This document shows, piece after piece, positions 1 to 64,000 of a stretch of DNA of 64,000 bases. Each line of letters opens with the position of its first letter. Position 1 is the stretch's first letter. Origin of the DNA: Microbotryum violaceum (taxonomy: Eukaryota); assembly GCA_001244265.2 (NCBI GenBank), contig CDLV01000004.1, positions 1,984,001-2,048,000 on the forward strand, read 5' to 3'. The position numbers and the translations under genes were made by a program. Below the pieces are notes generated by a model. It made no database searches. It was not told the origin of the DNA and saw nothing but the letters and a program-made list of their open reading frames with translations.

Positions 1-4390
<4,390 letters not shown>

Positions 4391-4416
4391 TTCTTGCGCT
4401 TTACAGTCACTGGCAA

Positions 4417-4830
4417 CTATCGCAGAAAACATGCGAGCGCGGAAGATAGACTTCTGATAGAAGAGAGGCAGCGACGCCGAGAAGTCAGGACCAGTCCACG
4501 AGCGGCACAAAGGCGGACGACGAACAAGATCGTCGTGATCGACGAGACAAGAGCAAGCGTCGTGTTGTAGTCGATCTCCAGTCGTGGAGCAAAGCCTTGG
4601 ACGACTAACTGAGCCTTGTAGCCGATGATGTTGCCCTCGACGTCTTCCTTTCGAGTAAACACCCAACGATAGCCCAGGGCACGAGCCCCAGTAGGTGAAC
4701 TCGAAAGCTTGAACACCTTGTGCAAGCCCATGGAGTTAAGTTCCTTGACCGACGCAGCGTACCAGGACTCGGCCTCGGGCGAAGCCATCGCATCCTTGAA
4801 GGTCTTGGGAAGCGGTGGATGAGTGGAAAC
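4417..4830 (-). pseudogene. Degenerate Copia RT fragment of another family
   Basis: PKTFKDAMASPE..GARALGYRWVFTRKEDVEGNIIGYKAQLVVQGF is the RT N-terminus; no other domains follow. Confidence 0.8.
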
Positions 4831-5699
4831 CAAAGCGATGAGCTCTGGTTGTGGACACAATACTGAGGGCGGCGACACGACGCTGAGCACGCGTGCGAAC
4901 CGGTAGAGTGTTGCCCTCGTTAATGTTCTCGAGCAGGCCCGGGGTGCGACCGACACAATAAGGCCGGTACTCGTGACCATCACCAACATCAGGAGGTAGA
5001 GGCGGATCACGCTCCGCAAGGTCGTCGTCTTTTATGCCGGCTCATTTCTTGGGGATTTACAGTCACTGACAACAACAAGAAGTCCGACTCACGCGACGCA
5101 GTCGATGATTTCGGAGAAGAGGCCGCTGACAAGGATCGTGAAGTCTCTTCGGGACGCGCGGCTGGGTCCAGCCGCAGGATCGGGAAGGCTCGTGCTTGAT
5201 AAACCGAAAGAGAGAGATATGTCTGGATGATGATAAGAAAAGTCGAAATGGACTCGAAATTGAATGAAATGTGGAGTTTTGATTTGTCGTTAGAGTCTCT
5301 AGCTTTGTCTTGAGGTGGTTATTCGCTTTCGGCTAAGTAGGAGGTACAGCCTATCCTCGGGCCACGGTTGTTAGTGTGAATTTATGGACGGCACTGGATC
5401 ACTGGAGGTTCAGGGACTGGTCGCCACCCCGCGGTGCGTTAATGGGTTTACAGGTCAAATTATAAGATAAGAGAGAGCCGGAAATGAGCGATGATCAGGA
5501 ATTGGCCTCTCCTTCGGCGTTCTTGTTGACGAGCCGCCTGCTGGAACAGTCCGAAATGCCCGAAACAGCCGAGAAGCGAGCACAGTAGAGCAAAGGCGGC
5601 GGTTGACCCGTTGACAGGCTATTAGTCGCGACGTGCTTCTCTCTCCTCTTCCCCGACAACGACACCGAAATGAACATCTCCCCAATTCGAGAAGCCCTC

Positions 5700-6287
5700 A
5701 TCAGAAATTCCTCTTCATATCATCATGGTCTCTTCCCTTCCCGGAATTCAACTGCTGGCGCCACGCTCAAATCCTGTCTGACGCAAGAACAAAGGATCGA
5801 CCAACCATACACTTTTTCCCAACGGTCGCGGGCCTCTCGATGACGATCGCGGCATCATCACGATGAACGCTCTGAAGACGGCGAACGATGAGCTGGTCGA
5901 AAAGGTATAGTTACGAGCAACGAGAAGATGAGTATCCTCTTTCTCGTCGATGTGGAGGAGGAGGACCTTGCTGGTGGGGCTGAAATGACCGATCAGGAGG
6001 ACTGTGGACCTGGTCATTGCCGAAGAGTTGGAGGAGAATTGCGAGGGAGAACTTGAAGGAGGAGAGGAGGAAGCGGAGATAGAGCTCCGACCGGCGGAGC
6101 GAACGACGCTGAAGGAGGCAATCTCAGCGCTTGATGTTTTCCCTAGGTTTACTATGAATGGGTACTCAGGTCCAACGGATTTGATTTCTTTGAGCACGAG
6201 GCTAGGAGGATTCGCAGGACTCTTGTTGCCGAGCAGGATGCCGTGAGGATTCAGACGACTATGATTTCGTATTTCCAGCGTCAGTAG
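5700..6287 (+). pseudogene. Relic C-terminus of a pogo/Tigger-like DDE transposase
   Basis: NCWRHAQIL motif, acidic helical segment (EEAEIE..TLKEAISALDVF) and terminal QTTMISYF PIP-box-like motif in broken frames. Confidence 0.5.
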
Positions 6288-7280
6288 GTCAGGATAAATT
6301 TTCTTGGAGCTTTCAAAACTTGCTAGATGTCATCATGCCTCAGTAGAGGCCGTGCATTGGTGGCAATTCAGTAATTCGGGCCTTCTAAATTTCCTCCCCC
6401 TCAAAAGTCAATGTATCGACTCAAACGATGCACGAAAATTCTTGATTTGCTGTAGGAAGCTCAAAAACGGAGTTTCAGGCCATAATGTAGTGATCTGAAG
6501 CCGAAGTCTCAAAGCTTGATTAGGCTTAATTTATGGGACAATCCGTCCACCGAGAATATAAATTGTCTCCGGGTCTGACTGTATCACCCTGCGCCCTGGA
6601 AATACCAGGCTGTCGGGTATTACCCAGGCGCGCTTTTGTAAATACCAGACGAGACCTCGGGTATTCCCCTCTGAGGGTGGAATTCCCCGCTCTCTACGGC
6701 CCTCTTCTAGAAGAGCGCCCCTTCAGACTTTTTGAAGAGTCTTACCCAAGGGGCGGTTAATACCCGTCACCCCGCTACAAACGTCCCTAAAAATAAGTGT
6801 TCCGTTACCCCGGCGAAGTCGACGTGCAGCATTTGACGTTCCCTTTGTCCCAACTGGTCGCGCGGCGGGTGGCAGGTATTAATTAAAGTGTTGACCGCGA
6901 GCTGCCGTTTACCGGCGCGCTCACAAAGGGGAAGGAGGGTCTGTGATCTGCGACGTCCAATTCGATCGTCAGAACTTGCAAGTCGTCTTTGACCGTGAAT
7001 CTAAAGCTATTTGCACGCTGCAAACACTTCGTCGCAGAGGTGAGATCTATTACACAGTAAGTATGTAGATGACTGCCCAGCGAGCGACGCCAAGCTCCTC
7101 CATCCTTTCAACCTCGAGGTCAGGCTTCAGGCCTTCAGGCTTCAGGCGAAGTGATGCTCAACCGGGGTGCTGGCTTCGATGTCGAAGCTTAGTGTCAATG
7201 CTGTACCCTAACATCACGCGGAATTCGAGATTGCATACCTTTGTTTTCAGACCCTTGACCTTCCATTCTATCTTTACTAG

Positions 7281-8301
7281 ACGCAGGAGCTCCGAGTGGA
7301 CCTCGAGATGCAGCATCTACAAGCCTTTCTGGATTCAGCACCGGCGCAGCTGCACGCGTCTCGTCCTCGACTCAACCCCTCATTGATTGACGGCGACCTG
7401 CCCACTGCCCCGCCAAGCCGCACTATATTACGCTTTAAACTTTCCGACCAGGAAGGAATTTCTTGCATACTCTGGGAGGACAAGTTCTATATTACAAGCA
7501 CTGACATACTGCGGATTATAGCCTTTCGCCTAAATCTGCTGGGTGGCCCCGGGCCGCTTCTGTCATGGAAGAAGCTTGAAGGCGGTGTGTTCAGCGATCT
7601 TCGAAATCTCAAAGAGGGACGTGGTTCGTTAATGTTGGAGTCCAAGGTATGGCAAGTCATGACTTCCTCACCATCGCTGGTAGCGACTGATAGAATTGCC
7701 ACAGTCCGAACTTCTGCAGCTTTTGTTCCAGCATCGATGCGTCCGCACTCAAAAGAAGCAAAAGATTTTTCTCTGGCAAAGTGTTCCCCATGAGCAATTG
7801 TACCGTTCGGCCGTCAACAGACACGGCGTGCTTCCATCCGCCGTTATACAGCAGCCGAGGCTGTTAGGACGCTCAAGCAATGCGTCCAGAGGCGTCCACT
7901 CGACACAACAGCGATCGGTGAGCGTTGGACAAAGAAAGAAGGCGCTCTATGATGGCATGTCTGATCACGGTAGTTATAGCAGGAACAGACTCTCCAAAGT
8001 CATGGTGCCACAGCAAAAGGCCCCAACAAGAGCTTTGCATGCCCTCTGGCTTCCTGCGACCGCAAATTTTATCGGCAAGAGCATTCACTGCGCCACCTCA
8101 GAGTTCACACTCAAGAGCGACCACACACCTGTTCGCAATGCTCCAAGGGCTTTGCTCGACTTGACAATCTCCGGGCCCATGTGAGTTCGATCTTGTACCG
8201 GGTGACAACGGAAGAAGCTGAGCATGGCGCCGTCCATATAAATTCAGGAGCGCACGCATCGCAGGCAATGCGCAGCTCGAGACGGATGTGGAGAACTTTA
8301 G
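7281..8301 (+). CDS. STE12: STE12-like transcription factor (STE domain plus two C2H2 zinc fingers); exons 7281-7646, 7705-7917, 7980-8180, 8248-8301; 5' end uncertain (ATG 7308 or an upstream exon)
   Basis: ISCILWEDKFYITSTDILR..KKLEGGVFSDLRNLK..CVRTQKKQKIFLWQSVPHEQLY is the STE domain. Removing GT-AG introns 7647-7704, 7918-7979 and 8181-8247 gives in-frame [51 protein letters not shown]; stop TAG 8299-8301. Confidence 0.9.
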
Positions 8302-8332
8302 GACGGTGCCGATTACGCTTACATCACTTGTA

Positions 8333-9842
8333 CTATAAATATGGAACCCCAAGCTGTTTTCTAAACATGTCGAGTGTGAACTCCACGACGAGGAGCAGCA
8401 CTCCGCCACCAGGCGCGAGTCGGAGTACCTTTGGCACGAACCCTGAGTAGAGCGCACCAATGCCCTCCTCCCGAGCGATGAGCAGGAGAGAAGGGAAGGT
8501 CCAATTGTACTTGGGAGTCGATCCTGTAACCTGTGGGTAGCATTATAAGAATACAATCCAGAGAGCGAAGGTCACACAGATGGAGGAGCCGTAAGTATGC
8601 CAAGAGTCGCTCAGCGTTTTGATCAACGACATGAAAGGCACGGCAGGATCGGCATCGCTACGGACCTTGATCGAGTTCTGCACGCGGGATTTGACCACAT
8701 CGACTGATTTTTGAAAGCGATAGATCCGAGGTCAGTCCAGACCGAAGCAAAAGAGGACATAAAAGAAGAAGGCAAGCACCTAGATTGAGTAAACGTACAT
8801 GGGGTGTTGAAAGCCGTTCCAACAAAGCCACCAATGGCACCAGACACGAAATTGTTAAACAGCTCGCCAGATTTGTTCTGTTTAATACAAGCCGTTAACG
8901 GCTTGATTCAGCCCGCAGAATGTCAAAACGCAGACCAAAACCGGGTTGACGAACCTCGGCCTTAGGCATCAGAGCGCGGACTTGGAAGATGCACCCAAAG
9001 TATCCTCCGTTCCATGTCACGTGGCTAAAGTGTAGGGGGCTCGCAAAACAGGTCAGCCTGAGCAGCAGAGGTTCGCGGGTCGACGTACCGCCAGAACGTA
9101 GGTTCGAGACCGGCATAGAGGCCCAACAAGCCTTCCTTGCGCACGATCTGGCCCACAACATCCATCGGCCCCTTATAGGTGCTATTCTTGTCCTGCAGTC
9201 GGATCTTGACCAATTCAAAAGGCACGACCACCACACTTTCCGTGGCCCCAGCGCTGCAACCCGTGAGGATCGACAGCCCCTGGGTCATCTTGTCAGTTCC
9301 AAGTGCCGATTTGTACGTATTGCCCCAGAAATCATTGGCAGCGAACTTGACGGCGCGCTTGGGTGCCTCAAGCATCAGCGGCGGCACGAGTCCCCGGTAT
9401 AGGCGGCCGGCGCTGATCAAGGAGGCAGCAGTTCCACATGAGTGTCCCTGTTCCGAGCCGTGACCGGATCGCATCTGTGAACTGACCCTCGCGAGCGATA
9501 ATCTTTTTGAAGCAGTCGACCATCCCATTGTAATGCTCCGCACCAGCGACGGGTTTTCCGACCTGAAGTTGCATACGGGTCTTGACCTGCATGGCCCGGG
9601 GGGGGGGGGGGGGGGGGGGGCAGATGGCAAAGGGAGAACAGAGTGTTGGCTTGGCTGAGACGCAACTCAACGAGACCATAGGGCATCTTGTCGCGCAGAC
9701 TGACCACATCTGGTAGACGCCCGCGATTGCACACGAAAACGGTTGGAGCAGACGCAACGGAACGAGGGGAGAAGGAGAAGGAGAGGGTGTGGGAGGGAGG
9801 GATGATCAGCAGCGATAACAATCGTGGTTCAGGCTGTGACAT
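8333..9842 (-). CDS. ODC1: Mitochondrial carrier family protein, 2-oxodicarboxylate carrier-like (multi-exon; 5' exon looks damaged)
   Basis: VKTRMQLQ, LYRGLVPPLMLEAPKRAVKFAAND, GATESVVVVPFELVKIRLQD, WNGGYFG, NTP.DVVKSRVQ, final exon 8530-8333 KYNWTFPSL..EEGIGALYSGFVPKVLRLAPGGG; GT-AG introns. Confidence 0.85.
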
Positions 9843-10544
9843 GCCGAGAAGACGAGAGACGGACCTAGCGGGTAGAGGCACAACAGTTCGGTGACACCAG
9901 CGATTGCACCCGCAGTGAACTGATAGATGAAGGGCAGGGCTGAGTCGATTTAGCAACGCGGTGGGTGGAGTGATGGAGTGGTAGAGTCAGCAAAGGGGAC
10001 CCTGTCAGGCCTGTCACGGAGATTAGCCATGCCATCGTCCGTGATGGGGTGGGGACTGACGCTTCCTGTTTCGCGTGACCGGTGTCGAGTCATTGGAGGA
10101 CATGATGAGCCAAGAGGACTAAGTCCGGGGGTCAGACTTGCAGCTACTCGTACGACAGTTGCAGGAAGTAACCGATGAATTCGGAGAGCGACACCAGAGA
10201 TGGGGAACAGGCTAAGTTCAACGCCGGGTGATGCCGGGCTGTCCAAAGGGAAGAAGTCTACACATGCGTGCGCGAACCTTATGGATTTCGTACGGCAGGA
10301 CTGGCCGGTTGCCAAAGGCGACCCACGGGCGCCCTGAGCGAGTCGAAAGGCGAGTGCGGTGTGAGGACCCCCGAAAGCCCCGCCAGAGGCGCATGTGGAA
10401 AAACGCCCTTTTTTGGCCTTTTACTACCTCTTTATAAAAAAAACCAGTGGGAACCCGTTAAATTAACGGGAGGATGAAAATTAAATAGCAGAATCGTGAT
10501 CTCAGTTGAAGGTAAAACACACAATACAAAGGACAGCTTCAAAA

Positions 10545-13500
10545 CTATTCCCCATTCATTGCTCTGAAAACAGAGCGGAATACTGGGTTTGGGGTCGCGG
10601 TGGCTGCGGCTGCCGCTCGATCAACGGCTTGTAGGTCGTCGTCATCATCGGCGGGGTCTCGAGAGGGCAGTAGCACCTTGAGTCGATCAACACTCATGGC
10701 TCGAGACAATGCCACATACAGCTGCCCATGAGTGAAGACGGGATGTAGGGAGAGATCGACGCCAACACGATCGAGTGATTGACCTTGGGCTTTGTTGATC
10801 GTCATGGTCAAGGCAACGCGAAGCGGGAATTGGAGCCGGCGCATAGTGAAACCAAGTTGGCGACTGCCAGTCGCATTTGTCTCAAGTCGCACGCGAGGGA
10901 TGAAGACCGTGGTGCCCGCTCGATCTCCGGTCAAGATGATGGCTTGAATGACTCTCGATCTTGCGTGCGACACGATCAGGCAGGTACCGTTGCAGAGGCC
11001 CGCGTCTGGGTCCAAATTGCGAAGAAGAACGACGGGGATCCCTTCCTTGAGACGCAAGTGATGCGCGGGGAACTTGGATGGGTTGATTGAATGTAGATAC
11101 TCTGGCGAAATCAGTTCCGGCGCCATTCCACCCCAGTTTCGCCTGCCTCAACGACCTCGTCTGCGCTGCGATACTCGATGTAGTCGCCATTGAACTCTTC
11201 CAGCAGCTTGGCATTGATGTGATCGACCGTTGCATTATGCGGAGCTAGGATTGCCTGACGTAAGAACAGCGGAATCAGGTCTTCGAGGGACTCCTTGTTC
11301 ACGGTCCTTAAACCAGGGTAGACAAAGTTGATCAACCCTTCGGCCGTTCTTTGACCGTCCGGAAGCAGCAGGTAATTAGGCAGCTGCGAAACGGATAGAA
11401 GGGGTCTTAGTGTCGGTTGGTTGGGTAAAAGAGGGGAGCCAAATACACTGCAATCTAGTCGTATGGGTGCATGTTGGCAGTTCCATCTCCCACAGTGAGT
11501 AGCCATTCCGCAAAGTCGCGCGTTCGAGCCAATTGAGCCTCGTCCATCGCATCAGCGTTCGAGCTGAGACGCATGTTCTCGGTAAGTCGCAAGATACGAA
11601 CGTCGCGCCAAAAGTCTGCCTTGATGAGGGATGCATCGACGATTTGACCGGGAGTTCCTTTGGGAACGACAGGAAGGCACTGGCGAAAGTCCCCTACAAA
11701 TTGGAAACCTCGTTAGCATGCCGCTGTTCAGAGCGGAGGCGGAAGAGCCCAACTGACCCGCAAAGATTGTTGTCACCCCGCCGAAGAGCTCCTCGATCTG
11801 TCGGAGATCACGCAGTAAACGGTCGACCGCTTCGACCGCGAATCGATGCGCCATTGGTGCTTCATCCCAAATGATAAGCTTGGTGGTACGCAGCATCAGC
11901 GCGAGATCACTCTCCCTGTCGACTGGACACCTCGAGGTTGGCAAGGTGTCGAGTGGGATTCGAAAAGTCGAATGCGCCGTGTGTCTTCCCCTGAGAAGCA
12001 ACGCCGCTACTCCGGACGACGCCACCGCAATCGCTTGGTCGCCTCGAGCTCGCACAGTATCGAGAAGGGCATTTTCCACAAGTCTTGCCAGTACCCCCAG
12101 GTGCTAGCAGGAAAAACACATGCTACGGCCCAAGGTTGTTGTCGCGCATCTGATCGACGACATCGAGCTCGACCGCGCGAAGACACTCGTCAAATGCAAT
12201 TCGTTGGTCGTGGTTCAGACGGGCATGCGCCGCTTCGGCATCTTGCGCGCATTGCTGGCGATCAAAACGGGGAAGCCGTTCCTCGAGACGATCAAACAGC
12301 CGCACTTCGTCCTCGGTCAGCTCGGGAAGATCAAAGAAGGCCAAAGTTCGATCGTTTGCCGCAAGGAGGAGACGAATCTTGTTGAGGGTCCACAGGCGGA
12401 TGGTTTGATCGTTGACGGGCACGTCTTCATAGCGTTCGATGTGATAACGGGCATCGTCGCTAAGAGAAGCAAAGTGACGATCCAGCAAAGCTGGTGGGTT
12501 GGCAACCGTCGCATGGATGAGCATGAACACGAATAATCGGCGTAGTTGGTCACCGGTTTCAATCTGTGCAGCTTCCCTGAGACAGATGTGATGCTCGCCA
12601 TCGTCGGCGAGAAGTTCGCGAGCGGCGCAAGCGGCGCGATAGGAAGGATACACGACGTCTTCGAACATGAGCAGGTCCGCAAACGATGTCGGGCCCATGA
12701 CGACCTCGAGGAGCAGTCTGAGGTAAAAGCGCTCCCCACTACGCAGTGGGACGGTGTAGATTCGTCCAATGACATTGCGATTATGGACTCGGCGTTTCCA
12801 GCGCAACTTCTCCTTATTCCAGGAGTAGTAGCGCGGCACATTCGTGTAGAGCAACGTGGTAGTGAGCTCGCCGTCGGGAGCTGCAGCGCACAGGTCGAAG
12901 AAGCCGGTCAGTTTGAAGCGAGTGGGCGGAGTGTCGAGGGGCAGCGGTTCATTGGGATTGATCTGCACAGATTGTTGATTCTCCAGATGGACCGGTAGTC
13001 GATTGACGGGTGGCCACACTCTACCGACCGAGAATCCGAATAGGCGGTGGACCGCTTCTGGAGCACTGATGTAGCGACCTTCGACGAACTCGTTGATCTC
13101 ATCTCGAACCGGTTCGTCCTCGCGAGCCCCTTCACCGTTCGCTGCACGCTCAACACGCGCCACAGCTCGATCCGGACCTTTGTACACATACTTGAAGAGG
13201 TACTTGATCGCGCCGATCGTTGTCACAGCCTCCACATTGATATGCGCATTGTACTTGGCGCAGAGATAAGGCGAGTACGGCACGCAGTCACCATCGTTGT
13301 AGATAACACCCCCCTTGACAACGGCGTGGCTAAAGCGTCGGCGATACAACGGGTAGCCTTCAGGGTGCATGCGGGTGTGGGGTTCTGTTCGCGAGGAAAA
13401 TGGCGCTTGCACCTCGGATTACCGTACTTGTCCTTCTCCATGCAGGGCTGAGTCGAGTTTCCGCCACACTTGCCATGCAGCATGTGCTTTGTGACGGTCT

Positions 13501-15500
13501 CGTGGAGATTAGGATAGCGCGAAGGATCGGGTATCTCGGCCGGATCATTTTGTCGATCGCTTCCGTCGACAAAGGATGATCGTCCGGCGCGAGGGTGATG
13601 AGGATATGGGCATGTGGCAGGCCCCGCTTCTGATACTCAATCACATGTGTATGCGTCAGAACCACGCCAAAACAGCCTGCACGTTGCTTGTTGCCAAAAA
13701 CGTCGTCGCAGAGTCGGTTCAGCTTGGCTTCAAACACTCGTGCAATGAGATCCGGACGGTTGCATGCTTTGTCGTTCGGCCCCAGTGCAGCCTTGATTTC
13801 CGGCCATTCGGGGTTGCACGTCACCGTGATGAACAGCGAAGGCTTTTCATATTTGACGACGCAAGCCATCGCATCTTGGTAGCGCTGCGTGATCTCGCGC
13901 GGGCTATTCTTGAACGTCGAGCCCAAAATCACCGAACGTCCAATTTGATCCGGGGTCAGGCCGTTGGCAACAGCGTCGGTGATGCCTTGGGCCGTGGTGA
14001 GGCGCAGACTTTCTTGATGCAACCGGATGTAGTTGAGTCGATCGGTCTCGACTTGGGAGTATCCGTCAATCACGAACTCGAGGAAGAGACGCTGGGTGGC
14101 ATGCGGAATCGAGAAGTAGTCGTCGCGTTCGTGCAAGTGATATGCAAAGTATTGGGAACGCGAAACTCGGGTTGATTCACCTCGACCCCTCTTGTTTGAT
14201 CTTCGTCCTAGATTTTCGAACAATTTATGTCAGTCTGAGGGTGCGTCTCAACAGAGAGGTATATGAGAGTGAGCCGAAGACGCTTAGCTTACGTTCACCA
14301 TCACCATTCTCTTCGTCCTCCTCGTCGTCTTCATCCTCATCGTCCTCCTCTTCGTCTTCTTCATCTGGACCAAGGCCGTCAAGTAGCTCGCGCAATTGGA
14401 CACCAGTGTCGATCTGCTCTCGGTTTCTTGCGATGGGCGGCCCAGCTTGGTTGAAACCGCAAAGAGGAATGTTGGGGTGGAAGCCATCTTCCCCGCGGGG
14501 AAGAGTAGTGGGTACCGGAGAGGCAACGCAGACGGATGGAGCGAGCTGATGACTTGGTACTTGGGGCCGACCATCGGGACATCGATCACCGTGCACCTGG
14601 AGAATAAGGTCTTGCGGTCCACGATCTCCGGTGTTGGTGTCGGAATCGCAGATAAGCATCGCCATTTCCGTGCTTGACGTAGGAAGGTTGTGGGTGCGTC
14701 GGTCTCGGCCAGGTGGTAGACAGAGGCGCAGGACCCACTCTTTGGCTGTATCCCAACCCGCGCGGGCTTTGGCCGATGCGAACTCCCTCACAAAGCGATT
14801 GCCAGTGCGCAACATGGACTCTAGCCTGGTCAGCGTTGATCTTTGTATGCGAGTCTCTGTGCTGTCGGGTCCTTGAAGTCGTGTGTCGGTGGCCTCGGCC
14901 GGGTCGATCAGCCATGTCTGGGCAAAGGCTGGGCGTTGATTCACGGCAGGGATCAGGGCACCGAGTCGATCATAGAGGCGGCCGAACACGCGAAACACGG
15001 GAGGTCCTAGAGCTGCCTACTTGGGTTTGGTCCCAGTGGGCAGCGAGCGAAGTAAAGGATAGTGCGTTGTTGTAAGACCGGGCATTTTCACGGATTGCTC
15101 TAAATTCTGTGTAGGTGCATCGCACAGTTCAGTATGTGGGTCTACTGCAGACGAATGTTGTTCGACGGAGCAACTGACCGCTATCCGAGCCTTGAAGAAG
15201 CTGCCGATACTCGAGATTGGGCTGGGGAGGGGGAGGTAGCCGCACCTTGCCTTGCGAGCAGCACGCGCTGAAGTGTCCGGTCGACTTGGACCTTTCGCAC
15301 CCCCAGTGCCGAGCCTTGCAGTGGGTGCACACGGCCGTCTGGGGGCCGAGGTCGTCGCGGATCGAAACGTGGGGAGGAGGTGGTGGTGGGGCGAGCCCAG
15401 CGTCGAGTTGGCCATCGCGCTGACCACGCTGTCCGTTCTGCACAGCTGCACGGCGGGCTCGTATACGTGTCGCAATGCCAAGATCGGTTGAATTGTTGTC
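10545..15500 (-). mobile_element. Helitron RepHel gene (Zn finger, HUH/Y2 Rep, PIF1 helicase) with introns and frameshifts; element termini not resolved (roughly 10.3-16.2 kb)
   Basis: CTHCKARHW..ACCSQGKV; FITVTCNPEW, EYQKRGLPHAH, KYLFKYVYKG; GGTGKT, IWDEAPM, TINKAQGQSL, FTHGQLYVALSR; introns at about 15178-15108, 14292-14208 and 11758-11694. Confidence 0.93.
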
Positions 15501-16239
15501 ATGACGCGCCGGGGTGCTGATTCTGTTGATCGGTGCGGGACGAAAAGGAGGGTCGAGCCGCGGGGCGCCCAGCAGCGGGCGCTCGAGCAGGCCCATGGTA
15601 CGCTGCCACCCTCGCGCCCAAGAACTTGGCGAGGTTGCGATGACCCTCCGTGGCGACCTTGGGACCGGGGCATTACACAGTAGCGAAGGTTTGTTCTTGA
15701 ATGAGTGTCACTAAAATTGGATGAGAGTGGGAGGGAGAAAGGAAAGGTTCGAGGGAGTGGCACAGGATTATTTACGTGGTTTGTTTTGTTGTTTAGCCCC
15801 TAATGCTGACGGCGGGCGCGCCGCATCACGTGACAAATGTTAGCCCTCGCCCCGCGCGTCAGCCGCCAGGCGCCAGGCGGAGCTGTGCTGTAGAAGCAAT
15901 ATCATGCAAAGCCACGCGCTTGCGGTTCATTAAATACCATATGAGTGGAAGCATTGTTTTATGTCAGCGAAAAAAAGAAGGAAAATACTGGGAGCGCTGT
16001 AGCTTCGTTGGAACGGCGCGGAAAATACAAAAAGTCACCACAGGGCTTGTACATGACTTCTGATCGGAACCCCGACGCTACAGGCAGGTGCGGCAGACAC
16101 AACAGTATGCTGGTACATCCACCACAGGCGGCCCTCCCGGCCGCAACCTAGTTAAAAACAGCGATTTTAGGTACATTCCTTAACTCACACTTTTTTTTTT
16201 ACTAGTTAGGGTAATAGTTAGGGTAAAGGTCGATCCGCG

Positions 16240-18420
16240 ACCCATGTACCTAAAATCGCTGTTTTTGACTGTGTTGGCCGCCTATAGTGAATGTACCAGT
16301 ACAGTATTGCGTCCGCCGCACCTGCCTGTGATTTGGCAGAAGTCATGTACGACCCTTTTCGCATTTTCTACACCATAAAAGTCGAGCTACAGCCCGAGGA
16401 CAATTGTTGTTGATTTTTGGCGGGGTGCGCAACTATTGAGCAGTTTGTGTATGATTTAATGTATAGCAAGCGCGTGGGTTTGCATGACACTTCTTCTACA
16501 GAGCTCAGGCGTGGTCTCGCTGTCGTTGACGCGCGGACGCGTGCACCGCTACGCTGCGCGATGCCCCGTCGATCACGTGACGTATTTCTGGCATCCCGAT
16601 ACCGGTTTTAGGGGCTCAACAACAACATGAGGTTCCAGGCGCTGTGAATACTCCGGCGCTACTCTCTCCAAATTTCGCCTTTTCCCTCCTACTCTCATCG
16701 AATCTTCGTGACAACCGCGCCGAGTCTCTGGCGCGAGGATAGCGTATCGCCGTACCATGGGAGACCATGGGCCTGCTCGAGCTTGCTCAAGCGCCTGCCG
16801 CTGAGCCGGCTGCTCGACTCTCCTCTTTGTCCCGCTCCGATCAACAGAATCAGCTCCCCGCGCGTGATGACAACCACTCGACCGATCTTGATATTGCGAC
16901 CCGTATAAGCGTCCGCCGTACAGCTTTGTAGAACGGACAGCGTGGTCAGCGCGAGGGCCCGATGGTCGATCCGACGCTGAGCTCGCCCCACCACCACCTC
17001 TTCCTGCGCAGAGCAAGTGACAGGCCTCGAACCGCGCTCAAACCACTCAAGCCCCACGTTCCCATCCGCGACTAATTGGCCCCAGATGGCCGTGTGTGCC
17101 CACTGCAAGGCTCGACACTGGGAGTGCAAAGGACGAACCGGACACTTCAGCACGTGCTGCTCGCAGGGTAAGGTGCAGCTACCTCCCCCTCCCCAGCCCA
17201 ATCCCGAGTATCGGCAGCTTCTTGAAGGCTCGGATAGCGGTCAGTCTCTCCAGTCTGTCGTAGGCCCACATGCTGAACTGTTCGACCCGCCTACACAGAG
17301 ACGGTTGCATTCCGCGAGAATGCCCGGTCGTACAACAACTTGAACGTGCTGTCTTCACTTCGCTCGCTGCCCACTTTGACCAGACTCGACTAGGCACTCA
17401 AGGACCCCGCATGTTTCGGATATTTCGACGCCTTTACCATCGACTCGGCGCCTCTCGGCGCCCTGAATCCTGCCGTCAATCAGCGCCCAACCTTTGCCAA
17501 AACATGGCTCATCTGCCCGGCCGAAGCCACCGACACTCAACTTGGACCCGACGGCGCAGACAGTCGCATACAAAGATCTACTTTGACCAAGCTCGATTCT
17601 ACGTTGCGTACCGGCAATCGCTTGGTGAGGGAACTTGCATCGGCCAAAGCTCGCGCAGGTTAGGCCAAAGAGTGGGTCCTGCGCCTCTGTGGCCGAGACC
17701 GACGCATACACAACCTTCCTACGTCGAGCACCGAAATGGCGATGCTTATCTGCGATTCCGACACCAACACCGGAGATCGTGGACCGCAAGACCTTATTCT
17801 CCAGGTGCACGGTGATCGATGTCCCGAAGGTCGGCCCAAGTACCAAGTTGTCAGCTCGCTCCATCCGTCTGCGACGCCTCTCCGTTACCCACTCCTATTC
17901 CCTACAGGAGAAGATGGCTTCCTCCCCAACATTCCTCTGTGCAGTTCCAACCAAGCTGGGTCACCCTTCGCTGACGAAGAGGATGAAGACGAGGAGGAAG
18001 GGGACGAAGAGAATGGTGATGGTGAAGCGCCTTCGGTTCTCGGATGTTCCATTCTGTTAAGGCGCACGCACAGACTGCACAGACTGACATTGAACGTTTG
18101 AACATCTAGGACGAAGCTCAAATCAAGGGGATCGAGGTGGCGAGTCTCGCGTTCACAATCATTTGCGTACTACTTGCACAAACGCGACGAGTACTTCTCA
18201 ATCCCGCATTGTACCCAACGTGCCTTCCTGGCGTTCGTGATGACGGATACTCCCAGGTCGAGACCGATCGACTCAACTTACCTCCAGTTGGATCAAGAAA
18301 AACCTCCGCCTCACCACGGGCCAAGGCATCATCAGCTTGACCCCGGATCAAGTTGGATGTTCGGTGATTTTGGGCTCAACGTTCAAGAATAGACCGCGCG
18401 AGAACACGCAGCCTTACCAA
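16240..18420 (+). mobile_element. Second, diverged and truncated Helitron copy (5' portion), inverted relative to the first
   Basis: CAHCKARHWEC..TCCSQGKVQLPPPP and MAMLICDSDTNTGDRGPQDLILQVHG match copy 1; same intron (17240-17298); stops before the HUH motif. Confidence 0.9.
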
Positions 18421-19155
18421 TTACACTAGGGGCACACGCGGAGGGCTAAAACCCCAGCGCGATTTTACCCAAGGCGCCAGAGTAAAAACCCCGCTCGCAG
18501 AGTGAGGTATTCCCCATCCTTCCTCGGGGAATACCCAAGGTGCTTGGCCCGAGCCGCAGCAGGCAAATTTGACGACTTAAATGAAATGGACCGCAATTGC
18601 GCATTAGCGGGGTTTTGGCATCTCATTAGGCCAGGAAGTAATCTTTGAATAGTGCAGCAGTAACCGAAATTGATTGCTGTAGTAGCTAGTGCGGTTGCAT
18701 ACTTCAGCTACACTCAATCACGCTACTTGACATAATCATTTGAGATTTCTTTACGATTTCACAGCTAGGAAGCGACTACAAAGACCGCTCTAATAGGGCC
18801 CGGGTACGATTCAGGGGTCTGTGGCCAGCACAAGGTTATACGCCACCGCATCATTCAAAGGTGGGCGAGAAGTCAGAGACACACGCATTCTTAGTCGTAC
18901 ATCATCTCGTCTAGAAGCGCGGCGCGAGTGGCTTGGTCCAGAGGCTCCTCATCGTCATCATCCTCGGATTCCGCCTGTCAGGGTTGAGGTTGCTGAGCCG
19001 TAGGCAGCAGGCGATAGTGAGGATGACGGGACGAATGCGGGATTGATGTAGTTGTTCTTGTAAGAGTACTAGAACAGAGGCCAAGGGAGCTGGAGGTTAC
19101 TGGGGGAGTTGATTATGAGATCAAGATTGCAGAAGGAAGACAAGAGCGATTTCTA

Positions 19156-19473
<318 letters not shown>

Positions 19474-19539
19474 TCATTGCTGCTTCCTGATGTTACCGTG
19501 ATTACAAGTCAGTCCATATATACACCATATTAGATTGGA

Positions 19540-20330
19540 TCACGTAGCCGTGCGCATTTGTCGCTTTGTACGGACCAGTCGCGCTAGAAGAGGCAGGGAT
19601 GTGACATGCATCATAGACGCAAGCTCCTGGAGGTGACGCGATTCCCATGTTTTGCGCGCGTTACTCAGGGTTGCCACCATGGCATGCTTAATGGGCCAAC
19701 CCTTGGCAAACCTTCTTTCAATGGAGGGGCAGAGCTTGGCAACCTGTGAGCAATGGCAGGACATGTCGAAGACACAGTGTCAGCGAATGTGCAAGCCGTA
19801 CAATGCCAAGCCACTACATAATGTAGCCTTACAGCAGCTCTTACGGCTGCGCGAGTGTCCATCGGTATCGCCCTCCATGTCGTTAGAATTAAAGACTTGT
19901 GCGCCGTGATCGTTTGAACAGTCAGGGGTAAATCAAACTTTTCTGTCACGTCCTCATGGGTGTCAGGCAGCAGAGGAACCCAATCAGGGTTGCAACAACC
20001 GCGCCCATACAGAAAGAGGGGAGCAGCCTCAAGTTCGATGTCCCCTCGAGCCATCTCGTTTCTGACCACGCCCTGTAGCCCGGAATTATGAGTGGAGGCA
20101 GCGACATCAACATCGACAAGAATCGAGATGCGACTTACTCGGAAGTAGAGATAATGAAGATGGCGGACTCCGTTTGCCATCAAGAAGTTGGGAAATGAGA
20201 TACCTTTTGCCCACTTGAAGTCCGCTTCCGGGATCGCTCTCAGTGCTCGACGTTGCACTGCCAGGGTTAGGGAAAACACAGGAGGCGTGGTCGGTCAAGT
20301 GACCAACGATGCAGTTTTAATCAGCCTCAT
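19540..20330 (-). pseudogene. Possible intron-containing gene remnant of unknown function
   Basis: 204-aa ORF plus a downstream in-frame segment after a GTAAGA..CAG-like intron; no recognisable domain; in-frame stop upstream. Confidence 0.3.
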
Positions 20331-20685
20331 CGTAGCGGTAACAGTCATGAATGTGAGCAAGGCGCTAGCTTCTCCGCCACCGTGTCAGTCATTCAACTAG
20401 GAGAAGTAAACAAAGAGCTTCGCTGTGGAGGCGGGGGTACCAAAGAGGGGCTTACAACGATCAGTGTCAGGTGTCATTGCTGTCTCCGTGAGTTTTCACG
20501 GGCTGTACGGCCCCGCGTAAGTAACACAAGGAGATATAAGGGGGAGCGGCGGGGGAACGGCGGCGACGGGAAGGAAAGAGGGGAAGAGTGGGACAGGCGC
20601 GCTCCCGTGAAGTCTTCAATTGTTGTTTTGCTCTTGAGTAGCGCAATCGAGAAGCGGGCCTTAGCGCGCTGCCCCTAAAGCCGGC

Positions 20686-25550
<4,865 letters not shown>

Positions 25551-28500
25551 GGCCCCCCTGGCCACACCTTCTGCAGGTCGAGCGCGATCCCGCGCCGAAC
25601 GAGGGCGTCGAGGAAGGGCTGGAACGTGATGTTCCAAACCGGGCACGAGAGGGGATCCCCCTGACCGAGACCACACAGCAACCGCACCAACTCCGTGGGG
25701 AACCCATTGATGAGGTAGCGCACCCCCAGAGTCTCGGGATCGTACAGAGCACGCAGCAGGGAAATGAAACGCTCACCAAAGCCAAAGGCCTCGAAGACGT
25801 CGAAGATCCATGCGTGATCGACCCGATCATACACGCTCTGCTGATCCAAGGACAAGAGGGCGCCCTCTGGGAAAACATCAGTACCGAGTGATCGGAGTTT
25901 TTCGAGAAGGAGAGTGAGATGACTTCCCGCGTCCGCTGAACGTCTTGATGGCATGAACCCGTGTTGCGCCGGCGGCAAAAGCTCGCCAAGCACCCCATTG
26001 AGTCGCGCCACCAAGACCTTGCTGAGGACCTTGTAGGTTGTCTCGCGCAGTGTGATCGGTCGATATGCCCCAGTGATTTCAGATTGGCCCCCGGTTTGTT
26101 CTTGGGCAAAAGCCGCACCAGCCCCTCTGCCAAGGACGCCGTCATTTTATCCCCCTCCCAAATCGAGTTGAACAGGTCCAACAGCTTGGGAGCGAAGTAG
26201 GTCGGCAGCGCCTTGAAAAGCTCATACGGAATGCCCGAAGGCCCCGGTGATCGCCCTGAATCCGTCTTCTTCAACGCCGCTTCGACCTCGGAAAGGTTGA
26301 AGGGCTCGTCAAGCGCCACTCTGGCTTAAAGGGGCAGCCGACGACCGAACGTAGGGTCCGAGCGGTCGTCATCGTAGCATTTCGCTGCGCGAATAGGGTC
26401 GAGCAGGGACCGACGTGCGTTCGTCGGGTCGCCGCGAGCTGGGTCCGGCGTGAAGAGCGACTGTGCGTGCCGTGAAGCAATACCCAGCGCCTCCTGCATG
26501 CAACGGTCTCGGTGCCATCCACATCCTCCAGCGAGACGATGCTCGTCTGGCGACTCCGGCGGTTGAGACCCGTGCGAATGCTTGCCGATTGACCTTCCCT
26601 CGAGTCGACTGACGGCACATGCGCACGAATGCGCAGCCACTGAGCCTCCTTTACCGCCAACTGATCCAACTGCGACTTGGCGAGAGCATACGCATCGCGC
26701 TCGGCCTCATTCATATGCTCACCGCGTGCCTCCAACGCCTCCATTACGGATTGGTTCTCGGCCCGCAGTCGGCGCATGTCGGCACGAGTCGAGCGGTATC
26801 GTGCGTGGCCAGCGGCTGCGACCGCCCGCAAAGCGGCGTCATAGACGTCACCGAGTGGAGCGGTCCCTCGAGTCTCCGATAGACCTCGTCGACGACCCCG
26901 GGAATCGATGCGACAAAGTCTTGATCGTCAAAGACCGTTGGGTTGAGCCTCAAAATGAAATCGCTCGTAGAGGGAAGAGAAAGGGGGGGGTTTGGCATCA
27001 GCAGCGTTCGATGTAGGCAATGCGAAAGTCGCAACTACGGGTCTGTGGTCCGAGCAAGGCGCATCGAAGAGTGTGGAAGCGCTCAACAACCGGTTTGCCC
27101 AACTGCGCTGGACAAGAATATAATCGATCCGCGACCACGAGCAGATTTCTCGTTTGTCCCCCTACCAAGGTAGTGAGGGCGAGTGAATGCCGGGGTGATG
27201 GGATGGAGTTGTCGGATCGTGTCGAGTGGGTTGAATGCGATCTTTGACAGCAAGGTCTGCCAGTGCGATACAGGAGTCCAAGCGTGATCGGTGATGGCCA
27301 CTCGGTCGACCGATACATCCGGACAATCATTGAGATCGCCGGCCAAGATCCGAAGAGTCTTGGGCACCGGAGCGGTGAAGTGCAGGAGCCCGTAGAAGTC
27401 GCGACGCTCTTCCCCATTGACCGGCGCATACATGTTGATGATCTCGATATCGAGCTCCTCAAGACGAAACACCGAGCGCAGGATCCGACCGTCGAATTGA
27501 GGGGCTTCTGCAAACACGACCGGGGTAGAGGAGAGAAGACGGCCCGCCAGAGGTGAGCCATCGGGTATAAGGGTAAGGACATGAGGTGCGAAACGAATAC
27601 AAGCTCCTGGCCAAGCACTCTCGAAGCCTTCGCGCAACGCGTTGTAGCTGAGGTGGTGCTCTTGCAGGAGAATGGCCGCAGGGGCCGGCCGAAGGGTTTT
27701 GAGATAGCGGATGATTTTGACTTGGTTGACTGCGTTCTTGATCGATCGGACGTTGAACGTCAACACGGTGAGGGACTCAATCATGATTAAATCAGATCAG
27801 CGCCGCCCCCTCGAATTCGGTCATCTTGGACCTGTGACCCCCTGAACTGTTGCCCCCTGAGCCGTCACCCCTGATGCACCGAGGATCATGGCGGATCCCG
27901 CCCGGGTGACACGTCGGTTGCCGGGTGCCGAGCTCGAACGAAAGCGTCGAGGACTCGTCGAGGCTATCGAGGTCGTCGAGGTTGCCGATGATTCCGACGT
28001 GCCACCGGACAAAGGCGATGCCGGAGCAGAAGTAGAAGGCGAAGGAGAGATCGGGGTCGAAACGGGCGCAGCTGTCGTCGTCTGCGTCTCCTTTGTTGGG
28101 CCCGTGGTCGCACGGGTCAACGTCTCTTTCCCAGTGTCGCCGCCCTCCGGTTCGGTCGAAGCGACCGATTCGCCGTCGTCGTCGTCGTCGTCACCGTCGC
28201 CGTCGTTCGCATCGTCCTTGTTGCCGGTCGCTGCCCCTGCGGGGTTAGCACGAGGTCCCAGCTGGATCATGTTCGTGCCAGAGGCACGAGAGTTCAATGC
28301 GGCAGGCCCACCGTGCTTCCCATTCTTTCCAGCAACTCGGAAGCCGGTGGTCGAAGTCGAAGTCGAAGTTGAAGCCCCCGGAACAGGGGCGGCGGTGGCC
28401 GGAGTCGAAGCCGGCTTCCTGCAAGCCCCCACTGGTGTCCGGCGCGATCGCACACGGCGCAGTAGTGCGTCTCAAATTCGTGTCGCAAGCCGTACTTGGC

Positions 28501-29527
28501 GCCCAGGATCTCGATCTCTTGTGGCAAGGCGGCGTTGTGCGCAGCCTTCTGCGTCTCGGTGGAGCCTTGGAAAAGATCAGCATGTAAGCGAAGGTACGCG
28601 CAGTGGAACCTGTCTTCGGTCATGGCCATCGGGTCACCGTTCGGATCGACCGCGAGGCCCCGCTGTAATTGCATGAGGGTATGCCCTTGCGTGCAACCAG
28701 CGTGGCCAAAGGAGGAAGTGAGAGCAGCGTCGAGAGATTTTCGGAGCACGGAAGCGGGAATTGCGCTGGAAGAGGAGGGTAAGGTGAATCGCACCTGGAC
28801 AATGTGGTTTAGGAGGGAAACACTCGGAGCTCGGTGACCATCTCTTTTCCGTGATAGGGGAATGGACCCGCTGCAGCGGCTTCGAGACAGGCCTGGTCGG
28901 ATTCGAACACGAGCAAGCGGGAACCTCTTCGTTGCCTTCATCACGATCGGGTTCAGCTTCACACATTTCGAGAAGAGCTTCTCGACCTCGGGGTCAAGCT
29001 CGGCGCCCTCGGGCCGCGCGAACATGAATGGCGTCTTGGCCAGCCCAAAGTGCTAACGCCGCGCAATCTGTACAGGGCCTCTTGGGGACCCAGTACCATC
29101 CATGGTGACTCGGATCACGTTGGAGGCCAGCATCGCGTTGTTTCGTACCGCCCTTTGAGCAGCTTGCGCGAGAGCCGGCGCCTGCGAAGGCGGGCTGGAA
29201 GGGTCATACAACAGTACCATCAGCCGGCGGGTCGACTTGGAGGATGGTACGATGCCAAGGGCTTTGAAAGCCTTCTGCATCGACTTCTCGTGGTCCAATC
29301 GAGCCTAAGAAGCCTGGGCAGACCAGGCTGGAGGATTAACGGTTCCTCCAGTGACCGTCTCACGGGTTTCCGTGTTGAGTGATTCATCTCTCAACACGTC
29401 ACCAGCCCACGGAGCGTTGGGCGGGTGCGGGGGTGGGCCGGGCGGATCCAGCATCACTTCTTGTAGTCGTCCTGTAGCCCTTGAAGCAGTTGGTGGGCGA
29501 CTGTACACACTACACGACAGTACACAC
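25551..29527 (-). mobile_element. L1/Tx1-like LINE, 5' part: ORF1 (about 29450-27821) and ORF2 from 27784 (APE endonuclease and RT), frameshifted, cut by Copia B
   Basis: MIESLTVLTFNVRSI..LLQEHH..INMYAP..AGDLND is the APE domain; SPGPSGIP, QHGFMP and GLGQGDPLS are RT motifs; ORF1 has a CAVCDRAGH knuckle-like motif. Confidence 0.9.
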
Positions 29528-30125
29528 TTTGTGTGTGTGTGTGTGTTTTTTGACTGGGGCTCATAAATTGCAATCCTTCGGGTTGGCTGGGACCGCTACA
29601 AAAAGAGCTAAAGGAGGTTATAAAGCAACGACGGCAAGCAGTTGGGTGAAAGTCAAACCCCTGTGCGCAAAGAGCGCTGCGCAGATCAAAACCCGCCGAG
29701 CACCTAATGCGGACTCCAACGGGCGGTGAGTACTGCTGCCGCTTCACGTCCAAGAGCGGGAGCAAAGATACTTGAAAACCAGGCAAGAGCGCCTAGAGAA
29801 AGAAGGGGGAGAGTATACAGAAAGTCACAACTGGGGATACGGAGAACCAGGAATACTAAGACAGAGAGGAGGGGAACACACCCGAGGGGCCAAGGGAGGG
29901 GTCGAAGCCGGAGGTAGAGGTCCCCAGGGACTAACAGGCCGCAACCAAGCCCCAGCTACTCGTCACCCGACAGCGCCTGATGTCCTCTCTTGGCTAAATC
30001 TCGAGTGCTGGCTGTTGAGCCGTCGGGGCCGAGAGAAAAGCGATCCAGTACAACGAAACGAGCCTCGCCTTGATGCGAGGATATTGACCAGAAACGAGCG
30101 ACCTTCCTTCCCGAGCCATGCCGTA
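29528..30125 (-). mobile_element. 3' end of a second LINE-like family (ORF end, 3' UTR, A/(CA)n tail)
   Basis: 29551-29870 recurs at 47821-48138 next to a T20 tract; here preceded by (TG)n and T6. Confidence 0.7.
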
Positions 30126-32069
30126 GACCGTTGACATGCAGGAGGCGCTGGTATTGCTTCACGGCACGCACAGTCGCTCTTCACGCCGGACCCAGCTCGC
30201 GGCGACCCGACGAACGCACGTCGGTCCCTGCTCGACCCTATTCGCGCAGCGAAATGCTACGATGACGACCGCTCGGACCCTACGTTCGGTCGTCGGCTGC
30301 CCCTTTAAGCCAGAGTGGCGCTTGACGAGCCCTTCAACCTTTCCGAGGTCGAAGCGGCGTTGAAGAAGACGGATTCAGGGCGATCACCGGGGCCTTCGGG
30401 CATTCCGTATGAGCTTTTCAAGGCGCTGCCGACCTACTTCGCTCCCAAGCTGTTGGACCTGTTCAACTCGATTTGGGAGGGGATAAAATGACGGCGTCCT
30501 TGGCAGAGGGGCTGGTGCGGCTTTTGCCCAAGAACAAACCGGGGGCCAATCTGAAATCACTGGGGCATATCGACCGATCACACTGCGCGAGACAACCTAC
30601 AAGGTCCTCAGCAAGGTCTTGGTGGCGCGACTCAATGGGGTGCTTGGCGAGCTTTTGCCGCCGGCGCAACACGGGTTCATGCCATCAAGACGTTCAGCGG
30701 ACGCGGGAAGTCATCTCACTCTCCTTCTCGAAAAACTCCGATCACTCGGTACTGATGTTTTCCCAGAGGGCGCCCTCTTGTCCTTGGATCAGCAGAGCGT
30801 GTATGATCGGGTCGATCACGCATGGATCTTCGACGTCTTCGAGGCCTTTGGCTTTGGTGAGCGTTTCATTTCCCTGCTGCGCGCTCTGTACGATCCCGAG
30901 ACTCTGGGGGTGCGCTACCTCATCAATGGGTTCCCCACGGAGTTGGTGCGGTTGCTGTGTGGTCTCGGTCAGGGGGATCCCCTCTCGTGCCCGGTTTGGA
31001 ACATCACGTTCCAGCCCTTCCTCGACGCCCTCGTTTGGCGCGGGATCGCGCTCGATCTGCAGAAGGTGTGGCCAGGGGGGCCGTGTGCGCAGCTTACGCA
31101 TCTGGCGTTTTGCCGACGATGCTGTGGTGGTGGTGGAGTCACCGGCGGCATTGTCGAAGCTGGAAACGCTGTCGCAGACGTGGTACAAGGCAACCAATGG
31201 GAAGACCAACACGGACAAGACGCTGGTGCTACCACTCGGACCGAACTGGCTTCGGGACAAGACGGCGCAGGCACTGCCAACGGTGCAGGAGGGGAAGAGC
31301 TTCAAGTGGTGCGGCTATGCCTTCTTTCGCCATGGTGACTCGAAACTATTTTGGACCCATGTTCTTGACAGGATCAAGGCCAAGGCCCGCACCGCTCGAG
31401 ACCGGACGCTTTCGCCGAGTGGGAGGGTTTTCTATGCAAACGCCCACATCACCTCGACGGTCCTGCACGTGCTGTCGTTCGACATACCGCCTCAATGGTT
31501 CATTAAGGCGGCGGAGACAGCACTTACGGATTTTGTCTGGGGAGGAGCAGGGCGAAATACCGTCGCTCGCGATTTCGTGTTCCAGGCTCGGGAGGACGGT
31601 GGCTTGGGCTTGATTTCGATCGGCGACATCGTTCATTCGGTGGCGCTTCGATTTTGGGATGCTGTGGCGGGCTCGAACGAGGCGATCTGGGCGCCCCTAG
31701 CTCGCGAGAGCTGGAGGTCCCTCGTCGCTGCGACCCGCGATTTCAGTCCATTGTAAGGCCCGTGCGCCTGGGCCTTAGGAAGAGGGGACGCGCGCCTGGG
31801 CACTCTTAGTCTCTCTCCAGCGACTGATACGAGTGTCCAGGTGAGCACAAGGTGGATCAGAAGGCATTGTCATACCAGCGACTGATACGAGTGTCCAGTG
31901 TCAATTCTACATACTTTGGTCCTGTGATCCTTGTCGTCGTCGCTCAGGTGTACACTCCAACGGGGTGTATTACACTTTTTTTTCACACCGGTCAAAGACG
32001 CACACTGCCACGTGCGCCAGCGACACACCCACGGAACGAACAAATGACAACGAACGGTAACAGACGAAC

Positions 32070-34734
<2,665 letters not shown>

Positions 34735-34739
<5 letters not shown>

Positions 34740-34851
34740 GGCTCGGTTGCCTTACGCTATTTAACTACCCTTCTGATTTCAATATGCATCTATCGAAATT
34801 GTCAGTCTTTTGGACTGTGTAACCTAGTCGTGAAGGGCCTGGGGTATTACA
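34735..34851 (+). mobile_element. 117-bp mini solo-LTR-like insert (TGTAAGG..GTATTACA) sitting where RNase H should be
   Basis: Termini resemble the host LTR but the interior differs; flanks ggcgg/ggcga; the same insert is at 60018-60134. Confidence 0.7.
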
Positions 34852-34870
34852 GGCGAGCGACAATGTCAAC

Positions 34871-36430
34871 GTGCTGGCGGAGGCAACTCTCGATCCTGCC
34901 TTCCTTTGCAAACTCAGGGACGGTTACCGCAAGGACCCGCAATGTCAACAAGCTATCAAGAACATTGACTCAACACCAGGCTACTCAGTCGACAATGGAA
35001 TCGCACGGTTCGAAGGACGGATCCTCCTGCCAAAGACGGGGAATTTTCGGGAGGACGCGCTACATGACGCGCATGATGCCGCAGGCCATTTTGGACTACA
35101 CAAGACGTATGAACACCTACGCCGCAACTTTATCTGGTCGGGAATGAAGGATGCATGCAAAGATTACGTTGAGTCCTGTGCTGCTTGTCAGACAATGAAG
35201 ATGCATGGCACCGGTTTTGCCGGTCGGATCCACAATTTGAATGTGCCTGACCGGCCAATGCGGGAAGTTGGCCTAGACTTTGTCGGGCCACTTGTACCTA
35301 GCAATGGTAATGACGCACTGCTTACGGTAACAGATCGCTTTTCAGGCTACGTTCGCCTCATCCCCTGCCGCACGACGGACGACGCGACTACCACGGCGGA
35401 CCGGTTCTTTGAGGGGTGGCATCGACACTTTGGCATGCCACAAGTGCTGGTCTCCGACCGCGACAAGCTCTTCACAAGCGAGTTCTGGCGAGCGTACATG
35501 GGCCAGCTGGGAACGAAACTGGCAACATCGACGTCTTTCCACCCACAAACGGATGGCCGAAGCGAGCGAACAAATCGGACCGTGATCCAAGTCCTGCGAA
35601 CAATGGTCAACCGACGGCAAAATGACTGGTCAAAGCACTTGGCTACGGTGGAGTTTGTGATCAACTCCAGTATGAACAGGTCGACGGGGAAGACGCCATT
35701 TGAAGTGGTACTTGGGTTCACGCCGGAGCTCACACCGATCACCCCAGTGGAGGGCTCAACCACGTCACAGGCAGTCAAATCCATCGCGGAACAACGTGAA
35801 GCAGCGGTTGCGGAAGCCCGAGACAATTTGGCAATTGCAAAGATCCGACAGGCCAACCAGAGCAACAAGGCGAGGAAACCGGAGCCCGGGTTTGCAGTGG
35901 GCGACATGGTCTTAGTTGACTCGCGGGATCGACGACTGCGGTACAAGGCCGATGGGGAAGCACGGTCAGCCAAACTCTTTCCCCGGTTTGACGGCCCCTA
36001 CGAAGTCCTAGCAGCACGACCCGAAACCTCAAATTACAAGCTGAAGCTCAAGGCGGGGGACAAGTCGCACAACGTCTTCCACGCCTCCAAGCTCCGATGC
36101 TGGGTAAAGAACAATGGGGTGGTGTTCCCAGGACGAGAGGCAACGGAACCAGCGGCCATTATCGTCCAAGGAAACGAGGAGTGGGAGGTAGAACGGATTG
36201 TGGACGAAAAGGGGAAGGGGTCAAGGAAGAGGTTCTTGGTGAAATGGAAGGGGTGGGCAGACAGCAACAACACATGGGAGCCATGCTCACACCTGGAAGA
36301 CACCGCAGCGTTGGAAGAGTGGAAGAGTGGGAAGGTGGGGGAGGACAAGGCAAGGAGGGGAGGGTGTAAGGAGGAAGGGGAGTTTGGTTTAGGTGGTGGA
36401 GAGTGTAAGGCCCGTGCGCCTGGGCCTTAG
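34871..36430 (+). CDS. Gypsy integrase plus chromodomain (separated from RT)
   Basis: [27 protein letters not shown] motif, chromodomain. Confidence 0.93.
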
Positions 36431-39400
36431 GAAGAGGGGACGCGCGCCTGGGCACTCTTAGTCTCTCTCCAGCGACTGATACGAGTGTCCAGTGTCAATT
36501 CTACATACTTTGGTCCTGTGATCCTTGTCGTCGTCGCTCAGGTGTACACTCCAACGGGGTGTATTACATCCATGGGGGTTCTTCAGCAGCACGGCTCGGG
36601 TCGAGAAGCTGTATCGCGACTCGACGCGCTGGGGGGCAGTCGTTGCAGCGGCCAGGGTCACCTTACCAACCATCAAGTCCGAACTCCTTACGCTCCCCGA
36701 ATTGCTCTCGCTTCCGCCTCGCCTCCCTTCACTCTATGCTGAATGTGCCAAGAATAAGAGACTGACGAGCGTGTAATCCAACCGTCAGTTAATTGCATAT
36801 GATAGTAGCCGTAGTGCTAGATGTACGTACCTGACGAGCGTGTAATCCAACCGTGGAGAGAAGACAACGGTTGGTGCGCATTGCCAGGCTTCACTAAACA
36901 AACGCGCGCTTCTAATCAAATAACCGAAAGCCGCCTTCCTGCTAATCCTCATTCACAACACGCCAACTCGCCCCTTCATGCGAAGCGTATGACATGGCCA
37001 CATACTCGGCCTCGGTACTGGAGAGGGTGACGAGAGTCTGTCGCTTGGCGACCCAAGAGATAACCCCACCAGCGCACATGAACACGTAGCCCGAGACGCT
37101 CCGGTGAGTGACCGGGTCGGCGCCATGATCAGCATCGACGAATCCCTCCAAGATTGCCGACATATGCTGGAGGACTTCTGATAGCGGATGCCAAAATTGC
37201 GGGTACCGACAAGGTAGCGCAGGATGTGTTTGAGCGCTTCCCAATGCTCCGCCGTGAAGTCGTTGCAGAAACGAGCAGCCTTTGAAACGGCGAACGCGAT
37301 GTCGGGTCGGGTGGTGCCAGAGAGGTATAAGAGCTTGCCTACAATGGCGCGATAGGGGATCGAGGCAGGATCAAAACCGGAGTCAGCACGATTCCTCAGA
37401 GTCGACGGAGCCGTGAGAGGCGTGGGGCGGGGGGAGGCATTGGCCATGTGGTGTTCCTCAAGGATGGCATCAACGAAATGTCCCTGGTTGACAATCGCAG
37501 CACCCGTCTTGCCCTCACGACGGATGCTCTGGCCGAGGAAGAAGGAAGCCTCGTTGGTGCTGCGAGCTTCGAACCGAGCCTTGAGCTGACAGAGCACGCC
37601 GTCGAGATTCCCGTCACCCGTGAGCAGACCATTGTCGACATGAATGGAGAGGAAAGACCGTTGATTCCCCTCTTTGCGAACGAAAACGGCATGGTCACTG
37701 TTGGTGCGGGTGAAGCCAATGGACAGGCTCCATTCAGTGAAGACCTTGTACCACTCGCGGCCCGCCTGAACGAGGCCGTAGAGAGCGCGCTGCAAGCGCA
37801 TGATATAACCTCCGGGTAGTCGCATGTAAATCTCGGTCCTGCCGAGGTTGCCGTTGAGGTACGCAGACAAGACGTCGAACTGGCGGGTCTCCCACTCGTT
37901 CTCGACGGCGAGGGCGAGTAACAGTCAATGAGAGGCGGCTCGACCTGTGGGCGAGAACGAATTAATATGCACCCCCCGACGTCTTTGCATGTCCCCGCGC
38001 GCAACAAGTCAAGCTTTGTACTTGACAATTTGACCCTCCGCATTGCGCTTGACGAGGAGCACCCACATGCTCCCAATGACAATGGCCCCGGGCGGGGGTC
38101 GAACCGGCTTGGAGAACGCATTCTTAGCGGCAAGAGCTCCCTCCTCCACCGACATGGCGGCCAGCCAGTAATCACGAAAGGGGCCAGCGAGGGCGGCCTG
38201 GACCGAAGGAGTGTCATCGCTGTCGATCTTGGCGAGGAGCGCAGAGACTTCCCCAAACGAGTACATCTGCGTGTCAGGGTCACCTTTGTCGAAGTCATCG
38301 AACTGGATGGCTGCATGGTTGGCAAACTCCCAATGCTGTGCCGCGTGAGCAAATCCGAGGTAGTCAGGCGGACGGCGGGTCCGGGTGGAGCGATCACCAT
38401 CGGGCGGTGCGTTTGCCGGGCCAGGGTTCGAAAATGCGAGGGCGGGCGGAACGGGTGGCGGAGCGGCGGCAGCGGGAGCCACGGCCGGCGCTTCGGCGAC
38501 AGGGGGCGCAGCGGCGGAACCGATGCCGAGCGGCGCGGGCGGGTAAGACAAACCAACCGCAACAGGGATGGCAGGCATGGCAGGACTCACCGCAGCGGGA
38601 AAGAAACGGTCCTCAAAAAACCTGGCCTGAGACGACTCAAAGACCTTGTTGCGAACCGGATCGAAGAAGCGCCAGGCCTTGGATTGCGAGGAGTAGCCAA
38701 CAAAGTAGCAGAGGCGGGATCGCAGGGCCAGCTTGTTGGGACGTTGCTTGGGGCGAGCGGCACGTGAGCGGCACAGCCCCAGGTCTTGACACGGTCGAGG
38801 CGGCGGCGGCGGGTGTCCGTGACCGGGTCCGAGGGTTCGTGCAGCACAGAGTCTGGGGTGCGCTGCTGGAGCGGCGACGAGGGGAGCAGATTTATGACGT
38901 AGATCGCGGCGTGCGCCGCTTCATCCCAAAGTGCAGGAGGCAGTCCCGAGCGATGGAGCCAGGCGCGAACGGAGTTGAAGATCGTTCGCCAGCTGCGTTC
39001 CTGAACGCCCATCTCGCCGTGCTCGTACGCTGTGGAGAGCTCGTGGAAAATGCCCCGCGCGGCGAGCCAATCCCGGAGCCTGTGGTTCACAAACTCCCCC
39101 CTCTGTCCGTGCGCAGCGTCGTGACGCCCTGGCCCCCGTACTGGGTCTTCGACATCGCAACAAAATCCTGAAGGACGGCTGACGAGTCACTCTTGAGCCG
39201 GATGCTGCGAGCCCAGCGGAAGCGCGAAAACTTGTCCGTGATGCCGCAGAGGTAATGAGCACCCGAAAGTGCGGGCACAGGGGAAGGACCCCACACGTCG
39301 GCAAAGACACGGGAGAAAAGTGTGTCCACGGGGTGGCTCGCGGGTTCCCGGTTTGGGGAAGAGACGGTTTTGCCGGCGCAACAAGCATTGCACTGATCGA

Positions 39401-40784
39401 GGAGGCGAATCTGATCCGGAGTTACAGCTGCTACATTGAGTGGAATTTGACCCGACCTAACAAGCTCTACCAAACGACCCCAAGAAGGATGACCCAAGCG
39501 CTGATGCCAAAGCACTACGTCTGTAGGCAAGGTGGTGGCAGTCAGCGCCAGGTGATCCGCCGAGGAGGTGGGTGAGAACTTGCCTGAAGCACGTAGTGGT
39601 TGCAATTGAGGGCGAAGGAAAGGCGGGAGGTCGCGCTCGAGATCGCGATCCCGGTATGTTTCCCAGCCGCGTCGCACTTGTTGGATAGCTCATACCCGTC
39701 CTTCATCAGGCTGGCGAGTGAGACGAGTTCAGCGGACAGACCGGGGACGAGGAGGACGTCGTGGAACTCGATGGACGCTTTGTCAACACCGAACCGGAGA
39801 GCGCCCGTACCGGTCGCCATGGCACTGGAGTTGAAGGCGCCGACGACCCGGACGCGCTCCGTGGTGAAGGGCTTGAAGTCGATGAGGAGGTCCCGGCGAG
39901 TCGTCATGTGGCGGGTCGCACCCGAATCAAGCAAGTAGCGCGGGATTTCGCTCAGGTACAGCACCGTGTCGTCGTCACCAATGGGTACGCCGACAACAAA
40001 GTATCCCTCGTAGGCCTCGGGTGCACGGTCGACGGCGACGAGCGCCATTACGTCGGCCGTGCCAATGGTGATGTTGTGCTTGGCGAGAACAGCGATGCGG
40101 CGGCGAGAGACCTCTGCCGACGGCACCGTGCATTCGTCGCCAAGATGTCCCTGCTCGTAGCACCTTCTGCACTGCATCCGACCCAGTTTCAGGCGACCAG
40201 CGTGCGAGATCCCGTGAGGCCACCTCTCCTTGAGGCCGGGCACCCTCGAGGCCTGAAGGAAGGGGGGCGCCGAGGGACCGGAAGGACGGCCCGAGGGTTT
40301 CGAGCGAGGACGACCCGAGGCTGGCTGACTCCGAGACTGCACCCGTGCCGCTAATGCCTCCGCGATGGGCTCGATCTGCCGGCTCGAGGAAAGTGCGGCC
40401 CTACGTATCGCGCCCTCAACTTGCTCGAGCGATGGGAGCGTGCCGAAGGAGTCGATGACCGTCACGAGGTTCCTCGGCATCCTAGCCTTCAAGAGGTCCA
40501 TGCAAACGCCCTCGGACAGCGCGGGCGGTGGTACCACTTGTCGAAATCGCTCTGGGTAAACGATGTGCCGTCGATCCTGGCGCGTTGATAGGCTTTGTCA
40601 CGGGAGACGTGGGCGGCGACGAGGTCCTCAAACAACCGGTTGAAGTTCGCAAGCCATGGGTCGAGCGCTTCGCCGTCGACAAATGGCTCACACAAGAAGA
40701 GGGCGTCGAGCTTCGCTGAGCGCATGAAATTGTCCGAAGCGCGACCGAGATCCTTATCGAGCGCGGCCCACAAGTCGTGCGTGG

Positions 40785-45551
<4,767 letters not shown>

Positions 45552-46240
45552 CGTGGCGTTGGCTTTGACGCGGGCGAAGGTGGACTCCCCCAAGCATACG
45601 ATTAGCGTGTTGTGCGCCTGCGCAAGGGCCTGATCGAGAGCGTCGACATCCTGACGGTACAATCGAAGTTGGTTGCGATAGGTGGCCACATCGTCTACCC
45701 GGTTGTCGCCCTCCAAGCGAGTGAACTCGGACTGCAAAAGCTCGGGGCCGACGTCTAGAACACCGGTGACGTGCTTGAGGCGGCCCTCGCCTTTCAGGAC
45801 GTTCTGAAGTCGCTCCCTGGCAACACTCCAGTTGGTGGCGTCGACTTTGCCGTATAGGTCGCCCATCAGACTGACGTGGTCAGCCGTGGGAGTCGCCATC
45901 TTGGATATGCGCTGCGTCTTTTCTGCGTGCGGATCTGTGCCTTGCGGCAATACAGACGCTACCAAATAAGAGACTGACGAGCGTGTAATCCAACCGTGGA
46001 GAGAAGACAACGGTTGGTGCGCATTGCCAGGCTTCACTAAACAAACGCGCGCTTCTAATCAAATAACCGAAAGCCGCCTTCCTGCTAATCCTCATTCACA
46101 ACACGCCAACTCCAAGCACGCATATGACGATGCGGACGCAGTGGCGAAGTTTGCGCAGATCGCGGACCTGTACTGGAGGGACGAAGGAAAGGGCTGGGCT
46201 CTGGTTGGTCATTGACGCGGGTTCTGGCAGCACTCTAAGG

Positions 46241-46660
46241 TGTGAGATTGACAACCTCCTGTGTTTCCTTCTCGCATCATGTCTCCTTTTCTCGGTCTCG
46301 TTTTACTTCCTTTGACCTGCCTTTCACACCTTAGCTCTCTTCCTTTCTGGGCTGGGTCCGTGCGCCTGACACAGGTGGCTGGCCCAGCTGCGCGCTCACC
46401 CGAGCCAACTGGCTCCGCGCTTCTCTTTCTCCTGCTCAAGCAACTTCTTGGTCTGGTCTCCTTGGTCCGTCGATCAGAGCCTTACCACCGCTTGAGCAGG
46501 TGAGCACTACACTTCGTTCTTCCTTTACTTTCACTAGCTATTATAACTCACTGTAGTGCTTGAGCAGGTGTGTAATTCAAGCAACTTCTTGGTCTGGTCT
46601 CCTTGGTCCGTCGATCAGAGCCTTACCACCGCTTGAGCAGGTGTTCGTCGCAACTTCATA
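46241..46660 (+). mobile_element. Solo LTR of a further family (F), 420 bp, TSD taagg
   Basis: TGTGAG..TTCATA termini (CA>TA); taagg at 46236-46240 and 46661-46665; interrupts LINE ORF2. Confidence 0.85.
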
Positions 46661-47801
46661 TAAGGAACCCGCCCTACAGCACGAGCACGTGTGGTCGCGC
46701 GTGGGTCAGTTGCTCAAGGCGAAAGCCTTGCTGCCCAAGACCGCGTTGCGACGGTGCTTCAACTTCTTTGGGCTCACCCGACCGTTCACTGTTCGCAAGC
46801 TTCGTCGGCTTGTGAACGTGGTTCGGTTCCCAGGAAGGGAGGATTGTGTCAAGCGTTTCCGTGATGGGACTCCTCAGAGCGATAGGAAGCGCTTCTGGAG
46901 ATGGCTTCATGACCGGTTCGCGTCTGCTGTGGAGCAGGACACCCACTGGCGGCTCATGTACGACGTGACGCCGACGCGCAAGAGGCAGCATACTCAGGGT
47001 CATGCCTCTTCGCCGACGTGTCTGTTCTGCGGCAACGATGCAGCGGTCATCGAGACGGTGTCGCACTACTTCTTCGAGTGCGCGTACTCGACCAGCTTCT
47101 GGGGTGGGGTGCTTCGCATTCTGTTCGACAAGCTGGGCATCGAGGATACCGACGTCGATCCGTCGACGTTCACTCCGGAGCAGCTGACTATGGGGCTCCC
47201 CCTTTTGCGGGGTCGTGGGAGAACGACCTCGAGATGGATGTGGGTTCGGCTGGCCTGCGCGATCGGCTTCCAGCGGCTGCACCTGCTCCGCTGGCGCGTT
47301 CATCAGCGGTTCGAGCTGGACAAGGTCGTGGCCCCTCCCTCGCTCCCCAGTGCACTCAGAGCGTTCAAGCGAGATTTTCTCTCTCGAGCGGGTTTTGTGC
47401 CTGGGGCTCGAGATTGGGAGGTGTGATGACCGAGTTAAGTCCTTCCTTCCCATTTTCCTCCCCTCCTTTCCTCCCTTCTTTTTCGGAGGTCGACTCCTCT
47501 TTTAGAAGCTGACTGTCTTGGAACTTGTTGCGCAGTGGAAGGCTGCGCACCTCTCCCTCTCTCTCTCTACTTTGCGCAGTAGCGGTTTTTTATTCTTGGA
47601 TGGATCGGCAAGCCAGGTCGATTGTCTTTGCGTTGGAGGCTTTGTGAAGTTTTTCCCTCTCCTTTCCCCCCCTTTTTCCCTTCCCTTCCTCTTCTCGTTC
47701 CTGTTGCTCGGTTGTTGACTACGCTTCAGCCACTTCTCCTTTTACTCCTAAGCCGTGTGTTGGGTTCCGTTGAATGGTTCGTTTGTTCGCGTTGGTCAAG
47801 A

Positions 47802-48138
47802 TTTTTTTTTTTTTTTTTTTTGACTGGGGCTCATAAATTGCAATCCTTCGGGTTGGCTGGGACCGCTACAAAAAGAGCTAAAGGAGGTTATAAAGCAACG
47901 ACAGCAAGCAGTTGGGTGAAAGTCAAACCCCTGCGCGCAAACAGCGCTGCGCAGATCAAAGCCCGCCGAGCACCTAACGCGGACTCCAACGGGCGGTGAG
48001 TACTGCTGCCGCTTCACGTCCCAAGAGCGGGAGCAAAGATACTCGAAAACCAGGCAAGAGCGCCTAGAGAAAGAAGGGGGAGAGTATACAGAAAGTCACG
48101 ACTGGGGATACGGAGAACCAGGAATACTAAGACAGAGA
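47802..48138 (-). mobile_element. Heavily 5'-truncated retroposed 3' UTR with A20 tail (same family as 29528-30125)
   Basis: T20 at 47802-47821; near-identical to 29551-29870. Confidence 0.75.
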
Positions 48139-48144
48139 CAACGC

Positions 48145-49770
48145 TTTTTTTTTTTTGTAGAAAACGTTCATCATATTGCCCCCAGTTCCTGTTCCCCCTG
48201 TTTTGGCCTACGGAAAAACTAGATGGAAGACTACGATGATAACACAAACCGCCCGCAAAAGTGCGAGAAACGAGCCAAGTCCACCAATCCGAGATTCGGA
48301 TTCAAATGCCCTAGCCAAGCGGTTGCTCCCCCCAGGAGACTAATGAGAGAGAGAAAGAGAGATGAAGAGAAAAAAAGAAAGAAAAGAAATGTACTAACGA
48401 CAGAAGGCCCACCCCACAGCCACTTCCCACTCGGTCGAGACGAAGACAAGAGCACGATTGCGCAACCACCACGACCCTCGACGCTCCAAGTCTCTGCTCA
48501 GTCACAACAAGACGCGGTGAAGGTCCCTCAAAACCTCCCCCATCGGCAGTCCCTGGCCCCTCAAAGCCGACTTTCTGCCTGTGTCCGCTGATCCCTCCCT
48601 TGACTCAGAACCCCGAAGCCGAAGAGCGCGAGCCACACCGAGTCGACGCCAAATCGCGAGATGGTCCATGATCCGCAACGGTGAACCTGTAACAAATGAA
48701 AGATGAAAGCGATCTATTTAGTGTACAGTAGGAGAAAATGATGTCACGAGAATTTGGTGTGTGTGTGTGGTGGTGGTGGGGGAAAGTTGAACCCAGCCTC
48801 TACTGCCCTCTCCTCCCCCAAGCTCCTCCCGCCCTCAGCTTCAACCTCTCCTCCAAGATGATCCTCCTCCTCACAACACCCTCCATCTTCGTCCCCCACT
48901 TCTGCATCCCCCACCTCCCGCTGCTGATCATCTCCAAGACCAGCCCGGTGAATATTTCGATCGTCCTCCCCGCTCCTTCTTGATCGCGTAGACTGGCCTT
49001 GAGCTTCGGAAGTCCGAACATGCGTTGAACAGCCGTGTAATGCGTGTTGTCGATCGTGTCGAGCCCCAGTGCGTCGCAGAGCACGCTCCTTGCCGCGATC
49101 CAAACGTTCCCAGAGTCAACGCAGTCGAAAAAGTAGTGGTCGGTGTCGTCCACCGGCGCCTCGCAGACGAGGCACGCGGGAGAAGTGTCGTGATTCTGTT
49201 GGTGTTGCAGCTTGCGCGTCGGGGTGAAGCGGAGAATCAGCTTGAACCAAACTTCCCTCTCCCTCGCCGTCAGTGCCTTCGAGTTGACCGCCTTCCAAAA
49301 GCTCCTGAGGTCGTCCGGCTGCGGTGGTCCCTTGAGCCCGAGCGTGTTGGTAAAGGCCTTCGCGTTCAGGACCCGGCGGATGCGACGGATGGTGTACGGT
49401 CGAGCCATGTTCAGCAGCTTGTACTGGCTCGCCTGCTGTGGAAGCACCGGGTCCGGAAGGCGCTGCTCCATTGCGAAGCGGGCCACGGGCTTGGGGAGAA
49501 TTGCCTCGAGCAGTGCGCTGGTGCCGATCCGGGGAGGCACGTTGAGCCGTCCTGCCGCCACCGCCACCGCCAAGGGCGTGTTCTTGTGTCGATCGACAGT
49601 AAACCGGTACCAGGCCGCGATTGCCAGTTGCTGCGGGAGCCCGCGTTGATCGTACTCGCTGTTGTCGCCGATCACATCCGCCGGCGGCGTCCAAAGGTGA
49701 AACCCCCCACCCGCATACAACTCGCGCCGGTAGAGATCCGCTACACCAGGGCTATTGGTGGGTAGAGTTG
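48145..49770 (-). mobile_element. 3' part of a third L1/Tx1-like LINE (ORF2 C-terminus 48800-49770, 3' UTR, A12 tail)
   Basis: TPTRK..PACLVCEAPVDDTDHYFFDC motif homologous to 46560-47426; T12 at 48145-48156. Confidence 0.8.
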
Positions 49771-51394
49771 AGTTGACCAGATGCTTGCCTTGGTTCAAGC
49801 ATTTTGGGCGCAATGGTGTAGTCGTAAGACGCGCAGGCGTGCACTCACAGGTCGCGGTTTCGATGCGCCCAGAGTGCACTCTTATTTCAGTTTGTTTTAT
49901 AATTTTGTTAGCCGAGGCGCGGCTTCAGGGTTTTTGCCAGTGCTCCCGCGACCAATCCAATCCTTTTTACCCCTGAAGCGACCTCTTGGAGTCTTTGATT
50001 TGGGTAAGTCCCCTCAGCGCTTGGGCAGTCCTTTCCTTTTGGTTTTAGCACCTTCCCCCGGAGCTTGGTCCGCTCATCCTCTTTTGTTGATCCTCCTCTT
50101 CTTCTCAATTGTTGGGAATAAAGTCCTTTACACTTGATTCCCGGCAAGCCACTCGACCGACGCCCCTCCTTGGTTGCTCCCTGTCGACTGCCACCGCCCC
50201 AGCCTATTATACATCTCAAATCCACGCCCCCCCCCCCTCCCCCCCCTCCCTCGCGTGTAGACGACGTCATCCCCTCCGACGTCGCCTGCCACTGCAGGTC
50301 GGTCCGAAGTCGGGTTTAAGTCAAGTCTCTATAAACTGCGCTTAGCCTTAGGGCACCAGCTAACAGCAAGACAGAATGAAAAAGTAAAAAAGAATGGTTA
50401 CAACCACTACCTCCTGCCTACGGGGCGGGAGCTCCAGCGCTCCAGCTCTGCGCCCTTCGGCTGGCCCCTCACTCAGGTCAGGCGACTATGAGCAAGGCTC
50501 ACTTAGACTTGCTTTGCAGGCTAGGGTGAAGTTCTGATGGGTACTAAAACTCTCTTAGAGAGAGGTACTTGATAACTTACTGGTTCTCTCAGGCTTGGGT
50601 GGGTGTTTTTTGGTTAAAATGTCCATTAGTCTTACACATTTTGCAACGCAAGGGGTAAATTAAAGGTTGGTTCGTTTCTCCATAGCGGCAATGTATGGTG
50701 TACGGGCAGGGTTCTACGTCTATCCCGCGCGCTTTTGGTGCCTTTTCTTGCGCCTGGCGCGGGGCATAGCGCGTAGTCTTGCCGTCGGCCACACACATGC
50801 ACTTGCTCCGGATTGCAATCGTGCTGGTCTATACCTGTAGGGTCTAGCGTTTTGATTCTGACTCTGGTGAAGCCTCGGATCTTGACCCATACTCGGCCGC
50901 TGGGATTCGTCCGTTTCGCCGCCGCATTTGTTACGGCGCCAGGTACCGCCCACCATCCTCTTGGCGGCGCCTCAGCTTCCCCGCCCGCTTCACGCACGAG
51001 TGTACGTCTTTGCTCGCTTCAAATGCTGTGCGCGACCTACATTTGCTTGCTCACTTCATACTCATCTACCACGATGCATCATTGACGTCCTGAACATTCC
51101 TTCTACGTCTCTGCTCGGGTTGCACAAACTAAGCAAGGAGCGGAACGGCCGAAGTTCTTTGCGGATATGAATAGTCTCTTGACTTCTCGAGCAGTCGCGG
51201 TTTCTGTACCAATCACGTCACATAAAGATGGTGTTCATTTCCCGCGATGCCACTCCTATATCACCTTCACAACAAAAAGGTACCTTGCTGAAAGATCATT
51301 CAATGCTCCATTCATTTGTTTCTCCGGCCTCCCGCCTACTTCGAGCTTTGAACTTGCTCGGCAGCAGCCTTGATTGTTGGGCCGATGACCAAGT

Positions 51395-54300
51395 TGTTGA
51401 GTTGACCACTTGAGGAGTACACTCTGCAGGCTACATGAGCGCGAGCGCGCGCGCGCTTTCTTAGCTTCCTTCTGATTCGAGTGTTCTAACGTATTGAACC
51501 GCCTCGAATCAGGTCAGTAGTATTCACGGTATCATTGCAATAGTTAACTGAGCGTTCTAACGTATTGAACCACCTCGAATCAGACGCTGAGATTCTAGAG
51601 GTTATAAGCCCGACGACTTCGCACAGCTGCTGCCACGTTGCAGCGGTTCACCCGAACGCTCCACCATGACTGGCGAACAGTCAACTATCGACAAGTCCGT
51701 CGACGCAGACCCTTCAACACACTCGCAAGCTTCTCGTTTCCCCGCATTGCGATTTTGAAAAATAACAACCTCGATGTATGGCTCGATCACGTTCGCTTCA
51801 CCATCGACAGGCGTCAGTGGCAGCTCTCCTTTCCCAAGCAGTACCCATCCGCTTAATGCAAGGACGACGATGAACTCGATCGAGCTCATGATGCGGTACA
51901 CAAGGAAATGCATCAAACCTGCTCGGAAAGTGTGGCGCATCTTCTGGTCAGGTGCTACGACATGACGCCGGAGCAGACGGTCGAATACCTTCGAAAGCAC
52001 CTCGGTCGGTCTTCCCTTCGCGGCATTATCACGCAGGTCGGAAAGTTGTTCTCGGTCGGACCGCCACCAGCACAGGAAGACGATTATCTTAATTGGGCCG
52101 GGTCCATCACTCGCCTCACAACTGACCTACGGGCTCACAATATGACGTTCGATCAAGTGGTTGCATGCCACCTCATTGCGATTGTGGGGGCTCGACGACC
52201 GTCGTATCTGGATCAGTTTGACTCCAAAGGCGTCGATGCAATAACAACTGTTGACACAGTGATCGCAGCAGGTCGAGCTCCAGCAAGCTTGAGTCAAGAA
52301 ATTGGGAACGCTGCGACGGCGTTGTTGGCCACGACTGGTGCCCCACCGAAGCCACCTGGCCCCTGCTGGAACTGCGGTGAAGACACCCACTTCAACAAAA
52401 ACTGTTCCAAGCCGAAGAAGAAGAAGTCTTCACGACGCAAGACGACCAAAGGCGAGGAACCGATGGCGAATTTGACGCTCCCTTCGGTTGAAGACATTCT
52501 GGGGATCAATTCCGTTGGCGCGTTCTTCACGCAATTACCAAAGGGACACTCTTGAGAAATGATCCTCTACGACACCGCAGCAACTCATCATGTCATCAAT
52601 GATCCTGCCGCGTTTGCCGACCTGAAGGCAACAGCTCCGTCTTCGTTAAAGGGCATCAATGGTGAGGGAAAGACCATTATGGGAGTAGGCACGGCCTGCA
52701 TCGAAGACAAGAACGGCAAGAGGTACAACTTGGTCAACAGCATCTTCGTCCCTAGTGCCCCCGCCAATCTCTTTGCCGGGCATCGAGCCAATCGTGATAG
52801 TCGCAAGATCACCATTCAAAATGGGTGATTCACGGTGGCGGGAAATGGCGACATCCTACTCACGGGACAGAAGCTCAATTTGGGGTTGTATTGTCTGGAC
52901 CTCAAGTTGATTCGAGCTCAAAGTGCACCCCTTGACTGTGCGTCAGCCACAGCTCTGACAACAGTGCCTCTCCACATCTGGCACGGATGTTTCACTCATC
53001 TGCACTGCCGTTCTCTTCACCAGCTGTCCAAGTCTGACGCTGTGATAGGTTTGAACATGAAGTCTTGCAGTGACTTGAAATGCGAATTGTGTCTGGCCGG
53101 TAAAGCTATGCACAAGCCGTTCCCAAACTCCGAATCGCGTGCCGGAAAACCCCTTGATCTTGTCCACATTGATCTTTTGTCCTTCGACGGCAAGCTGTCA
53201 CTTGCAAACCATTGCTACGCGCTAGTTATCATCGACGATTGTACGCGGTACATGTGGGTGTTGACAATGCCGCGGAAGTCGGACTCCTTCTGAAGGTTCA
53301 AAATGTGGAAACTACGGGTCGAGCTGTTGTCAGGGCACACTTTGAAAGTTGTCTGTTCGGACTGCGGTGGCGAGTTCCTTTTGACAGAGTTCAAGCGATG
53401 GTTGGACGGCACGGGTTTGTCGCTACAACTCACGATCCCCAGCACGCCCAAGCAAAACGGTGTCGCCGAAAGGGCCAACCACTTGATTTCGGAAGCAGCT
53501 CCAACAATGCTGTATGAATCCGGTCTGCCCACGGTGTTTTGGGCCGAAGCCGTGGCTACATACGTGTATGTGAAGAATTGTTCCCCACACTCTGCCCTTG
53601 GTGCCAAGGTGCCATATCAGGAATGGACCAGGAAACCTGCTCACGTTCATCACTTACGGGTCTTCGGATGTTGAGCTTGGCACACGGCAAATACTGAACA
53701 GTGTAAGAAGCTCCAGCCACGGGGCCTTCCAATGATCTTCCTCGGATACGACCTAGAATCCAAAGCCTACCGCCTATGGGACCCGGTGAGGGCGTGGTTA
53801 ACGTTATTGCGAAGCGTAACATTCTTCAAGGACAAGTTCCCGGCCCGTGAAGGCGCGCCAGCACCGAGGACACCAACAATTGAGGTGATCGAAGTAGTCG
53901 TACCTCAACCAGTTGCGACAAATTGCCATGAAGCTGAGCAACAGCCAATCGCTGCGGCCCCGGAGGTCGAGGTACACGCCCGGGAGGAAAATCTGGTCGA
54001 TGACGTTGACCCTGCCGAGCAATGCGGACCAGCTGTGGAAGATGTACCAAAGGAGCTGCGTTTTGAAGCTCCCGGACCTGCTTGGGCAGCACCGGTCGGA
54101 AAGCGGGCTCGTAGGGCGCCTGAGCGTTTCGAACCGGAGGCCTTCGCAGCCGTTGCCGATTCCGACGAGGAGGACGGTCCGTTTGTTTTGCCAACTAGTG
54201 ATCCCACGACTTGGAAGGCAGCCATGGCCCACCACAAGTCTCACAAATGGGCGCAAGGTGCAATCGATGAGTTCGAGTCATTGCGTGATGATTACTCAGT

Positions 54301-55900
54301 CTTTACAATTATGAAACGAGACAAGCTTCCTGCTGGCGCCAAGGGTCTCGGGTCCAAATTCGTTTTCCGAACGAAACAGGACAAGGATGGTCGGCCAACT
54401 TCGTACAAAGCTCAACTTATTGCACGAGGCTTCACGCAACAGCCGGAAATTGACTTCAAAGAGATGTTTGCACCAACAGCGAAGTTTGTCTCGATTCGTA
54501 CTCTCATTGCGTTGGCGGCGGCCCGGGGTTACCATATCATCCAAGCGGACATTGACAAGGCCTGTTTGCATGGCGAACTTGAAGAGGAATTGTACATGCG
54601 GGTACCGGAGGGAATCCGACTGCCCGACAATGTCTGTCTCAAGTTGCACCGCTCAATTTACGGTCTCAAGCAGGCCGGCCGGGTATGGAACGAGACGATC
54701 CATAAGACCCTTGTCAAGCTTGGTTACAATTGTCTTCGGAGCGAAGAGTGTGTCTATTGTCAAACACTTGGCAAAGACAATTATTACATTGCGGTTTACG
54801 TTGACAACTTGCTGTTCGTCGGTCCCAACTTATCCGAAATTGATTGCGTGCTCAATGAATTGGATCGATTGTACGGAGTCAAACGTCTCGGCAATGCAGA
54901 GTACATCCTTGGCGTCCAGCTCATTCGTCAAGCGGACGGGATTGCTTTGTCGCAACGACAGTATTTGCTCAATGTACTTGCAAGGTTCAGCATGGAGGAT
55001 GCTGACAAAAGTGTATTACCAATGCAACCGGGTCTTCAGCTCAAACCCTGCAACACTCCGGATCCATTGTTACAAACGCAGTACAGGTCGGCGATTGGAT
55101 CGTTGATGTACGCCGTTGTTGCAACTCGGCCTGATCTTGCATACCCGGTGTCATACTTGGCAAGATTCATGAACAAGGCGGGCAGCAACCATTGGGCGGC
55201 AGTTCTGAAGATCCTACGCTACATCAAGGGAACTCTCAAACTCGGCATTGTCTACAAGGCGAAACGTGATTTGTTGGTTGGATATGTGGGATACTTGGAT
55301 TCAGACTGGGGTTCCTGTATCAACACATCCCAATCTACAATGGGGCATGTCTTCAAGCTGGCTGACGGGCCAATTTCTTGGAGTTCTCGGATCCAGAGCC
55401 AAGTGGCAACGTCATCAACGGAAGCGGAATACATTGGCCTTACTCATGCGTCTTGAGAGTGTCAGATCTTGAGAATCTGCTCGCAATTGGGAATCACGAT
55501 TTGTGGGCCAATCAAGCTGAAAGGCGACAATCAAGGCGCAATAGCTCTCACAAAGAATCCAGTGTTCCACAATCGAACTAAGCACTTACGCCTGACGGAG
55601 CATTTTGTCAAGAACAGGTACGAGAAGGTGACATCGTTGTTAACTATGTTCCAACCGCCGAGATGCTTGCCGACATGTTCACAAAGGTGTTGCCAAGATC
55701 GGCACTAGAGAAGCACAGGGCGGCCATAGGGATGGGAATCATGTAGGCCTTAGAGCGAGGGGGGGTGTTGAGTTGACACTTGAGGCGTACACTCTGCAGG
55801 CTGCATGAGCGCAAGCGCACGCGGGCTTTCTCTTAGCTTCCTTTTGATTTGAGTGTTCTAACGTATTGAACCACCTCGAATCAGGCGCCAAGATTCTAGA
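51395..55900 (+). mobile_element. Copia family 3 (element E), degenerate; 5' LTR 51395-51599 (205 bp), 3' LTR 55766-55900 (135 bp); no matching TSD
   Basis: PBS ggttataagccc at 51600; PPT gagggggggg; CWNCGEDTHFNKNC, YDTAAT, QNGVAER, YVDN, TEAEY; many in-frame TGA stops; flanks caagt versus ccttg. Confidence 0.92.
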
Positions 55901-56012
55901 CCTTGGACTTGCCCGTTCCGCCGACACCTCCAATAAAAAGGCACGCACACATAACCGCTCTAATCACTCATCACTCTGGGCTCACATAAGGTCGGCTTTT
56001 TGGGCCCACGTC

Positions 56013-56494
56013 TATCACGAAGGGGCAAAGAGATAGGAGAGGTACGAGGGACAAGTCAAGAGATGCTCCAAGGACTTCCCGAGAGAGGCAAGGACGAGGG
56101 ATGAGAGCAAGGATGTGACCTTTTGCGAGATTTGAGTTGCAGAAAAGAGAAAGAGAAACAAGCTATCACACTGGACACCTTTTATACACAGGATAGAATG
56201 CAAAGGAACACGTGCCCATGAAACAAAGTCATGTGCATCAAGCAAGATGATAAGCTTAAGAGCCAAACGAAGTCATGTGACCGAGACAGATCACGTGGAC
56301 CAGGCAAGAACACATGTACAATAGCTGATGTACCCAAAGCAAGACCATGTGACCAAGTGAGCTGATGATGTAAGCGAAGCGAGATCATGTGATCAAGACG
56401 TGATCATGTGCAACACTGAAGCGAGGACCTGTACTCGAAGCGAGCCGAGGTCACGTGAGCCAAGGGCGCAAGTCGCAAGATCCCGTTTGTGACA
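56013..56494 (-). mobile_element. Solo LTR, 482 bp, TSD acgtc
   Basis: acgtc at 56008-56012 and 56495-56499; TGTCAC..GTGA(T)A termini on the minus strand; TATAAAA on the minus strand at about 56180. Confidence 0.75.
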
Positions 56495-56500
56495 ACGTCT

Positions 56501-56637
56501 GAGGCGACTCTGGTCCCACATCGGAGGCGACTTTGAGATTACTTCGGAGCGGACTTTGGGATCACATTGGTGCGGACTTTGGGATCACATCCGAGGTCAT
56601 TCTTGTACCACGTTCATAGGGGACTTTGGTACCACAT
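56501..56637. repeat. Degenerate ~23-bp tandem repeat (about 6 units, core GGACTTTGGGATCACAT)
   Basis: Directly visible head-to-tail units without spacers. Confidence 0.7.
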
Positions 56638-56857
56638 ATAGTGTAGACGCTTGTATCTCTTGCAATGTGTGATCTATCACTCTGGGAACAGTAGTTTGGT
56701 GCATGTACAGGTCTATAGTACTTCTGGTCGGTGAGACAAGGCGGACAATGCAGTAGTTGCTACATCGGGGCTCTACTCTTCCCTGGCCTGCTTGGGTGGG
56801 GAACCCCCAGGATCGATCCCAGCCGCTCCGGCGCCGGCAGTGGTGCGGTGGTGTCAG

Positions 56858-57330
56858 TGTTACGAGCGGTTCCTGAGTGCGGACCTTTAGCGCGCGTACC
56901 TGACTAGTGGCTCGCCGCGCAAGTGTTCACGTGACCACCCTCGATACTGGATTATTGTGCGGACCCCTTTTATCTATTTATTTGCTTACCAATTGGACCA
57001 CAAAATACCTTCGAATATTCCTTTAGCCTTTCCAGAATTTGTATAAATAGTGGTCCTCTCTGAAATTGCTTCTTTCCTTCCTGCAAGCAACAACTCTCAT
57101 TCTCACTCCAATTCTCTCCCATTCTCACTCTCAATCTCCCCACCTAAAACCTTTCCTCTTAAAATCCTCACCCAGTCTCATCTTGGCACCTCACCTCATC
57201 CACCCCCTAGCCTTGGCCTTCAGTTGCTGCGGCCCAACCAGACCTATCCGAGATCCCTCGCAATCCCCCCTGTTTAAATTATAGTCCCCACTATAGTCTA
57301 GAACCTTCCCTGTCCGCAAGGACCGTCATA
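56858..57330 (+). mobile_element. Putative 5' LTR of the older Gypsy element whose gag starts at 57794
   Basis: TGTTACG..CGTCA(T)A termini, TATAAATA at about 57042, CT-rich tract; second LTR not in the window. Confidence 0.4.
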
Positions 57331-57793
57331 GTTTGTTGCTTCTACCCTCGGTCTCCTTGGGTCTAGTAACTACTGCATCAACACCTACTACAACACAAGT
57401 CTACAATAACCAACCACAACAGCATTCAGCATTCATCATATATATTATACTAGGTGCGGTGGTGCGTGAAAGGCACAAGATTGCTCTCGAGCCTCACTGG
57501 TTCCGAGTCCAAACTGAAAGGATCAAATGGTGTAATTTGCAGGCGAAGAAAGACTACTAGAAGGACTAAGGTCAAGAGACGTGGCGGCGCCACGCGCGAG
57601 GGCAAGCGTGAGGCCGCAGAGGTTGGCTCGAGGTCGTCATGAGGTGTAAGCGGAGCGGCGCCTTACAGCGCGCTCCGCGCACCATGACGTCACACCACGT
57701 GGTTTGTCTTTTGTTCTTTGACATTCTTTGTCTGAGGCAACAGATTCATTTAGTAGTTTAGTATAACACCAAGTATATGATATATTCAACAAC

Positions 57794-63954
<6,161 letters not shown>

Positions 63955-64000
63955 TAGGTGCTTTCCAGGGCGACTCCTCCGACCTTCTCTCGACTTCCAA

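Follow-up and report, generated by a model that had tools for sequence, protein, structure and literature searches.

A splice-phased repeat unit in the LTRs of a Microbotryum chromovirus, and how reverse transcription might rebuild it

How an LTR retrotransposon might transmit an intron lying beside its cap, when reverse transcription normally removes spliced introns from retroelements, is the question raised by a long terminal repeat (LTR) in a 64,000-nt stretch of Microbotryum violaceum DNA (contig CDLV01000004.1, positions 1,984,001 to 2,048,000, hereafter the window). The first-pass annotation had described there a 58-nt GT..AG unit at 31841-31898 with a perfect 24-nt repeat, and the sequence is as described, the two repeats (rep1 and rep2) being identical at 24/24 nt. 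The unit and its surroundings are composed as follows.

31802..31816, + strand: pyrimidine (CT) tract just 5' of rep1, 12/15 pyrimidines, putative core promoter element
31817..31840, + strand: rep1, 24 nt, CAG at its 3' end, candidate first exon and R region
31841..31898, + strand: intron-like unit, 58 nt, made of donor GTGAGC, spacer, rep2 and acceptor CAG
31899..31974, + strand: U5-like tail with a terminal hairpin
31975..31986, + strand: T-rich stretch at the primer-binding position, a T-run replacing the tRNA primer site

The 34-nt spacer (31841-31874) opens with GTGAGC, and rep2 (31875-31898) also ends in CAG and contains a branch-like CTGAT at 31882-31886, 14 nt from the unit end. Fungal introns follow a general splice-site consensus, and a CT box is a fungal core promoter element. 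By that consensus, which may not be the host's own, the unit has the features of a U2-type intron, namely a GT donor with G at +5, a branch-like motif, a YAG acceptor and a length of 58 nt. The unit is probably a real feature that is excised by splicing in some form. A self-BLAST of the window confines it to these LTRs, and insertion of a mobile intron (introner) that duplicated a 24-bp target was rejected, since the spacer ends are not inverted and unrelated sites of the window hold no copies. Predicted RNA folds of the long and short leaders were no better than those of shuffled sequences (z -0.48 and -1.01).

The element that carries the unit is present in the window in two copies.

31752..31974, + strand: copy 1 5' LTR, long form, TG..CA, 223 nt, target-site duplication (TSD) TCCAT
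32159..36430, + strand: gag-pol region, protease-RT-RNaseH-integrase-chromodomain
33100..33214, + strand: internal GT..AG intron over the protease start, acceptors 33209 and 33214, from joints in sequencing run X4 and a frame test
36404..36568, + strand: copy 1 3' LTR, short form, 165 nt, single repeat at 36469-36492
58243..58465, - strand: copy 2 3' LTR, long form, unit at 58319-58376
62898..63120, - strand: copy 2 5' LTR, long form, unit at 62974-63031, TSD TTGAG

Its assignment to Gypsy in the first-pass annotation is borne out by the domain matches, including the chromodomain, and by domain order together with LTR and TSD features it is a chromodomain Ty3/Gypsy element (chromovirus). TG..CA LTRs, a polypurine tract (directly 5' of the 3' LTR in copy 1) and matching 5-bp TSDs (TCCAT and TTGAG) are found in both copies. 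The domains recovered are RVP_2, RVT_1, RT_RNaseH_2, Integrase_H2C2, rve, SH3_Tf2-1 and Chromo, with RT_RNaseH_2 from copy 2 slightly below its cut-off (29.5 against 29.8 bits) and rve also below cut-off. The nearest named relatives of the integrase are in Microbotryum species (top matches 71-89% identical), followed by Rhodotorula and Rhodosporidiobolus. Single-base indels in homopolymer runs of the assembly break the gag-pol frame, are absent from the sequencing runs that cover them and are likely assembly errors. The chromodomain, TG..CA LTRs, 5-bp TSD and T-rich primer position are shared with Tcn1-like chromoviruses, and the Tcn1-clade element SM-Tcn1 has a T-rich stretch without a primer-binding site (PMC2864245); for membership of the Tcn1 clade in particular the T-rich primer position is the one match, and the element is at most a candidate member. 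In the portions of that paper drawn on here an LTR intron goes unmentioned and the introns named are mitochondrial only (PMC2864245).

Within the window the unit occurs in 3/4 LTRs of the Gypsy family, in the copy 1 5' LTR and, as had been reported, in both LTRs of copy 2 on the - strand. The copy 1 3' LTR had been said to lack it precisely, and exactly 58 nt are indeed gone, with 0 substitutions over the 165 shared positions. This exact loss is nevertheless no evidence of splicing, because deletion between the 24-nt repeats yields an identical product: 25 equivalent registers give the same short LTR, and just one of the 25 has GT..AG ends.

An unbiased scan of the 64 kb for near-tandem repeats returned 9 pairs, every one within five repeat families, and a looser rerun added one unrelated pair. 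The five families, which are this Gypsy, three Copia families (A, B and C) and one putative solo LTR, all carry a module with AG|GT at the repeat end. Those outside the Gypsy are the following.

20731..20924, - strand: Copia family A 3' LTR, two units (triple repeat)
36762..36830, - strand: Copia family C 3' LTR module, 69 nt, donor GTACGT, 24-nt repeat, 9-nt tail
41019..41115, + strand: Copia family A 5' LTR module, 97 nt, donor GTTAGT, 80-nt repeat, 3' LTR short
45965-46112: Copia family C 5' LTR, short form
46500..46640, + strand: module of the putative solo LTR, 141 nt, donor GTGAGC, 64-nt repeat
51513..51583, + strand: Copia family B 5' LTR module, 71 nt, donor GTCAGT, 34-nt repeat, 3' LTR short

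The LTRs of the five families do not align to one another. In every family rep1 is preceded by 12-15/15 pyrimidines and ends in YAG, the donor (GTGAGC, GTTAGT, GTCAGT, GTACGT and GTGAGC) has G at +5, and the spacer is richer in A+T than U3. Unit lengths range from 58 to 141 nt, and a branch-like motif lies 14-29 nt before the final AG in 4/5 families, being absent near the final AG of the putative solo LTR. With four offsets and two strands allowed, a repeat has a chance of about 0.029 of ending at AG|GT, so that its presence in 5/5 families by chance amounts to 2e-8, or to 8e-4 when only Gypsy and Copia are taken as independent. The splice-like phasing of the repeats exceeds chance, and the splice signals first noticed in the Gypsy LTR are thus more than coincidental. 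Between rep2 and the primer site there are 9 nt in Copia C and 16 nt in Copia B, so few that the repeat would have to supply R.

Two structural details accompany these families. At 36753-46112 a third Copia A copy is nested inside Copia C, an element with non-canonical LTR ends. In the putative solo LTR (46436-46643) 10 nt of the exon end are copied once more within the spacer, together with a separate branch-like motif, which makes an inner, shorter intron possible.

Among 84 related Gypsy loci a convincing module was found in one alone, a metagenomic element (L027) with the module in both LTR copies (34-37-nt repeat, AAG|GTCAGC, 112-113 nt). Its integrase is 34% identical to that of the Gypsy studied here, and its nearest named proteins are those of plant and algal elements, about 50-65% identical; the two Gypsy cases together uphold the statement that the design is not Copia-specific. 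L027 (1-7387) is an intact, G+C-rich chromodomain Gypsy with a tandem or circular LTR arrangement and belongs to a large metagenomic clade with RT identities of 73-96%. LTR-sized repeat pairs in L035, L040, L043, L046, L048, L051, L068 and L069 showed no clear module, and AG|GT-flagged repeats in L019 (two) and L074 (one) lie on the opposite strand within arrays and were excluded from the count. Over the 84 loci donor-anchored repeats were not clearly enriched (9/837 sites, against 0/792, 17/1467, 1/1108, 2/477 and 1/890 in controls). With L027 as the sole convincing case and no clear enrichment, the module is therefore patchy and not general. Scans of viral contigs with the RTs of L027 and Copia A returned no relatives.

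The repeats themselves bear on how the unit is maintained. In the 3' LTR of Gypsy copy 2 the same change is found in both repeats (C>T on the + strand, at 58328 and 58386), and these two sites are the sole differences between the copy 2 LTRs in 223 nt; two independent hits at that repeat base have an estimated probability of 2e-4 to 3e-3, calculated from the 345 internal CpG sites and their 5 CpG transitions. Copia A has a non-CpG site at which every repeat copy of two elements (5/5) reads C and every one of a third element (3/3) reads T, and in L027 both repeats of one LTR have T at a site where both repeats of the other LTR have C. A private base common to both repeats, seen in three families, suggests that rep1 and rep2 are re-copied from each other, and a duplication made once and then passed down as paralogues does not fit. 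The copy 2 change is of the TpCpG hypermutation type, which is known in Microbotryum (PMC5381629), and this weighs against the re-copying reading. Copy 2 had also been taken as proof that the unit passes through a full retrotransposition cycle into both LTRs; both are indeed long, but the passage of one template into both is not clean, because a base change shared by the two repeats separates them.

The LTRs of single insertions are often unequal. Among elements with matching TSDs, unit number differs between the two LTRs in 3/4, namely Gypsy copy 1 (long/short), Copia A copy 3 (long/short) and Copia C (short/long), the fourth being Gypsy copy 2, and outside the unit two of the three unequal pairs are free of substitutions. 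This count leaves out Copia A copy 2 and Copia B for their mismatched TSDs; with them 5/6 pairs differ. Gypsy copies 1 and 2 are separated by 9 internal substitutions, all within 33918-36375. At 4 or more sites the sequencing runs have the copy 2 base, and among the sites listed 4/4 fall in the last 673 of 4429 nt, a clustering with a chance of about 1e-3. The short LTR of copy 1 may, on this pattern, have come with the 3' segment of a second template; post-insertion slippage or gene conversion may also be the source of unequal LTRs. Private changes along the three Copia A copies form no clear mosaic pattern.

Some neighbouring features are recorded here for completeness. Private substitutions of copy 1 bunch at 35731-36375, next to the short 3' LTR, and suggest that the element is a mosaic. 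A 960-nt inverted duplication (25551-26509 and 30125-31082, 99%) adjoins Copia A copy 2 and, together with the mismatched TSD of that copy, likely reflects a rearrangement. A large imperfect inverted repeat lies at 13876-18420, around 16080-16329 (about 77-78% over 0.5 and 1.2 kb).

Transcript-like evidence comes from sequencing runs. Four of 17 runs (X1, X2, X4 and X12) were compared over 31600-36403, all as contigs, which keep the major path only and lose minor variants; 11 of the 17 were guessed to be RNA, none is recorded as such, and the kind of X4 is likewise a guess. One X4 contig joins 31816 to 31875 (GT..AG at the +24 register) at a depth of 20.4, and at 31851 in the spacer X4 has a depth of 0, against 254.9, 13.4 and 848.5 in X1, X2 and X12. 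Four of the six joints in X4 are short skips, all four with canonical intron ends, the others being 33099>33210 and 33099>33215 (GT..AG) and 33450>33509 (CT..AC); X1, X2 and X12 have no such short joints over the same interval, and in X1 and X12, both DNA-like, the long-form LTR stands in contigs free of errors, at a depth roughly double that of the internal region. X4 behaves like RNA, and its joined contig is suggestive RNA evidence for excision of the unit. On the other hand, the organism label of X4 differs from that of X1 and X12, and short LTRs in the genome behind X4 may be all that the joint reflects.

The same runs offer views of the rest of the element. Skipping 33100-33209 or 33100-33214 leads in the frame test to a stop 1 or 7 codons past the junction, and this splicing in X4 resembles the Gag-only mRNA of EVD and copia, here in a Gypsy element. 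The 58-nt CT..AC joint at 33451-33508 (- strand) would correspond to a spliced antisense transcript of the element. A diverged subfamily, possibly a non-autonomous derivative, is present in X1 and X12; its LTR is of the long form, and 466 nt of gag are skipped (32026-32493).

On the observed DNA layout, its recurrence, the shared private bases and the one joined contig, we favour, at slightly better than even chances, a U2-type intron just past the transcription start that is restored by transfer of spliced strong-stop DNA to the second repeat. Transcription would begin at rep1, behind the CT tract, with rep1 serving as a 24-nt first exon and as R. Splicing out of the 58 nt, a step to which the X4 joint lends partial evidence, would give an otherwise intron-poor RNA a cap-proximal intron. 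Minus-strand strong-stop DNA from the spliced 5' end (rep1-U5) would then land on rep2 of an RNA 3' end, running to a putative poly(A) site, that still contains the spacer, whereby rep1-spacer-rep2 would be restored; the rebuilt rep2 would be a fresh copy of the first exon, and the terminal CAG of that exon would supply the acceptor. A short LTR would result if the strong stop were transferred to rep1 or to a 3' end already spliced, and the triple form if an unspliced strong stop reached rep2. The two LTRs of one insertion would often derive from two templates and would therefore differ in unit number. Such a cycle would account for the start and end of the repeats, the acceptor AG, their homogenisation and the one-, two- and three-unit forms. 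Slippage of the template, or unequal exchange, can likewise yield one, two or three copies and homogenise the repeats.

The likely benefit of the unit would be expression, basidiomycete mRNAs tending to need a cap-proximal intron. In Cryptococcus, intron removal strongly lowers the mRNA of most genes tested (PMC3744415), and in Rhodotorula the ACC1 promoter with its intron outperforms the intron-less version (PMC5124236). Whether unrelated Gypsy and Copia elements have converged on a self-rebuilding LTR intron, with the first exon duplicated at the intron end, is an evenly balanced matter.

Several points count against the rebuilding cycle or strain it, among them the single convincing case in 84 related loci and the missing branch-like motif of the putative solo LTR. 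The joined X4 contig contains all 65 nt of U3, which places the short form on the 3'-LTR side, and this counts against the cycle because it requires some unspliced 3' ends. The second-template step departs from known transfer, since in retroviruses plus-strand transfer is reported to occur within one molecule (PMC12789967), and such a step is conjectural here. Two further patterns were discarded: LTR coverage in X2 ends near 31911 and is missing over 31922-32404, as an unspliced 3' end would produce, in a shallow, patchy run of uncertain kind with 25/30 bins covered; and, among the loose contig ends listed, a further X4 contig (depth about 77) has a back-calculated start near 31878, the start of rep2, where contigs cannot show starts. 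Junction reads, the check first proposed, are partly blind as a test, in that with a start at rep1 the spliced 5' end equals unspliced rep2-U5 letter for letter.

A possible but doubtful alternative is that the unit is spliced and simply kept through a minority of unspliced packaged RNA, intron-less progeny being poorly expressed, and that the repeat is a relic of intron birth by duplication, with short and triple forms arising by slippage. Intron birth of this kind is known from the Rogers model, in which a tandem duplication spans an AG|GT site. The present layout resembles it in that the upstream copy supplies the donor side and the downstream copy the acceptor AG, and differs in having a unique spacer between copies that were seemingly re-templated repeatedly, not made once. 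Full-length genomic RNA of the Gypsy must already retain the internal intron (33100-33209), which means that unspliced RNA is used, and the short form on the U3-linked side in X4 also suits such retention. The closest known case is Penelope of Drosophila virilis, whose pseudo-LTR holds a 75-bp intron 46 bp past the start that is kept despite mostly spliced transcripts and whose deletion abolishes reporter expression (PMC2377424); the argument from poorly expressed intron-less progeny has been made for that element. Penelope shares with the present element a short spliceosomal-type intron near the start inside a retroelement terminal repeat, but is not an LTR retrotransposon, its pseudo-LTRs arising from tandem insertion; the parts of the paper that treat the intron explain its retention by selection and describe no exon copy at the intron end (PMC2377424). 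The Gypsy itself was rejected as a Penelope-like element (PLE RT, GIY-YIG endonuclease, pseudo-LTRs), as it has a DDE integrase and true LTRs. Simple retention does not predict the identity of rep1 and rep2 with shared private changes in three unrelated families, nor a repeat start directly behind the CT tract.

Unspliced genomic RNA is also the vehicle by which the internal introns of Drosophila copia, barley BARE1 and Arabidopsis EVD, which set the Gag:Pol ratio, are inherited (PMC5580714). These too are LTR retrotransposons using the host spliceosome, and the internal Gypsy intron (33100-33209/33214) fits their type. The 58-nt unit was rejected as a gag intron of the copia/EVD kind because it is located in the LTR, whereas those introns lie in the coding region, outside the LTR and without a flanking repeat. 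The portions of the Arabidopsis survey consulted report no conserved Gag-only splicing feature of this sort in Ty3/Gypsy (PMC5580714).

It is unlikely, and less probable than retention, that the unit is never excised and represents a tandem duplication of the R region whose copy number changes by template switching or DNA slippage, the donor-like motif either binding U1 to hide the poly(A) signal of the 5' LTR or being a by-product of repeat phasing. Template switching by reverse transcriptase deletes and duplicates direct repeats, and tandem repeats occur in LTRs; one-, two- and three-copy forms, exact unit loss through any of the 25 registers and A+T-rich spacers in 5/5 families all agree with this explanation. 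Template switching gives no reason, however, for a repeat that ends at a donor and starts behind a CT tract in unrelated families. Moreover, AG|GT at the repeat end in 5/5 families plus L027, units of 58-141 nt, branch-like motifs at 14-29 nt from the AG in 4/5 families, and a unit spanned as a joint in X4 and retained in X1 and X12 all speak for excision. In HIV-1 a role of U1 in silencing the poly(A) site of the 5' LTR offers a precedent (work cited in PMC12789967). An assembly artefact or chance resemblance is very improbable and largely refuted: the assembly does contain single-base homopolymer indels not shared by the examined runs, but the long form stands in error-free X1 and X12 contigs, the short form is met as the X4 joint, and the module recurs in five families and L027.

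A literature search covering titles and the starts of abstracts, largely of freely available papers, found no description of the module. The main texts of two Microbotryum retrotransposon papers (PMC5381629 and PMC10502011) hold nothing relevant on introns or splicing in the parts seen, nor does the genome paper, in the part seen, on introns or splicing of LTRs (PMC4469406).

An intron in the terminal repeat of a retroelement is a known kind of feature, and the mechanism would be new if rebuilding holds, which is at present the best reading and an unproven one. If true, an LTR element would be spliced beside its cap and yet transmit the intron, resolving the conflict between the stripping of spliced introns in reverse transcription and the poor expression of intron-less RNA in at least some basidiomycetes (PMC3744415). 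Retroelements would in this way pass an intron-dependent expression check, and new introns would be made by a concrete and testable route. A fresh insertion would also be left with two unequal LTRs. Dating by LTR divergence presumes that the LTRs are identical at insertion, as stated for Microbotryum (PMC10502011), and would be affected accordingly, given that 3/4 single insertions in the window have LTRs of unequal unit number, and that two of these three show no substitution in the rest of the LTR.
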